Assembly: GCA_964482645.1 (NCBI GenBank)
Contig: CAYZYQ010000004.1
Location: forward strand, 1-63,775
From: an uncultured Lentisphaeraceae bacterium
GTDB lineage: Bacteria > Verrucomicrobiota > Kiritimatiellia > RFP12 > UBA1067
Length of the DNA stretch: 63,775 nucleotides
Direction of reading: 5' to 3'
The number at the start of each line of letters is the position of its first letter. Positions within the stretch are counted from its first letter, which is position 1. The notes below the pieces were generated by a model. The model was not told where the DNA came from. It saw nothing but the letters and a program-made list of their open reading frames with translations, and did not search any database. The position numbers and the translations under genes were made by a program. Below are positions 1 through 63,775 of this stretch, one piece after another.

Positions 1-247
1 GGGGCGGACGCCCCCATCGTTTTTCGAGAGTGTCCGTTATTATGGCAAACTGCGGGACCTTCGCGAGAAGCGCGTCCGACGTGCGCTCCACGGCGGTTTT
101 TGCTATATTGTGCGCCACGGGGAGACTCCTTTCGGTTGTTTTGCACCGCACATTATAGCGGAATCGGAAAAGTCTCCCCGCTTTTTTCGCCCTCCCAAAA
201 ATTTATTTCCCCTTTGTTTATTGGCCCTGGCAGATGTCTGGGATAAT

Positions 248-275
248 TTATCCCGGATTTTCCGGGATAAGGGTG
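248..275. repeat. Palindromic element TTATCCCGGA-TTT-TCCGGGATAA-GGGTG (copy 1)
   Basis: Perfect 10-bp inverted repeat; a 27/28-identical copy lies at 35129-35156. Confidence 0.75.
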
Positions 276-290
276 TACGGACGGGGACGA

Positions 291-318
291 TTGACAAGAA
301 AAAAAAAATACATATAAT
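291..318 (+). promoter_or_regulatory. Sigma70-like promoter with A10 spacer tract (P1)
   Basis: TTGACA 291-296, A10 at 299-308, TATAAT 313-318; spacer 16 bp. Confidence 0.85.
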
Positions 319-371
319 TGATGACATCAAGGAACGTTGTATTTTCTGTCATTCATGAAAGGATCGGGAAG

Positions 372-2288
372 ATGATGAAGCGCACGTTTGGAGTCGCACT
401 TGCGGCTTTCTGTATCGGATGCCTGTCCGCCGCCCAGGGCGACGTGCTGGGCGAGGCGAAGTATCTCTGGGATTTCGACTACGACATTACGGGCGACGGG
501 AACTTACAGATTGAGGAAGTTCGCGACGCCCGTCACTGGGGGTCGACGAATCTCTCCGGCTACGCGGGGACTTGGCTGCCAACTAGCATCAAGACGAATG
601 GGATCGACAAAGTCGGCCCCCAGTGGCGGACGGGTACGGTCATTCAGCCGATGCGCGGTATTACGTCCGAAGGAACGTACCTCCACTTCGCCGTCGGCAC
701 GAACATCGTCGCAAACGCGGACGGCACGTGTGTGACGAACGTCAGCGGCTGCGGCATCGAATATAATACCAGCGCGATTACGGGCAGCGTGACCGTACTT
801 CTCCGGCTGCGCGTGGATGCGTTTGACGCCTGGTGCAACGCCGAGGATTTGATTTGGGTGGTGGACAACGGCGAGACGTGGAACAATGACGCCGAGAAAG
901 CCGCCGGGTCGAACTTCGGATTCAATGCGGACAAATATGTTAAAGGCCGGGGATTTCCCTCCGTCATGTTCGGTAAACATGCGTTGAACATGGGGACGAG
1001 CATCAAAACAAACGTGTGGTATGACATCGGCATTTCCCTGCGGAATACGGGGGATGGCGGTGCCGAAGCAGTCTTCATGATCCGCGATCCCGATATGACG
1101 AACGCCGTCAAGGGCCATGTTGAAGCCAAAACGAATATGACGAAGGGTGTGATTTTCGAGCGCAAGACCTGTGCTGCCGGAAGCGGGGCGTTTATGAATG
1201 AGGCGAAGGCCAATCGTTTCATCCGCATCGGCGGTGAGGATATCGGAATCGTCGGTTCGAAAGGCGGGAGCAACGCTCGAAAATGTTTTGCGGGCGACAT
1301 CCAACGCATCGTGATGTGGGATCGTGCGCTTACGACGAACGAACTCGTCGAGGCCGCGCTCCAGACGTCTTCGCTTTTCAAGATCGGGTACGAGGACGGC
1401 GCAAACGGCGAGTTCGGGCGCGTGGACGAAATCGTGAAACCCTATGACATCGACCGTGCGCCGTTTCGCGAAATGCCGCAGACGTTGTCGGCCGCCCATC
1501 CCGTGGCCGAACTCGCGTTCACGCCGTATTCAAGATCTGTCGCTGCGCTCGGGCACATGATGCGCATCAAGGCCGCGTCGGGCGCGGCGGGGACGACGGT
1601 GCTGCGCGTATCCGTCAACGGGCACGTGGCGGACACGCTGGTCTTGTCCGCCGGAAAGGAAAAATGGTTCTACGTGAAACCCGGTCGGCTCAACGCAACG
1701 GCCAACGCGATTCGGATTGAGCGTCTGGCCACGAGCACGGCAACGTCCTTTAACTTCGACGTCGTGGAGATGTCCGGGTCGTGGCAGGTCAGCGAGACAG
1801 GTAACGGCAATAACGATATGTCAGTGGAGGGCAGTGTCCCGAGGACGTTCTATGCGGGGGACTGGAACTTCCACGGGATGCAACGCGGTCTTGTCACGGG
1901 TGCACCGAAGGTGGCGATTCGTTTTCAGATGCCGGCCGCGTTGGCACTGCGCCATGCGTTCACGTATTCGGGCGTTTGCACGGCGGTGGATGCCGGTAGC
2001 TATTTGACGCTCACGAACAGTGTTGCGAACGGCGGTCTTGGCTATCCGTACAGGAAGTGGCCGTTGAACGTGGCGGTGAACGGTCGCGAATACGTGACGG
2101 GCGAATGTATCGGGGATGGTGAAGGTTGGTCGTTCACGATTCCAAAGGGCACGTTGAACGCCGGTTGGAACGAAGTCACGATGGAGCTGGCCGTACCCGC
2201 GGACAAGGCCGCGTGCTGGACGTGTTTTGATTACCTCCGTCTGGAAGTGGAGCCGAATCCGAGCCATACGTTGCTCATTTTCCGCTGA
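372..2288 (+). CDS. Secreted protein: LamG/ConA-like domain plus two probable PL4 domain III (CBM-like) modules; C-terminus HTLLIFR
   Basis: Signal peptide MKRTFGVALAAFCIGCLSAAQG; LamG-like FAGDIQRIVMWDRALT; FKIGYEDGANGEF and WQVSETGNGNNDM resemble the start of rhamnogalacturonan lyase domain III. Start moved from the track's TTG 318 to ATG 372 (GAAAGGA upstream). Confidence 0.65.
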   Translation: MMKRTFGVALAAFCIGCLSAAQGDVLGEAKYLWDFDYDITGDGNLQIEEVRDARHWGSTNLSGYAGTWLPTSIKTNGIDKVGPQWRTGTVIQPMRGITSEGTYLHFAVGTNIVANADGTCVTNVSGCGIEYNTSAITGSVTVLLRLRVDAFDAWCNAEDLIWVVDNGETWNNDAEKAAGSNFGFNADKYVKGRGFPSVMFGKHALNMGTSIKTNVWYDIGISLRNTGDGGAEAVFMIRDPDMTNAVKGHVEAKTNMTKGVIFERKTCAAGSGAFMNEAKANRFIRIGGEDIGIVGSKGGSNARKCFAGDIQRIVMWDRALTTNELVEAALQTSSLFKIGYEDGANGEFGRVDEIVKPYDIDRAPFREMPQTLSAAHPVAELAFTPYSRSVAALGHMMRIKAASGAAGTTVLRVSVNGHVADTLVLSAGKEKWFYVKPGRLNATANAIRIERLATSTATSFNFDVVEMSGSWQVSETGNGNNDMSVEGSVPRTFYAGDWNFHGMQRGLVTGAPKVAIRFQMPAALALRHAFTYSGVCTAVDAGSYLTLTNSVANGGLGYPYRKWPLNVAVNGREYVTGECIGDGEGWSFTIPKGTLNAGWNEVTMELAVPADKAACWTCFDYLRLEVEPNPSHTLLIFR

Positions 2289-2327
2289 CGCGACGACATC
2301 CGTTTGCCGTTTCGCAGGTGAAACTGC

Positions 2328-2399
2328 TATAATGGCGAACACAGGCAAAAGCGCCGACGGCAGACGGCCGCGCAACGGGTGTTGCGCGGCCGGTTGGCG
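2328..2399 (+). promoter_or_regulatory. Extended -10 (TGC-TATAAT) and 5' leader with a strong hairpin
   Basis: TATAAT 2328-2333; 12-bp perfect stem CGGCCGCGCAAC/GTTGCGCGGCCG at 2365-2392. Confidence 0.5.
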
Positions 2400-2431
2400 G
2401 ACGAAACGAGACGACTCGAAGGATTGACGTG

Positions 2432-5400
2432 ATGAAAAGATTTCTGTGGGCGAAAACGTGTCTGGCGGCCTGCCTGGCCGTCATGCTGGCGAGCGGTTTG
2501 AATGCGGCGAATCTGCTGTCGGACACGGTGTTCGCCCTGCGTGGCGTGAAGAGTCTGCCGGCGGGCTGGACGACGGAGATGCAGGGCGGCGCGACGTGCA
2601 TGGTGGACGCGGTTGGGCGTGCGCCGGGTGCGCTGTCCATCAAGATGACGGCGCCCAAGGGTGGCGAACGCGCGTGGAACATGGTGTCGCGCCGGGTGGT
2701 CGGCCTCAAGCCCAAAACGCCGTACACGGTCAGCGCGTGGGTGAAGACGGCGGACATGGACAAGGGGACGATGGCGTATCTTTCCTTCCACTGTTTCGCC
2801 AATTCGCGTCGTCTTGCGTCGAACGATTCGACCATGAAAGTGTCAGGGAACCACGAGTGGACGCGGATCGTCCACACGATTCTCGAACTGCCGGGCGGGA
2901 CGCATGACGTTCGTTTCGTCTTCTGCCTCTACGGTGGCGGCACGGCGTGGTTTGCCGAACCGCAGGTGGAAGAGGGGCGCGTGGCGACGGACTATGCGCC
3001 CGCGCCTGGAGACGTCGCCCGTGCGGAACGCCGCACCCGTCAGGCGCACGCGGCCGACGCATGGTTGGCGGCGCGGGGCCTTGAAAAGCCCGGCGCCCCG
3101 CGCGTGGCCGTGCTCGACCTGGGGTTGAAGCCTGGTCGTGGCGAATTTGGTTTCGTGACCGACCCCGCCGCGTTCGAGCGGCTGTTGTCCGACGACTTCC
3201 GCGTCGCGCGCGTTTCCGGCGACGACGTTGCGAACATGGGCATTCTTTCCCGCAAGGCGTTCGACTTGCTGGTCGTGCCGACGGGTTCGGCGTTTCCGAA
3301 AGATGCGGCGGAGACGTTGGTCGATTTCTTGCAGGACGGCGGCGCGTTGCTGACGTGCGGCGGCTATGCGTTCGACAAGCCCGTGTTGAAAGTGGACGGC
3401 GTGTGGAGCAGTCAAGAAGCGTTCGCGGGCGACATTCCCGCCGGCACGGATGCGCTCGCCCTGCCGTCGGCGGATGCGTGGTCGGCCGGGGCGGATTCCG
3501 CCGGCAAAACCGTTGTCTCCGGCGTGGTTGGCCCGAACGGCGAAAAGGGAGTTTGTCTGTCCACGCCTTCGCTCTCCCTTTGGAGCACGGCGGACATCCG
3601 TCTCGACGGAGTACTCAAGGGCAGCGGCGTGGTGAGTTTCCTCGCCAAGGGCGACGCGACGACGCCGAACGCCTGGTTTGAAATTGCCGAACGCGACGGT
3701 TCGCGCTGGCACAGCAAACTGGATTTGACGACGGAGTGGAAGGAGTACCGCCTGACGCCGATGCAGTTTACGTACTGGTCCGACAATCCCAGCATCGGGC
3801 GTGGTTTTCCGGGCGACTTCGTGCAGTTCGACAATGTCGCTCGTCTGAGCCTAGGCGTAGCGATCGACGTGGCGGCCGTCGGCCAGCCACACGCCGTGTC
3901 GATCTGCGCCGTGAAGAAGGGCGTGGATCCCCGTGGCGCGGAGCGGTGTGTGTCCCTCCCGCAGATCAACACGCGCACGGCGCACATTCGCGATGCGATC
4001 CATCCCGAAGCCAAACAGATCGGCGTGTTCGATCCGTCGTTCGACTTGCGGCACGTGGCGGAGATGCAGTCTGACGCGGCGATGGCCGGGATGCTGCCGA
4101 CGCGCAATCCGATTCGCGGGGCGTTCACCGGCTTGTCGGCGATTGCGCAGTTGGGGGTGAACGGACACGGCTTCGGGCCGAACCGCTGCTGCTGGCGTCC
4201 GGTACTTGTCTGCACGGATGCTGCTGGAAATCCGCGCGGATACGCCGGCGCCATCGTCCACCACTACACCGGGACGTTCGCGGGATCGTCCTGGGCGATT
4301 TTCGGCGTGGACAACGCGGATCTCTTCGATCCGTCGGACGCCTCCGTCCGCGTGTGGACGGTCGCGCTCGTGAAGGCGCTCGTTTCGCGTCGTTTCCTCG
4401 GCAACACGTCTGCCGAATACGCCTGCTATCGCGTGGGCGAGACGATGAAACTCGTGACGGACGTGGCGAACTTCGCGCCCACGTCCGCCGCGTACCGGGT
4501 GGTCTTCACGCTCGCCGATGAAAGTGGCCGCACGGTGGCCGTCGTCCCGCAGACCGTGACCGCAGGGGCCGGAAAGACATCCCGCGTTGTCGGCGAATGG
4601 GTCGTGCCGTCGTCAGCGCCGGATTTCCTGCGTCTGACGGCGGAACTCCAAACGTCCGACACCGGGCGGCCCGCGACCGTCATCGACCGTGAGGGCGGTG
4701 CGGTTGTCATTTGGAACGACCGCGTTCTCGCCGGCGGCTCGCAGGTGAAAAAGGAGGGCTTGCGTCTGACGATCGATGGCGAATCGCGGTTCTTCATGGG
4801 TTGCCAGACGTTCTGGGGGCAGCACAGGAGCGTGACGGCGAGTTCGCCTGAACGTTTCTATCAGGACTTCAAACAAATGCGGGCGTTCGGGTTGCGTTGG
4901 ACGCGCTGCTTCCTGCCGTTCCGGAACGAAAAGGAAAAACGCGATTCCGACGCGGTCGTGCAACTGGCGCAAAAGTTCGGGCTCGTCCTCTACCACACGC
5001 CCAACCTCTGGAACACACGGGACGCCGAGAAGCTTGCCGAACAGAATCGTACGATCGCTGAAATCGCCACGCGCTATCGCGCCGTGCCGGGGTTTGCGAT
5101 CGACATCTGCAACGAGCCGTTTCTGAAGGAACCGTCGTCTCGGTCGGCCACGGACGCGCAACGCCACTGGGCGAAGACGAACTACGATGCGGTGAAGCGC
5201 GTTCGCGCGGAGGTGCCGGTGTCTGTCGGCTGGAGCCAGGGTTGGGCCGGCGACACGTCGACAAAAGACCCGCAGGTGGCGTCGCTCGACCTTGACTTCA
5301 CGGATCGCCACTACTACGGCAATCCCACGAAGGTTGTGGAGCAGATGAAGGACGTCGATCTGCGAGTGCTCGGCAAGCCCGTGATCATCGGCGAATGCGG

Positions 5401-6124
5401 TGCGAAAAACCATCCGACGTTCAAGTCCAGCGACCCGTGGGGCATGGGCGACGATGACGCGGGCTATGACGAGCGTTTCCGCTATCTCGTGTCCCACGCA
5501 TTCGGTACGGGCGCGACGGCGCTGTTGTCGTGGCACTGGCGCGATCCGATGGAAGGGTTGTTTCCGTGCGGGCTCGTTCACGCGACGAACGTGCCGCGTC
5601 CGACGGCGCACCTCTTCGGGAAGATGGCGCGGACGTTCGGGCGGTTGACGCTTGTGGACAATCCGCCGGATGTGGTGGTGGTGTTGGACGAGGACGTTCG
5701 CCAACAGGCGACACCCGACCGTGTCCGCGTCCTCGATGCCGCGTATCGCGTGGACGAGGATCTGATGTGGTGGGGCGCGAACTGGAGCAAGTTGACGTCC
5801 TCCCAGACGGCAGCGCTGCCGCCAACGGTCAAACTCGTCATTCGGCCCGAGCAGATGCCGACGGATGCGGCGGCGCGGCGGGCGGAGATTGGTCGTCTGC
5901 TCAAGGCTCACGGTGCGTCCTTCACGCGGCGGGCGGAGGATCCGGACACGCTGGAGACGTTCAAGGTGCCGGGCGCGGGCGCGACGGGCTGGGTGTTCTG
6001 GAATGGCGGCAAGACATCCGTGGACGTTGTGCGCGGCGCGGGGCGCCTGACCATCGGCCCTCGGCGCGTGGGTTATCTGCAAATCGGCGTCGACGGATGC
6101 GTCCAGGTTCAGGAGGAACTGTAA
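2432..6124 (+). CDS. Multidomain secreted glycoside hydrolase, clan GH-A (GH5/GH42-like), with N-terminal CBM-like modules
   Basis: Signal peptide; CBM4/9-like N-terminus; C-terminal TIM barrel with DICNEPF (acid/base), TDRHYY and IIGECG (nucleophile). Confidence 0.7.
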   Translation: MKRFLWAKTCLAACLAVMLASGLNAANLLSDTVFALRGVKSLPAGWTTEMQGGATCMVDAVGRAPGALSIKMTAPKGGERAWNMVSRRVVGLKPKTPYTVSAWVKTADMDKGTMAYLSFHCFANSRRLASNDSTMKVSGNHEWTRIVHTILELPGGTHDVRFVFCLYGGGTAWFAEPQVEEGRVATDYAPAPGDVARAERRTRQAHAADAWLAARGLEKPGAPRVAVLDLGLKPGRGEFGFVTDPAAFERLLSDDFRVARVSGDDVANMGILSRKAFDLLVVPTGSAFPKDAAETLVDFLQDGGALLTCGGYAFDKPVLKVDGVWSSQEAFAGDIPAGTDALALPSADAWSAGADSAGKTVVSGVVGPNGEKGVCLSTPSLSLWSTADIRLDGVLKGSGVVSFLAKGDATTPNAWFEIAERDGSRWHSKLDLTTEWKEYRLTPMQFTYWSDNPSIGRGFPGDFVQFDNVARLSLGVAIDVAAVGQPHAVSICAVKKGVDPRGAERCVSLPQINTRTAHIRDAIHPEAKQIGVFDPSFDLRHVAEMQSDAAMAGMLPTRNPIRGAFTGLSAIAQLGVNGHGFGPNRCCWRPVLVCTDAAGNPRGYAGAIVHHYTGTFAGSSWAIFGVDNADLFDPSDASVRVWTVALVKALVSRRFLGNTSAEYACYRVGETMKLVTDVANFAPTSAAYRVVFTLADESGRTVAVVPQTVTAGAGKTSRVVGEWVVPSSAPDFLRLTAELQTSDTGRPATVIDREGGAVVIWNDRVLAGGSQVKKEGLRLTIDGESRFFMGCQTFWGQHRSVTASSPERFYQDFKQMRAFGLRWTRCFLPFRNEKEKRDSDAVVQLAQKFGLVLYHTPNLWNTRDAEKLAEQNRTIAEIATRYRAVPGFAIDICNEPFLKEPSSRSATDAQRHWAKTNYDAVKRVRAEVPVSVGWSQGWAGDTSTKDPQVASLDLDFTDRHYYGNPTKVVEQMKDVDLRVLGKPVIIGECGAKNHPTFKSSDPWGMGDDDAGYDERFRYLVSHAFGTGATALLSWHWRDPMEGLFPCGLVHATNVPRPTAHLFGKMARTFGRLTLVDNPPDVVVVLDEDVRQQATPDRVRVLDAAYRVDEDLMWWGANWSKLTSSQTAALPPTVKLVIRPEQMPTDAAARRAEIGRLLKAHGASFTRRAEDPDTLETFKVPGAGATGWVFWNGGKTSVDVVRGAGRLTIGPRRVGYLQIGVDGCVQVQEEL

Positions 6125-6125
6125 G

Positions 6126-7022
6126 ATGACGAAGAAGGTGGCGTTTCGAATCGGTCTCGGCCTCGCGGCCGTCTGTGTGCTGGCGGTTGGCGTGGGCGGC
6201 ATCTTTTGGTGGCGGGCGCAGCGGCGGGCGGCGGCGGTCGCCGAACGCCAGGCGCTTTTCGCGTCGTTCGGGATTGATTCGGACGGTACGGAGGATTTCG
6301 TGCCGTTGCCGCGCATCATGCCGCACAAATTGCCGGCGGCCGTGCTGGGGCGGACGCTCTTTCTCGACCGCCGTCTGGCGCAGGGACAATCCATCAAGCG
6401 AACGTGCGCGGCCTGTCACTGGCCGAATGCGGGCGGGACGGACGGGAAGTGCCACGCCGGGACGCTCACGCGGCCGTTCCCGAACGCCGCGTTTGGATCG
6501 GTCTTCCTCCAGGACGGATCGTTGACCAATTTATCCGACGTCGTGGTGCGGATGGTTGAAAGTCCCGATTTCTGCGGCGGCGGGCCGGTGTCGAACGTGG
6601 TGGCGAAACTGAACGAGGACAAGCGGCTCGTCGAGCGTTTCCAATTCGCCTACGATGGCGAGGGGTTGACGGCGGCGACGCTGGCCGACGCCGTTGTCAA
6701 TTATGCGCGGTCGCAGGTGTCGGAACCGACGGCGTTCGACGCGTTCACGGGCGGCCGGGACGATGCGTTTGACGCGCAGCAGAAAAAGGGGATGACGCTT
6801 TTCCAGCGGAACTGCCTGGCGTGTCACGACGGGCCGACGCTCGGCGGCCGCCGCGCGTCGGAGGGGCGGAAAGTCCCCGCCCTGCGCGGCCTTTCGATGC
6901 GGAAGGTCTACTTGTCGGACGGCTCGCAGACGGATCTGACCGCCGTGTTGTCGCGGATGCCCGTGGGCGAGCAAGAGGCGGCCGACCGGGCGGCGCTCGT
7001 CGCCTTTTTGAAAACGCTCTGA
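6126..7022 (+). CDS. Membrane-anchored di-heme cytochrome c peroxidase/MauG-family protein
   Basis: N-terminal TM helix; LGRTLFLDRRL; two CxxCH motifs (CAACH, CLACH). Confidence 0.75.
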   Translation: MTKKVAFRIGLGLAAVCVLAVGVGGIFWWRAQRRAAAVAERQALFASFGIDSDGTEDFVPLPRIMPHKLPAAVLGRTLFLDRRLAQGQSIKRTCAACHWPNAGGTDGKCHAGTLTRPFPNAAFGSVFLQDGSLTNLSDVVVRMVESPDFCGGGPVSNVVAKLNEDKRLVERFQFAYDGEGLTAATLADAVVNYARSQVSEPTAFDAFTGGRDDAFDAQQKKGMTLFQRNCLACHDGPTLGGRRASEGRKVPALRGLSMRKVYLSDGSQTDLTAVLSRMPVGEQEAADRAALVAFLKTL

Positions 7023-7163
7023 ACTACGGACACTCCATGGGACGGACAGGATGCTAGATTTCGGCGGGAAATTAATCTGACAGAATTGTCACATTCCGCT
7101 TGATTCCGCTTGCTCTTTTTCGCGTCGCATGAGATAATGGGCGCGTTTCTTGGAGATAGAAGC

Positions 7164-7625
7164 ATGAAAGAGATAACTGGAAACCTGTCGGCGGCCGGGT
7201 TGAAAATCGCCTTCGTGGCGAGCCGCTTCAACTCCTTCCTCGTGGAGCAGTTGATCAAGGGCGCGGCGGATGCGTTTACGCGCTTGGGTGGCGACGCAGC
7301 GGACATGGTGCTCGTCCGTGTGCCGGGCGCCTACGAGATTCCCGTGACGGCGAAGAAGCTGGCGCTCACGCGGAAGTTCGACGCGATTGTCGGCCTGGGC
7401 GCGGTCGTCCAGGGCGCGACGGCGCACGCGGGGCTGATTTGCGAGACGACGGCGCGGGCGTTCAGTGAAATCGCGCTTGAGACGGGTGTGCCCGTGGCGG
7501 ACGGCGTCGTGAGCGCGGAGAATCTGGAACAGGCGGTCGAGCGCTGCGGCACGAAGCAGGGCAACAAGGGCTTTTCGGCCACGCAGGCGGCGATTGAGCT
7601 GGCGAACGTGCTGAAGCAGATTTAA
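7164..7625 (+). CDS. ribH: 6,7-dimethyl-8-ribityllumazine synthase
   Basis: ASRFN, VPGAYEIP, GAVVQGATAH, KQGNKG motifs; GGAG RBS before ATG 7164. Confidence 0.95.
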   Translation: MKEITGNLSAAGLKIAFVASRFNSFLVEQLIKGAADAFTRLGGDAADMVLVRVPGAYEIPVTAKKLALTRKFDAIVGLGAVVQGATAHAGLICETTARAFSEIALETGVPVADGVVSAENLEQAVERCGTKQGNKGFSATQAAIELANVLKQI

Positions 7626-7659
7626 ACAATCTTATTGAGACAACAAGAGGTACATCAAA

Positions 7660-8913
7660 ATGGCGAAGACAGTCAAGAAGGTGGCGTTTCTCACGGCGGG
7701 CGGATTGGCCCCGTGCCTGAGCTCGTCGATTGGTTTTCTGATCGACGAATACACGAAGAAGGCGCCGGAAGTTGAAATGATCGGCTATGTCAACGGCTAC
7801 ATGGGCCTGTTGCAGGGCAAGTCGATTCCCGTGACGGACGCCGTGCGCAAGAATGCACTCGAACTCACGCTCCACGGCGGCAGCCCGATCGGCAACAGCC
7901 GCGTGAAGTTGACGAACGTCAAGGACTGCGTGAAGCGCGGCCTCGTGAAGGAAGGCGAAGATCCGTTGAAGGTGGCGGCGGAGCAGTTGATGAAGGATGG
8001 CGTGGACGTGCTGCACACGATTGGCGGCGACGACACGAACACGACGGCGGCCGATCTGGCGGCGTACCTGGCGGAAAACGACTACCCGCTTACGGTCGTG
8101 GGCCTTCCGAAGACGATCGACAACGACGTCTATCCGATCAAGCAGTCCCTCGGCGCCTACACGGCGGCCGAAGAGGGTGCGAAGTTCTTTGTGAACGTGG
8201 TGAAGGAGAACAGCGCGAATCCGCGTTCGCTCATCATCCACGAAGTCATGGGCCGCAACTGCGGCTGGCTGACGGCGTTCACGGCGATCAACTACCACAA
8301 GATGTTGAAGCGGCGCATCCACTTCCTGCCGGAGTTCGGCCTGACGCGCGAACGCCAGGACGTCCATGCCGTCTACGTGCCGGAATCCAAGATTGATTTC
8401 GACGCCGAGGCGCGGCGTCTGAAGAAGATCATGGAGCGGCACGATGGCGTGAACATCTTTGTGAGCGAAGGCGCGTGCGTGAAGCAGATCATTGCGGAGA
8501 AGCGGAAAGCCGGCGAGGAAGTCCCGATGGACGCATTTGGCCATCCGCGTCTCGACAAGGTGAACGTCGGTCAGTGGTTTGCCGAGCAGTTCGGCAAGCG
8601 TCTGGGTGCGGAGAAGACGCAGGTCTTCAAGAGCGGCTACTTTGCCCGTTCGGCCGCGCCGAACAAGAAGGATCTCAAGCTCATCCACGCCTGCTGCGAA
8701 GTGGCCGTGGAAAGTGCGCTCCGGGGCGAGGGCGGCGTCGTGGGCAAGGACGAGGATGCGTCCAACAAGATTCGTGCCTGCGAGTTCACCCGCATCGCGG
8801 GTGGCAAGCCGTTCAATGTGCGCAACAGCCGTTTCCGCAAATTGCTCGACGAAATCGGCCAGCCGCGTCCCCGCAAGACGCGCGTGGTCAAGAAATCCGC
8901 CGCCAAGAAGTAA
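7660..8913 (+). CDS. pfp: Pyrophosphate-dependent phosphofructokinase
   Basis: LTAGGLAPC, GGDDT (Asp typical of PPi-dependent enzymes), PKTIDND, EVMGRNCGWL. Confidence 0.9.
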   Translation: MAKTVKKVAFLTAGGLAPCLSSSIGFLIDEYTKKAPEVEMIGYVNGYMGLLQGKSIPVTDAVRKNALELTLHGGSPIGNSRVKLTNVKDCVKRGLVKEGEDPLKVAAEQLMKDGVDVLHTIGGDDTNTTAADLAAYLAENDYPLTVVGLPKTIDNDVYPIKQSLGAYTAAEEGAKFFVNVVKENSANPRSLIIHEVMGRNCGWLTAFTAINYHKMLKRRIHFLPEFGLTRERQDVHAVYVPESKIDFDAEARRLKKIMERHDGVNIFVSEGACVKQIIAEKRKAGEEVPMDAFGHPRLDKVNVGQWFAEQFGKRLGAEKTQVFKSGYFARSAAPNKKDLKLIHACCEVAVESALRGEGGVVGKDEDASNKIRACEFTRIAGGKPFNVRNSRFRKLLDEIGQPRPRKTRVVKKSAAKK

Positions 8914-8946
8914 AGACCCGTTCCGAGGGAAAGGAATTCATTCAAC

Positions 8947-9630
8947 ATGGCAGAAGGAAAACAAAGTTATCTGCGCGGCGTGATCATCGAATACGATTTC
9001 ACGGCCATTGACGGTGCGCAGGTTCTGTTCGACGTCGCGAAACAGGTGTTGGCGCCCAAGGGCATTGATTTGACGATCAAATCGGAAAGTCTGCACCTCG
9101 TGGGCGGCAACTACCAGGGCGCGTTGGCCGAACTGGCCGAGTCGTGTGACGTTCAGCTGGACGTTGCGGCGACGGCGCGTGAACTGGCCGAGGCGTTTCA
9201 CGCGGCGCTCGCCGAGCGCGTTGCGGCGGCGGCCACGCCGGAGTTCAAGGCGTTTGTGTCGGCGTTGACGGATCACAACATCAAGGTCGTGCTGGCGTCC
9301 CGTGCCGGCGCGGACGCATTGGCTCCCGTGATGGAGGGGTTGGATGCGAAGCTGGTCGTTCCCTACACCGAACAGTCGCTCACTTACGGCAACGGCAAGT
9401 GGGACGTCTGGCGCCGTGCCTGCAGTTCGAACGAACTGATCGACGTGCTGACCGTCGGCGTGACGGGATCCGGCCCCGGCGTCAAGGCCGTCCTCGTGGC
9501 GGGGTTGAGCGCACTTGCGATCATCCATCCGCACGTGGCGTACCAGGACTTTGGCGGCGCCGACGTGGCGGCGGAGAAGTTCAGCGCCGCGTTGGCGAAG
9601 GACGTTCTGCGGATGCTCCACATGGCGTGA
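8947..9630 (+). CDS. HAD-superfamily-like protein with degenerate catalytic motifs
   Basis: Layout resembles beta-PGM-type HADs, but motif I reads VIIEYDFT and the motif IV region reads VTGSGPGVKAVLVAGL. Confidence 0.5.
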   Translation: MAEGKQSYLRGVIIEYDFTAIDGAQVLFDVAKQVLAPKGIDLTIKSESLHLVGGNYQGALAELAESCDVQLDVAATARELAEAFHAALAERVAAAATPEFKAFVSALTDHNIKVVLASRAGADALAPVMEGLDAKLVVPYTEQSLTYGNGKWDVWRRACSSNELIDVLTVGVTGSGPGVKAVLVAGLSALAIIHPHVAYQDFGGADVAAEKFSAALAKDVLRMLHMA

Positions 9631-9632
9631 CG

Positions 9633-10463
9633 ATGAACGGCATCGAAAGATTGCATTCGATCATGACCCGTCTCCGTGATCCGGAGACGGGTTGTCCGTG
9701 GGATCGTGTCCAAACGCTGGAAACGCTCAAGCCCTGCGTACTTGAAGAGACGTACGAGCTGCTCGCCGCGATGGACAGACCCGACGACCGCGAGAACTAC
9801 GTCGAGGAACTGGGCGATGTGCTGCTCCAGGTGATGTTCCAATGCGTGATGGCCGAGGAGAAGAAGGCGTTTTCCTTCGACGACGTGGCCAATGCCATTG
9901 CGGACAAACTGGTGCGCCGCCATCCGCACGTGTTCGGCGACGTCGTGGCCGACGATCCGGCGGCGGTGTTGCGCAACTGGGAACGCATCAAGCAGCAGGA
10001 GCACAAGAAGGAGGCGCGGCACAGCGCACTTGACGGTGTACCGCCGGCGTTGCCCGCGTTGCTGAAAGCGCAGCGGACGCAGGAGAAGGCCGCGCGTGTG
10101 GGGTTCGACTGGAAGGACGCCCAGGGGCCGCTTGCGAAAATCCGCGAAGAACTGGCGGAGTTGGAGGAAGCGGTGGCTGCGTCGGCGGACACGGCGCGCG
10201 ATCCGCACGTCAAAGACGAACTCGGCGATTTGCTGTTCTCCGTGACGAATCTGGCGCGGCATCTCAAGGCCGATTCCGAATCGGCGTTGGCGAACACGAC
10301 GGCCAAATTCGCGCGGCGGTTCCGGGCTGTGGAAGCGGGCGCGAAAGCCGCCGGGCGGGATTTGAAGGACATGACGCTCGCCGAGATGGACGCCTTGTGG
10401 GATCGGGCGAAAGCCGCTGAACGATCCGCCGTGTCCGAATCGGCGAGTGAACCGACGAAGTAG
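9633..10463 (+). CDS. mazG: Nucleoside triphosphate pyrophosphohydrolase MazG
   Basis: LRDPETGCPWDRVQT, EETYE, EELGDVLLQV, RRHPHVF, ELGDLLF. Confidence 0.95.
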   Translation: MNGIERLHSIMTRLRDPETGCPWDRVQTLETLKPCVLEETYELLAAMDRPDDRENYVEELGDVLLQVMFQCVMAEEKKAFSFDDVANAIADKLVRRHPHVFGDVVADDPAAVLRNWERIKQQEHKKEARHSALDGVPPALPALLKAQRTQEKAARVGFDWKDAQGPLAKIREELAELEEAVAASADTARDPHVKDELGDLLFSVTNLARHLKADSESALANTTAKFARRFRAVEAGAKAAGRDLKDMTLAEMDALWDRAKAAERSAVSESASEPTK

Positions 10464-10466
10464 AAT

Positions 10467-11318
10467 GTGCGGATTGAAGTTCTAGAGCCGCACGGATTCT
10501 GCCAAGGAGTTCGGGCCGCCGTGGACAAAGCGTTTCGCGTGTTGTCCGCTGGCGGCCCTGTCTATTGTCTGCACGAGCTCGTCCACAACGAATCGGTCGT
10601 TACCGCGCTTGCGGCGCGGGGGTTGCGGTTCGTCGAACGTCTCGATGAAGTTCCGTCGGGGGCGACGGTGTTGTTTTCCGCGCATGGGGTGTCGCCGGCG
10701 GTGCGGCGGCAGGCCGAGGCGCGGCGGATGTCCGTGGTGGATGCCACCTGTCCGTTCGTTGCGCGCATTCATCGGCAGGTACGTGATTTCGCGGCGCGGG
10801 GCGTCAATCTCGTCGTCGTGGGCCATGCCGAGCACGTGGAAGTGCAGGGTGTCGTCGGTGAAGCGGCGGGAACGGGCATTGACGTGGCCGTGGTGGACGC
10901 GGCGGATGCCGTTGCGGCGTTGCCGGCGTGGTCGCGCGTCGGGGTTGTCTGCCAGACGACTTTGTCGGAGGATGTTGTGCGGGCGGTGTGGACGGCGTTG
11001 GAAAGGCGTTATCCGCATGTGGAGCGTCCGGCGGCGGCGGGCGTCTGCACGGCGACGCGGGATCGGCAGAACGCCGTCCGTGCATTTGTGCGTGCGGGGG
11101 GTGACGGCGTGTTGGTGGTGGGGAGTCCGCGATCGTCGAACACGCGCCGATTGGCGGAGGTGGCTGCGGCCGAGGGTGCGCGGGCGATGCGCGTGGGAAA
11201 TGTCGCGGACGTGTCGGGCTGTGATTTTTCGGGCATCCGCCGTTTGGGTGTCACGGCGGGGGCGTCGACGCCGGAATCCCTTCTCCGCGCCGTTGTGGAT
11301 AGTTTGGGCGGAAGGTGA
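10467..11318 (+). CDS. ispH: 4-hydroxy-3-methylbut-2-enyl diphosphate reductase
   Basis: GFCQGV, HELVHN, SAHGV, DATCPFV, QTT, CTAT, SSN, TAGASTP. Confidence 0.95.
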   Translation: MRIEVLEPHGFCQGVRAAVDKAFRVLSAGGPVYCLHELVHNESVVTALAARGLRFVERLDEVPSGATVLFSAHGVSPAVRRQAEARRMSVVDATCPFVARIHRQVRDFAARGVNLVVVGHAEHVEVQGVVGEAAGTGIDVAVVDAADAVAALPAWSRVGVVCQTTLSEDVVRAVWTALERRYPHVERPAAAGVCTATRDRQNAVRAFVRAGGDGVLVVGSPRSSNTRRLAEVAAAEGARAMRVGNVADVSGCDFSGIRRLGVTAGASTPESLLRAVVDSLGGR

Positions 11319-11406
11319 TTGCGCCGACTCTGCCCGTTGCACGGCATGGTGTTGTGGAATTGACGGGGGGGTGGGCGGCGAAAAAGCGCCTTGTTCGCTT
11401 CTCCAG

Positions 11407-11434
11407 TTGACTGAAAAAAAAAATACATTATAAT
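11407..11434 (+). promoter_or_regulatory. Sigma70-like promoter with A10 spacer tract (P2)
   Basis: TTGACT 11407-11412, A10 at 11414-11423, TATAAT 11429-11434; spacer 16 bp. Confidence 0.85.
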
Positions 11435-11502
11435 GGAGGAAGTTTGCAGTGGAGTAGGCTGCGGACGGAACGAGACGATTGAACGAACGAAAGGAACTTC
11501 GC

Positions 11503-14500
11503 ATGGGAAATCTGCTTGCACGGGCTGGCTTTCTGGCCGCCGCCGTTGTCCTGGCGACGCCGGGCGCATTCGCCGGCAATGTCGTCGTGGACGGGACGCG
11601 GACGATTTCGGAGGAGATCGTCTCGGTTTCCGCCGAGCGCGAACTGGGCGACGCCTCGGTCGCGAACGTCGTGCTGGCGAATGGCGGCGGCGTGTCGTTC
11701 ACGACGAACATGACTCTTTCCAAGACGTATTCGCTCGACGGCACCGGCGTCGTGGCGGTGGCCGGGGGAAGGCGGGTTGATGTGTCGGGTGTGCGTCTAG
11801 CCGTCGGTGCGGTCGGGCACGTCCTCGTCAAGCGCGGCGCGGGCACGCTCGCCCTGGGAGGCGTCGGCAAGGCGGCCGGGAAGCGGACGCGGTTCATCGT
11901 GGAGGAAGGGACGATTTCATGCAACGGCGACTTCTGGGGCGGGCATTCGACGGCGGACACGAACGTGACGATCGACGTCCGCCACGGCGCGACGTACAGC
12001 CACGGCAATTCGCACGGCGTGGTGGGGCCTGTCGAATTGACCGGCGCCACGTTCGTGAGCGCCTCGACCGGCCCTGGCTTCTGGTCTGACGCCGCGCTGT
12101 GCGGCGGCGTGACCGCCCACGCGCACGAGACGACGAGCGTCGTGCGCATGGGCTACAAGGGCTTTCTCGGACACGTCGACTACACGAACTGCGTCTTCAA
12201 CGTGGAGGACGGCGCGCGCCTCCTGCTGGACGCCACGCTGCGCGACGGCATGAACAGGGGCGCCACGAAGGCGGTCGCCTGCCGTCTGACGAAACGCGGC
12301 GCGGGCGATCTCGTGATTGCCAAGCCGGGCGAATGGACGGGCGGCACGTTCCTCGAGGGCGGCACGGTGTCCGTTGCCGTCGCGGGCGCGTTCGGCACGG
12401 GCCCCGTCGTCGTCGCGGGCGACGTCAAGCTGTACGTCGCCGCGGGCGTGACGGTCGACTTGACGAACCTGCGCGTGGATGGGACGCGCGTGCTGACGCT
12501 CGCGGGCGATGGCTGTGTGACGCTTCCCGAAACGCTTCCGGCAGGACTGTCCGTCGAAGGGCGTACGGGCGGAATCGCGTCTGTCGAACCGTACAGGGAC
12601 GGCGTTCTGCACCTGACCGGCGGCATCGTGACGGTGGACGTGCCGGCGGGCGAGACGCTGACGGTGACGGCGATGGAATCCGCCGCGGATCCGGCCGGGT
12701 TCGAGGCGGCGCGGCCTGACGTCGTCAAGACCGGTGGCGGAACGCTTGAACTGCCCGCCGGGCTTGCGGCGGCCTATGGACGGCTCAACGTCGCGGAGGG
12801 ATTCGTGAGCGTGGCCGACGAGAGTTCATTTGGCGCGAACGTCGTCACGCTGTCGGATGGCGCCGGGCTGCGCGTCCGGTCGAGCTTCACGCAGACGCGG
12901 ATCCAGATCTCCTGCGCAGGCGCGGCGACGCTCGACGTCCCGGACGGTGTCACGTTCGGCGTCACGAAGGGGCTTTTCAAGTGTCCGACAAGTGCGATCA
13001 CGAAGATTGGCGGCGGCACGTGGCAGCCCGACACGTTCATCAAGGAAAAGGAGGGCAACACAACCTATCTCAATGCCGGTGCGCGGTGGGTCGTCCACGA
13101 GGGCCGTCTCAAGTTTGCCTCGGGCGATATGTTCTGCGGCTACGGCGAAAAGCCGGCGGTCGTGCTGGAGGCGCACGAGGGCGCGGTCATTGAACTGGGG
13201 TACGCGAACGCCCACACGCCCATCGGCGACGTCGTGCTGCGCGGCGGCGTCATGCGCGCCGGGTACGGGCAGCTTGATCAGGAGGCGTTGCCGCTGGAGG
13301 GCGGAAAAATCTGGAAGGGGTTCGGCCTTAACGGCACGATTACTGTCCTGCCGTCGTCGGACGGACGCCCTTCGCGCCTTGAGGCACGTGCCGTCCATGC
13401 CGGGCACTACAACAAGACGCAGACTGGTTTCCCGACGGTGTTCGACGTGCGCGAGGGCGCTACGTTCGAGGTGGATGCGATGATCTGTCCCGGATTCGGG
13501 CCTTACGCCACGGTGCCTCCGGAAACCGGGAGCGGCGTGACGAAGATCGGCGCGGGCAGGGTGCGTTTCCTGAAGCCGCTCGCCATCACCGGACTCTTCG
13601 CGGTCGAGGCGGGCGTGGCGGAGCTTGGCCCGGGCGTCGTGATTTCCGAGAAGGCGACGGTGCGCGTGGGGGCCAACGCGGAACTCGTGCTGGGCGACAA
13701 GGCGCGGATTTCATCGACGAACGATGCGCTGGCCGGACTTTGCGCGTCGGCGGACCTCTGGCTCGACGCTTCGCGTCTGGTGGCGACGAACGGCGAAACG
13801 GTGGCGCGTGTTCCGAACCTCGGTACGGCGGGCGGTGCGTTCGTCAGGCCGACGGGCGATCTTGGCAGCGCTTTCGCGCCGACGTTCACCGTCTCCGGCG
13901 TCGGCGGACGCGGCTCGCTTTCGTTTGACGGCAAGAGTGCGCTCGTGACGGACGTCTACACGAACTACGGTGCGGCGGCGAGCGTGTTCATCGTCTCGCG
14001 CTGGACGAGCTGGGCGAATGCCGGCGGCCAGGGCAAGTGGGGCGGGCCGTTCTCGATGATGGCCCGTGCGCCGACGGCGCTGTCAAGCAATTTGGGCGAC
14101 GACAACCATGCCCATGGAGGCCTCTCCTTCCAGCACGGCGGGGATACGATCGACACGCTCTACACGTTCGGCGGCCTTTCGCAGGCGACAATCTCCAGAG
14201 TCGGCTTTGAGGTGGGACATTCATATGTAACCTGTTCGTGGCGCGACGCGGAAACCAGGAAGGGCGCGACCGCCGTGTGGCTGGACGGCGGGGCCTATCA
14301 GTGCGTGACGGGGAGTCTGAACACGGTGCGCCCGACGTGCGAGATCGATCGCGTCTGCGTGGGTGGTCGTTTGAGGATGGGACGTCCGCAGATCTTCCCC
14401 GATTCTGCCGCCAATCGAATGTACATCGGCGAGATCGGCGAAGTCCTCGTCTTCTCGCGAATGCTGACGGAGGCGGAACGCACGGCGATCGAGACGTATC

Positions 14501-15969
14501 TGCGCAACAAGTGGATGGACGCGGGACTCGACGTCTCCATCGAGATGCGCCGTGAACTGGCGAGCGCCGCGAAGGTGTCCGTGCCGGCGGGCGCGGAGGC
14601 CGCGTTCGTCGTGAACGGCGCGTCGGTGGACGGCGTGTCGCAGGGAATCGTGAAGTCCGGCGCGGGAACGCTGCGCGTCGGTGGCGGAGCGATGGGCGGA
14701 CTTGCGCTGCGCGTGCACGAGGGGACGCTCGCCTTGCGCGCGGGACGTCTGCCGTCGCGGGTGGACGTCTGGGTGGACGCGGCGGACGCCGCCGCGCGGA
14801 CGCTTGACGCGGACGGCCGCGTGACGAACGTCGTCAACAAGGGCGCGGCCGGCGGCGTCTTCAGGCGCAGTCCGCGCCCGAACGGGACCGCGGTTCCATT
14901 CGGGCCGGAATTGAAGGAGAACGGACTCAACGGCAATCCCGTCTTCGCGTTCGACGGCGATTCCTGCCTTGCGCTCGACTCCTACACGAACCATTCCGCG
15001 CCGCGTTCGTTGAGCGTCTATTTCGTCGGACGGCGGACGAAATGGGAACTGAATCCCGCCGACGCCGAGAATGGCGCCGGACTTGGAAGATGGGGCGGCC
15101 CGTTTGCGTTCGGATGCACGACCGCGACGCGGTCCGACGAGGCCATCCCCGGCATCGCCATGCTTGAGGAGCCCTCTGCGAGTACCACGCGCGTCGACTT
15201 GGGGAACGAGGGACTCTCGGTGAATACGCCGCCGACGGGTGAACCGTACCTGTTCGTGCTTCACAGTCTCACGAACGCGGCGATGGCCGCATTTGAGAAG
15301 AACGCGACGGCGACGTCCGCCGTGCCGCGTCAGGTAGGTTTGGGTTTTGCCAGTGAACCGTTCGCCATCGACCTCCTCCATCTCGGATCGCGCGTGGCGG
15401 CCGGCGGTCGGCCTCAATGGTGGGGCAAGGGGGATCTCAAGAATCGGTGTTGGTTCGGCGACATCGCGGAGTTCATTGCGACGACGGAGCCGTTGACCGT
15501 CGACGAGGAACGCGAACTGTTTGCCTATCTGCGCAAGAAGTGGCTGGACAAGGGCGACGGCCCGGCCACGCCGCCGGAATGGCTCGTCGGGACGTCGGCG
15601 ACGCCGGTGACGGATGCGGATTCGATGCTTGCGATGGCGGACGGCGCGGCCCTTGAACACGCGGCCGAGACGCTGTCGCTTGGTGTGCTGGAGACGGCGG
15701 GAACCGTCGACTGGACACGCGTCTGGTCCGGCGGCGACTCGGCGGACTTCCCGCTCTTCTCGGTGTCGGGCGACGTGTCGCTGGGCGCGGTGGAGTTCAC
15801 CGCCGCGCCGTTCCCGGCGGTCGAAGCGCGGATTCTCGACTGGACGGGCGAACTCGTCTCCGCGCCGACGTGGAACCTGTGTGGCGACGGGAGCGACGGA
15901 TTCCGCGTCGGCGCGCGCGGCAGGTCGGCCTGGCTTCTCCGCGCCGGCCTCTACATCATCCTCCGATAG
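11503..15969 (+). CDS. Large secreted protein: autotransporter-associated beta-strand repeats plus two LamG-like domains; C-terminus GLYIILR
   Basis: Signal peptide; repeats such as LTKRGAGDLVI, VVKTGGGTLEL, VTKIGAGRVRF, VKSGAGTL; two LWLDA...E..(F/L)..YL.(N/K)KW modules; GAAAGGA RBS before ATG 11503. Confidence 0.75.
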   Translation: MGNLLARAGFLAAAVVLATPGAFAGNVVVDGTRTISEEIVSVSAERELGDASVANVVLANGGGVSFTTNMTLSKTYSLDGTGVVAVAGGRRVDVSGVRLAVGAVGHVLVKRGAGTLALGGVGKAAGKRTRFIVEEGTISCNGDFWGGHSTADTNVTIDVRHGATYSHGNSHGVVGPVELTGATFVSASTGPGFWSDAALCGGVTAHAHETTSVVRMGYKGFLGHVDYTNCVFNVEDGARLLLDATLRDGMNRGATKAVACRLTKRGAGDLVIAKPGEWTGGTFLEGGTVSVAVAGAFGTGPVVVAGDVKLYVAAGVTVDLTNLRVDGTRVLTLAGDGCVTLPETLPAGLSVEGRTGGIASVEPYRDGVLHLTGGIVTVDVPAGETLTVTAMESAADPAGFEAARPDVVKTGGGTLELPAGLAAAYGRLNVAEGFVSVADESSFGANVVTLSDGAGLRVRSSFTQTRIQISCAGAATLDVPDGVTFGVTKGLFKCPTSAITKIGGGTWQPDTFIKEKEGNTTYLNAGARWVVHEGRLKFASGDMFCGYGEKPAVVLEAHEGAVIELGYANAHTPIGDVVLRGGVMRAGYGQLDQEALPLEGGKIWKGFGLNGTITVLPSSDGRPSRLEARAVHAGHYNKTQTGFPTVFDVREGATFEVDAMICPGFGPYATVPPETGSGVTKIGAGRVRFLKPLAITGLFAVEAGVAELGPGVVISEKATVRVGANAELVLGDKARISSTNDALAGLCASADLWLDASRLVATNGETVARVPNLGTAGGAFVRPTGDLGSAFAPTFTVSGVGGRGSLSFDGKSALVTDVYTNYGAAASVFIVSRWTSWANAGGQGKWGGPFSMMARAPTALSSNLGDDNHAHGGLSFQHGGDTIDTLYTFGGLSQATISRVGFEVGHSYVTCSWRDAETRKGATAVWLDGGAYQCVTGSLNTVRPTCEIDRVCVGGRLRMGRPQIFPDSAANRMYIGEIGEVLVFSRMLTEAERTAIETYLRNKWMDAGLDVSIEMRRELASAAKVSVPAGAEAAFVVNGASVDGVSQGIVKSGAGTLRVGGGAMGGLALRVHEGTLALRAGRLPSRVDVWVDAADAAARTLDADGRVTNVVNKGAAGGVFRRSPRPNGTAVPFGPELKENGLNGNPVFAFDGDSCLALDSYTNHSAPRSLSVYFVGRRTKWELNPADAENGAGLGRWGGPFAFGCTTATRSDEAIPGIAMLEEPSASTTRVDLGNEGLSVNTPPTGEPYLFVLHSLTNAAMAAFEKNATATSAVPRQVGLGFASEPFAIDLLHLGSRVAAGGRPQWWGKGDLKNRCWFGDIAEFIATTEPLTVDEERELFAYLRKKWLDKGDGPATPPEWLVGTSATPVTDADSMLAMADGAALEHAAETLSLGVLETAGTVDWTRVWSGGDSADFPLFSVSGDVSLGAVEFTAAPFPAVEARILDWTGELVSAPTWNLCGDGSDGFRVGARGRSAWLLRAGLYIILR

Positions 15970-16044
15970 GAGTGTCGTCATCCCTGTTTGCTGCTTCACA
16001 AGATCGTTACAACTTCCGCCCCTCCCCCCTCGTTGCATTCCGGA

Positions 16045-16071
16045 TTGACAAAGAAAAAAAAACACTATAAT
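16045..16071 (+). promoter_or_regulatory. Sigma70-like promoter with A9 spacer tract (P3)
   Basis: TTGACA 16045-16050, A9 at 16054-16062, TATAAT 16066-16071; spacer 15 bp. Confidence 0.85.
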
Positions 16072-16134
16072 TGACGCAATCAGACGAAAAAGAAGTTTCA
16101 CGAGTTGTCGGTTGAAATTCATTTTGGAGATTGC

Positions 16135-19100
16135 ATGAACGAGATGGTTGGATGGACGACCGCGCGGGTGGTCGTCTTGTGTGCGGCGCTGTGCGGTGCC
16201 GTCCGTGCCGAAGAAGGCGCCACGGGGCTGACGGCGAACTGGCTGCCCACGGCGGCTGGGACGCACGATTGGTGGGATGCCGCCAACTGGGACGGTGGCG
16301 TGGTGCCGACGAATCGCGGCGACACGGCCCGCTTCGACGCGGTGGCAATCGAAGGCAATCAGACGATCGCATTGCCCAAGGGCAACGAGTTCCGGCGTTT
16401 CACGCTCGGGACCGTCTTCGGGCATACGAACCAGGTCGTCAAGTCGCCCGCACGTTCCTCGAACGGAACGACAATCCGCCAGATGTCCGTCGCAGACCCA
16501 ACTGGATTCAAGGGCGCCTGGGACCAGGCGGATGCGAAGGCGAACTGGATCGCGGAGCCGGCGGATTCCTTCGTGCCGCTTTTCGCGCAGGTCGTCGGCA
16601 CGTACATGCCGCAGTTCACCGTGGCGTCGAACCGCGCCGAAATAGGCGAAGTCATCGGAGGAGACGGTCTCGTGAAGGCGGGCGGGGGCGCGTTGACGGT
16701 TCGCGGCGTTCTTCCCTCGCTTCGGGCGAACACGCGGCTCCAGGTCGAGGCTGGGACCATGGCGCTGGCGTTTGAGGACGAGATTCCGACGGCGGTCGTT
16801 CCTGGCGCCTATCTCCATCTGGACGCGGCGCGCGCGGACACGTTCACGCTGCAGGCGGGCGACGACGGGCGCACGTACGTCTCCGAATGGCGGGACTGCG
16901 ACGGCGCGGAAATCGCCGCGACGAAACACCCAAGCGTGGCGCTCCCCTTCCTCAGTTCCGTCACCGTCGTGCGGGGCTTTCCACTCGTGGACTTCGGCGC
17001 GAGCAAGCCTTCGAACGACGCCATGAACAACCTCACCTATTGGACGGAGAAGGTCGGGCCCTGCGGCAGCCTGAGGTTTCCGAGGACGACGAAAGTCCGT
17101 GAGGTTTTCGTCGTCTTCGAGGACACGCAGCCGTCCAACACGAGTTGCTTCGTCGTGGGTGACGATAAATCCTATCACTTCCATCGCGCCAATTCGGACA
17201 CGTCCGGGCATAAGTTGCTTGACGCATCGTTTTGCGATCCGGGGTTGAAGAACAATCTCGCCATGGTCGACGGCGTCTCCTGTAGTTTCGAGTGTCAGCG
17301 GGACTGGACGCGGCTTGCGGTGGTGTCCGTCGTCTCGACGAACGACCTCTGCCTGTCCTCGCTCTGCAACGACCGCAATACGATTCGCTACGGCGGCGCC
17401 CGCATCGCGGAAGTCCTGATCTACACGAACAACCTGACCCAGGCGGAACGCGACTGGAATCATTTCGTTCTGCGGCGCAAGTGGACGCCGGGCAAACTCC
17501 CGTCAGACGACCTGCGCGAGCTCCGCATGGCGAACGGCACGACGGTGGACGTGGCCGACGGGCTGTCCGTGACGGTCGACCAGTTGAGCGTGAAGGCCGG
17601 CGCCACCGTGACGAAGTCGGGCGCGGGCAGTTTGCGCGTCCATGCCATGTCGGAGGACGGGTTCGGCCTCCAGGTGAACGGCGGGACCGTGGATTTCGTA
17701 CCGCCGGACGTTCCCGTGACGGACGACGCACCGGCGGAAGATCCGCAGATCTGGTTCGATGCCTCGTGTGCCGCGTCGCTTGTCGCCACCAACCTGGCGA
17801 ATGGCGCGGGCGGCGTCTCGATCTGCCGATGGAACGACCGCCGGCCTGAACAGACCTCGATCTTCGCCGCCACGCGCAATGGCGACACAACGTTCCCGTT
17901 CCTTGTGACGGACGCCGCGAACGGGTTGTCAGTCCTCGACTTCGGCGACGGCTGGATCTCGGAATGGGGCGCCTGGGGTGTCGCAAGCGGAACGTCCGCG
18001 CGTTTCGACATAAACAGGCACACGACGGCCTACGACGGGTTCGTGGTGATTCGTCCGAAGATGCCAAACGGCTACGACAAGAATGCGCGCACATGCCTCA
18101 ACCCGGCGTTCTTCGGGACGAAATGGCAGTCGTTCACACGCTGGGGCGGCGGCGCCGCCGTCGCGGGATATGCGGACGCGAACGTCATTTCCGCGCTTTG
18201 GGAGTTCGACGGCGTTCCGCAGGATGCGCGTACGTCCCCGGCGGTCTCCACGAATGCGTTCACCGTGGTCAGTTTCTCGTCCTCCACGCCGTGCAATGCG
18301 GGCGACCACATCGCGAACGACCGCGACATCTGCTGTGGCGGCGTCCAGATCGGCGAACTGATTCTCTACGACCGCCGCCTGACGTCCACGGAACGCAAGA
18401 CGACGCAGGCCTATCTCATGAAGAAGTGGAAGGCGAAGGAACATCCGGCGTTGGCGGAGACGGTCGAACTCGAGTCGCTAACGTACGCCGACGGCGTAGA
18501 GGCGAAAATCGAAACAGATCGCCATGTCGTCGTTTCGTCGCTCACCGCCTCCGGACCGTTCCACGTGACGGGCGGCGGGTCGGTGTCCGTCAAGGGGCTT
18601 TCGGACACGCTGACGGCGCTCGTCCTGGACGGCGGCGCATTCAGCGTGGCTTCGGACGATGCGTTCGGCGATGCGCTGTTCCACTTCGACGCCTCTGTTC
18701 CGGAAACGCTTGAATGCACGGTGGCGGTGCGGGACGGCGAAACCGTCACGAACGTCACGAAATGGCTGGACGTCCGCAACAACGGCGTGTATGCAAAGGC
18801 TTCCAGGCAGAAGCCGGTGGCGACCGCCGATCCGACGCTGCGGACGGTCGAGACGCGCAACGGGCGCACGATGCCGGTCTTGGATTTTGGCGATGTCAAC
18901 GTGAACGTCGATACGTGCCAGACGTCGGCGGGCATGAACATCGTGCGGCCGAACTGGAACGGCCATGTCCAGGAGGCGCACGTCGTCTACAGCGACGCCT
19001 ACGACTCTAACAACGGCTATGCGCAGCGCTTCATCTTCGCGGATTCGGAGGTCTATCCCTGCCATCGGGGCGAGAACGGCCAGCTCTTCGCCGCTTATGG

Positions 19101-19860
19101 CGGCGACCAGTCCGATTACGTGAAGAACGGTTACGTGGGGATTGACGGCGAAACGCATAGGTGGAATGACAGACTGACCGATCGAGCGTTCCACGTCGTG
19201 TCGCTCGCGACGTCGCAGCCGATTAAAATGCGGACGATCGCCCTCGACCGCAGCTGCCGCGCGGGCGGAAGCCGCCAGGGCGAGCTGATCGCGTTTTCGA
19301 AGAAACTATCGCCGGCGCGGCGCAAGTACGTGCAGGCGTACCTGATGTGGAAGTGGTTCGGCGAGGGGACGCAGCCCATGCTTGACCACAGCTTGTCGGC
19401 CGTCTCGCTGTGCGCGGGTGCGGTGGCGACGTTCCCGTCGTATTGGGCGCTTCGGACGGCGACGGTGTCCGGCACGGGTACGTTGTCGGCCGGATTGGTT
19501 GCGGACGTGGAGGCGCTGGCGCCGGCGGGGACGTTGGCGATTGGCGGCGACCTCTCGTTGGACGCGACGGCGGAACTTGTCTTCGACTTCGAGTCGCCGG
19601 CGTCCTACGACGTCGTGACGGTGGACGGTACGTTTACGGCGACTGCGGATACGACGATCGTGCTCAACATCGGAAAGGGCGCGGACAACTGTTCGGGCGA
19701 TTTCCCGATTCTGCGGGCGACGGCGTTCGCGGGGACGCCTCCGTCCGACTGGACGCGCGTTGTCAGCAACCAGTCGAATCGTTCGGTCGCGCTCGTCCTG
19801 CAGAACGGCGTCTTGTGTCTGCGTCTCACGCCGAAAGGTACGGTCATCTTCATCCGCTAG
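16135..19860 (+). CDS. Large secreted protein with three tandem LamG-like domains and passenger-type repeats; C-terminus GTVIFIR
   Basis: Signal peptide; LVKAGGGALTV and VTKSGAGSLRV; three (L/F)DA...E...L...R...L.(R/K/W)KW modules; GGAG RBS before ATG 16135. Confidence 0.75.
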   Translation: MNEMVGWTTARVVVLCAALCGAVRAEEGATGLTANWLPTAAGTHDWWDAANWDGGVVPTNRGDTARFDAVAIEGNQTIALPKGNEFRRFTLGTVFGHTNQVVKSPARSSNGTTIRQMSVADPTGFKGAWDQADAKANWIAEPADSFVPLFAQVVGTYMPQFTVASNRAEIGEVIGGDGLVKAGGGALTVRGVLPSLRANTRLQVEAGTMALAFEDEIPTAVVPGAYLHLDAARADTFTLQAGDDGRTYVSEWRDCDGAEIAATKHPSVALPFLSSVTVVRGFPLVDFGASKPSNDAMNNLTYWTEKVGPCGSLRFPRTTKVREVFVVFEDTQPSNTSCFVVGDDKSYHFHRANSDTSGHKLLDASFCDPGLKNNLAMVDGVSCSFECQRDWTRLAVVSVVSTNDLCLSSLCNDRNTIRYGGARIAEVLIYTNNLTQAERDWNHFVLRRKWTPGKLPSDDLRELRMANGTTVDVADGLSVTVDQLSVKAGATVTKSGAGSLRVHAMSEDGFGLQVNGGTVDFVPPDVPVTDDAPAEDPQIWFDASCAASLVATNLANGAGGVSICRWNDRRPEQTSIFAATRNGDTTFPFLVTDAANGLSVLDFGDGWISEWGAWGVASGTSARFDINRHTTAYDGFVVIRPKMPNGYDKNARTCLNPAFFGTKWQSFTRWGGGAAVAGYADANVISALWEFDGVPQDARTSPAVSTNAFTVVSFSSSTPCNAGDHIANDRDICCGGVQIGELILYDRRLTSTERKTTQAYLMKKWKAKEHPALAETVELESLTYADGVEAKIETDRHVVVSSLTASGPFHVTGGGSVSVKGLSDTLTALVLDGGAFSVASDDAFGDALFHFDASVPETLECTVAVRDGETVTNVTKWLDVRNNGVYAKASRQKPVATADPTLRTVETRNGRTMPVLDFGDVNVNVDTCQTSAGMNIVRPNWNGHVQEAHVVYSDAYDSNNGYAQRFIFADSEVYPCHRGENGQLFAAYGGDQSDYVKNGYVGIDGETHRWNDRLTDRAFHVVSLATSQPIKMRTIALDRSCRAGGSRQGELIAFSKKLSPARRKYVQAYLMWKWFGEGTQPMLDHSLSAVSLCAGAVATFPSYWALRTATVSGTGTLSAGLVADVEALAPAGTLAIGGDLSLDATAELVFDFESPASYDVVTVDGTFTATADTTIVLNIGKGADNCSGDFPILRATAFAGTPPSDWTRVVSNQSNRSVALVLQNGVLCLRLTPKGTVIFIR

Positions 19861-19978
19861 CCCCTAGAGGCGATTCGTTTTTAGGTCGCACGGACGGTGC
19901 AGGCGGACTTTTTGCTATACTGGCGCGGTGGTAGCAAGGAGGCCGCCTGGTGCGGCGTTTCAACGAACGAATGCGAGG

Positions 19979-21718
19979 ATGACGATGACAAGGAATGTAA
20001 GTGCGAAGACGAACGTGTGGGCTGCACTCGGTTTGGGACTGTTGTTGGCAGTCCCGGCGGTGGCCGATGAAAACGCGGCGCCGGCCGACGAACTGGCGCG
20101 TCTGAAGAAAGAAGCCGTGGCGCGTGTCCCGCTGGCGCCGCCGGAGTATCGTCGGCCGAAAGACTGGAAGCCCGTTCTCTATCCTCGCAGTCTGCACCAG
20201 TTGGCGCGTGAGCATTCGGCCGAGATGACGGCTCGTGCGCGGCGGCAGATGGAGAAGGTGCGGGCCGTCAACGTGAAAGGCAAATACAAAGCCACGGGCG
20301 CGTCGATGGATGCACATCCGTGTCCCGAATGGTTCATCGACGCGAAGCTCGGCATTTTCATCGACTGGGGGCTGTGGTCCGTCGCGTCGTGGTGTCCGTA
20401 CGTCAAGGGCCACCGCCTCTATCCCGACTGGTACGAGAGCCGCGCGTTCCAGCACTACCCCGCGAACAGTGCGTTCAGCGGCTATCCCGAGTACCACGTG
20501 AAGAACTGGGGCGAGGATTTCAAGCGTGACCATTTCATCGACCTCTTTCGCGGCACGAAGTTCGACGCGCCCGCGCTGATGGAATTGTTCAGCACCTGCG
20601 GCGCGAAGTACGTCGTGCCGTTCTTTAAGCACCATTCGGGGTTCTGTCTCTGGGACAGTTCGTTCACGTTCCGCGACACGGTGGATCAGGGTGCGCATCG
20701 CGATTTCGCGCGGGAGATGGCGGATGCCTGTCGTGCGCAGGGGCTGAAGTTTGGCTTCTACAATTCGCAGGCCGGCGAGTGGGAGTACCCCATTCTCCAG
20801 GACGACGGCTCGATCAAGATGTACGTCGACGCCGCGCTGCCGTTGCGCGACTACACGCCCGACATGGAGTGGAAGGCGTCGGGCAAGGTGGCGGTGAAGG
20901 ATTTCGTGAACGACTACCTCGTGCCGATGACGACCGAGTTCGTGGACAAGTACGACCCGGACATCATGTGGTACGACTACGACTGGGCGACGTCCGCGAA
21001 GGACAACGGCAGCTACGAAATCACCGCCTACATGTACAACCGCGCGGAAGGGCGCAAGGCCGTGGCCTGCAACGACCGCTACGGCAAGGCCGAGCCGGAG
21101 GAAATCGTCGGCCGTTTCACGAAGCGTCCGCGCAACTGGCTGCGGACGGTGCGCGGCGACTTCTTTACCGACGAATGGGGCGACACGGAGGAATGCCTCG
21201 ACCCGGCGAAGTGGCATCCGTGGGAATCCTGTTCGGGCATTTCAAAATCCTACGGCAACCATTGGATGGAGAACTATGACCCGTCGATGGTCATGACGGA
21301 AAAGGCGTTCATCGTTCATTTCTCGGACATCGTCGCGCGCGGCGGCAATCTGCTGCTGCTCGTCAACCTCGACGCCCAGGGGGCGATTCCTGCCGTGCAG
21401 AAGACGCGCCTGGAACAGATCGGCGCATGGCTGAAGACGTACGGCGAGGCCATCTACGCGACGCGGATCTGTGCGCCGTTCAACACGCCGGCGGTGGACT
21501 ACACGCAGTCGAAGGACGGGCGCGTTGTCTACGCGATCGTCAAGGAGCCGGCGGCGGAAGTCGCGCTGCGGTGCGAACTCCCTGCGACGGCGCGGGTCAC
21601 GCTCGTCGGCACGGATCGCGTGTTGGAGACGCGGCCGGACGGAAAGGGACTGGTCGTAAAACTCCCGCCCGACCTCGCCCGCAGCGTCCTGCCGTTCGCG
21701 CTCAAGTGTACGCGCTGA
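19979..21718 (+). CDS. Alpha-L-fucosidase (GH29), secreted
   Basis: WFIDAKLGIFIDWG, KHHSGFCLWDS, YDPDIMWYD nucleophile region, WESC, VARGGNLLLLV; signal peptide. Confidence 0.9.
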   Translation: MTMTRNVSAKTNVWAALGLGLLLAVPAVADENAAPADELARLKKEAVARVPLAPPEYRRPKDWKPVLYPRSLHQLAREHSAEMTARARRQMEKVRAVNVKGKYKATGASMDAHPCPEWFIDAKLGIFIDWGLWSVASWCPYVKGHRLYPDWYESRAFQHYPANSAFSGYPEYHVKNWGEDFKRDHFIDLFRGTKFDAPALMELFSTCGAKYVVPFFKHHSGFCLWDSSFTFRDTVDQGAHRDFAREMADACRAQGLKFGFYNSQAGEWEYPILQDDGSIKMYVDAALPLRDYTPDMEWKASGKVAVKDFVNDYLVPMTTEFVDKYDPDIMWYDYDWATSAKDNGSYEITAYMYNRAEGRKAVACNDRYGKAEPEEIVGRFTKRPRNWLRTVRGDFFTDEWGDTEECLDPAKWHPWESCSGISKSYGNHWMENYDPSMVMTEKAFIVHFSDIVARGGNLLLLVNLDAQGAIPAVQKTRLEQIGAWLKTYGEAIYATRICAPFNTPAVDYTQSKDGRVVYAIVKEPAAEVALRCELPATARVTLVGTDRVLETRPDGKGLVVKLPPDLARSVLPFALKCTR

Positions 21719-21913
21719 AAAGGCGAATGCCATCTTCATTTACGGAGTAAATGTCTCCTTCTCGCAGGAATCTGGCTCCGTCGGCTCTTCTTTCTTCCCA
21801 ATGCATAACATACGCTACCTTGCCTTTGTTGATCCACGAGGCATTACAACTTTCGGCAGACCTTGACGGCAAGTTATGGTAGAATAGGTACACTTTTTCA
21901 CGAAAGGTTAAGC

Positions 21914-23542
21914 ATGAATTCTGAAGCATGGAAAAAGGTCGAAGCCGCGATTGCGGCGACGCAGGACACGACGATTAAAGATTTGTTCGCGGCGGATCCG
22001 GACCGCGCGGCGAAGTACACGGTGCAGGCGGCCGGCTGGTTGCTTGACTATTCGAAGAACCGTGTTGACGCGAACGTGATGAAAGCGCTCATCAAGCTCG
22101 CCGAGGCCTCGAACCTCAAAGAGGAAATCGAGAAGATGTTCACGGGCAAGAAGATCAATTGCACCGAGAACCGCGCCGTCCTTCACACCGCGCTGCGCAA
22201 CTGCGACCCCAACGCGAAAGTGCTCGTGGACGGCAAGAACGTGATGCCGAAGATTCGCGCCACGCTCAAGAAGATGGGCGATTTCGCCGACGCCGTTCGC
22301 AAGGGGACGCACAAGGGTTTCACGGGCAAGCGCATCAAGTACGTGGTCAACATCGGCATTGGCGGCAGCGATCTCGGTCCCGTCATGGCGACGCTCGCGC
22401 TCGCGCCGTTTACGAAGCGTTCGATCAAGAACTACTTTGTGTCCAACGTCGATTCCACGCATCTCGCGGAAGTGTTGCGCGAAGTTCGGGCGGATCAGAC
22501 GCTCTTCATCGTCGCGTCCAAGACGTTCACGACGCAGGAGACGATGACGAACGCGCTCTCCGCGCGCGCCTGGCTGTTGGAGAAACTGGGCAGCCGCAAG
22601 ACGAAGGCGAACGACGTGGTGTCCAAACACTTCGTGGCGCTGTCCACGAACGCCGAGGAAGTTTCCAAGTTCGGCATCGACGTCGCCAACATGTTCGAGT
22701 TCTGGGACTGGGTGGGCGGCCGTTATTCGCTGCCGAGCGCCATCGGCCTCTCGCTGATGATTGCCATCGGGCCGCGCAACTTCGCGCGTTTCCTCAAGGG
22801 CTATTGGAAGATGGACAAGCACTTCCGCACGGCGGGCTTCAAGCGCAACCTCCCCGTGATTCTCGCGCTTCTCGGCATCCTCTACGCGAACGGCTACGGC
22901 GCGGAGAGCTACTGCGTACTGCCGTACGACCAGTACCTCAGCCGTCTGCCGGCCTACCTCCAGCAGATGGACATGGAATCGAACGGCAAGAGCGTGACGA
23001 AGGACGGGAAGAAGGTCACGTACACGACCGGCCCGATCGAATGGGGCGAACCCGGCACGAACGGCCAGCACAGTTTCTACCAGCTCATCCACCAGGGTAC
23101 GCACCTCATCCCGTGCGACTTCATCGGTTTCTGCAAGACGCACAATCCGATCGGCGACCACCACGACAAGCTGATGGCGAACTTCTTTGCGCAGACCGAG
23201 GCGCTTGCGTTCGGCAAGACGGCCGAGCAGTGCCGCAAGGACGGCGATCCGGAGGCGCTGATTCCGTTCAAGACGTTCGAGGGCAACCGGCCGACGAATA
23301 CGTTGCTCGCCGACGATCTCACGCCGGAGACGCTGGGTTCGCTGATTGCGCTTTACGAACACAAGGTGTTCACGCAGGGCGTGATTTGGAACATCTACAG
23401 TTTCGACCAGTGGGGCGTCCAGCTCGGCAAGGTGCTGGCCAAGAACGTCTTGAAGGATCTCACGGCGAAGAAAGCCGGCCAGAAGCACGATTCCTCCACG
23501 AACGCGTTGATCGCCCGCTACCGCAAGGTGCTGGGCCGCTGA
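21914..23542 (+). CDS. pgi: Glucose-6-phosphate isomerase
   Basis: [60 protein letters not shown]. Confidence 0.97.
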
Positions 23543-23561
23543 ACGGCCGTGCGTTAACTTC

Positions 23562-23590
23562 TTGTCATTGCCACGGTAAAAGTATATAAT
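23562..23590 (+). promoter_or_regulatory. Sigma70-like promoter of fba
   Basis: TTGTCA-17 bp-TATAAT. Confidence 0.65.
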
Positions 23591-23622
23591 TTGCAACACT
23601 TTTTTCTACGAAAGGAAGAACC

Positions 23623-24627
23623 ATGAAGGAAGTCAGCTACAAGGAACTCGGCCTCGTCAACACGAAGGAGATGTTTGCGAAGGCGATCAAGGGCGGATAT
23701 GCGATTCCGGCCTTCAACTTCAACACGATGGAGCAGATGCAGGCGATCGTCCAGGCCGCCGTTGAAACCAAGTCGCCCGTCATCATGCAGGTGTCCAAGG
23801 GTGCGCGCAAGTACGCCAACCCCACGATCCTCCGCTACATGGCGCAGGGCGCGGTCGAATACGCGAAGGAACTGGGCTGCGCGAATCCGCAGATCGTTCT
23901 CCACCTCGACCATGGCGACAGCTTCGAGACGTGCAAGAGCTGCATCGATTCGGGCTTTTCGAGCGTCATGATCGACGGCTCCTCTCTGCCGTTCGAGAAG
24001 AACATCGAAGTCACGAAGCAGGTCGTCGATTACGCGCACGCGCATGACGTCACGGTCGAGGCCGAGCTTGGCGTGCTCGCCGGCGTCGAGGATGAAGTCG
24101 CCGCCGAGGAGAGCCACTACACGAAGCCCGAAGAAGTGATCGAGTTCGCCACGAAGACGGGCTGCGATTCGCTCGCCATTTCGATCGGCACGTCCCACGG
24201 CGCCTACAAGTTCAAGCCGGAACAGTGCACGCGCGACCCCAAGACGGGCAAGCTCGTCCCGCCGCCGCTCGCGTTCGACGTTCTCGCCGAAATCGAGAAG
24301 AAGCTCCCCGGCTTCCCGATCGTCCTCCATGGTTCTTCCTCCGTCCCGCAGGAAGAGGTCGACACGATCAACAAGTTCGGCGGCAAGCTGCCGGACGCGG
24401 TCGGCATTCCGGAAGAGCAGCTCCGCCAGGCCGCGAAGAGCGCCGTGTGCAAGATCAACATCGATTCCGACTCTCGTCTCGCGATGACGGCGGCCATCCG
24501 CCAGCACTTCGCGGAACATCCGGATCACTTCGATCCGCGCCAGTACCTCACCCCGGCGCGTGAGAACATGAAGAAGATGTACATCCACAAGATCGTCAAC
24601 GTCCTCGGCTCGAACGACAAGCTGTAA
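23623..24627 (+). CDS. fba: Class II fructose-bisphosphate aldolase
   Basis: HLDHG, SVMIDGS, VEAELG, SIGTSHGAYK, VLHGSSS, KINIDSD. Confidence 0.97.
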   Translation: MKEVSYKELGLVNTKEMFAKAIKGGYAIPAFNFNTMEQMQAIVQAAVETKSPVIMQVSKGARKYANPTILRYMAQGAVEYAKELGCANPQIVLHLDHGDSFETCKSCIDSGFSSVMIDGSSLPFEKNIEVTKQVVDYAHAHDVTVEAELGVLAGVEDEVAAEESHYTKPEEVIEFATKTGCDSLAISIGTSHGAYKFKPEQCTRDPKTGKLVPPPLAFDVLAEIEKKLPGFPIVLHGSSSVPQEEVDTINKFGGKLPDAVGIPEEQLRQAAKSAVCKINIDSDSRLAMTAAIRQHFAEHPDHFDPRQYLTPARENMKKMYIHKIVNVLGSNDKL

Positions 24628-24658
24628 GGTCGTCGCAGACAACGTTCTGCAATCCACT

Positions 24659-24696
24659 GAAACGGCCGCGCGGAATCCGCGCGGTCGTTTCGCTTT
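24659..24696 (+). terminator. Intrinsic terminator after fba
   Basis: GC-rich hairpin AACGGCCGCGCGG-AAT-CCGCGCGGTCGTT followed by TCGCTTTT. Confidence 0.65.
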
Positions 24697-24714
24697 TGTC
24701 GTCGGCCGTTCTGC

Positions 24715-24731
24715 GGGGGGGGGGGGGGGGG
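24715..24731. repeat. G17 homopolymer
   Basis: 17 consecutive G between the fba terminator and the rnfE promoter. Confidence 0.85.
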
Positions 24732-24784
24732 AAGACAAAGCGTCCATTCACGGCGGGTACGAGTTTTGTGGTATAATTTAGCGC

Positions 24785-25462
24785 ATGAAAATTTTTCAGG
24801 CATTCGGGCAGAGCGTCTTTAAGAACAATCCGATTTTCCGTCTCGTGTTGGGCATGTGTCCCACGCTGGCGGTCACGACGTCGTTGGAGAACGCTTTGGG
24901 CATGGGGTTGGCCGCGTCGTTCGTGCTCGTCTGCTCAAACGGCATGATTTCGGCGTTGCGCAAATGCATCCCCGACGCCGTCCACATTCCCTGTTACATC
25001 GTCATCGTGGCGACGTTCGTGACGACGATCGATTTGCTGATGCAGGCCTTTTTGCCGGCACTTTCCGAATCGCTTGGCATCTTCATCCCGTTGATCGTTG
25101 TGAACTGCATCATTCTCGGTCGGGCGGAGGCGTTCGCCTGCAAGAACCCCGTATTGCCATCGCTGGCGGACGGTCTGGGCACGGGCGTTGGGTTCACGCT
25201 CTCGCTGTCGCTGATCGCCGCCGTGCGCGAAATCGTCGGCACGGGGTGTCTGACCGTCTGGGGTGACGTGGCAATCCGCAACATCCATTCCAATTCGGTC
25301 ATCATGGCCGTGTTGCCGGCGGGCGGTTTCATCACCGTGGGTCTGCTGCTGGCGCTGATCAACCATCTCTCGTCCGTCTGGGCGCGGCGCACGGGCGCGG
25401 AAGCCCCCGAACCGGTTTCATTCGACTGCCGCCACTGCACGTTGTGCGGGCGCGGCAAGTGA
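24785..25462 (+). CDS. rnfE: Rnf/Rsx electron transport complex subunit E
   Basis: NNPIFRLVLGMCPTLAVTTS, GIFIPLIVVNCIILGRAEAFA, REIVGTG, LPAGGF. Confidence 0.9.
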   Translation: MKIFQAFGQSVFKNNPIFRLVLGMCPTLAVTTSLENALGMGLAASFVLVCSNGMISALRKCIPDAVHIPCYIVIVATFVTTIDLLMQAFLPALSESLGIFIPLIVVNCIILGRAEAFACKNPVLPSLADGLGTGVGFTLSLSLIAAVREIVGTGCLTVWGDVAIRNIHSNSVIMAVLPAGGFITVGLLLALINHLSSVWARRTGAEAPEPVSFDCRHCTLCGRGK

Positions 25463-25496
25463 GGCGCGACGAGACGGACGGAAAGGATGCGCGAAC

Positions 25497-25943
25497 ATGA
25501 AGTGTCCTAAATGTGGAAATGACGACGACAAAGTGCTTGATTCACGGACGTCGAAGGAAGGTTCGGCGATCCGGCGGCGGCGGGAATGCCTGAAGTGCGG
25601 CTACCGCTTCACGACGCACGAGGAATACGAACGAGACGAGCTGTTCGTCATCAAGCGGGGCGACCAGCGGCGCGAACCTTTTCAAAGGGAGAAACTGGAG
25701 AAATCCGTTCGCATTGCCTGTCAGAAGCGTCCCATCCCGGAGACGAAGGTACGCGAACTCATCGACACCGTGGTGGCCGCGTTGGAGGGCGACGAAGTGG
25801 AATCCTCCAAAATCGGCGAACTTGTGATGAAGGAACTGCACGCGCTGGACGAAGTGGCCTACATCCGTTTCGCGTCCGTCTACCGCCGGTTTACGGACGT
25901 CAACCAGTTCCTTTCTGCCATTACCGAAATGGTCCGCACGTAA
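25497..25943 (+). CDS. nrdR: Transcriptional repressor NrdR
   Basis: MKCPKC, KVLDSR, RRRRECLKCGYRFTT, ATP cone, EVAYIRFASVYRRF. Confidence 0.97.
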   Translation: MKCPKCGNDDDKVLDSRTSKEGSAIRRRRECLKCGYRFTTHEEYERDELFVIKRGDQRREPFQREKLEKSVRIACQKRPIPETKVRELIDTVVAALEGDEVESSKIGELVMKELHALDEVAYIRFASVYRRFTDVNQFLSAITEMVRT

Positions 25944-25954
25944 GGAGGCCGACG

Positions 25955-26833
25955 ATGAAAGAAATACGCATCCGGCTTGTCGACCTGCACGTCCACAGCA
26001 CGGCGAGCGATGGCACATGTGCCCCCGAGGCGCTTGCCGAGCAAGGACGGTCGTTCGCCTTGATGGCGCTGACGGATCACGATACATGTGGCGGAACGCG
26101 GGCCTTTCTCGATGCGTCGCGCCGGCTGGGCGTGACCGCCCCGCGCTGGGCGGGCGTCGAATTGAGCGTCGAACCGGGGACGGGCTACGGCAAATTCCAC
26201 CTGCTGGGGTTGGGCATCAATCCGGACGCGCCGAGCCTGACGACGTTCCTGGATGAAATCCGCGACGGACGGAACGCGCGGAACGTGGTGATTCTCCAGA
26301 AACTCCAGGAACTCGGTCTGCGTATCGCGTTGGCCGATGCGCAGAAGTTTTCGGACGGGCGCATTCTCGCGCGGCCGCATTTCGCGCGGGCGCTCGTCGA
26401 GAAGGGCTACGCGACGTCCGTCCTGGACGCTTTTGAAAAGTTTCTAGGCGACGGCAAGCCGGCCTACGTGGATCGCTACCGTCCGACGCCAGAGGCGGCC
26501 ATCGCGGCGATTCACCGGGCGGGCGGATTGGCCGTCATGGCGCATCCGCGCTATTGGGCATCCGATCCCGCCGCGTTGCGGACGGGATTGGCCCGCTTGA
26601 AGGACGTGGGGCTGGATGGCGTGGAGGCCATCTACGAGGCCAATCAATTGGGCGAAACGGTCGATCATCTCATGGCGGCTCATGCGCTGGGGTTGCTTGT
26701 GACGGCGGGTAGCGATTTTCATGGGGCGAACAAGCCGACGATTTCGCTGGGCATGGACGTCGGGGACGAGGAGGCGTTCATTGCACCTCTGCTGGCGCGT
26801 CACGCCGAATTGCAGGCGGCGGCGGAATGCTGA
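25955..26833 (+). CDS. PHP-domain metal-dependent phosphoesterase (TrpH/YciV-like)
   Basis: DLHVHSTASDG, ALTDHDT, ARPHFA, MAHP, AGSDFHG; AGGAGG RBS before ATG 25955. Confidence 0.88.
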   Translation: MKEIRIRLVDLHVHSTASDGTCAPEALAEQGRSFALMALTDHDTCGGTRAFLDASRRLGVTAPRWAGVELSVEPGTGYGKFHLLGLGINPDAPSLTTFLDEIRDGRNARNVVILQKLQELGLRIALADAQKFSDGRILARPHFARALVEKGYATSVLDAFEKFLGDGKPAYVDRYRPTPEAAIAAIHRAGGLAVMAHPRYWASDPAALRTGLARLKDVGLDGVEAIYEANQLGETVDHLMAAHALGLLVTAGSDFHGANKPTISLGMDVGDEEAFIAPLLARHAELQAAAEC

Positions 26834-26870
26834 GACGTGTTTTCATTCCAGATATGGTATAATTCCCGTC

Positions 26871-27446
26871 GTGCGAAATCTGGTTCTAGTTCTTGCGGCG
26901 CTCGTCTGTTGGAGCGTCCGCGCGTCCGCCGCCGAAGCGGAATCCGCGTCTGTGCCCGCCTACTTGGGTACGGGCGCGGGGCTGTTTTTGCCGGGCGGCG
27001 GCAGCACGTTGTCCCGCGCGGCGCAAGTCGCCGTTCGTGCCGGGTGGTACATGGACGATTTTATCGCGTGGGAAATCGAAGGGGCGTGTGCGCCGAACGC
27101 TTCGTCCCGTGCGGGCCATGCGGCCGTGACGGGTTTGGCGGCGCGGGGGTTGTTCCATTTCGCGGGCTGGGAGGCGTTCGACAAGTTGTTCGGCTGCGAA
27201 CGGTTCGATCCTTTTCTCACGGCGGGCGTCCAGACGTACCTGTCGTCGCGTGCTGCGTTCGCCGACGGTTCGCACCGCACGGGTGTCGGGCCATCCGTCG
27301 GGTTGGGCGCGTTCTATTATTTGACGGATGCCTGGGCCGTGCGGGCGGACGCGATGGCGACGCTGGCGATTGGTTCGCCCTGCGGAATGGACTATGGACT
27401 GCTCATCGGCGTCCAGTATAGTTTTGGTGGAGAAAGCGGCTTGTGA
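26871..27446 (+). CDS. Outer-membrane beta-barrel protein (OmpA-like 8-stranded)
   Basis: Signal peptide; alternating Gly/aromatic strands, RFDPFLTAG, C-terminal LLIGVQYSF; probable leaderless GTG start 7 nt after TATAAT. Confidence 0.7.
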   Translation: MRNLVLVLAALVCWSVRASAAEAESASVPAYLGTGAGLFLPGGGSTLSRAAQVAVRAGWYMDDFIAWEIEGACAPNASSRAGHAAVTGLAARGLFHFAGWEAFDKLFGCERFDPFLTAGVQTYLSSRAAFADGSHRTGVGPSVGLGAFYYLTDAWAVRADAMATLAIGSPCGMDYGLLIGVQYSFGGESGL

Positions 27447-28633
27447 AAACGCTTGAACGCTACGTCTTCGGGTCTTTTTTCTCGTCCTTTTTCCTGGCGT
27501 TTCTCGTCTTGTCGTTCGTCTTGACGATTGGCTTGATGGTTCAGATCGTCGGCTACATGATCCAGGGGATGCCCGTACGGCTCGTGGGCGAATTCGCGCT
27601 GGTGAGTTTTCCTGAGACGATGCAGTGGACGATTCCGTTGGGGCTGCTCGTGTCCTCGATTCTCGTTTTCTCCCGCATGAGCGCGGACAGCGAGATTGCC
27701 GCGATGCGCGCCTGTGGCGTCAATTTGCTGACGGTCATGCGCTGGCCGCTCCTCTTCGCGTTGGCCTGTACGTTGCTCGGCCTTTACATCAACAACGACA
27801 TCGTTCCGCGCGGACACGAAATCCGGCGCAAACTCACGCGGCAGATTTCCGTCGGCGCGGGATTGAGTTTGTTGGAGCCGGGGCGCGTGATTGACGATTT
27901 CCCCAAGGTCAAAATCTATTTCGAGTCGAAGCAGGACAACTGGTTGCAGAATTTGATCGTCCTCGACTATTCAAACCCGAAAATCGACCGTCTCGTGACG
28001 GCCTCGAAAGCGCTTGTCGAGAGCGAGGGGCGCGACGTCGTGCTGGATCTCCACAACATGACGGTCGATCCCATGGATGAAAATCATCCGGGCATGGCCC
28101 GCGCGGGGCGGTTCCAGTACCGCGTGAAGGACGCACTCAAAGACGCGAAGTACAAGCCGAAGGAAAAGGACTTTCGCTTCTTCCAGATGCTCGACCGCAT
28201 CCGCGAACTGAAAGCGACGGTGAAGCATCCGAAGGCGTACATCGAGGAGAACATGGCGCGGCGGAAGGCCAAGGCCCGTGCGCAGGGTGTGGCGGAGACG
28301 ACGGCGGGCGAACTCGTGTCCGAGGAAACCGTGTTGAGAGGTCTGCGCCGCCAGTTGAGCGACACGCAGACGGAGTTCATGAAGCGGTGGGTGTTCGCGT
28401 TCGCGTCCGTCTGCTTCGTGCTCATCGGCGTCCCATTGGGCATTCGCGCCCAGCGGCGGGAATCGACGATTGGCATGGCGATTTCCATCATCGCCGCGCT
28501 CTGCTACTATCTGATTGTCATCTTGATGACGAGCCTGTCCAAGAACTACGCGGTGCATCCCGAAATCCTGATCTGGCTGCCCGTGGCGCTGTGCGGCGTG
28601 TTGGCGGCCTATCTGCTGCCGAAGAACCTTTGA
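27443..28633 (+). CDS. lptF: LptF/LptG-family LPS export permease
   Basis: LERYV, FSRMSADSEIAAMRACGVNL, FVLIGVPLGI; 6-TM layout. F versus G not resolved. Confidence 0.8.
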   Translation: MKTLERYVFGSFFSSFFLAFLVLSFVLTIGLMVQIVGYMIQGMPVRLVGEFALVSFPETMQWTIPLGLLVSSILVFSRMSADSEIAAMRACGVNLLTVMRWPLLFALACTLLGLYINNDIVPRGHEIRRKLTRQISVGAGLSLLEPGRVIDDFPKVKIYFESKQDNWLQNLIVLDYSNPKIDRLVTASKALVESEGRDVVLDLHNMTVDPMDENHPGMARAGRFQYRVKDALKDAKYKPKEKDFRFFQMLDRIRELKATVKHPKAYIEENMARRKAKARAQGVAETTAGELVSEETVLRGLRRQLSDTQTEFMKRWVFAFASVCFVLIGVPLGIRAQRRESTIGMAISIIAALCYYLIVILMTSLSKNYAVHPEILIWLPVALCGVLAAYLLPKNL

Positions 28634-28664
28634 CACTGCAACTATTTCGTAGAGGAGATTTGAC

Positions 28665-29447
28665 ATGGCCATAACCATCCATCCCACCGCGATTGTCGAC
28701 GCCCGTGCCCAGTTGGGCGAAGACGTGGAAATCGGGCCTTACGCGAACGTGGGGCCGGACGTGAAAATCGGCGCGCGCACAAAGGTGCAGCAGGGCGCGA
28801 TTCTGAGCGGACATTCAACGATCGGCGAGGACTGTCAGATTTTCCCCTACGCCTGCATCGGCATGAAGACGCAGGATCTCAAGTACCACGAAGGCAGCGT
28901 CTCCTACGTGGAGATCGGTAACCGCACGGTGATTCGCGAGTTCGCGACCGTCCATCTGGGCACGGCCGATGGCGAGAAGACGATTATCGGCGACGACTGC
29001 CTGTTCATGGCCTACTGCCACGCGGCTCACGGTGTGATTCTGGGCAACCACGTGATTTGCTCGAATTCCGTCCAGCTGGCTGGCGACGTGCACATCGACG
29101 ACTGGGGCATTGTCGGCGGCGTGACGGGCGTCCACCAATTCTGCCACATCGGCGCACACGCGATGGTCGGCGGCGCGGTCAAGGTGCGGCAGGATGTGCC
29201 GCCGTATATGTTGTGCGACATGGAGGGCGGCTCGCTCAAGGTCATTGGCCCGAACATCGTGGGACTGCGCCGGCGCGGATTCCCCGACGCGGTCTGCCGC
29301 GCCCTGAAGGAGGCGTTCCGTTTCATCTACCGCGACGGCCTTAATCGTTCTCAGGCGCTGGAGCGCGTGGAGAACGACGTGGATCCGCTGCCTGAAATCA
29401 AGACGCTCGTCAGCTTCTACCGCGCCTCCACGCGCGGTGTGGTATAA
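28665..29447 (+). CDS. lpxA: UDP-N-acetylglucosamine O-acyltransferase
   Basis: IHPTAIVD, hexapeptide repeats, QDLKY, IREFATVHLGT, HQFCHIG, GLRRRGF. Confidence 0.95.
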   Translation: MAITIHPTAIVDARAQLGEDVEIGPYANVGPDVKIGARTKVQQGAILSGHSTIGEDCQIFPYACIGMKTQDLKYHEGSVSYVEIGNRTVIREFATVHLGTADGEKTIIGDDCLFMAYCHAAHGVILGNHVICSNSVQLAGDVHIDDWGIVGGVTGVHQFCHIGAHAMVGGAVKVRQDVPPYMLCDMEGGSLKVIGPNIVGLRRRGFPDAVCRALKEAFRFIYRDGLNRSQALERVENDVDPLPEIKTLVSFYRASTRGVV

Positions 29448-29473
29448 TCGTCTTTCAATTAGGAAGGTCTAGC

Positions 29474-30598
29474 ATGAGTCTTTCAGTTGGTATTGTCGGG
29501 TTGCCGAACGTCGGCAAGTCCACGTTGTTCAACGCGCTCACGAAGCGCCAGCAGGCGGCGGCGGAGAACTATCCGTTCTGCACGATCGAACCGAACTCCG
29601 CCATCGTGGAGGTGGCCGACGCGCGTCTGGACGCGCTGGCCCAGATCGTCAAGCCCGCGCAAATCATCCACGCGACGGTGGCGTTCACGGACATTGCCGG
29701 CCTTGTGAAGGGCGCGTCGAAGGGCGAGGGGCTGGGCAACAAGTTTCTTGCGAACATCCGCGAGTGCGATGCGATTCTCCACGTCGTGCGCTGTTTCGAG
29801 AACGACGACATCATCCACGTGCAGGAGGGCGGCAACAAGTCCGCGCCCATCGACCCGGCGGGCGATGCCGAGGTCATCGAGACGGAATTGATTCTGGCCG
29901 ACATGGAGCAGTTGCAGAAGCGCCATGACAAGACGCGGAAAGAGGCGCAGAGCGATCCGAAGAAGCGTCCTGAATTCGACGCGATGACGGCGCTGTTGGC
30001 GCATTTGGGCGAGGGGCATCCCGTGCGGACGTTCCCGCGCGGCGAGGGCGACCCCATCCTGCCCGTGTTGCACGACCTCCATTTCCTGACGGACAAGAAG
30101 ACGATCTACTGCGCGAACGTTTCGGAAGACGATTTGTCCGATCCGTCCGCCAACCCGCACGTCCAGGCGCTCAAGGCGTATGCGGACAAGCAGGGCTGCG
30201 AGATGGTGACGGTCTGTGCCCAGATGGAAGCGGATCTTGCGGGGTTGTCGGACGCGGAGGCGCAGGAGTTTCTCGGCAGCTATGGTCTGACGGAATCCTC
30301 GCTCGACCGCACGATCAAACTGGCGTACCACACGCTGGGTCTGGCGAGCTTCCTCACGGCGGGACCGAAGGAAGTTCGCGCCTGGACGTTCCATCGCGGT
30401 TGGAAGGCGCCGCAGTGCGCGGGCGTGATCCACACGGATTTCGAGAAGGGCTTTATCCGTGCGCAGGTCATTGCGTTTGACGACTACGTGAAGTACAACG
30501 GCGAAGCGGGTGCCCGCGCGGCGGGTGCGTTGCGGCCCGAGGGGCGCGATTACGAAATGCAGGACGGCGACGTGGTGGAGTTCATGTTCAGCAAGTAG
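29474..30598 (+). CDS. ychF: Redox-regulated ATPase YchF
   Basis: [57 protein letters not shown]. Confidence 0.97.
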
Positions 30599-30659
30599 GC
30601 GCGTTCTGTCTTTTGCTCGGTAATTTGGTTGAATCGAAATTTCAAGGAAAGAATCGGAG

Positions 30660-31535
30660 ATGAAACTTCAAGGTACGATTACGGCCATGGCCACGCCGTT
30701 CAATGCGGACGGTTCGGTGGACTACGGCACGTTGCAGGCGTTTGTGGACTGGCAGTGTGTGAACGGCGTGGAGGGCATCTGCGCCGTCGGCACGAGTGGC
30801 GAATCGCCCACGCTGACGCACGAGGAGCACCACAAGGTCATCGAGAAGACGATCGAGTACGCGGCGGGCCGCGTGAAAATCGTCGCGGGCACGGGCGCGA
30901 ATTCGACGCAGGAGGCGGTGTCGTTGACGAAGGCGGCCATTGCGATGGGTGGTGCGGATGCCTGTTTGCAGGTCACGCCCTACTACAACAAGCCGAATGC
31001 CGAAGGGCTTTACCGCCATTTCGCGACGTTGGCCGATCTGGGTCTGCCCGTCATCCTCTACAACGTGCCGGGACGCGCCGGCAAGGAGATTCCGCTGGAT
31101 GTCGTGGTGCGGCTTGCAAAACACCCGAACGTGGTCGCAATCAAGGAGGCCGCCGGCAGCGTCGAGCGTGTGAGCGCGATTCTGAACCGCTGCCCCGATT
31201 TCACGGTACTGTCGGGCGACGATTCGCTGACGTTGCCGATGATCAGCGTCGGCGCGAAGGGCGTCATCTCCGTGGCCTCGAACGTGATTCCGAAGGAGAT
31301 GTCCGACTTCGTGCGTCAGGCGTTGGCGGGTGACATGGTCGGCGCCCGCGCGGCGCACGCGAAATACTATCCGCTCTTCCACGATCTCTTCATCGACACG
31401 AATCCCGTCATGGTCAAGGAAGCGCTCGTGATGATGGGGAAGTTTGGCCCCGGTTTCCGTCTGCCGCTCTGCGAGACGACGCCCGCGAACCGTGACCAGA
31501 TTCGCAAGACGCTGTCGGATTTGCGGATCATCTGA
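30660..31535 (+). CDS. dapA: 4-hydroxy-tetrahydrodipicolinate synthase
   Basis: GTSGESPTL, TPYYNKP, ILYNVPGR, AIKEA, SGDD. Confidence 0.95.
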   Translation: MKLQGTITAMATPFNADGSVDYGTLQAFVDWQCVNGVEGICAVGTSGESPTLTHEEHHKVIEKTIEYAAGRVKIVAGTGANSTQEAVSLTKAAIAMGGADACLQVTPYYNKPNAEGLYRHFATLADLGLPVILYNVPGRAGKEIPLDVVVRLAKHPNVVAIKEAAGSVERVSAILNRCPDFTVLSGDDSLTLPMISVGAKGVISVASNVIPKEMSDFVRQALAGDMVGARAAHAKYYPLFHDLFIDTNPVMVKEALVMMGKFGPGFRLPLCETTPANRDQIRKTLSDLRII

Positions 31536-31548
31536 AAGGAGCAGACGG

Positions 31549-32286
31549 ATGAAAGTTGCGATTCTTGGCGCGGCCGGCCGGATGGGCCGGATGCTCTGTG
31601 CGCTCGCGGAGGCGAACCCGGAACTTGAACTCGTCGCCCGCGTCGACGTGGCGGACGGTTTCGATACGACGTGGCCGGACGGTACCGAGGCCGTTGTCGA
31701 TTTCACGTTCCATACGGCCGTGCCGGCGAACGTGGAGAAAGCGGCCGCCGCCGGTGTGGCGTACGTGATCGGCACGACGGGGCTGTCCGCCGACGAACAG
31801 GCCCGCGTGGACGCCTGTGCGCAGAAGATTCCGATCGTTCAGGCGGCGAACTACTCGCTGGGCGTGAATCTGCTGCTTGATCTCGTTCGGAAAGCCGCCG
31901 CCGTGCTGGGGACGGACTACGACATCGAGGTCGTGGAAATGCACCACCGCCATAAGAAGGACGCGCCAAGCGGTACCGCGCTCATGCTTGCCCGTGCGGC
32001 GGCGGCCGGTCGGCAGGTTGAGTTGGACGATGTGGCCTGTTACGGCCGTCACGGCATCGTGGGCGAGCGTCCAGAAGGGCAGATCGCCCTCCACGCCCTG
32101 CGCGGCGGATCGGTCGTCGGCGACCATACGGTCATGTTCGCGGGTGACGTCGAGCGTGTGGAAATTACGCACAAGGCGCAGGGACGCGAAGCGTTTGCCG
32201 CCGGCGCCCTCCGCGCCGCGCAGTGGGCCGCCGGCCGTGCGCCAGGCCGCTACGATATGCGCGACGTGCTGGGCTTCACGGACTAA
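31549..32286 (+). CDS. dapB: 4-hydroxy-tetrahydrodipicolinate reductase
   Basis: GAAGRMG, IGTTG, EMHHRHKKDAPSGTA, RGGSVVGDHTV. Confidence 0.95.
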   Translation: MKVAILGAAGRMGRMLCALAEANPELELVARVDVADGFDTTWPDGTEAVVDFTFHTAVPANVEKAAAAGVAYVIGTTGLSADEQARVDACAQKIPIVQAANYSLGVNLLLDLVRKAAAVLGTDYDIEVVEMHHRHKKDAPSGTALMLARAAAAGRQVELDDVACYGRHGIVGERPEGQIALHALRGGSVVGDHTVMFAGDVERVEITHKAQGREAFAAGALRAAQWAAGRAPGRYDMRDVLGFTD

Positions 32287-32364
32287 CCGCGTCTCTCGGT
32301 CGTAAACATCCCCTCCGGCGGGTTCGTTTCTGCGCGTCTGCGCGGACGTCCCGCCGAGAAAACG

Positions 32365-32396
32365 AAAAACGCCGCGAATCGCGGCGTTTCTACTTT
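32365..32396. terminator. Probable bidirectional terminator between dapB and tRNA-Glu
   Basis: AAACGCCGCG-AAT-CGCGGCGTTT with A and T tracts on either side. Confidence 0.7.
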
Positions 32397-32407
32397 TACC
32401 ACCCTAA

Positions 32408-32482
32408 TGGCAGTCCCTAGGAGAGTCGAACTCCTCTTACAGGCATGAAAAGCCCGTGTCCTAACCGATAGACGAAGGGACC
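32408..32482 (-). tRNA. tRNA-Glu (UUC)
   Basis: Cloverleaf GGTCCCT...AGGGACT-G-CCA; anticodon loop TTTTCAT; T-loop TTCGACT. Confidence 0.95.
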
Positions 32483-32612
32483 ACTCGGTGGGAACGAGGA
32501 AAGAGTTTATCAAATGTTTCCGTGGTATGCAAGGGGCGAGACAAAAATACTACAAAAGAACGTTAGGGGGTTGTCCGTGTGCTGTGCTATGATGTATTCG
32601 TCTGGAGGCACA

Positions 32613-33770
32613 ATGACAATGACCGAACGTGAAGCGCGAATAGCATTTAACATGATTCCCACGGTGGGCGCGGTGACGCTGGATCGTCTGATGGCGGAAG
32701 TCGGCGGCCGAGCGGCGGACGCCTATGCGCTCTATCCCGAAAAGAAGGACTGGGAGGGGCGTCTTCCGGACTGGGAAGGCGAAATCGCGCGCGCGGAGAA
32801 GATGCACGTTCGGATCGTAACGGCCGTCGATCCGGACTATCCGCCGCAGTTGAAGGAAATCGCCTCGCCACCGCTGGCCCTCTACGTGGTGGGAGACGTG
32901 GCGGCCCTGTCCCAGGCGGGCGTGGCGATTGTCGGGACGCGGCGGGCGACGCCTTATGGGCGCGAGACGGCGGAACGGCTGGCGTCGAACCTGGTGGGAC
33001 GTGGCTGGGCGGTCTATTCGGGGCTTGCGCGTGGCATCGACGCGGCGGCTCATCGCGGGGCGTTGCTGGCGGGCGGCGTGACGGTCGGCGTTCTGGGCGG
33101 TGCGCTCGATCGGTTTTTCCCGGAGGAGAACCGCGATCTGGCGCGGCAGATGGTTGAGAAACACGGTGCGGTCGTGAGCGAGTTTCCGTTCGGGCGGCCG
33201 CCCGACGTGCAGACGTTTCCGCAGCGCAACCGAATCGTGTCGGGTCTTTCCCGCGGCGTCGTGGCAGTGGAGTGTCCCATCCACAGCGGCACGTTAATCA
33301 CGTGTTCGCGGGCCGTAGAACAGGGGCGCGCCGTGATGGCCGTACCGGGGCGGATCGATTCGGTGGCGTCGGCGGGTTGTCTGCACTTGATTCGCGAAGG
33401 TGCGCGGATGGTGACGTGCGTGGACGACATCGTGGAAGAGCTGTCGCCACTCGGCCGGGCGCCGTCCGCCCCGCCACCGGCGCGGGCAGCTCTGCCGTCG
33501 GGTGGAAAAACTGTACGGACGCCTCCGCCTCCTAAAAAGAGGAAGCCGCCCGTGCTACCGCTCGAGGCGAAGATCTCGTTGGAGGAATCGCTCGTCCTTC
33601 GCGCCGTGCCGGAATCGGGGACGACGGGCGACCACGTGGCGGCGGCGACGAACTTCCCGATGTCCAAGGTGAATGCGCTGCTCGTGGCTCTCCGCCTCAA
33701 GGGTCGGGTGCGTTTCTTGCCCGGAAACCGCGTGGCACCCGTTGACATGGAACCGCGTGGTACCCGTTGA
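32613..33770 (+). CDS. dprA: DNA-processing protein DprA/Smf; C-terminus altered by island insertion
   Basis: AIVGTRRATPYG, SGLARGIDAAAH, FPQRNRIVSGLS, SGTLIT, AVPG, C-terminal winged helix; GGAGG RBS before ATG 32613. Confidence 0.93.
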   Translation: MTMTEREARIAFNMIPTVGAVTLDRLMAEVGGRAADAYALYPEKKDWEGRLPDWEGEIARAEKMHVRIVTAVDPDYPPQLKEIASPPLALYVVGDVAALSQAGVAIVGTRRATPYGRETAERLASNLVGRGWAVYSGLARGIDAAAHRGALLAGGVTVGVLGGALDRFFPEENRDLARQMVEKHGAVVSEFPFGRPPDVQTFPQRNRIVSGLSRGVVAVECPIHSGTLITCSRAVEQGRAVMAVPGRIDSVASAGCLHLIREGARMVTCVDDIVEELSPLGRAPSAPPPARAALPSGGKTVRTPPPPKKRKPPVLPLEAKISLEESLVLRAVPESGTTGDHVAAATNFPMSKVNALLVALRLKGRVRFLPGNRVAPVDMEPRGTR

Positions 33771-33773
33771 CAT
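33723..33773 (+). repeat. Tandem pair of left junction repeats (attL-like)
   Basis: GGAAACCGCGTGGCACCCGTTGACAT (33723-33748) then GGAACCGCGTGGTACCCGTTGACAT (33749-33773); each differs by one base from 38031-38056. Confidence 0.85.
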
Positions 33774-34244
33774 GGTGAATTGCAACCTACGTGGCGCAGG
33801 ACGTCCCTAAACCGTCTTGGCAAGACGTGAATGGTAGCCATATGCGGACGCTCCTTTCAGCGGGCGTCTGTGTATTTTGGAGATTCCCCAATTTTTTCGG
33901 GTACGAAAATCGTCGACCCCTATAAATAAAGGGCGACGTCTCGGTTTTCACATTGCGCCAAGTGAAAATTCGGCTGTGGGAACGTGGCGCACGTTTCCGT
34001 CTTCCCGGCGTGGCTCAATCTCGTGCATATCGTCATCCACGCAAAGCTGCGCCTCGTCCGGCACGGGCGCCTCCCAGTTGACTTTTGATGCGATGGGTAT
34101 ATTGGTTTGATCCTTTGTTTCGGATTTTTCGGGGCAAGGGTGGCTTGCTTGTCGCGCACGGATGTCTCCTGAAAAGCGGAGTTGAAGTCAATGACGCATT
34201 TACCCGTCAATCCGTGCGGACGAGTTGAGCCGACCGTGAAGCTT

Positions 34245-34720
34245 AGATTACGTTGCGGACGAATCCATTTCAGAATCCCAAGCCTCCAGTTCATAGCCAG
34301 TTTCCGTAGTTTATCTCCATATTCATAGTCAATTCAAGTAGTTTCACGGTTGTTTTCACGTTTCACATAGAAACCCCATCCGTTCCATTTTTTCCGTTCC
34401 GTTTTGTAGGATTACGTTGCGGACGAAATTGTCGTGCGGCGGGATGGCGATGTGGAGGGAAAGCATTTCGGGGGTTTCAATTTTTGGGTGGAGGATCGGG
34501 CGTTTTTGTGTTTGGCGGTCGGGCTGGTTACGGTCGGATTGATTGGCGGTCAAATCTGTTGGTGATCGGGCCGTTTGGTGGTCAAACCGGTTAGTGGTTG
34601 GACAGTTTTCCATCTTACAGATGTCAATGACAGTTCGTCCGCAACATAATCTCACGAAACACAGGAGATTGATTTATCCACGATTCTGCAACTGAAAGGA
34701 ATTCGTCCGCAACGTAATCT
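34245..34720. repeat. Four copies of 18-bp GATTACGTTGCGGACGAA in nested inverted arrangement
   Basis: + copies 34246-34263 and 34410-34427; - copies 34634-34651 (one mismatch) and 34702-34719. Confidence 0.9.
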
Positions 34721-34766
34721 CACATTCCCGTTTCAGTCGAATGACTCGTTTGGTAGAATGGACGCC

Positions 34767-35191
34767 ATGGTGATTGAACGTACACTTCCATTGTCCAAGA
34801 AGCTCCTCCGCCATTCGAGAAGCTCCGGTCGGGAAGGGTTGGCTTCCGACATTCACGAAGCCCTGACTTCAAATGAAAAGAGGTTTCCGGTCAGAAGAAA
34901 CGGGAGATTCAGAAGACCGTGGCATGCGATTCCGGGAGAATCGGTAGCCTGGTCGCCGACCTCGAATGCTTCCTCGACAACAGCCTCATCTTCGACGACG
35001 GCGGCGCGATCGTCGGGCGGCGCGGCGGGGTGAAGCGCTGGCTGCAGGAGAACATTCCCGCGCTCTACCTGCGCTACACGACCGTCATGCCCTACAAGGC
35101 CGTCCGCGCAAAACCGTTCGGAGTGCCCTTATCCCAGATTTTCCGGGATAAGGGTGCGTTTCCGCTTGCCTTGACGCAGGTGAAGTGCTAG
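34767..35191 (+). pseudogene. Frame-broken gene remnant of unknown function
   Basis: TGG-TAGAAT-7 nt-ATG start at 34767. A protein-like high-GC3 stretch (RIGSLVADLECFLDNSLIFDDGGAIVGRRGGVKRWLQENIP) lies in a different frame at about 34940-35100 and ends at a palindrome. Confidence 0.45.
35126..35156. repeat. Palindromic element (copy 2 of 248-275)
   Basis: CCCTTATCCC-AGATTTTCC-GGGATAAGGG. Confidence 0.75.
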
Positions 35192-35616
35192 ACTGTGCCG
35201 CGTACATGGGCGAAGGAGTTTTTCGTTCTTTCACATAGGCGGACGGCCCATGGTCCGCCACCGCGCCGGAGGCGAAGCGATTCGCGTCCGGTAGAACCTC
35301 GGCAGAACGTGTCCTAGTGATTTTGGGCGCGAACCCCGAGGGGAGCCGCAGGGTTCCGAGAAGGACTGCGGCGGCGTACGCATACTTGCGTATTTGGCTT
35401 TGAGAGAAAACGACCAAATTTCATTCAAAGAAGTCGAATATGTGGGATGCGCTACGTGGAGTATTCCACGTGGCGTGTTTTCTATTCGTGTTTCTTTGTA
35501 GGCGCTTGGTCGTGCCTCTCTCAAGACAGGAATTTGAAGACACGCCACGTTCCTTTTTTCGCGTCGGATGTGGAGGGTGTCAAACGATTGACGCGAAGAG
35601 ATCGGAGTTCTAGTGT

Positions 35617-35769
35617 ATGTCAAGCGAAGGTAGTAGAATATTTGGGAAAGTCATCTTTTTTATAATTGCAGTGCCGATTGCCATTGTATTGGGAATGGTA
35701 TTTCCTGGTGTTGCACATGCCGTCCTAGCACATGGTGTTATGGTTCTTTATAGGGAGATCTTCCCATAA
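35617..35769 (+). CDS. 50-aa small membrane protein (below the ORF-track cut-off)
   Basis: MSSEGSRIFGKVIFFIIAVPIAIVLGMVFPGVAHAVLAHGVMVLYREIFP; GGAG upstream; first gene of a co-oriented cluster. Confidence 0.6.
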   Translation: MSSEGSRIFGKVIFFIIAVPIAIVLGMVFPGVAHAVLAHGVMVLYREIFP

Positions 35770-35875
35770 CAGAACAGCAAAAGCGGCTTCAATTTTTGGT
35801 CTTGTTTAATCATGTCAACGCGGATACTCCTATCCGAATGAACTCGAAGGAATGTCGTAAGTGAAAGGCGTAGGA

Positions 35876-36190
35876 ATGGCTGTGTTGCATGAAAACAAGA
35901 AGTTTCAATACCAACCTCAAAAAGGAGACCTCAAAATGGACGATTATGTACACGATACAGTTATGGGATATCCTGACACTCAGACAGGGTATTGGGAAGG
36001 TTGGCACTTTTCCGCCAATTGCGAGACAATTACAGAGGGTTGCATAATCAAACCATTTGACTATGATTGTTACCAAGACCAGTTTGTATGCCTGTCGGCG
36101 GTAAACGGCGGCTGTCACATGCCAAGAGGCAGGAGGAGGCCTGAAGCTTTCGGAAGGCTTTCCATGGAAATTTTCCTTGTAGCTCAATAA
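35876..36190 (+). CDS. Hypothetical protein (~104 aa; Cys/Asp/aromatic-rich)
   Basis: Open frame with AGGA before ATG 35876, 13 bp from the next gene; no recognised motif. Confidence 0.6.
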   Translation: MAVLHENKKFQYQPQKGDLKMDDYVHDTVMGYPDTQTGYWEGWHFSANCETITEGCIIKPFDYDCYQDQFVCLSAVNGGCHMPRGRRRPEAFGRLSMEIFLVAQ

Positions 36191-36203
36191 GGGGGAAGAA
36201 ATA

Positions 36204-36830
36204 ATGGAACATTTACTGATGAAGGCTGCGGTTGCGCTCTGCAAGGCATTACACAAAAAAGGACCGCGGGTTTTGGGGAAGGAACTCGCTGGAATCGTAG
36301 AGAAACACGCGATTGCAGTTGCAGTTGCTGGGCTAGGTACCGCATGGTTGCCTGGAGTTGGTGCTACTGCAGCTATGTTGACGAGCGTCGGATTTGTATG
36401 GTCGATGTACGTTCGGATCAGTTCAAGGATAGGCCTCCCGTTTAGTAAGCATATACTCAAATCAGTGGCGACGGCGATAGGTACAAACATCGTTTCATCT
36501 CTAGCCAGTTCTGTGATAATTGGATCTGCGCTTTCTTTTATTCCAGGTTTAGGCAGTATTGGCGCTTCCGCATTGATGGCCGGGGTGGCATTTTCGCTTA
36601 CATGGACAAGTGGGATTGTTTATTTCAAAGTGCTGACTCGTTTTTGCGAAGCGGGTGTCAATTTTGAAAAAGTCAGCGAAAAGGATTTAAAGGCAATGGC
36701 GAAGGAAGTAGTCGAGCAGGAAGATATTAAGGCGATGATGAAACAGGCCAAGCGCCAATTCAAAGAGGCTAAAGCTCGTGGAGATCTCAAGAAATCAGAC
36801 GACAATGTGAAACCCATGGAGGAAATGTAA
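36204..36830 (+). CDS. DUF697/YcjF-like membrane protein
   Basis: IVEKHAIAVAVAGLGTAWLPGVG, FVWSMYVRISSRIGLPFS, ALSFIPGLGSIGA; charged helical C-tail. Confidence 0.6.
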   Translation: MEHLLMKAAVALCKALHKKGPRVLGKELAGIVEKHAIAVAVAGLGTAWLPGVGATAAMLTSVGFVWSMYVRISSRIGLPFSKHILKSVATAIGTNIVSSLASSVIIGSALSFIPGLGSIGASALMAGVAFSLTWTSGIVYFKVLTRFCEAGVNFEKVSEKDLKAMAKEVVEQEDIKAMMKQAKRQFKEAKARGDLKKSDDNVKPMEEM

Positions 36831-36831
36831 T

Positions 36832-37038
36832 ATGTCCTCATCCTATTATGTTAATCGGAAATGTTGTGCCACATGCCGATTTTGGGACGGAGATAGGCGT
36901 CCAGAGTTTCGTGCCAACCGTCTGTATGCGGTGATTGTATCGGGGATGGCTGCGCCATGTATGGCCAAGCCTAATTCAGCCAAATCATCTCCGGTGAACT
37001 ATTGCCCATGCTGGTCGAAATCCCCACAATTGACATGA
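36832..37038 (+). CDS. 68-aa Cys-rich putative metal-binding protein
   Basis: CCATCRFWDG...C...YCPCW; tightly packed between its neighbours. Confidence 0.6.
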   Translation: MSSSYYVNRKCCATCRFWDGDRRPEFRANRLYAVIVSGMAAPCMAKPNSAKSSPVNYCPCWSKSPQLT

Positions 37039-37053
37039 CAGGGAGCAATACAC

Positions 37054-37866
37054 ATGGACTACCATCAATATGTGCATCCGAATGACGAGGCGGCCATATC
37101 TAAACTCAAGGCGATACCAGGGTTCAATATCGCAATGCGTATGTTCATGAAGTTTGGCGTAGAACAATATTGCCGCGCACTTTACATGGCCAATCACATT
37201 AGATTATCCCCCAGACAATTACCGAAGGTATACAACCTTCTACCTCCTATATGCGAAAAACTTGGAATAACTATCCCTGAACTCTATCTACAAATGTATC
37301 CTACGCCCAATGCTTATACGGTTGGTGACAAAAGGAATTGCATTGTCGTGACAAGCGGACTTCTTGATTGCCTTGAGGACGAAGGAGAATTGAGTGCCGC
37401 TCTTGCGCACGAGTGTGGACATATTGCCTGTAGGCATGTGTTTTATTCCACAATGGTACAAATGATGTTCAACTTCGGTGGTCAATACGAAATCGTGCAG
37501 AAAATTCAGGCGCCGTTGGCGCTTGCGTACAACTTTTGGGTACGACAAAGTGAACTTTCCGCCGATCGTGCCGCTGTCGTGTGTCTTGGTAACGTGGTAA
37601 CGCCAATCAACATGATTTTACGACTTGCCGGCGGACCATTTCGATATACCGGTGAGCTGGATCTTGAGGAATATGCCGAACAGATTATGGAAAGCGAGAG
37701 TTTGCAGAAAGATGGCGCATGGCAGAAATTTCTCAGTGATTGCGTGGAGATGGGTGAAGACCATCCGTTTACGTCGACACGGGTCAGGGAATTGTTGCAG
37801 TGGGGCGATGGGGTACGGTCATTTAAGTCAATCGAATGTTCGGATGATAAGAAAGCTTTACCTTGA
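37054..37866 (+). CDS. M48-family (HtpX/Ste24-like) zinc metallopeptidase
   Basis: PNAYTVG, IVVTSGLLD, ELSAALAHECGH (HExxH), ELSADRAA, HPFTSTRV. Confidence 0.9.
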   Translation: MDYHQYVHPNDEAAISKLKAIPGFNIAMRMFMKFGVEQYCRALYMANHIRLSPRQLPKVYNLLPPICEKLGITIPELYLQMYPTPNAYTVGDKRNCIVVTSGLLDCLEDEGELSAALAHECGHIACRHVFYSTMVQMMFNFGGQYEIVQKIQAPLALAYNFWVRQSELSADRAAVVCLGNVVTPINMILRLAGGPFRYTGELDLEEYAEQIMESESLQKDGAWQKFLSDCVEMGEDHPFTSTRVRELLQWGDGVRSFKSIECSDDKKALP

Positions 37867-37906
37867 ATTGACATCAATGATCCTCTCTTTCATACCGCAC
37901 GGCAAA

Positions 37907-38019
37907 GCGGAACTAAACGCAAGTCCCTCCCCGGGAGGGAAGGGGGAATTTCCTGTCACTCCTCGACTATGCCCCGTACCAAAGGAGTAAACGCAAGCCG
38001 TTCTTGCATTTAGTTCCGC
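37907..38019. other. 113-nt self-complementary element (structured RNA or MITE-like)
   Basis: Terminal IR GCGGAACTAAACGCAAG / CTTGCATTTAGTTCCGC (16/17), with internal hairpins. Confidence 0.55.
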
Positions 38020-38030
38020 AAATAACATCT

Positions 38031-38056
38031 GGAAACCGCGTGGTACCCGTTGACAT
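38031..38056 (+). repeat. Right junction repeat (attR-like) containing the nusA -35 box
   Basis: GGAAACCGCGTGGTACCCGTTGACAT. Confidence 0.85.
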
Positions 38057-38078
38057 TTCGCCGATAAAACGGTAATAT
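38050..38078 (+). promoter_or_regulatory. Promoter of the nusA-infB operon
   Basis: TTGACA-17 bp-TAATAT. Confidence 0.7.
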
Positions 38079-38156
38079 ACTCCCTCGTTTCACGGTGGTT
38101 CAGCGAATCACCGCAAGGTTTGTATTGCTTTTTGACATGAGAGGAGCGAGTTGAGA

Positions 38157-39431
38157 ATGGCCATGAACAACGATTTGTTGGCGATCGTGAGCTATATTGA
38201 GCGCGAACGCGGGGTCGAACGCGAAATCGTGCTGACGGCGATTGAACAGGCGATCCAGCAGGCGGCACGGCGGAATCCGGACGTCACCAACGATTTGCGC
38301 GTGGCCATCGACCGGAAGGATCTCTCGCTCCATGTCTACGACACGCTTGTCGTTTCCGACGAGGATGTCGGTACGGGGTTCGTCTCCGTCGCCCGCGCCC
38401 GTCGCTTCAACCCCAACGTGAAGGAAGGGGACACGATCGAGGTCGAGATGCCGGCGTCGCGTCTGGGGCGCATTGCCGCGCAGACGTCCCGTCAGATGAT
38501 CATGCAGAAAATCCGCGAGGCGGAGCGTTCGAACGTCTTTACCGAATACAAGAACCGCGTGGGCGAAATCGTCAGCGGTACGGTCACGACGGTTACCCAG
38601 CGGCACGACCTCTACGTGCTCGTCGGCAAGACGGAGATGATTCTGCCGAGCAAGGAGCGGATTCCCACGGAGGAATACAACGTGGGCGACATGATCCGGG
38701 CGATCGTCCACTCCGTGAAGCCGGAGTCCAACGGCCCGGCGGTGACGTTGAGCCGCGCCTCCGGCAAGTTCGTCCAAAAGCTCTTCAATCTGGAAGTTTC
38801 CGAAATCGCCGATGGCGTGGTGGAAATCATGGGCGTGGCGCGCGATCCGGGCTTCCGCTCGAAGATCGCCGTTCGCACGCACGATGAAAAGGTCGATCCT
38901 GTCGGCGCGTGCGTGGGTTTGAAGGGTGCGCGTGTGCGCAACATCGTGCGCGAGTTGAATGGCGAGAAACTCGACATCGTGCGTTGGTCGGACGATATTA
39001 AAGTGTTCGTCGCGCAGGCGCTGGCGCCGGCCAAGTTGGAGACGATCGAGGTCGATCCGAACGGGGACAAGATCGTCCGCGTGACGGTGGCGCCGGATCA
39101 GTACTCGCTGGCGATTGGCAAGCGCGGCCAGAACGTTCGTCTGACGAAGGCGTTGACGGGGTGGCGCGTGGAAATCACGAAGGCGCTGGCGTTGGCGAGT
39201 TTCGAGGATCAGAAGGCGGCGGCCATCAAGTTGCTGGCCGACATGTTCTCCATTTCGATGGGCGTGGCCACGCAGTTGGCCGACGCGGGCTATCTGACGG
39301 TCGACGGCATTGTCGAGAGCGACGAGGCGGATTTCGTGGCGTCGACGGGGCTGGACGAGGTGACGGCGAAGGGCATCTACGCCGCCGCCCGGGCCGTCAG
39401 CGAACTGACGAACGGCACATCCGACCTCTAA
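38157..39431 (+). CDS. nusA: Transcription termination/antitermination factor NusA
   Basis: GRIAAQTSRQMIMQKIREAER, S1 and KH domains, ARDPGFRSKIAV, DPVGACVG, AIGKRGQNVRL. Start may instead be TTG 38151. Confidence 0.95.
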   Translation: MAMNNDLLAIVSYIERERGVEREIVLTAIEQAIQQAARRNPDVTNDLRVAIDRKDLSLHVYDTLVVSDEDVGTGFVSVARARRFNPNVKEGDTIEVEMPASRLGRIAAQTSRQMIMQKIREAERSNVFTEYKNRVGEIVSGTVTTVTQRHDLYVLVGKTEMILPSKERIPTEEYNVGDMIRAIVHSVKPESNGPAVTLSRASGKFVQKLFNLEVSEIADGVVEIMGVARDPGFRSKIAVRTHDEKVDPVGACVGLKGARVRNIVRELNGEKLDIVRWSDDIKVFVAQALAPAKLETIEVDPNGDKIVRVTVAPDQYSLAIGKRGQNVRLTKALTGWRVEITKALALASFEDQKAAAIKLLADMFSISMGVATQLADAGYLTVDGIVESDEADFVASTGLDEVTAKGIYAAARAVSELTNGTSDL

Positions 39432-39494
39432 ACCGAACGTTGCCGACATTCAAATCTCCTTCACATCGGACATCCTGAACCTGGAACTAACCAC

Positions 39495-42179
39495 ATGAGA
39501 GTCTACGAATTTGCAAAGAAAACGGGAACGACTTGCGCAACAGTCATGCGTGTGGCCGAGAAGAACGACATCGAGGTCTATTCGCCGCTGTCCGAGTTGG
39601 AGGATTCCGACGTGGAGGCGTTGAGCGCGGGATTCCATCGCATGGGTCTTGCGGCGCTGAAAGCCGAAACGCTCGCCGTGGCGGAGAAGCGCCGGACGAA
39701 AGCCGTGAAAGCGGCGGCCGCCCGTCAGCAGAAGGATCGGGTACAGACCGCCGAACTTGAAGCGGCGCGTCAGCGGGCGATCGCAGCGGCCGAGGGTCGG
39801 CCGTTTACTGCGCCGTCCGCCACGGCCGTGGCAGAAGTGCCGCCGCCCGCCACCGAGGAATCCGTCGCCGCACCGGTGGCGGAGCGTGAGGCCGAGGATG
39901 AAATCAAGGTGACACTCCCCGAGCTCCCCAAGGTGTCGTTCGAGATGTCCGAACCGGAAGAGGCCGACGACAAGGGCGAGTCCGACGAGAAGATCGAGGA
40001 CGATGACGAGGATGACGACGCGGACGACTATCTGCACGGCAAGGATCGCCGGACGGAAAGCAAGGCCCAGACGTCCATGAAGCCCCATCAGCAGCCGTTG
40101 CAGAAACCGGCCGCCGCTGGACGGAAGGGCGACAAGAAGGCCGCCCGTCCCGCCGAGAAGGAGAAGCCGGCTGCCGCGCCGACGGCCGACAAGAAAAAGA
40201 AGCCCGTCATCGCGGTGGCGCCACCGCCGCGTCCGACCCCGCCGCCGACGCGCGTGGGTGGAACGCGCGCGGGCTTTTCGTCCGTGTCGATGCGCGTGAG
40301 CCGCCCGCTCACGCCGCAGATTTCGATTGGCGTTGGCACGTCGCCCGCGCCCGCCGCCGTGCCGCCGCCGAAGCCGACGATTTCGCTGTCCGTCAATACG
40401 CGGGAAATCTCCGTGCGCGGCGCGATCGTGGTCAAGGAACTCGCGCTCAAACTCGGCATCCGCCCGAACCGCTTGATTGCGGACTTGATGGGCTTGAAGA
40501 TTCTCGCGTCGATCAACCAGCGCGTCGAGCCGGACGTGGCCGCGAAGGTGGCGCAGAAGTACGGCTACAAGGTCAACATCGAACACGCCCGCGACGCCGC
40601 GAACAAGAAGCCGGTTCTGAAGGCCATTGACGCGGACGACGAGATTCCAGAGGATAAGCCCGAGCAGATGAAGCCGCGGCCGCCGGTCGTCACGTTCCTC
40701 GGCCACGTCGACCACGGTAAGACGACGCTCATGGACTACATTCGCCACGCCCATGTGGCGGCGGGTGAAGCGGGCGGCATCACGCAGCAGATTTCCGCCT
40801 ACCAGGTGGACGTGCAGGGCCGCAAGATCACGTTCCTCGATACGCCCGGCCACGCCGCGTTCAACGCGATGCGCCAGCGCGGCGCCCAGTTGACGGACGT
40901 CGCCGTGATCATCATCGCCGCGGATGACGGCATCATGCCGCAGACCGAGGAGGCGATCAAGTTCGCCCGCCAGGCCGGCGTCCAGATCATGGTGGCCATC
41001 ACCAAGTGTGACAAGCCGACGGCCAACGCCCAGCGCGTGATGCAGCAGTTGCAGAAAGCGGGCCTCACGCCGGAAGACTGGGGTGGCGACATTGTTTGCT
41101 GTGAAGTCTCCGGTGCGACCGGGCAGGGCGTCGAGAATCTGCTGGACATGGTTCTCCTCCAGGCCGACGTGCTGGAACTCTCCGCGAACCCGGATCGCCG
41201 TGCGAACGGCTACGTGATCGAGGCCGAACTTGAGCAGGGATTCGGACCCACGGCCACGCTCCTCGTGACGGGTGGTACGCTGAAGGTCGGCGACGCGATT
41301 CTCATCGGCGAACATTTCGGCAAGGTGCGTTCGCTCATCGACGACCGGGGCCGCCGCGTGAAGGAGGCGGGTCCGTCGACGCCCGTCAAGTGTACGGGTC
41401 TTTCCGGCGTTCCGGAAGCCGGCGCCGAGTTCCGTGTGATGCTGGATGAAAAACGCGCCCGGACGCTGGCCGAAGAGACGGCCCGCGCCCGTAAGGAGCA
41501 GGAACTTTCCGCGCCGAAGGCACTCTCGCTCGACGACCTCATGAGCCAGATGAGCGCGAACGACAAGCGCGAATTGAGCGTTGTGGTGAAGTCGGACACG
41601 CAGGGTTCGCTGGAAGCCATCGTCGAGGCGTTGAACGGAATCAAGAGCGAAAAGGTCTCCCTCAAGATTATCGGTACGGGCACGGGCAACGTGTCGCTGA
41701 CGGATGTCAAGAGCGCGGCGGCCGGCCACGCGGTGATTATCGGATTCGACATCGGGTGCGATTCCGGCGTCCAGCAGCAGGCGCGTCACGACGGTGTGCG
41801 CATCAGTTCGTTCCGCATCATCTACGAACTGATCGACCATGTGAAGCAGTGTATGCTCGACCTGCTGCCGCCCGAATACAAGGAAGTTATCAAGGGTCAT
41901 GCGGCGATCAAGGCCGTCTACGACATCGGCAAGATCGGCAAGATTGCCGGTTCGCAGATGCTCGACGGCGTACTTACGTCGACGGCGCGTTACCGTATCC
42001 TGCGCGGCAAGGAGAAGATTTGGGACGGCAAGCTCCAGACGCTCCGCCACTTCAAGGACGAGGTCAAGGAAGTGACGGGCCAGCAGGAATGCGGCGTGTG
42101 CTTCCAGAACTTCGAGGACTTCGCCGTGGGCGACACGATCGAATGCTACCTGCTCGAAGAACTTCCGCGTTCGCTGTAA
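39495..42179 (+). CDS. infB: Translation initiation factor IF-2
   Basis: RPPVVTFLGHVDHGKTTL, AGGITQ, FLDTPGHAAF, DDGIMPQT, ECG. Confidence 0.97.
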   Translation: MRVYEFAKKTGTTCATVMRVAEKNDIEVYSPLSELEDSDVEALSAGFHRMGLAALKAETLAVAEKRRTKAVKAAAARQQKDRVQTAELEAARQRAIAAAEGRPFTAPSATAVAEVPPPATEESVAAPVAEREAEDEIKVTLPELPKVSFEMSEPEEADDKGESDEKIEDDDEDDDADDYLHGKDRRTESKAQTSMKPHQQPLQKPAAAGRKGDKKAARPAEKEKPAAAPTADKKKKPVIAVAPPPRPTPPPTRVGGTRAGFSSVSMRVSRPLTPQISIGVGTSPAPAAVPPPKPTISLSVNTREISVRGAIVVKELALKLGIRPNRLIADLMGLKILASINQRVEPDVAAKVAQKYGYKVNIEHARDAANKKPVLKAIDADDEIPEDKPEQMKPRPPVVTFLGHVDHGKTTLMDYIRHAHVAAGEAGGITQQISAYQVDVQGRKITFLDTPGHAAFNAMRQRGAQLTDVAVIIIAADDGIMPQTEEAIKFARQAGVQIMVAITKCDKPTANAQRVMQQLQKAGLTPEDWGGDIVCCEVSGATGQGVENLLDMVLLQADVLELSANPDRRANGYVIEAELEQGFGPTATLLVTGGTLKVGDAILIGEHFGKVRSLIDDRGRRVKEAGPSTPVKCTGLSGVPEAGAEFRVMLDEKRARTLAEETARARKEQELSAPKALSLDDLMSQMSANDKRELSVVVKSDTQGSLEAIVEALNGIKSEKVSLKIIGTGTGNVSLTDVKSAAAGHAVIIGFDIGCDSGVQQQARHDGVRISSFRIIYELIDHVKQCMLDLLPPEYKEVIKGHAAIKAVYDIGKIGKIAGSQMLDGVLTSTARYRILRGKEKIWDGKLQTLRHFKDEVKEVTGQQECGVCFQNFEDFAVGDTIECYLLEELPRSL

Positions 42180-42182
42180 GCC

Positions 42183-42566
42183 ATGGCCGTCGATCGTCTT
42201 GAAAGAATCAACGCGCTCCTCAAACGGGTCATCGGGGAATCGATGTTCCGCGTGTTGCAGAGCGATGATGTCAATCCGGGTGTCATTACCGTCACAGGCG
42301 TGACCTGCGGAAAGGATTTACGCAACGCCACCGTACGCGTCTCCGTGTTCGGCGACGACGCATTGCGCAGTCATGTCATGGGGCGTCTGATTCGTCGGAC
42401 GCACGAGTTCGAGCGGATTGTCAACCGCGAGGTGCGCATGAAATTCACGCCGCAATTGCGGTTCGTGGCCGATCGGTCGCTTGAAAAGGGCGACCATGTG
42501 CTGGCGATTCTCGATACCCTGCCGGGGGATGCGTCGACGGGGGCGGCAGCCGATGGCGAAGCTTGA
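42183..42566 (+). CDS. rbfA: Ribosome-binding factor A
   Basis: RLERINALLKRVI, ITVTGVTCGKDLRNATV, MKFTPQLRF; canonical position after infB. Confidence 0.92.
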   Translation: MAVDRLERINALLKRVIGESMFRVLQSDDVNPGVITVTGVTCGKDLRNATVRVSVFGDDALRSHVMGRLIRRTHEFERIVNREVRMKFTPQLRFVADRSLEKGDHVLAILDTLPGDASTGAAADGEA

Positions 42567-43278
42567 TTCGATTGCGATGGCTGCCGAGCTGGACGGGTTT
42601 CTGCTCGTCGACAAGCCGGCGAACCTCTCGTCCCACGACGCGGTGAAGGCGATCAAGACGCACTTCAACCTTGTGAAAGTTGGCCACGGCGGTACGCTGG
42701 AACCGAATGCGACGGGGTTGCTCGTCGTTCTGCTCGGCAACGCCACGCGCCTGTCGGGCGACGTGATGGGGGCGGATCGTGCCTATTCGGCCGTCGTACG
42801 GCTGGGCCGCGAGACGAACACGGGCGATGGCGACGGCGCGGTTGTGGCGGAGAAGGATGCCGCCGACGTGTCGCGTGAGGCGATTGACCGGGTGTTGCCC
42901 GAACTGCGGGGCGACGTGTTCCAGACGCCGCCGCCGTTCACGGTCATCAAAATGCCGATGAAGCCGACCTACGATGTGGTCGAGACGGATCCGGATGATC
43001 GGAAGGTTCGGATGGTTCATTTCTATCGGGCGGCCGTGACGGCGTTCACGCCGCCGTGTGTGACGTTCGACCTCCTCTGTACAAAGGGCGCGTCCATTGC
43101 CGCGTTCGCGTTGGAACTGGGCCGTCTGCTCGGCTGTGGCGCATCCATCGAGACGCTTCGCCGGACGTCGTGCGGTCGTTTCGATGTCGCCGACGCCTTG
43201 CCGCTCATGGAACTCCTGAAGATGGATCCGGTCGATTTGAAGGGACGTGTGCTGTCGCGCATGGGAGCGCGTGTGTGA
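42553..43278 (+). CDS. truB: tRNA pseudouridine(55) synthase TruB homologue with non-canonical active site
   Basis: LLVDKP, KVGHGGTLEP, TGLLVV, LRRTSCGRF; position between rbfA and ribF. Confidence 0.85.
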   Translation: MAKLDSIAMAAELDGFLLVDKPANLSSHDAVKAIKTHFNLVKVGHGGTLEPNATGLLVVLLGNATRLSGDVMGADRAYSAVVRLGRETNTGDGDGAVVAEKDAADVSREAIDRVLPELRGDVFQTPPPFTVIKMPMKPTYDVVETDPDDRKVRMVHFYRAAVTAFTPPCVTFDLLCTKGASIAAFALELGRLLGCGASIETLRRTSCGRFDVADALPLMELLKMDPVDLKGRVLSRMGARV

Positions 43279-44120
43279 TGCGGTTGGCCGTCGGTTTTTT
43301 TGACGGCGTTCATCTGGGGCATCGGCGTATCCTTGCGTCGGCCGATGCGGCGTTGACGTTTCGCAACCATCCCGCGACGGTTTTTGCGCCCGCCCGTGCG
43401 CCGCATCTCCTCATGACGGCGACGGAACGTCTCGATGCCTTGGCGCATCGCGTGTTGCACGTCCATGCGCTTGATTTCACGCCCGCGTTGGCCGAAAAAT
43501 CGGCCGATGATTTCGCGGACTGGTTGCGCCGTCAGTTTCCCGATTTGGAGGCGATTTGCTGCGGGCCGAACTGGACGTTCGGCAAAGGCGGCGTGGGGAC
43601 GGCGGATTTTCTGCGGGCGCGGGGTTTCGTTGTCGAGACCGTTCCATTCGTCGTGCAGAACGGCGAACCCGTTTCTTCCACGCGCATCCGCCGGGCGATT
43701 GCGGCGGGCGACATGGCGGCGGCCGCCGCGATGCTGGGGCGGCCGTGGCGCGTCGTAGGCGAGGTCTTTGCGGGCAAGGGGTTGGGGCGTGCGCTGGGCA
43801 CACCCACGCTTAACGTGCGTTGGTCGGCGGAGCGGATCTGTCCGCCACGTGGTGTCTATGCGGTTGAAACGGATTTCGGACGCGGCGTGGCGAACTTCGG
43901 CGTCGCGCCGACGCTCGGAACGCGGGCTTGGTCAGATCCTGTCCTGGAAGTTCACCTGTTGGCGGCGGCGGACGTTCCCGCCGTGCGGACGCTCTCCGTC
44001 GCGTTCTTGAAGTACCTGCGGCCGGAGCGGACGTTCGCGTCGTTGGCGGAACTGCAAAGCCAAATTGTGCGGGACGCAGACGCGGCGCGGCTTATTTCTT
44101 CATCTTCAACCAGTCTGTGA
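43278..44120 (+). CDS. ribF: Bifunctional riboflavin kinase/FAD synthetase
   Basis: GFFDGVHLGH, VSSTRIR, GRALGTPTLN, GVY, LEVHL, LRPERTF. Confidence 0.92.
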   Translation: MRLAVGFFDGVHLGHRRILASADAALTFRNHPATVFAPARAPHLLMTATERLDALAHRVLHVHALDFTPALAEKSADDFADWLRRQFPDLEAICCGPNWTFGKGGVGTADFLRARGFVVETVPFVVQNGEPVSSTRIRRAIAAGDMAAAAAMLGRPWRVVGEVFAGKGLGRALGTPTLNVRWSAERICPPRGVYAVETDFGRGVANFGVAPTLGTRAWSDPVLEVHLLAAADVPAVRTLSVAFLKYLRPERTFASLAELQSQIVRDADAARLISSSSTSL

Positions 44121-46038
44121 ACTTCTGCTTGTTGTAGGTCGTGGATGGATTTTCCAACGGGCCTTCGATGCGGAACTCGAAGAGGAGTTTGGAGAGGTGT
44201 GCGACAGACCATGAAATCGGCATGGTGATTTGGGTGTACCATTCGTCGGGCTTGGTGAACGAGACGTTCGCCTTCAAATCGAGATGATCGCGGGGGAGGT
44301 CGTAGGAACCGGATGCGTGGATGGAGAAGACCTTGCCGTCGATGAGGATGTTCGACGTGCGGAAAACGCCGTTGCTGATGGTGAAGTCGAGGCTGGCCTG
44401 CGACTGGTTGACGACGAGGGGGAGACCCGGGACGTGCTTGGCGAGCGTGGCGGTGAGTCCGGAAAAGATTTTCAACTGGGCCAGATAGCCGTCCGCGCAA
44501 ACGACGTGGCCGTGTCCGTTGAGTCGGTCGAGGCTGTCGCTCCGGAGCGGGCCGGCGAGCGTGACGGTGCCCGCAACGCGGCCATGCCGGTCGCCGACGT
44601 CGAACGCGAAGACGTCGGCGATGTCTTTCAACGGCAGATCGCCGCCCGTGATGGATACGGAGTAGGTGGCGTGGTCTTGTTTGAAGTCGGGGATGGACAA
44701 GCGGGCCGAGCCGGTCAGCGTGCCGCTGTGCGGCCCTTCGGCGCGGGCGTCCGCGAACGTGATGTCCGTGTCTTTCAGATGAAACGCGGCGGCGGCGTTG
44801 CGGAGGGGAATGCCGAAGAACGTGCCTTTCTCGAACGCGACAGTACCGTGCAAGTCGTTGAGGCGGGCATGGGTGGGGTTGACGGCCAGTCGCCCGTTGA
44901 GTGAAAGGCGCGGCGTCGTTTCCGGCACGAGGCAGTCGAGCGTCCCGTCGTTCATGACGTCCGCCACGGCGAGCGCGTTGGAAAGCGAGGTGGCGGATCG
45001 CACGTCGAAGTCCACGTAACCGATATCGTTCGTGTTGCGGTAGTAGACCGTACCGTCCATCGACGTGCCGTCCGCCAGTTGTGCGTCGAGAGGGCCGATT
45101 TTGATGTCCGCATTCTGGAACGTGTCGCGCACGAAAACGCGGATGTCGAGTTCGCCGGCGACGCCTTTGAGAGGGACGTTGTTGTAGCGGCCGCCGCGCG
45201 GGTGGAGTTTGAGGTAGATGTTGAGGTCGTTGTTGCGCAGGTTGACGTTGAATGCGCACGTCGCGTCGACGGGTTGTTCGATGTAGGTGAAGTCTTCGAT
45301 GAAGGGGATGGCATTGGTGATGTCGATTGTCTGCAACATGGGTACGATGTTCTGCGGCCGCGCCTGGCCGTCCACGCGGCCACGGACGAGCTGCCGGCCG
45401 ACGTCGAGTTCCATTCCGCCGTCGAGCGCCATGGGGACGTCCGCGTCCCGCCACTGGAGGTGAAGCCCTCGCGCCGTCATTGTCTCTTGCGTGAACTCGA
45501 CGTTTTTGATGTCGACGAACTTCGGCGTGACGCCGAGGATGTCTGGATTTTCCAGCCGGACGCTGAACGGGTGGATACGCGCCATTTGGAAGACGAGCGG
45601 TTCGTCCTTCTCCTGGAAGTCCGGTTGGCCGGGAAATTCGATTGAATCGGGGATGTAGTAGCCTTCGGGAAGGCGCGGGTAGACGAGCCGGTCGATCGTG
45701 ACGCGCCGAAGCAGCCGTTCCCATGCCCAGGGAAGGCGCGTCAGGTTCAGTTCGAGGGCGACACGCCGGGCGGCGATGACGGGCGCCGCGTGCGGGCGCG
45801 TGGCGTCGAGAACACGGACGTCCCGCAACGTCACGCCGTGGATGAAATGGAACGAGGCCGATCCCACGTGGACGACGAATCCGCCCGTCGACAATTTGTC
45901 CGTCGCATACCGCAGAAGGGACGAGGGGATTTTCTGTTCGCAGAAGACAACCGCGCCAAGGGCGAAGAAGAACAGAATGAAATGGAAGAGAAGCAAATAT
46001 TTCAGAACTCGTCCGAAACCCGCAAGGAAACTTCTCAT
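44092..46038 (-). CDS. AsmA-like (AsmA_2/TamB-related) envelope protein
   Basis: N-terminal TM anchor; C-terminal SLDFTISNGVFRTSNI...GSYDL...LFEFRIEGPLENP. Start reset to ATG 46038 because the track's start lies inside tRNA genes. Confidence 0.7.
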   Translation of the reverse strand: MRSFLAGFGRVLKYLLLFHFILFFFALGAVVFCEQKIPSSLLRYATDKLSTGGFVVHVGSASFHFIHGVTLRDVRVLDATRPHAAPVIAARRVALELNLTRLPWAWERLLRRVTIDRLVYPRLPEGYYIPDSIEFPGQPDFQEKDEPLVFQMARIHPFSVRLENPDILGVTPKFVDIKNVEFTQETMTARGLHLQWRDADVPMALDGGMELDVGRQLVRGRVDGQARPQNIVPMLQTIDITNAIPFIEDFTYIEQPVDATCAFNVNLRNNDLNIYLKLHPRGGRYNNVPLKGVAGELDIRVFVRDTFQNADIKIGPLDAQLADGTSMDGTVYYRNTNDIGYVDFDVRSATSLSNALAVADVMNDGTLDCLVPETTPRLSLNGRLAVNPTHARLNDLHGTVAFEKGTFFGIPLRNAAAAFHLKDTDITFADARAEGPHSGTLTGSARLSIPDFKQDHATYSVSITGGDLPLKDIADVFAFDVGDRHGRVAGTVTLAGPLRSDSLDRLNGHGHVVCADGYLAQLKIFSGLTATLAKHVPGLPLVVNQSQASLDFTISNGVFRTSNILIDGKVFSIHASGSYDLPRDHLDLKANVSFTKPDEWYTQITMPISWSVAHLSKLLFEFRIEGPLENPSTTYNKQKFTDWLKMKK

Positions 46039-46076
46039 GCCTGAACCCTCGAACCGCTTAACGCGCTGAAACCGAT

Positions 46077-46151
46077 TGGCAGCCCCCAGGAGAGTCGAAC
46101 TCCTCTTCTTAGGATGAGAACCTAATGTCCTAGCCGATAGACGAGGGGGCC
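46077..46151 (-). tRNA. tRNA-Glu (CUC)
   Basis: GGCCCCC...GGGGGCT-G-CCA; anticodon loop TTCTCAT. Confidence 0.95.
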
Positions 46152-46155
46152 AGTC

Positions 46156-46240
46156 TGGTGCACCCGGTGGGAGTCGAACCCACACACCTTGCGGCACAAG
46201 AACCTGAATCTTGCGTGTATGCCAATTTCACCACGGGTGC
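46156..46240 (-). tRNA. tRNA-Leu (CAG)
   Basis: GCACCCG...CGGGTGC-A-CCA; anticodon loop TTCAGGT; long variable arm. Confidence 0.95.
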
Positions 46241-46251
46241 GATTGGGGGAT

Positions 46252-46280
46252 AGTATGCCATAATCTCCGTCCGTCGTCAA
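46252..46280 (-). promoter_or_regulatory. Promoter of the tRNA-Leu/tRNA-Glu pair
   Basis: TTGACG-17 bp-CATACT on the minus strand. Confidence 0.7.
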
Positions 46281-46374
46281 CCCCCGCCGTCGGGAATTTT
46301 GCGAGGGCGGAAATCCCAAATTCAATTTTAGATTTCCGCCCTCGTCGGGGGCGGTTGTGGTATAATGGCTTGGA

Positions 46375-46935
46375 ATGAAGAGATTGTTCATACTCGCCGG
46401 GGCGAACGGTAGTGGCAAGAGCACGATAGCAAAAGTTCTTTTGCCGTCTGAGAAGATTGACTACGTCAATCCAGATGATATTGCGCGTGAACTGAATCCG
46501 CAAGATTTCACTTCCGTAAAGATTGCCGCTGGTCGGGAGGCTCTGCGCCGTATTGACGATCTGATAATACGGAATAAATCGTTTGCCATAGAATCAACAC
46601 TTTCCGGCCTTACCTACGTTAAAACGATTGAGCGAGCCAAAAGGGCGGGATACACGACGATATTGGCTTATGTGTACGTTGATTCCGCAGATGTATGCAT
46701 CGCCCGTATAATTGCGCGGGTTAAGAACGGTGGTCATCCTGTTCCCGATGTCGATGTTCGTCGTCGGTATGTGCGCAGCAAACGGAACTTCCTTGACGTT
46801 TATGCGTCATTGGTAGATCATTGGATGCTTTACTACAACGGAGGTTCCGACCTGTCGTTGGTTGCGCATGGGAACGGAAGCGTCAACGTACTTTCGCAGG
46901 AGCGTTTTTCCGCGTTCAAGGAGGATTTATGCTAG
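46375..46935 (+). CDS. Zeta-toxin-like P-loop kinase/ATPase (COG4185-type)
   Basis: ILAGANGSGKST, YVNPDDIA, SFAIESTLSG, RVKNGGHPVP, DVRRRY. Confidence 0.85.
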   Translation: MKRLFILAGANGSGKSTIAKVLLPSEKIDYVNPDDIARELNPQDFTSVKIAAGREALRRIDDLIIRNKSFAIESTLSGLTYVKTIERAKRAGYTTILAYVYVDSADVCIARIIARVKNGGHPVPDVDVRRRYVRSKRNFLDVYASLVDHWMLYYNGGSDLSLVAHGNGSVNVLSQERFSAFKEDLC

Positions 46936-47141
46936 ATATTGTTGAAAAAATGACACGCATCGGAAACGCTGCGGTCAAGGCCGCTCAGGAGGAGAATCGT
47001 CGTAACGGCATTGCAAACGTCTATGTTTTGAACGGACGGCTCGTCTGGCAGTTACCTGATGGAAGTATTACGACAAACCCTCCTACCGATACGAATTTAC
47101 CAACCGTCCCGCCTCATTCGTTTGCGAGCAGGAAGTCGTAG
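46929..47141 (+). CDS. Small protein coupled to the zeta-like ATPase (putative antitoxin/partner)
   Basis: Overlaps the upstream stop; IGNAAVKAAQEENRRNGIANVYVLNGRLVWQLPDG resembles small partners of such ATPases. Confidence 0.65.
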   Translation: MLDIVEKMTRIGNAAVKAAQEENRRNGIANVYVLNGRLVWQLPDGSITTNPPTDTNLPTVPPHSFASRKS

Positions 47142-48319
47142 GCGTTGATTTGGCGGACGCCGTTGTTGTCGGCGGGCAAGTCCATGTCAAGTGTGATGAG
47201 CGTTTTGGGATGGTGGTCGCGGATGGATAGAAGGGGCGCGAATTCGCGTTCGCGCGTTGCCGCGTCGCGCACGGTTTCCGCGACTTGGTAGTAGCGTACG
47301 TCGTCTCCGTCCCGTGTGACGAAGTCGACCTCGCGTCCGCCGTGCTGTCCGACCATGACGTTCCGCGACCGTCGGAGGAGTTCGAGGTAGACGACGTTTT
47401 CGAGGATGTGGCCTGAATCGCCAGAACGATTGCCCAGAAGGCGGTATCGAAGGCCGATGTCGGACGCATAGTACTTGCAACCGCTTGAGAGAAGTTCCCG
47501 TCCGCGAATGTCATAGCGTTCGGCTTTCCAGAACAGGAACGCATCGCACAATGCGGCCACGTAGCTTTCAACCGTGGTGCCGTTCGTCTTCATGCCACCG
47601 GTGGAAAGCGACCCCGCGATGTTTCGCAGACTCGTCACGTTTCCGATGTTGTCGAAAAGATAGCGTGCGATGCGATCGACCAGCCCTGCATCGGAAAGTC
47701 TTCGCCGTTGGAGGACGTCCTTGACGAGAACCGTGTTGTAGATACCGTCCAGATACGTTCCGACAAGTCCCGCATCTCGTCCAAGCGACACGGCATAGGG
47801 GAATGAACTGAAACGCAAATAATCGAGATATTGCGCGGCGTAGTCGCCCTGTGCGCCGACGGCCGTGCAATACTCACGGAAAGAAAGCGGTTGCATCCGT
47901 AATCCAACGTAGCGTCCTGACAAGTAGGTGGCTAATTCGCCGGAAAGCATATAGGCATTTGAACCCGTGATGTAGACATCGATGTCCGCTCGGGCATGAA
48001 GCCCGTCGACCAGTCTTTCAAATTGGGGAATGCGTTGTACCTCATCTAGGAAAATGTAGGTGCGTTCATGTTTGGAAAGGCGCAGCTTGATGTCGTTCCA
48101 GATGTCCCGCCATGTGTCGAACGCCGGCGTGTCGGGGTCTTCAAAATTCAGAACGACCATCTGCTTTTCTGAAACGCCGCTTTCAGCCAGTTTCTTCCGA
48201 AACAACGCAAGCAGGGTGGATTTGCCACACCGCCGAATGCCCGTCACGACCTTGATGAGGTCGTGATCCCGCCAGCGTTCAAGCCAGTGCGTGTAAAAAG
48301 GGCGATCAATGTAGGTCAT
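47114..48319 (-). CDS. AAA+ ATPase with DUF4143 (COG1373-type)
   Basis: VVTGIRRCGKSTLL, IFLDEVQ, YITGSN, KYYASDIGLR, LENVVYLEL, EVDFV, YYQV. Confidence 0.9.
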   Translation of the reverse strand: MTYIDRPFYTHWLERWRDHDLIKVVTGIRRCGKSTLLALFRKKLAESGVSEKQMVVLNFEDPDTPAFDTWRDIWNDIKLRLSKHERTYIFLDEVQRIPQFERLVDGLHARADIDVYITGSNAYMLSGELATYLSGRYVGLRMQPLSFREYCTAVGAQGDYAAQYLDYLRFSSFPYAVSLGRDAGLVGTYLDGIYNTVLVKDVLQRRRLSDAGLVDRIARYLFDNIGNVTSLRNIAGSLSTGGMKTNGTTVESYVAALCDAFLFWKAERYDIRGRELLSSGCKYYASDIGLRYRLLGNRSGDSGHILENVVYLELLRRSRNVMVGQHGGREVDFVTRDGDDVRYYQVAETVRDAATREREFAPLLSIRDHHPKTLITLDMDLPADNNGVRQINAYDFLLANE

Positions 48320-48381
48320 GGCAAAATTCCTCAATGAAGAAGACGCGGACAGTAAATCATTTTCTGACCGCACAGTCAAGG

Positions 48382-48447
48382 ATATTGCTAAACGGATTTA
48401 GCAATTCACATGAAACCAGTGCGATTGCTAAATCCGTTTAGCAATAT
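48382..48447. promoter_or_regulatory. Nested palindrome pair (probable operators)
   Basis: Perfect 24-bp IR (48382-48405 / 48424-48447); each arm is itself ATTGCTAAA-N4-TTTAGCAAT. Confidence 0.7.
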
Positions 48448-48534
48448 TTTGCGTCTGCGTACGCGGATGCGGCATGACCGCATCGGCTCCCTCGGACATC
48501 CCGCGCATAAAATGCGTAAACTTCGCGAACGGGG

Positions 48535-48562
48535 TTGACGTAGAAAAAAAAAACCGTATAAT
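48535..48562 (+). promoter_or_regulatory. Sigma70-like promoter with A10 spacer tract (P4)
   Basis: TTGACG 48535-48540, A10 at 48544-48553, TATAAT 48557-48562; spacer 16 bp. Confidence 0.85.
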
Positions 48563-48628
48563 TGAACTGTTGACTTGAAAAAGGTTTTTCGGCGAACGGT
48601 AATTCAGACGACAACAAGGAGATGGCAG

Positions 48629-51600
48629 ATGAAAACGACACTGAAGACGGGCGTGTTGGGCGCGGCGGTCTGCTGCGCGGCGGCGCTTTGGGGTGAAACT
48701 CTGACATGGACGGGCGCGGCTGGCGACAACGACTGGACGACGCCCGCGAACTGGTCGTCGTCGGCTCTTCCCACCTCTGACGCCACGGTCGTCTTCACGA
48801 ACAACGTCACCGTCACGCCGTCGGCCGATTTCGCCGGCGTCCTCTACGTTACGAACGCCACGGTGACGCTCGTCGTGGACGATGACGCAACGGCCGTGCG
48901 GGCGTTCTCCACCGCGCTGGACATCGGCGCGAAACTCGTGAAGGACGGCGCGGGCGCGTTGACCCTCCGCGCCGCGCCCGGCTACTATCCGGGCGGCATT
49001 CAGGTGAACGCGGGTTCGGTGACGTTCGCTGGCAACGGCGTCTTCGCCGCGCCCGGAATGTTCGGGCCGCTGTCCGTCGCGTCCGGCGCCGCCGTCACGG
49101 TTGCCGACAGTCCTGCCGCCGACCGGCATGGCGTCGTCGTCCGCGCGGAGAAGTGGGAGAAGAGTTTTGCCGACGCATGGCAGGACTTTACAAATTGCGT
49201 CGTTACGGTGACGGCGTTTGCGGACACCTGGGATGCGTTGGGCGCGTCCGGTACGGAGCGCGACCGTTGGATCCATCGGCCAGATGGCGTGTCCACGTTC
49301 CACTTGAAGGGCAACCAGACGGTTGCCGAGCCGTTCTACGCGACAAATACGTGCTACATCGCCCTCTCCCGTGCGCTCATCGCCATCCCGGCGTCCGCCC
49401 GGGTGGCGCCGCGCATTTCCGTGGACGACTACGGATTGCTCATCTGCGACGGCGTGAACTGGTCGGCGATTTATAACAACGGAAGCGTATGGCTGGGGAC
49501 GCGGCGGCTGGCGGCGGGTTGGCACGCATTGGACACGGCATACTACGAACATGCCGGCGATCACAGGCTGGACGTCCGTCTGACATCTCCGTTTTTGCCG
49601 AAGCACACGTACCTTGGCCCGAACCTCCTCTGGCGTGGCGTCTGCTTCACGGATCTCAAATTGGACGCGGACGCGACGCTCACGGTGGCGGACGGACAGG
49701 CCGTCGCGTTCGTCTGCGGGAACGGCACGTCCGTCGCGGGCAAAGTCGCGGGCGGCGCGGATGCCGTCTTCGCGGTCATGGGCGGGAAACTGGCGGCCGA
49801 CGCGGCGGCGTTCGCGTCCTTTGCGGGCAACGTCGAAGTCGCGGCCTACGGTGCGCTGGCGCTGGCGAACGTGCCGGCCGATCCGTCGTTCACGTGCACG
49901 GGCGCGGGGACGTTCGTGGCGGCGAACGAGTTGTCATTCGATTCGGCATTTACGGGGACGGTCGACGTGCCGGCGGGGACCGTCTACACGAACGAACTGG
50001 GCGATGCGGTCTCCTTCATGGGGGCGGGAACGCTTGTGACGGACACGTTGGTCGGCACGGCCGAATTCGACGGCACGGTCGTGCTGCGTGAGCGCACGGC
50101 GGGCGACATGACGGACGTGGCGGGCTTCGCGCCGCAGACCCTGCGCCTGGACGATGGAGCGTCGGTTTCGATTGCGGGAGGCGCTGCATGGAACAGTTTT
50201 GAAAAGCCGCTGCCGGACTGGAACGCGGATCGGGACGCCTGGAATCTGATCACCTATCAGGGATTCAAACGCGACTATCTGAACGAGGTCGGCATGTACG
50301 TGACGAACAATGGCGTCCTTGTGGTGACGGACGATACGGGCTGCCAGCGGAACACCGCCGTCTACACGAACCGTGCGTTCGCCGCCGAGGACATCTGGCG
50401 CATCCGCTTCACGTTCTCGTCCACCCTGCTCAACCGCTGGCCGAATGAAGTCCGCGCCGAGGCGTTCTCCTTCTTCTTGGCGAAGAGTCCGGCGGCCCAC
50501 AATCACAACACCCAGGGGGCGTATCCCGGCGACGCCTATGGGTTCAACATCTATCAGTATCGTGCTGGGGCTCAGGGGTTGACGTGGATTTTGAACGGAA
50601 ACACGGCGGAGGGCCCCGACTATAAGGAGGGCGCGATGGGGATTTCGCTTCTAAAGCCAATCGACATGGACGTGTCCTACCGCGACGGGATGCTGACGGT
50701 TGTGATGACGCAGGGCGCGGCCACGTTCTCGTCTCGGTGCGACATCTCGGAAGCGTTCATGGACGGGACGTGCCGCTATTTCGGCTTCGGCGGTGGTACG
50801 GGTTGGTGGGCCAATGCGGGTGAAATTGAAGGCGCCGGTGGTACATCCGCCGCCGTCTACTGCTACCAGACGATCAGCAACTTCACGGGTTCTGTGGTGG
50901 ACGTGTCCGCCGAGGCGGGACCTGATGTTTCGTTCACGACGGGCGACTGGATGCTAGTGAACGACATGACGCTCCTTCCTGGCGGTACGAACGGTGTGGA
51001 GACGGTGTCGTGGTCGTCTGGAAGTGTCGGTACGAATGGAACGGCCATCTGCCAGACGGCGTTTTCGCCACACCAGGCATTCTGGCTCGACTTGGACGAG
51101 CGCCTGGTGGAAGAGGTCAAGGGATGGGCGGAAGGATTGTCGATCTTCTTCCGTCCATCGGCATCGTTGGAGGGCGTGGGTGGCGGTTATGCCGGGGCGG
51201 GCAATCCGTCGCTTACGTTCCAGCATTACTTTTGGAACAACAAGTTTTTCTGGGATGAAAACGGAAGCTACTCGGCACGTGATCAACATTCAAGCGACAA
51301 CGCCACGCCGAAGTCGCTGGGAACGAACCACATTCGTATTTTCTATGACGGCGCGGGACGGTTCACGGCCACGGTGTCGCGGGGAACGACCACGAAGACG
51401 TTCAAGAAGGACTACGCGAAGATTCTGACGTGGGACAAGTTCTACATGGGTCTCAAGTCGGCCACCTCCTCCTGGGGGGCGTATTTGAAGACGCACGTGC
51501 TCGATCCCGTTGTGACGCAGCCTGTGCCGGGGACGGCGGTCGTGGACACGGTGCTGGAGGTCGTGGCGGACGCGACGGCCACGGTGGCCGTGGGTGGTTG

Positions 51601-52051
51601 GACGACGAACGACGTGGCGTCTGTTGGCTTTGCGACGACGACGCTTCAGGACGGCGGCGTGTTGAACGTGGTGTCCGCCGTGTCGAGCCGCCCGGCGGTC
51701 GTGGCATTCCGCGATGTGACGGTGAACGGCGCGACGAAGGTCGTGGCGGCGGACGGCAACGCCGTGGAGCTGGCGAACGTCGTGGGACCGTCGGCATCGG
51801 ACGTGCTGACGGTGGTAGGGAACTGGACGGCGGTGGACGGGCGTGTCACGTTCCGCGTGGACGCGGCGGCGCTGCCGACGGGCGGGCGCGTGCTGGCGGA
51901 CTTCTCGCGGGCGTCGTACGTCGGCGCGGGCAAACCGGAATTCGTCTGCACGGGGCTGAACGGCGAAGACCTGTCGGCTCGCTGGCGGGTGTCCGCGGTG
52001 AACGACGTCGTCCGCCTTACGTCTCTCGGCTTCCTGCTCATCTTCCGTTGA
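48629..52051 (+). CDS. Large secreted adhesin-like protein: passenger repeat, PA14 domain, two L-type-lectin-like domains; C-terminus GFLLIFR
   Basis: Signal peptide; TWTGAAGDNDWTTPANWS; LVKDGAGALTL; PA14-like SVDDYG...LAAGWHALDTAYYEHAG; EAFSFFLA...RYFGFGGGTG; AAGGAGA RBS. Confidence 0.72.
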   Translation: MKTTLKTGVLGAAVCCAAALWGETLTWTGAAGDNDWTTPANWSSSALPTSDATVVFTNNVTVTPSADFAGVLYVTNATVTLVVDDDATAVRAFSTALDIGAKLVKDGAGALTLRAAPGYYPGGIQVNAGSVTFAGNGVFAAPGMFGPLSVASGAAVTVADSPAADRHGVVVRAEKWEKSFADAWQDFTNCVVTVTAFADTWDALGASGTERDRWIHRPDGVSTFHLKGNQTVAEPFYATNTCYIALSRALIAIPASARVAPRISVDDYGLLICDGVNWSAIYNNGSVWLGTRRLAAGWHALDTAYYEHAGDHRLDVRLTSPFLPKHTYLGPNLLWRGVCFTDLKLDADATLTVADGQAVAFVCGNGTSVAGKVAGGADAVFAVMGGKLAADAAAFASFAGNVEVAAYGALALANVPADPSFTCTGAGTFVAANELSFDSAFTGTVDVPAGTVYTNELGDAVSFMGAGTLVTDTLVGTAEFDGTVVLRERTAGDMTDVAGFAPQTLRLDDGASVSIAGGAAWNSFEKPLPDWNADRDAWNLITYQGFKRDYLNEVGMYVTNNGVLVVTDDTGCQRNTAVYTNRAFAAEDIWRIRFTFSSTLLNRWPNEVRAEAFSFFLAKSPAAHNHNTQGAYPGDAYGFNIYQYRAGAQGLTWILNGNTAEGPDYKEGAMGISLLKPIDMDVSYRDGMLTVVMTQGAATFSSRCDISEAFMDGTCRYFGFGGGTGWWANAGEIEGAGGTSAAVYCYQTISNFTGSVVDVSAEAGPDVSFTTGDWMLVNDMTLLPGGTNGVETVSWSSGSVGTNGTAICQTAFSPHQAFWLDLDERLVEEVKGWAEGLSIFFRPSASLEGVGGGYAGAGNPSLTFQHYFWNNKFFWDENGSYSARDQHSSDNATPKSLGTNHIRIFYDGAGRFTATVSRGTTTKTFKKDYAKILTWDKFYMGLKSATSSWGAYLKTHVLDPVVTQPVPGTAVVDTVLEVVADATATVAVGGWTTNDVASVGFATTTLQDGGVLNVVSAVSSRPAVVAFRDVTVNGATKVVAADGNAVELANVVGPSASDVLTVVGNWTAVDGRVTFRVDAAALPTGGRVLADFSRASYVGAGKPEFVCTGLNGEDLSARWRVSAVNDVVRLTSLGFLLIFR

Positions 52052-52084
52052 CGCGGGGCGGCGGGGAATGGTAGAATGACGGGC

Positions 52085-53896
52085 ATGGAACGGCGACTGA
52101 AAATTCCCTACGGTCTCAAGGACTTCAAGATCATCCGCGACGAGGGCTACTACTACGTCGACAAGACGGCCTACATCCGACGGATGGAGGAACGCGACCG
52201 GTTCGTCTTCTTCGTGCGCCCGCGCCGCATGGGCAAGTCCCTCTTCGTCGAGACGCTGCGCGCCTACTACGACATCAACGAGAAGGCGAACTTCCGGAAG
52301 CTCTTCGGCGGCCTCGACATCGGCGAGAACCCAACGGAGAACGCAAACCGGTACCAAATACTCGCGCTCGACTTCTCGCTGGTCGATAGAGGTATCGGGA
52401 TGACGCTTGAGGATCGTTTCGAGAGCTACCTCTCCACCCGCCTCGACGGCTTCCTCCTCGCGTACGGATCCGCCTACGAGGACGGCCTGATCGACAAGCT
52501 TGCAGACCGGAACGCGGCGGCGAAATTCAACGAGATCGCCATGCGGGCGCGTCTCGCCGGGCATGAAATCTACCTGGTCATCGACGAGTACGACAACTTC
52601 ACGAACGCGATGCTGCGCGACGAGGCGAACGCGGACTACCGCGCCGTCACGCACGGGGCGGGGTTCTACCGTAACTGGTTTAAGGCGTTCAAGGAGGCGT
52701 GCTCGCGGATCTTCATGACGGGCGTCTCGCCCGTGACGATGGACGACCTGACGAGCGGCTTCAACATCGCCGCCAACCTCACGCAGGACGAGGCGTTCAA
52801 CGCGATGGCCGGCTTCTCCGAGGCCGAGGTCGTGAAGATGTACGCGGATTTCAGGGGAACGGGGCGCTTCACGGCGGGCGACCCGGCGGCGATCGTGAAG
52901 GCGATCAAGCCGTGGTACGACGGCTACTGCTTCTCGACGGCCTGCATCGGGAAGGAGTGCGTGTTCAACAGCGACATGGCGCTCTACTACCTGAAGGCGC
53001 TCGTCGCGAAGGGCGAGCCGCCGGAGAACATGGTGGACGCCAACATCAAGACGGACTACCAGAAGCTGAAAATCATCGCCGACATCCAGCGCCGGCAATG
53101 TGGCGGTGTTAGCGTCGCAACGCAGACCTCCGAGACCGGCGCCGGATCTGCCGCCGAAACCGCCATCGCCGAGGGCGTCCTGCCCGTCACGGAACAACTC
53201 GCCGCGACGGGCGAGATCTCGTTCGACCTCGTCGAGAGCTTCCCCGCCGACAAGATCTCCGACCTCGCGAACTTCCACTCGCTCTTCCACTACTACGGCA
53301 TCGTCTCGATGCAGGACCGGCGCGAAGGGCAGACGGTCTTCAAGATCCCGAACGTCTGCGTCCGCCGCCAGCTCTTCGACTACCTGCGCGATGCCTACCG
53401 CCGGACGCGGACGCCCGACTGGATGGCGTGGTCGCGCCTCGCCTCCGCGTTCGCCTACCGGGGCGAGTTCGAGCCGTTCCTGAAACGCCTCGCGCAGGAC
53501 TACGCGGAGACGACGCCCGTGCGCGGCGGCCTCCAGGGCGAGATCCGCGTGCAGGGCTACATGCAGGCGGAGTTCGGGCACCTGAAGTTCTACCTCCTCG
53601 CGCCGGAGATGGAGCTGTCGCGCGGGTTCTGCGACTTCTGCCTCTTCCCCGAGCGCGTCCACTACGGCGACGTGCTGCACAGCTACATCGTCGAACTCAA
53701 GTACGCGAAGGCCGACGCCTCGGACGCGGAGATGGCCGCGAAGGTGGCGGAGGCGAAGGCGCAGCTCGCGAAGTACCGTGCCGACCGTGCCGTTCCGTCG
53801 CTCGCGCACGGCACGACGCTCCACCAGATCGTCTTCGTCTTCCGGGGCGCGGAACTGCACACGCTCGACGAAATCGCCTGCGAGCAGATGTCGTAG
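52085..53896 (+). CDS. AAA-ATPase-like protein with C-terminal PD-(D/E)xK nuclease domain
   Basis: IPYGLKDF, YYVDKT, RPRRMGKSL, IDEYDNF, FMTGVSP, WYDGYCF, GFCDF...IVELKY; probable leaderless ATG 52085 after TAGAAT. Confidence 0.88.
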   Translation: MERRLKIPYGLKDFKIIRDEGYYYVDKTAYIRRMEERDRFVFFVRPRRMGKSLFVETLRAYYDINEKANFRKLFGGLDIGENPTENANRYQILALDFSLVDRGIGMTLEDRFESYLSTRLDGFLLAYGSAYEDGLIDKLADRNAAAKFNEIAMRARLAGHEIYLVIDEYDNFTNAMLRDEANADYRAVTHGAGFYRNWFKAFKEACSRIFMTGVSPVTMDDLTSGFNIAANLTQDEAFNAMAGFSEAEVVKMYADFRGTGRFTAGDPAAIVKAIKPWYDGYCFSTACIGKECVFNSDMALYYLKALVAKGEPPENMVDANIKTDYQKLKIIADIQRRQCGGVSVATQTSETGAGSAAETAIAEGVLPVTEQLAATGEISFDLVESFPADKISDLANFHSLFHYYGIVSMQDRREGQTVFKIPNVCVRRQLFDYLRDAYRRTRTPDWMAWSRLASAFAYRGEFEPFLKRLAQDYAETTPVRGGLQGEIRVQGYMQAEFGHLKFYLLAPEMELSRGFCDFCLFPERVHYGDVLHSYIVELKYAKADASDAEMAAKVAEAKAQLAKYRADRAVPSLAHGTTLHQIVFVFRGAELHTLDEIACEQMS

Positions 53897-54064
53897 GAAG
53901 TGAGCTTTTCTTCTTCTTGTTCCCGTCGCGGCGCCTACCCTCATGGGGTGTCGTGGTCTGCCTCTCTCTTTTTTCGATGCCATGGTTTTCTTTGCCGTCT
54001 CATTAGAGATTGCCATTTGCGCGGATGAGATGCCGTCCGGCCAAGGTTGTGCTACAATAACGTC

Positions 54065-54775
54065 ATGGATTTCAAACGGATTACAAAATGGTTGGACGAC
54101 GTCTTGGATGTGGCGTCGTTTTCGGACGTTTCCAACAACGGCATTCAGATTGCTCGGGGGGACGGAGATGTCGACTGCGTGGCGTTTGGTGTCGATGCGA
54201 GTGTACGGACGGTTGAGGCGGCCATTGCGGCGCGTGCGCAAATGCTTGTCGTCCACCATGGTATTTCGTGGGGCGGCGGCATGGTGCGTCTGACGGGTGG
54301 CGTGTACAATGTCGTGAAAGCGGCGATGGACGGGAATTTGGCCCTCTACGCCGTGCATCTGCCGCTCGACGCGCATCCGCGCTACGGTAACAATTTTGAA
54401 TTGGCGCGTTATCTGGGGCTTTCGAAACTCGAACCTGCATTCGTCTACCACGGTGAAACGATTGGTTGCGTGGGTGAGTTGCCGGATGGCCGGAAAGTTG
54501 GCATCTGTTCGGGCGGCGGTGGCGAATTCGCGCCACGGGCGCGGGAGCTGGGGTGTGACCTCTTCGTTACCGGCGAGGCGGACTGGGGGGAAGTTATTGC
54601 GGCGGAGAACGTCGGCATGAAGATGATTTGTGCGGGGCATTACGAAACCGAGACATTCGGCGTCAAGGCCGTGATGAAGGCGATGGAGACGGCGTTGGGT
54701 GTGAAGACGGTGTTCATTCCACGTGAAAACGAACGTGCCGTACCGGTCGACGCGACGGTGTTAACATCGACCTAA
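54065..54775 (+). CDS. NIF3/YbgI-family dinuclear metal-centre protein
   Basis: DVSNNGIQI, GVDAS, VHHG, LYAVHLPLDAH, VTGE, AGHYETETFGV. Confidence 0.9.
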   Translation: MDFKRITKWLDDVLDVASFSDVSNNGIQIARGDGDVDCVAFGVDASVRTVEAAIAARAQMLVVHHGISWGGGMVRLTGGVYNVVKAAMDGNLALYAVHLPLDAHPRYGNNFELARYLGLSKLEPAFVYHGETIGCVGELPDGRKVGICSGGGGEFAPRARELGCDLFVTGEADWGEVIAAENVGMKMICAGHYETETFGVKAVMKAMETALGVKTVFIPRENERAVPVDATVLTST

Positions 54776-54833
54776 CATCGTCGTGCTATAATCTCAGTCA
54801 TTGTAATCGGATTTGAAAGAGGAGAACGAGAGC

Positions 54834-55823
54834 ATGGATTATTCAAATGCGTCCAGTCAGATTGCGGCCCAAGGCGAATTGGCTGCGAAAATCAAGGAAG
54901 AAGTCGGCAAGGTGATTGTCGGTCAGGAGAAGCTGATCGACCGGCTCGTGCTGGCGCTCGTGACGGACGGCCACATCCTTCTGGAAGGTGTGCCGGGGCT
55001 TGCGAAGACACTGAGTGTCAACACGCTGGCGAAAGTTCTTGGGCTGGACTTCAAGCGCATTTCGTTCACGCCCGACCTGTTGCCGGCCGACGTCGTCGGC
55101 ACGTTGATCTACTCGCCGAAGACGGGCGAGTTCACACCGAAGAAAGGACCGGTCTTCACGAACCTGCTGCTGGCGGACGAAATCAACCGCGCGCCCGCGA
55201 AGGTGCAGAGCGCGCTGCTGGAGTCCATGCAGGAAAAGCAGGTCACGATCGGCGAAACTACGTATGCGCTGCCGAAGCCGTTTCTTGTGCTGGCCACGCA
55301 GAACCCAATCGAGCAGGAAGGCACGTACCCGTTGCCGGAGGCGCAGGTCGACCGTTTCATGTTCAAGTGCCTTGTGGAAACGCCGAGCCGCGAGGACGAG
55401 CGGCGCATCATGCAGCGTTTCGCCCAGCAGGCGAAGACGCCGGACGTCGCGACGGTTTGCACGATGGACGACATCGTCGCGCTGCGCGAGACGTTGAAGG
55501 AGGTCTACTGCGACGAGAAGGTGGGCGACTACATTCTCGATGTCGTGTTCGCGACGCGCGAGCCGGAAAAGACGAAGGGGCTTGAATCTTTGAAGGAGCA
55601 GATTCAGGTCGGCTGTTCGCCCCGCGCCACGCTCTGCCTCAACAAGGCGGCTCGTGCGAACGCGCTTCTGCATGGCCGTGCCTACGCGACGCCGCAGGAC
55701 GTGAAGGAAGTTGCGCACGACGTGCTGCGCCACCGCATCCTTCTTACGTACGAGGCCGAAGCGGAGAACGTGACGAGCGACGCGATCATCGACAAGATCC
55801 TCTCGACAATCCCCGTGCCGTGA
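54834..55823 (+). CDS. moxR: MoxR-family AAA+ ATPase
   Basis: LEGVPGLAKT, RISFTPDLLPAD, LLADEINRAPAKVQSALLE, ATQNPIEQEGTYPLPEAQVDRF, HDVLRHR. Confidence 0.95.
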   Translation: MDYSNASSQIAAQGELAAKIKEEVGKVIVGQEKLIDRLVLALVTDGHILLEGVPGLAKTLSVNTLAKVLGLDFKRISFTPDLLPADVVGTLIYSPKTGEFTPKKGPVFTNLLLADEINRAPAKVQSALLESMQEKQVTIGETTYALPKPFLVLATQNPIEQEGTYPLPEAQVDRFMFKCLVETPSREDERRIMQRFAQQAKTPDVATVCTMDDIVALRETLKEVYCDEKVGDYILDVVFATREPEKTKGLESLKEQIQVGCSPRATLCLNKAARANALLHGRAYATPQDVKEVAHDVLRHRILLTYEAEAENVTSDAIIDKILSTIPVP

Positions 55824-56917
55824 TGTCCATGGCTCTTGCCAGATTTTCGGATCGGGAACGGCAACTTGCGCTGTGGCCGAATCTGGATTTTCAACATCGT
55901 GACGTTTTCCAGCCACGGTGTTCGCCCTGTTGTGACGACGTGTCATCTCGTGCGCTGGCGCGGATCGATTTGGGGGATAGTTTCCTCTGTTGCGACAATT
56001 GGCCGGCACCGACAGTCATCATTTCCGACGGGCCATATGGATTGGCCAGTTATCCAGGCGATCCCGCTTCACCGGAGGGATTGGCCGACTGCTACGAACC
56101 ATTTGCGAAAAAGTGGTATGAACGGGCGTTGCCAGCCACGACGCTATGGTTCTGGAATTCCGAACAGGGATGGGCGAATTGCCATCGGATGCTTGAGGCC
56201 AGCGGGTGGGAATTTCGAAATTGCCACATCTGGGATAAAGGAATTGCGCATGTTGCGGGGAATTGTAATACGCGAACCATTCGCAAGTATCCCGTCGTGA
56301 CGGAGGTTTGTGCGCAGTACGTGCGTAAAAATCGGCTTGTTTCGGCTGGTCATTCTTTGCCGCTCAAGGAATGGTTGCGAGCCGAATGGAAACGTTCGGG
56401 ACTGCCTTTTCGTCTGACAAACGCGGCGTGTGGTGTCAAAGACGCCGCGACGCGCAAGTACTTTGCCACGGATGCCATGTGGTATTTCCCGCCGTCCGAT
56501 GCGTTTGTCGCAATCGCCGCTTATGCGAATCGCCATGGACGTACCGAGGGGCGGCCTTATTTTGCGAAGGACGATGGAACGGCGTTTTCGGCCAGTGAAT
56601 GGGATTTGATGCGGGCGAAGTTTCATTGTGAGATCGGAGTCTCGAACGTTTGGCATTATCCGGCCGTGCGAGGACGCGAACGTATCAAGAAAGGTTCGGC
56701 GTGTCTGCACATGAACCAGAAGCCAATCGAACTTTTGATGCAGATTGTTCGGTCGTCGTCAGATCCCGGTGATGTCGTGTGGGAGCCATTTGGCGGTCTC
56801 TGCTCTGCGTCTGTCGCGGCAGTCCGCTTGGGACGTTCCGCATACGCCGCCGAACGCAATCCCGAATACCATGCTGTAGCGAAAAGGAGGCTCGATGAAG
56901 AACTTGCGCAATGTTAG
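55823..56917 (+). CDS. Beta-class amino (N6-A or N4-C) DNA methyltransferase
   Basis: IISDGPY catalytic motif precedes HMNQKP and the VVWEPFGGLCS SAM-binding motif; ATG overlaps the moxR stop (TGATG). Confidence 0.85.
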   Translation: MSMALARFSDRERQLALWPNLDFQHRDVFQPRCSPCCDDVSSRALARIDLGDSFLCCDNWPAPTVIISDGPYGLASYPGDPASPEGLADCYEPFAKKWYERALPATTLWFWNSEQGWANCHRMLEASGWEFRNCHIWDKGIAHVAGNCNTRTIRKYPVVTEVCAQYVRKNRLVSAGHSLPLKEWLRAEWKRSGLPFRLTNAACGVKDAATRKYFATDAMWYFPPSDAFVAIAAYANRHGRTEGRPYFAKDDGTAFSASEWDLMRAKFHCEIGVSNVWHYPAVRGRERIKKGSACLHMNQKPIELLMQIVRSSSDPGDVVWEPFGGLCSASVAAVRLGRSAYAAERNPEYHAVAKRRLDEELAQC

Positions 56918-57818
56918 GTTTGAACCGCCACAACAGGTGTTTCCGTCCGTTGAATGGGCGCACCATGCGCTATGGACGGGCGTTCGCGCTGCGCTCAAAT
57001 CGTTGCCGGCCTATTTTCGCAGCGAAACGTTTATTGAAGGCATCAGCGCGATTGATATATTTACCTTGAATTCCGCGCTGGGCGCGACGATCGAGAATCA
57101 AGTGGTGGATGCGTTGAATGCCATTCGGAGCGTATGGGATGTCAATGGACGTTATGGAACGTATGTTTTCCAACGGCAACCACAGTCCTTTCCCGATGTG
57201 GTGTTAAAAAATCTTGCGAATGAAAATGAAACGCCACTCATGGGAATCGAACTGAAAGGATGGTATCTTCTTGCGAAAGAGGGTGAGCCGAGTCTCCGTT
57301 TTACGCAGACCGAGGCCGCCTGTGCGGATGCCGACATGATCATGGTTGTTCCATGGGCGTTGAGTAGTGTGATTTCCGGTCGCCCTCGAATTTACGAACC
57401 TTATATCGAATCCGCGAAATACGCGGCGCGTTACCGCAACCTTCATTGGAGAGCTATGCGTGGAGAGGGGGATGACGCGCAGATCGTTGTTCCCGCCATC
57501 GCCACGCCGTATCCGAAAAAGAGCGATGCGACAACCGACTATCCAAAATCGGATCGTAGGGGCAATTTTGGACGAATCGCGCGGACGGGCATGATGGACG
57601 AGTATCTTGACTTGATGCGAAAGCATCCCGTGTGCGGAATCAAGGCCGCATATTGGTTGGAGTTCTTCAAGATATTCCATCAGGATTCAACGGATTCGGA
57701 TATACAGGAAGCGTTGATACGTTTGCGTACAAAGGCTGAGTCGGTAGACGATTCGCCAGCTCGTCGGAAGTTGCTCGACATTATTTTGGCTTTTGAAACA
57801 CTTGTCGAGACGAAATGA
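56895..57818 (+). CDS. Putative Type II restriction endonuclease (PD-(D/E)xK)
   Basis: FPDVVL...GIELK motif; 23-bp overlap with the MTase gene; lower GC. Confidence 0.65.
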   Translation: MKNLRNVRFEPPQQVFPSVEWAHHALWTGVRAALKSLPAYFRSETFIEGISAIDIFTLNSALGATIENQVVDALNAIRSVWDVNGRYGTYVFQRQPQSFPDVVLKNLANENETPLMGIELKGWYLLAKEGEPSLRFTQTEAACADADMIMVVPWALSSVISGRPRIYEPYIESAKYAARYRNLHWRAMRGEGDDAQIVVPAIATPYPKKSDATTDYPKSDRRGNFGRIARTGMMDEYLDLMRKHPVCGIKAAYWLEFFKIFHQDSTDSDIQEALIRLRTKAESVDDSPARRKLLDIILAFETLVETK

Positions 57819-57886
57819 ATAGGACGACGAACGTAGAAAAGCGAAAGCGCGGCGGAGAGTTCGTGTCGCATTGACGGAGTGGTGAG

Positions 57887-58630
57887 ATGACGTTGCTCGA
57901 ACAGATTGCGCAGGGCGAGAACGTCGCGCTTGAGTTCAAGGAGGCGCGGCCGAAGGACCCGCTGAAGTTTATCAAGACGGCTGTGGCGTTCGCCAACGGT
58001 CGTGGCGGGCGATTGCTGTTCGGCGTGGAGAATGAAACGGGACGGATTGTCGGCATTCCCCGTGAGAAGGTCGCCGCCGAGATGGACGCCATCCGTGAGG
58101 CCATCTGCAACGCAGTCTTCCATCGTGACTACCTGGTGCCGTCATGCGTCTACGTGGCGCTCTACGATGATCGGCTTGAGGTCATCTCGCCGGGCGGCCT
58201 TGTCCGTGAAATGACGGTCGAAGATGCGCGAAACGGTTTTTCCAAGATCAGAAACCATGCCATTGGCGCTGCTTTGGAGTACATGGGAGAAGTCGAGGGA
58301 TGGGGTGGTGGCGTTTCGCGTTATTTTGAATCGTGTGAAAAGATGAACCTTCCTCCGCCCATGGTCGTCGAGGAGACATCCGTTTTGAAGGTGACGTTCT
58401 TTCGTGCGGGGAAGAAGGACGCGAACACGAAAAAGAGTAAGGAGAAAAGTAAGGAGAAAATCTTGGCTGCGTTGACGCTTCACCCAGATTGGACGACGGC
58501 GGATCTTGCGCGGGAGGTCGGACTTTCGCGTTCGGGCATCGAGCGGAACCTTCGCCAGTTGAAGGCGGACGGGCTTCTTGTGCGAAATGGAGCAGACAAT
58601 GGTGGCGTTTGGCAGGTCGTGAGATCGTGA
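57887..58630 (+). CDS. AlbA_2/Schlafen-like + HATPase-like + HTH protein, apparently internally deleted
   Basis: GENVALEFK...KTAVAFANGRGGRLLFGVEN joins directly to IREAICNAVFHRDY...DDRLEVISPGGL; C-terminal HTH. Confidence 0.7.
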   Translation: MTLLEQIAQGENVALEFKEARPKDPLKFIKTAVAFANGRGGRLLFGVENETGRIVGIPREKVAAEMDAIREAICNAVFHRDYLVPSCVYVALYDDRLEVISPGGLVREMTVEDARNGFSKIRNHAIGAALEYMGEVEGWGGGVSRYFESCEKMNLPPPMVVEETSVLKVTFFRAGKKDANTKKSKEKSKEKILAALTLHPDWTTADLAREVGLSRSGIERNLRQLKADGLLVRNGADNGGVWQVVRS

Positions 58631-58713
58631 CGGTTGTGAGAAACGTAACGCATGGTGCGACAAGGTAGAGATATGGTTTTTGTTGGAATGCAGATGGAGG
58701 TACAAAACTTATC

Positions 58714-59601
58714 ATGACGGATGTAAAAGAATTGATGGCGAAGGTGGGGAAGATCCGGATCCTCACCAATCGATTGATTGACGACCAGTTGAGCGGCGAC
58801 TACCACTCGACCTTCAAAGGGCAGGGAGTGGAGTTCGACGAAGTTCGCCCCTACGTGCCGGGCGATGACGTGCGTTCGATCGACTGGAACGTCACGGCGC
58901 GAACGGGCGAGCCGTTCATCAAGCGTTTCAGCGAGGAACGCGAATTGACGGTGATGTTCCTTGTCGACGTTTCCGGTTCGCAGACTTATGGAAGTGTCCG
59001 GCGTTCAAAAGCCGAACTCGCCGCCGAGGTGTCCTCTCTCCTCGCGCTCACGGCGATTCGCAATCAGGACAAAATCGGTTTGATTCTTTTTTCCGATCGG
59101 ATCGTCAAATACATCCCGCCGCGCAAGGGGCGCCAAAGCGTGATGCGCCTCGTGCGCGAAGTCCTCGCGGCCGAAGATGACGCGACGGGCGGGACGGACA
59201 TCGCGGGCGCCCTGCGTTTTCTCAACGGTGTCCAGAAGCGCCGCGCCGTCGTTTTCCTGGTGAGCGATTTCTTCGACGCGAACGCCGACTACGAAAAACT
59301 GCTGCGCGTTGTCGCGCGTCGCCATGACGTGATCTGCATCCCCGTGGAAGATCCTGCCGAACGCGAATTGCCGAACGTAGGGTTGGCCGAACTGGAAGAC
59401 CCCGAAACGGGTGAACTTCTGCTCGTCGACACGTCGGACAGCACCGTGCGGCGTGGTTTCGCGGCCGTCGCCCAGGCGCAGACAGACCATCGGACGCGCT
59501 TTTTCGCGCGTAGTGGCATCGACACCGTGCCCATCGCGACAGACCGTCCGTACATCCAATCCATTCGCGCGCTCTTCAAACGTCGCGCCAGCAAACGGTG
59601 A
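58714..59601 (+). CDS. DUF58 (VWA-associated) protein
   Basis: YHSTFKGQGVEFDEVRPYVPGDDVRSIDWNVTAR, EERELT, VDVSGSQ, LVSDF. Confidence 0.92.
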   Translation: MTDVKELMAKVGKIRILTNRLIDDQLSGDYHSTFKGQGVEFDEVRPYVPGDDVRSIDWNVTARTGEPFIKRFSEERELTVMFLVDVSGSQTYGSVRRSKAELAAEVSSLLALTAIRNQDKIGLILFSDRIVKYIPPRKGRQSVMRLVREVLAAEDDATGGTDIAGALRFLNGVQKRRAVVFLVSDFFDANADYEKLLRVVARRHDVICIPVEDPAERELPNVGLAELEDPETGELLLVDTSDSTVRRGFAAVAQAQTDHRTRFFARSGIDTVPIATDRPYIQSIRALFKRRASKR

Positions 59602-59612
59602 GGAAACTCCGA

Positions 59613-60593
59613 ATGATGAAAACGATTTCAAACATCCTTCTAATCGGCGGTGTACTTTGCGCGGCCCTACCGTCCGCCGCGACGACATGGGATGTCAGCC
59701 ACGGAGACATTGGCATCGTCGTTGAATCCGCGTCCGACCAAATCGATCCCGGACGCAATTTCGATGTGACGGTGACGGCGACGGCGCCGGCCGGTCGGCG
59801 CGTCCAACTTCCTGACTTGCGCGACCGTTTCCAGGGTTTTCAAGTGGCAGAGGATTTCACGGAGGAACCACTCATCGCCGACGACGGCAAGACGACGATC
59901 ATCTCCCGGTGGCGTCTCTTGCCCGAACCGCTGGCGCGGCGTTATCGTCTGGCGCCGTTCGTCGTGACCGTGCAGACATCCGCCGCGACAAACGGTGTTG
60001 CGGCAGTGACTGAGAGCACGTCTTTTTATACGGAGCCGATTCGTTTCGCGCCGCCGGCGACGCGCGAGACGGTGACGGGCGATATGGAACTCCATGTGAC
60101 GCGCGATCTCCCGCCGCTGAGCTGGAAACTCGCGGGATGGATTGCGCTGGCCGTGGCGGGCGTGTTGGCGATCGGCGCACTGCTCTATTTTGTCGTGCGC
60201 AAGATTCGTCTCCTGATTCGCATTCATCGGATGAGTCCGATCGAACGCGCCTTGTATGAACTGGAAGTCCTGCTGGGGAAGAATCTGCCGGGGCGTGGGT
60301 TCTACAAGGACTTCTATGTGGAACTCACGATGGTTGTGCGCCGTTACATCGAACGTCGTCATGCGGTGAAAGCGCCCAACTTGACGACGGACGAGTTTCT
60401 CCGCGCGGCGCAGGACAATCCGGCGTTCCCGCGCACGGCGCTGGCGGAGTTGAAGCAGTTTTTGGAATCGGCCGACATGGTGAAGTTCGCGGGTGTTGAA
60501 TCGACGCCGGAAATGGCGGATGCGGCGACGAACCGGGCGCGGGGGTATTTGGATGCGGACAACACGAAGCAGAAGACGGAGAATGTGAAATGA
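59613..60593 (+). CDS. Bat-operon membrane protein (BatD-like Ig domain, TM, DUF4381-like tail)
   Basis: Signal peptide, one TM, then KDFYVELTMVVRRYIE...TTDEFL...ADMVKFA; position between DUF58 and batA. Confidence 0.65.
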   Translation: MMKTISNILLIGGVLCAALPSAATTWDVSHGDIGIVVESASDQIDPGRNFDVTVTATAPAGRRVQLPDLRDRFQGFQVAEDFTEEPLIADDGKTTIISRWRLLPEPLARRYRLAPFVVTVQTSAATNGVAAVTESTSFYTEPIRFAPPATRETVTGDMELHVTRDLPPLSWKLAGWIALAVAGVLAIGALLYFVVRKIRLLIRIHRMSPIERALYELEVLLGKNLPGRGFYKDFYVELTMVVRRYIERRHAVKAPNLTTDEFLRAAQDNPAFPRTALAELKQFLESADMVKFAGVESTPEMADAATNRARGYLDADNTKQKTENVK

Positions 60594-61642
60594 ATTTCGG
60601 TTGGCCTTGGTGTTTCCTGCTCGTCGTGCCGCTCGCTCTGGCGGCGTGGCGAATGTTGCGGCGTCCGGCGAAGAAAGACAGTTGCGGCATCAAATTCGCG
60701 GCCGTGGCGCGTCTCCCCGTGCGCACGGCCGGCTGGCGCGCGCGCGTGGCCGCGCTGACGCCGTGGTTCTTCCTGCTTGGCGCGTCGTGTCTTGTACTGG
60801 CCGCCGCGCGACCGCGTTCGGCGTTGTCACAAGGACGGCGTAATGTCGATGCGATTGCCATTGCGATGACGGTGGACGTGTCCGGTTCCATGAACGCGCT
60901 CGACTTGACACCGGCGGGGTCGAAGAAATACGTCACGCGCCTGGACGTCGTGAAGGAGATGTTCAAGAAATTCATCGAGGCGCGTCCCGACGATTTGATT
61001 GGACTCGTCGCGTTCGGCGGCTATGCGTCGTCTCGTGCACCGTTGACGGCGGATCACGATGCGTTGTTTCACGTGCTGAAAGGACTTGAAGTCCCGACGG
61101 TCAACTACGATGAGCAGGGGCGTCCGATCGACCCGGAGGAAACGACCACGGCGATTGGCGATGGACTGGCCACGGCGTTGGCGCGGCTCAAAAACGCCGA
61201 ACCGAAATCGAAGATCGTTATTCTGCTGTCCGACGGCGTGTCCAACGCAGGCGTCGTCGAACCCGAACAGGCCGCCGCCGCCGCCGAGAAACTGGGCATT
61301 CGCGTCTATACGATCGGCGTGGGGACGAAGGCGGGGCGCGTACCGTTCCAGGGGCGTGACATGTGGGGACGCACGGTCGTCCAGTACGCCAACAACATGA
61401 CGTTCGACGAATCGCAACTCAAGTCGATTGCCGCGAAAACACATGCGCGGTATTTTTCGGTGAACGACGCGCAGGGTTTGAAAGCGGCGTTGGAGGAAAT
61501 CGACACGTTGGAGAAAACGACGCTCGACCGTACGGTCTACCAGCGGTGGAACGAGTATTTCGCGCCGTTGCTGCTGGCGGGGGCGTGCCTCGTTTTCGCC
61601 GCCGTTTCGCTCCAGATGTCCGCCTCCCGTCGTCTCGTCTGA
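60590..61642 (+). CDS. batA: VWA-domain protein BatA
   Basis: N-terminal WPWCFLL; MIDAS VDVSGSM; TAIGDGLATA; ILLSDG; IRVYTIGVG; C-terminal TM. Confidence 0.85.
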   Translation: MNFGWPWCFLLVVPLALAAWRMLRRPAKKDSCGIKFAAVARLPVRTAGWRARVAALTPWFFLLGASCLVLAAARPRSALSQGRRNVDAIAIAMTVDVSGSMNALDLTPAGSKKYVTRLDVVKEMFKKFIEARPDDLIGLVAFGGYASSRAPLTADHDALFHVLKGLEVPTVNYDEQGRPIDPEETTTAIGDGLATALARLKNAEPKSKIVILLSDGVSNAGVVEPEQAAAAAEKLGIRVYTIGVGTKAGRVPFQGRDMWGRTVVQYANNMTFDESQLKSIAAKTHARYFSVNDAQGLKAALEEIDTLEKTTLDRTVYQRWNEYFAPLLLAGACLVFAAVSLQMSASRRLV

Positions 61643-61801
61643 TCTTTTCGGATCGTGTGTCGCTTTACTCTTGCTTGAATGGACGTGAAATTGATATAAT
61701 CACATAGATTTCAACGCCGCCTTTTTCCGTGTATACGCATGGTTTGGATGTCGTGGCGATGGGATGTACGTAGTTTTGTTCATCAATCAAGGAAGTTGCA
61801 C

Positions 61802-63406
61802 ATGAAGAAGGCGTGGATGGGTTTGTCCGTCGCTCTGTCTGGTTTTGTGTCGTGGGCGCAGACGGTCGCCCCGACGGCGTTGAAAACGGTTGAAACGGCC
61901 CCGGAGGCGGCGCAGGCGGGCAAGGCCGTCGCAAAGACGGTCGAGGCGACGAGCGATTGGCTGGCGCAGTTTACGGCGTTTGTGGACAAGATTGACGGTT
62001 ACGTGTGGGGCATTCCGCTGATTGCCTCCATTCTGGTGACGGGGTTGCTGCTCACGTGCATTCTGCGTTTCCGTCATCTCTTCAACTTGAAGAACGCATT
62101 TCACTATATGTTCCACACGGAGGAGGGAACGTCGGGCGAAGTGAGTTCGTTCGGGGCGCTTTGCACGGCGTTGTCGGCCACGATCGGCACGGGCAACATC
62201 GTGGGCGTGGCGACGGCGATTGGCACGGGCGGGCCGGGGGCTCTCTTCTGGATGGAAGTGGCGGCGTTCTTCGGCATGGCGACGAAATACGCGGAAGGTC
62301 TGCTGGCGGTGAAGTACCGTGAAATCACGCCCGACGGACGTGTGCTGGGCGGCCCGTTCTACTACATCGAGAAGGGGCTTGGCTGCCGTTGGAAATGGCT
62401 GGCCGTCGCGTTTGCGGTCTTCGGTGTACTGGCGGGCATTCTCGGCATCGGCACGATTACGCAGATCCATGGCATTACATCGGCCGTGCAGCGGTTCTTC
62501 GACCCGAATTTCGATCCGGCCAACATGGCCACGGGGTTGCAGTTGTTTGGTACGACGTATTCCATTCCCGTTGTCATCGCCGGCCTGGTGGTGACGGTCT
62601 GCGTGGCGCTCGTCGTGATCGGCGGCCTTCAGCGCATCGCCAAAGTGTCCACGGTGATCGTGCCGTTCATGGCGATTTTCTACGTGGCGACGATTGCGTT
62701 CCTCCTGTTGGGCAATCTCTCCAAGATTACGGCCGCGCTGGAATTGATCGTCCGGGCGGCGTTCAACCCCGCGGCGTTCACGGGCGGCATGGTGGGAACG
62801 ATTTTCATCGCCATGCAGAAGGGGGTCGCGCGTGGTATCTTCTCGAACGAGGCGGGTCTGGGGTCTGCGCCAATCGCGGCGGCGGCGGCGAAGACGAACG
62901 AGCCGGCGCGGCAGGGTCTTGTGTGCATGACGGGCACGTTCATCGATACGATCGTCATCTGCACGATGACGGGTCTTGCGATTGTCGTGACGGGTGCCTG
63001 GGAGCCGTCGCTCGGTCTCAAGGGCGTGGATATCACGATCGAAGCGTTCAGCCGTGGGTTGGCGTTCATCGGGCCGAACGCGGCGGTTGTTTCGTCCTTC
63101 TTCCTCATGGTGTCGCTCACGTTCTTTGCGTTCACGACGATTCTCGGCTGGGACTACTATTCTGAAAAGTGCCTTGAATACCTCGTGGGCACGGAACGGC
63201 GTGGGATCGTCAAAATCTACCGTCTGCTCTACGTGGCCGTCGTGTTCATGGGGCCGTATCTGACGGTTTCGGTGGTTTGGGGCATGGCGGACGTCTTCAA
63301 CGGCCTCATGGCGTTCCCGAACCTCGTCGCGCTCGTGCTGCTCTCGCCAGTCGTCATGCGGACGACCCGCGACTTCCTGTCACGTCAGGACAAGCAAAAG
63401 CGTTAA
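61802..63406 (+). CDS. Sodium:alanine/glycine symporter (AGCS family)
   Basis: ALSATIGTGNIVGVA, GGPGALFWM, GGPFYYI, GVARGIFSNEAGLGSAPIAAA, FIDTIVIC, GLMAFPNL. Confidence 0.93.
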   Translation: MKKAWMGLSVALSGFVSWAQTVAPTALKTVETAPEAAQAGKAVAKTVEATSDWLAQFTAFVDKIDGYVWGIPLIASILVTGLLLTCILRFRHLFNLKNAFHYMFHTEEGTSGEVSSFGALCTALSATIGTGNIVGVATAIGTGGPGALFWMEVAAFFGMATKYAEGLLAVKYREITPDGRVLGGPFYYIEKGLGCRWKWLAVAFAVFGVLAGILGIGTITQIHGITSAVQRFFDPNFDPANMATGLQLFGTTYSIPVVIAGLVVTVCVALVVIGGLQRIAKVSTVIVPFMAIFYVATIAFLLLGNLSKITAALELIVRAAFNPAAFTGGMVGTIFIAMQKGVARGIFSNEAGLGSAPIAAAAAKTNEPARQGLVCMTGTFIDTIVICTMTGLAIVVTGAWEPSLGLKGVDITIEAFSRGLAFIGPNAAVVSSFFLMVSLTFFAFTTILGWDYYSEKCLEYLVGTERRGIVKIYRLLYVAVVFMGPYLTVSVVWGMADVFNGLMAFPNLVALVLLSPVVMRTTRDFLSRQDKQKR

Positions 63407-63442
63407 TCATCGCGTTCGGAAATAGTCATTTCTGACGGACGG

Positions 63443-63475
63443 AAAGGCCATGCGGACACGCATGGCCTTTTTGTT
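63443..63475 (+). terminator. Intrinsic terminator after the symporter gene
   Basis: AAAGGCCATGCG-GACA-CGCATGGCCTTT then TTGTTT. Confidence 0.85.
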
Positions 63476-63567
63476 TGTTGTGAGTAGGTTCGTTCTGTCG
63501 CGGCGAAGGCGCACGTGACGGTAAATGTGCTTTCATTCCGAGGAAATGACAAAAGGTGAGTTCGTGC

Positions 63568-63595
63568 TTGCAAATAAAAAAAAAACAACTATAAT
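63568..63595 (+). promoter_or_regulatory. Sigma70-like promoter with A10 spacer tract (P5)
   Basis: TTGCAA 63568-63573, A10 at 63576-63585, TATAAT 63590-63595; spacer 16 bp. Confidence 0.8.
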
Positions 63596-63664
63596 TGATG
63601 CCGCTTGGGAGGATAGTCCCAAGTCAAACTTGAATTTCAAATCGGAATCGAGGAACGACAGGCG

Positions 63665-63775
63665 ATGGACAAGGCGTTGTTTTTTGAATCGGTACGTTTC
63701 GGCGCACGGGGCGTACGGGCGGCGGGAATCGTCGCGGCGATTGTCATGGCGGGCGGTTTGGCGCGTGGTGACGAC
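63665..63775 (+). CDS. 5' end of a probable secreted protein, cut by the window edge
   Basis: AGGA upstream; MDKALFFESVRFGARGVRAAGIVAAIVMAGGLARGDD is signal-peptide-like. Confidence 0.6.
   Translation, partial: MDKALFFESVRFGARGVRAAGIVAAIVMAGGLARGDD

What the first reader, a model, noticed from the sequence alone, without database searches (positions are those of the whole stretch)
35617..37866. Five-gene uncharacterised module: TM peptide, hypothetical, DUF697-like, Cys-rich mini-protein, M48 protease
Seen: co-oriented, low-GC genes (gaps of 106, 13, 1 and 15 bp) forming the only intact cargo of the islet. The M48 protease shows no obvious signal peptide. Established: small accessory operons in integration hotspots are often anti-phage or envelope-stress systems, and several defence systems use protease-activated membrane effectors. 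Inference: a candidate new protease/membrane-effector system. I do not recognise this combination.
Basis: partly seen in the sequence, partly recalled or inferred. Interest (0 to 1): 0.65.

Follow-up and report, generated by a model that had tools for sequence, protein, structure and literature searches.

The report
Mobile protease–membrane-protein three-gene cassette
A 4.3-kb piece of foreign DNA in a gut bacterium carries a conserved, unstudied three-gene cassette (a membrane-hairpin protein, a tiny zinc-binding protein and a soluble zinc protease); relatives of the protease sit beside TIR immune-type genes in other bacteria, so it may be a new cell-defence module.

Summary
All five ORFs are at the stated coordinates, co-oriented and low in GC. 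Only three form a real conserved unit: p3 (36204-36830, 208 aa), p4 (36832-37038, 68 aa, four invariant Cys) and an M48 protease (37054-37866). This trio recurs in the same order and tight spacing in at least four unrelated flanks, under purifying selection. p1 and p2 occur only in near-identical strains and are missing from a co-occurring variant.

The cassette lies on a 4.3-kb insertion between dprA and nusA, bounded by a 23-26 bp direct repeat; a related strain has the empty site.

p3 belongs to a large family with no Pfam model of its own, remotely DUF697-like. The M48 has an intact active site and no membrane anchor. M48 and p3 are adjacent in 20 of 49 complete M48-centred metagenome loci, in a different gene order. 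p4-p3 and p4-M48 pairs also occur on their own.

In gut Bacteroidales-like contigs the M48-p3 pair is often followed by a TIR-domain gene. PADLOC, phage and plasmid collections and the literature hold nothing matching.

Best reading: an accessory, protease-controlled membrane-acting module, probably a conflict or defence system. Function is inferred, not shown. A membrane-stress or quality-control role is the main rival.

The parts
33726..33773 (.). Left boundary: two tandem copies of the 23-bp core of the direct repeat (AACCGCGTGGYACCCGTTGACAT). They overlap the 3' end of dprA. The insertion changes the last six DprA codons.
   Evidence: The empty site in L144 has one copy.
33749..38056 (.). 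Inserted islet of about 4.3 kb between dprA and nusA. The left 1.8 kb is multi-copy repeat DNA with no recognisable gene. The right 2.4 kb holds the ORFs of the finding.
   Evidence: Empty site in related strain L144. Depth profile and repeats. No Pfam-annotated gene in the left part.
35617..35769 (+). p1: a 50-aa, strongly hydrophobic ORF. It is strain-specific and not part of the conserved cassette.
   Evidence: KD19 maximum of 2.81. Found only in near-identical contigs. Deleted together with p2 in a metagenome variant, joint 35619->36202.
35876..36190 (+). p2: a 104-aa ORF (109 aa from GTG at 35861). It is strain-specific and its coding status is doubtful.
   Evidence: No family hits. No homologues outside strains at least 88% identical. 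Tail dN/dS of 0.86.
36204..36830 (+). p3: a 208-aa all-helical protein. It has two hydrophobic helical hairpins with Gly/Pro turns and a charged C-terminal tail. It is remotely DUF697-like and is the predicted membrane-associated partner.
   Evidence: dN/dS of 0.21 against L058.
36832..37038 (+). p4: a 68-aa basic mini-protein with four invariant Cys (C12, C15, C43, C58), presumed to bind zinc. Its small beta-rich fold has no known relative.
37054..37866 (+). Soluble M48 (HtpX-type) zinc metalloprotease. It carries H119-E120-x-x-H123, E167/D171 in SELSADR, and H237-P238. It has no TM segment and no C-terminal zinc ribbon.
37925..37944 (.). GC-rich palindromic hairpin 59 nt after the M48 stop codon; a possible end of the operon.
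   Evidence: The scan flagged it only on the - strand, and the T-run on the + strand is weak.
38034..38056 (.). Right boundary copy of the direct repeat. Its TTGACA is the -35 hexamer of the best promoter-like site upstream of nusA.

Best explanation
The functional unit is a three-gene operon, p3-p4-M48. It arrived on a 4.3-kb insertion at the dprA/nusA junction.

p3 is a DUF697-superfamily helical protein that associates with the cytoplasmic membrane through two hydrophobic helical hairpins. The M48 enzyme is a cytoplasmic, catalytically intact HtpX-type zinc protease with no membrane anchor of its own. p4 is a basic four-Cys, presumably zinc-binding, mini-protein.

I propose that the three proteins work as one complex. 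In it the protease controls the membrane protein by cleaving its cytoplasmic C-terminal part, or a p4 lock on it, so that p3 perturbs the membrane only when triggered. This is the logic of protease-activated membrane effectors such as bacterial gasdermins. The role would be accessory, in conflict or anti-phage defence, rather than housekeeping.

Shown: the three genes are real; they are pairwise and triply linked across lineages; they are under purifying selection; the locus is a strain-variable insertion; the protease active site is intact; and M48 relatives share operons with TIR and SIR2 genes.

Inferred: physical interaction, membrane insertion, who cleaves whom, the trigger, and the defence phenotype.

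My sub-confidences are about 0.8 that M48 and p3 are functionally coupled, about 0.4 that p3 (or p4) is the protease substrate, and about 0.35-0.4 that the role is conflict or defence.
For: (1) Same order and tight spacing of p3-p4-M48 in unrelated flanks. L011-14, L015, L020 and L060 show 56-66%, 64-76% and 70-75% amino-acid identity for the three proteins.
(2) In 80 M48-centred metagenome loci, 25-26 carry a p3-family gene (25 by HMM, 26 by tblastn). That is 20 of the 49 loci with at least 1 kb on both sides. In 24 of 25 it lies immediately downstream on the same strand, the reverse of the window order. Other arrangements exist: L047 has p3, a gap, then M48-ZnR and c2; L137 has M48-c2-p3.
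(3) p4 lies next to p3 without M48 (L027, L031, L036, L024). It also overlaps the start of M48 by 4 nt without p3 (L153/L154).
(4) dN/dS for p3 is 0.21. In distant pairs synonymous sites are saturated while dN is 0.17-0.29 for all three genes.
(5) The catalytic residues of the M48 are invariant across the 43 family sequences aligned (A3).
(6) A C-terminal zinc ribbon is present on 22 of 25 p3 genes that neighbour an M48, but on only 4 of 38 in p3-centred loci. It is present on 76 of 90 M48 proteins. This suggests a shared coupling device.
(7) Conflict context. In a Bacteroides MAG the order is M48-c1-c2-TIR-TPR-TIR. Of 75 co-oriented downstream ORFs, 23 are TIR_2, 6 ThsB_TIR and 4 SIR2_2. Seven of 10 genes directly after p3 are TIR. 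p3-domain fusions include TRADD-like N, dynamin and other GTPases, an Hsp70-like ATPase and TerB. Neighbours include a BnzA-like protein, a PDC-M09A-like protein, a HerA ATPase, toxin-antitoxin genes and a NERD helicase.
(8) The locus is a strain-variable insertion with low GC here and in L020.
(9) Contigs from a metatranscriptome cover the cassette.
Against: - No component hits PADLOC.
- The window cassette, the other p3-p4-M48 cassettes and the p3-only loci have no TIR gene. The TIR link therefore concerns relatives at about 45% M48 identity.
- Most p3 genes are solitary: 5 of 43 p3-centred loci have M48 and 9 of 43 have p4. That is hard to reconcile with p3 being a dangerous toxin that needs a keeper.
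- p3 hydrophobicity is only borderline for TM helices (maximum KD19 of 1.77), and its model matches no known pore-former.
- ECF-type sigma factors lie next to several cassettes and relatives. This fits an envelope-stress regulon equally well.
- Metagenome loci are partly redundant (63 distinct M48 sequences in 80 loci).
- The RNA contigs are unstranded and may include DNA.
- No cleavage, toxicity or phage phenotype has been tested.
Confidence: 0.42

Rival explanations
1. Membrane-stress or protein quality-control module (a 'split HtpX'). p3 is a harmless membrane-resident adaptor that recruits the anchor-less M48 protease to the membrane to remove damaged membrane proteins. p4 is a zinc-dependent cofactor. 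Expression is under ECF-sigma envelope-stress control. There is no role in phage defence.
For: - The protease is HtpX-like by sequence but lacks HtpX's TM segments.
- p3 relatives are fused to membrane-remodelling or stress domains: dynamin-like GTPase, TerB and an Hsp70-like ATPase.
- ECF-type sigma genes, with a Ser/Thr kinase, lie divergently upstream of cassettes L011, L020 and L015. A sigma-like gene plus an anti-sigma-like gene recurs in 27-29 of 80 M48 loci.
- Most p3 genes are solitary, as expected for a non-toxic protein.
- E. coli YcjF (DUF697) and HtpX are heat-shock regulon members (my own knowledge, not tested here).
Against: - The distribution is sporadic and horizontally transferred, and the locus is strain-variable, with low GC and an insertion with an empty site.
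- Relatives are tightly linked in operons to TIR and SIR2 genes.
- The window copy has no sigma factor nearby.
Confidence: 0.3
2. Regulatory proteolysis switch of the ImmA/ImmR type. The basic zinc protein p4 binds nucleic acid and represses the operon or a target. M48 cleaves it on a signal. p3 is simply the regulated cargo.
For: - p4 is small and basic (10 K+R against 3 D+E), with four invariant Cys.
- It sits directly upstream of, or overlaps, the protease gene.
- It also heads other, variable cargo genes: L058 and L142.
Against: - Most M48-p3 pairs have no p4 (1 of 80 M48 loci).
- The p4 fold matches no DNA-binding protein.
- The protease is M48, not the M78 ImmA/IrrE family.
Confidence: 0.12
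3. The full five-gene system proposed by the first reader, with the p1 TM peptide and p2 as integral components (for example p1 as the effector).
For: The genes are co-oriented with short gaps. p1 is strongly hydrophobic. A contig from the RNA run covers p1-p2.
Against: - p1 and p2 are absent from every other cassette.
- They are replaced by 33 nt in a variant that keeps p3.
- They have no homologues.
- The p2 tail evolves almost neutrally.
Confidence: 0.05
4. In this genome the cassette is an inert relic of a decayed mobile element with no current function.
For: - The rest of the islet is repeat debris with no integrase.
- The partners seen in relatives (sigma factor, TIR, c2) are missing here.
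Against: - The three ORFs are intact, have good Shine-Dalgarno sequences and conserved catalytic residues.
- The cassette is kept at the same site in strains about 1.5% diverged.
- p3 dN/dS is 0.21.
- RNA-run contigs cover it.
Confidence: 0.08

Closest known systems
HtpX (M48B membrane protease of E. coli and relatives)
   Same: Peptidase_M48 catalytic domain with the HExxH motif and a downstream Glu ligand. The best NCBIfam and PDB sequence matches are HtpX.
   Different: It has no transmembrane segments and carries a conserved 80-residue N-terminal region. Scores are far below the HtpX equivalog cut-offs (48.6 against 369 bits). Most family members carry a C-terminal zinc ribbon. The gene is paired with a separate membrane-type protein.
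DUF697 / YcjF (with the YcjX NTPase), DUF4112 and EcsC-like proteins
   Same: Hydrophobic helical hairpins with Gly/Pro turns. Some members are fused to or associated with GTPases. 28 of 131 family representatives give PF05128 hits.
   Different: The window protein gives no Pfam hit, and hhalign against E. coli YcjF is negative. The partner here is a protease and a Cys-rich mini-protein, not YcjX.
Bacterial gasdermin plus adjacent protease operons (my knowledge: Johnson et al., Science 2022)
   Same: A protease gene lies next to a membrane-acting protein on accessory DNA. Cassette-type p3 proteins carry a conserved C-terminal extension of about 20 residues that distant stand-alone homologues lack. 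This is reminiscent of an inhibitory tail.
   Different: p3 is all-helical and matches nothing in PDB, so it has no gasdermin fold. The protease is M48, not caspase- or trypsin-like. Neither cleavage nor pore formation has been shown.
Thoeris-type TIR systems (TIR sensor plus SIR2, TM or protease effector; my knowledge)
   Same: Relatives of the M48-p3 pair are followed by ThsB-like or TIR_2 genes in the same operon.
   Different: The window has no TIR or SIR2 gene. There are no PADLOC Thoeris hits. The M48 and DUF697-like proteins are not known Thoeris components.
ImmA/IrrE-ImmR metalloprotease/regulator pairs of mobile elements (my knowledge)
   Same: A small protein gene lies immediately upstream of an HExxH metalloprotease gene on a horizontally acquired islet.
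   Different: The peptidase family differs (M48, not M78). p4 is a four-Cys beta-rich protein, not an HTH repressor.
[quoted passage not shown]
   Same: It is annotated as M48 and lies in a defence island.
   Different: That gene accompanies type I restriction-modification and DarTG systems. No p3- or p4-like partner is described for it. Its sequence relationship to the window protease was not tested here.

Membership tests
Peptidase family M48 (PF01435) | Pfam model matched above the gathering score | tested here: met
   76.9 bits against a cut-off of 20.3, E = 2.3e-21.
Peptidase family M48 (PF01435) | Zinc-binding HExxH motif plus a downstream Glu ligand and the C-terminal HP motif | tested here: met
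   H119, E120, H123, E167, D171, H237 and P238 are invariant across the 43 family sequences aligned.
HtpX orthologue (M48B) | Four hydrophobic or TM segments that anchor the catalytic domain in the membrane, and an equivalog-level score | tested here: not met
   No TM segment. NCBIfam HtpX models score 27-49 bits against cut-offs of 245-422.
DUF697 (PF05128) | Pfam model matched by the window protein | tested here: not met
   No hit at E <= 1. hhalign of the family alignment against E. coli YcjF gives probability 0.2%.
DUF697 (PF05128) | Remote homology through family members; association with GTPase domains | tested here: inconclusive
   28 of 131 representatives hit PF05128 at E <= 0.1, best 7e-7. 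DUF4112 is hit by 19 and EcsC by 3. Fusions to Dynamin_N and MMR_HSR1 exist.
Known anti-phage defence systems (PADLOC-DB v2) | At least one component matches a system HMM | tested here: not met
   No hits for any of the five proteins. Partner families c2, c4 and c15 also give no hits.
Known anti-phage defence systems (PADLOC-DB v2) | Recurrent location next to known defence genes | tested here: inconclusive
   In favour: TIR, SIR2, BnzA-like, PDC-M09A-like, HerA, toxin-antitoxin and NERD neighbours in relatives. Against: none are present in the window, and no background-controlled enrichment test was done.
Known anti-phage defence systems (PADLOC-DB v2) | Protection against phage on expression | not testable with these tools
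   Needs an experiment.
Thoeris-like TIR systems | A TIR-domain (ThsB-like) gene in the locus | tested here: not met
   An ad-hoc TIR HMM, seeded with Pfam-verified TIRs, finds none in the window or in other p3-p4-M48 cassettes. It finds TIR in 26 of 80 M48-centred loci.
Bacterial gasdermin-protease systems | Gasdermin fold of the membrane effector | tested here: not met
   The p3 model is all-helical (pLDDT 78, pTM 0.80). No PDB match at E <= 0.001.
Bacterial gasdermin-protease systems | Protease cleaves a C-terminal inhibitory peptide | not testable with these tools
   The only observation is a conserved C-terminal tail in cassette-type p3.
Site-specifically integrated mobile islet | Flanking direct repeats and an empty site in a related genome | tested here: met
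   Three copies of the 23-bp core against 0 expected. Empty site in L144.
Site-specifically integrated mobile islet | Integrase or transposase gene in the element | tested here: not met
   No Pfam-annotated gene in the islet other than M48. The left-part ORFs are unknown to the protein collection.

The most novel reading that the evidence does not exclude
The soluble M48 protease and the DUF697-like membrane-hairpin protein form the core of a widespread, undescribed immune module. A protease-gated helical membrane effector, coupled through C-terminal zinc ribbons or the four-Cys p4 protein, executes cell death or membrane arrest. In gut Bacteroidales this would act downstream of TIR signalling. 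In the window it would be a minimal stand-alone cassette.
Probability: 0.2. Interest if true: 0.8.

Novelty: new variant of a known kind. Interest (0 to 1): 0.58.

Why it matters
If the reading is right, it gives a first functional handle on three things:
- the large DUF697-like superfamily, including about 700 clusters (at 50% identity) of the p3 family, which has no Pfam model of its own;
- a family of more than 860 anchor-less M48 proteases that are common in human-gut and rumen metagenomes;
- a new four-Cys mini-protein family.

It would add a metalloprotease/helical-membrane-effector pair to the known protease-activated cell-death systems. It would also point to a new effector arm for TIR-based immunity in Bacteroidales.

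Even under the rival reading (membrane quality control), a 'split HtpX' that needs a separate membrane adaptor would be new.

A practical point: public annotation of this contig mis-calls p3 on the wrong strand, so homology-based surveys currently miss it.

Tried and rejected
- Pfam, NCBIfam, PHROGs and PADLOC scans of p1-p4 gave nothing significant.
- Foldseek of the p3 and p4 models against PDB gave no match at E <= 0.001.
- hhalign of the p3 family against E. coli YcjF was negative.
- p3 is absent from PLSDB plasmids, INPHARED phages and IMG/VR. p4 gave only 13-residue motif matches in IMG/VR. A phage or plasmid origin is therefore not supported.
- Distant M48 relatives on Bernardetia and Thermus plasmids have uninformative neighbours.
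- The Rfam scan of the islet gave only a sub-threshold SAM-III hit.
- Aligning the regions upstream of p3 from six cassettes showed no shared promoter motif, only a purine-rich ribosome-binding site.
- I looked for remnants of the sigma, kinase or transposase genes seen beside other cassettes. There are none in the window.
- The idea that p4 strictly replaces the zinc ribbons was rejected. L153/L154 carry p4 together with a zinc-ribbon M48.
- The minus-strand 226-aa public gene call was rejected as an antisense shadow.
- Literature searches for DUF697, M48 with TIR, and M48 with defence found no description of this pairing.
- The organism was not identified. The runs holding the sequence are gut or faecal metagenomes. 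The nearest named cassette relatives are rumen Kiritimatiellae MAGs.
Full report
**1. What is in the sequence**

Between dprA (32514-33770) and nusA (38151-39431) the window has a stretch where GC falls from 0.60-0.68 to 0.44-0.50.
- p1, 35617-35769
- p2, 35876-36190
- p3, 36204-36830
- p4, 36832-37038
- M48, 37054-37866

ORF5 is a clear Peptidase_M48 (76.9 bits against a cut-off of 20.3). It has a hydrophilic N-terminus and no TM segment. The other four give nothing in Pfam, NCBIfam, PHROGs or PADLOC.

**2. The islet is a true insertion**

A related strain whose IF2 falls in the same 90% cluster (L144) has dprA and nusA 81 bp apart. Aligning the junctions shows one copy of GGAAACCGCGTGGCACCCGTTGACAT at the empty site. 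In the window a copy sits at each end of a 4.3-kb insert (33749-38056), with one extra tandem copy on the left. That makes three copies against 0 expected by chance.

The repeat overlaps the last dprA codons, so DprA ends ...VDMEPRGTR instead of ...VDISPIKR. It also contains the TTGACA -35 hexamer of the best promoter-like site before nusA.

The left 1.8 kb of the insert is multi-copy repeat DNA: its depth is 5-50 times that of the flanks in four public runs. It contains a 29-bp inverted repeat and no recognisable gene or integrase.

**3. Which genes are real and belong together**

Public gene calls on identical contigs show a minus-strand 226-aa ORF (35810-36490) and only an 84-aa stump of p3. 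Homologues settle the strand. The + strand 208-aa p3 is conserved end to end, whereas the minus-strand frame is conserved only as an antisense shadow.

p3, p4 and M48 recur contiguously, in the same order and with gaps of a few nucleotides, in unrelated flanks:
- L011-14
- L015
- L020 (a rumen MAG)
- L060

Their amino-acid identities to the window are 56-66% (p3), 64-76% (p4) and 70-75% (M48). Matching contig lengths across the three hit lists suggest about ten more cassettes; this is an inference.

Selection is purifying. dN/dS is 0.21 for p3 against the 90%-identical L058. In distant pairs synonymous sites are saturated while dN is 0.17-0.29.

p1 and p2 do not belong to the unit:
- They have no relatives outside strains at least 88% identical.
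- They are replaced by 33 nt in a metagenome variant that keeps p3 (joint 35619->36202).
- The p2 tail evolves with dN/dS of about 0.86, though over only 24 codons.

**4. The three proteins**

*M48.* The family has 866 hits in the word-indexed search. H119-E120-x-x-H123, E167/D171 (SELSADR) and H237-P238 are invariant across the 43 family sequences aligned. The only solved relative by sequence is an HtpX fragment. NCBIfam HtpX models match far below their cut-offs. Of 90 M48 ORFs from this family in the fetched loci, 76 end in a CxxC...CxxC zinc ribbon. Every p3-p4-M48 cassette lacks it.

*p3.* An exhaustive profile search finds 707 clusters at 50% identity. It occurs in 38 GTDB species across many phyla. 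AlphaFold gives an all-helical bundle (pLDDT 78, pTM 0.80) with low-confidence Gly/Pro turns at residues 48-56 and 102-117, in the middle of the two hydrophobic stretches. Nothing in PDB resembles it.

The window protein gives no DUF697 hit, and hhalign against E. coli YcjF is negative. However, 28 of 131 family representatives hit PF05128 (best E = 7e-7), 19 hit DUF4112 and 3 hit EcsC. 'DUF697-like' is therefore a fair but remote description.

Family members are fused to several other domains:
- Dynamin_N and MMR_HSR1 GTPases
- an Hsp70-like ATPase, next to a HerA-like ATPase
- TRADD-like N
- TerB
- GYF
- SAP
- SHOCT-like domains
- zinc ribbons

*p4.* The family has 108 clusters, all 65-70 aa apart from extended gene calls, with no Pfam domain. 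C12, C15, C43 and C58 are invariant. The protein is basic. Its model is small and beta-rich (pLDDT 80) with no structural match.

**5. Co-occurrence beyond the cassette**

In p3-centred loci most p3 genes are solitary: of 43 loci, 5 have M48 and 9 have p4.

In M48-centred loci the link is strong. Of 80 metagenome loci, 25 (by HMM) or 26 (by tblastn) have p3. Among the 49 loci with at least 1 kb on both sides, 20 have it. In 24 of 25 cases p3 lies directly downstream on the same strand, the opposite order to the window.

Other arrangements also occur:
- p3, a gap, then M48-ZnR and c2 (L047)
- M48-c2-p3 (L137)
- p4-p3 without M48 (L027, L031)
- p4 overlapping M48 by 4 nt without p3 (L153/L154)

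All three pairwise links therefore exist independently. That is the strongest argument that the trio works together.

p3 genes next to an M48 carry a C-terminal zinc ribbon in 22 of 25 cases, against 4 of 38 elsewhere.

L058 shows that the partners can be swapped. It carries a p3 that is 90% identical to the window's, followed by a broken p4, a second p4-like gene and four unrelated genes, with no M48. One of those four is PDC-M09A-like.

**6. Context of the wider family**

Where p3 is absent, M48 is usually followed by c1 (85 aa, 37 loci) and c2 (170 aa with a zinc ribbon, 35 loci).

Recurrent neighbours are:
- a sigma-70-like protein (27 loci)
- a Peptidase_C39_2-like protein with or without a RyR domain (29 loci); I read its N-terminus as anti-sigma-like, which is an inference
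- a NusG-like protein (18 loci)
- a TM protein of 645-770 aa (10 loci)

Cassettes L011 and L020 have a divergent ECF-type sigma plus a Ser/Thr kinase upstream, and L015 has another sigma. The window has none.

The most telling context is TIR:
- In a Bacteroides MAG the operon runs M48-ZnR, c1, c2, TIR (ThsB_TIR/TIR_2), TPR, TIR.
- Among 75 co-oriented ORFs of at least 200 aa within about 4 kb downstream of 63 non-identical M48 genes, 23 are TIR_2, 13 RyR, 6 ThsB_TIR and 4 SIR2_2.
- Seven of 10 genes directly following p3 are TIR above Pfam's cut-off.
- An ad-hoc TIR profile finds TIR in 26 of 80 M48 loci. It finds none in the window, the other p3-p4-M48 cassettes or the p3-only loci.

Other defence-flavoured neighbours are a BnzA-like protein after M48 in L011, toxin-antitoxin genes around p4-p3 in L140, and a dynamin pair plus NERD helicase beside p4 in L142.

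None of the three families is found in phage or plasmid collections or in IMG/VR. The only exception is distant M48 relatives on megaplasmids.

**7. Expression**

Contigs from a gut metatranscriptome run cover 35566-36414 and 36586-39306. The second is a single contig spanning p3 (3' end), p4, M48 and nusA. These contigs are unstranded and DNA carry-over cannot be excluded. The result therefore shows only that the sequence is present in an RNA library.

**8. Interpretation**

The evidence shows a mobile three-gene cassette whose protease and membrane-type protein are evolutionarily coupled. It does not show what the cassette does.

I favour a protease-controlled membrane-acting module with an accessory conflict or defence role (confidence about 0.4). 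The reasons are the horizontal mobility, the strain variability, the domain company of p3 (TRADD-N, GTPases, TerB), the TIR/SIR2 operon partners of the M48 family, and the analogy with protease-activated membrane effectors. Cassette-type p3 proteins also have a conserved C-terminal tail that distant solitary homologues lack. This is a clade feature and only weak evidence.

The main rival (about 0.3) is a membrane-stress or quality-control unit in which p3 docks an anchor-less HtpX-like protease, possibly under ECF-sigma control. The many solitary p3 genes and the nearby sigma factors fit this reading better.

Less likely readings are an ImmA/ImmR-like switch with p4 as the substrate, the original five-gene model, and an inert relic.

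**9. Novelty**

The searched literature and PADLOC-DB v2 describe no M48 + DUF697-like, M48 + TIR or p4-type system. The protein families themselves are of known (M48), remote (DUF697-like) or unknown (p4) kinds. The proposed logic resembles known protease-effector systems. I therefore rate it a new variant of a known kind, of moderate-to-good interest.

Noticed in passing
window 35810-36490 (- strand) and 36576-36830 (+): Public annotation of identical contigs calls a 226-aa minus-strand ORF and only an 84-aa C-terminal stump of p3. Homologues show that the 208-aa + strand frame is the real gene. The p3 family is therefore under-called in databases.
   Followed up: yes
window 33650-35600: The left part of the islet is multi-copy DNA. 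Contig depth is 5-50 times that of the flanks in four runs, with many joints and loose ends. A 29-bp inverted repeat lies at 34245-34273 / 34692-34720. Segment 34953-35169 has depth of about 1300 in a metatranscriptome run. It may be a MITE or IS remnant, or a highly expressed repeat.
   Followed up: partly
window 33726-33773 and 38034-38056: The att-like repeat contains the -35 hexamer of the nusA promoter-like site and the last dprA codons. The insertion therefore rewrites the DprA C-terminus. It also duplicates a TTGACA that could read into the islet.
   Followed up: partly
window 35619->36202 (run X15): A co-occurring strain variant replaces p1+p2 (582 bp) with a 33-nt sequence and keeps p3 onward.
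   Followed up: partly
L074 3753-8712; L063-L138: Conserved Bacteroidales-type operons with this gene order: a sigma-70-like protein; an anti-sigma-like N-terminus fused to a Peptidase_C39_2-like domain (with or without RyR); M48-ZnR; then either p3-ZnR or the pair of an 85-aa protein and a 170-aa zinc-ribbon protein; then a 645-770 aa TM protein. Some are preceded by a NusG-like gene. In L074 the operon sits beside rplU/rpmA.
   Followed up: partly
L151 8001-13903; L065, L075, L077, L087, L093, L097, L098: TIR-domain genes (ThsB_TIR/TIR_2), sometimes with TPR or SIR2 proteins, directly follow the M48-c1-c2 or M48-p3 genes. I did not find this operon type in PADLOC v2 or in the searched literature.
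   Followed up: partly
L042, L046, L048, L051, L054, L055 (Clostridia MAGs): The p3 domain forms the N-terminus of proteins of about 650 aa with an Hsp70-like ATPase domain. They lie in a conserved operon with a C39-like protein, two small proteins and a HerA/FtsK-like ATPase of about 870 aa.
   Followed up: partly
L058 128-6594: A p3 that is 90% identical to the window's is followed by a frameshifted p4, a second intact p4-like gene and four unrelated genes. One has a Gly-rich TM C-terminus that hits PADLOC candidate PDC-M09A. This suggests cassette shuffling downstream of p3/p4.
   Followed up: partly
L142/L143 1-9240: A p4 homologue sits between a pair of dynamin-like GTPase genes and a NERD-helicase gene, surrounded by several DUF1232 genes. 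DUF1232 also follows the cassette in L011.
   Followed up: no
L019 6846-7442 and 14783-15379: Two copies of a p3 homologue lie within a segmental duplication of about 8 kb that also carries IS1595-like fragments and HU-like genes.
   Followed up: no
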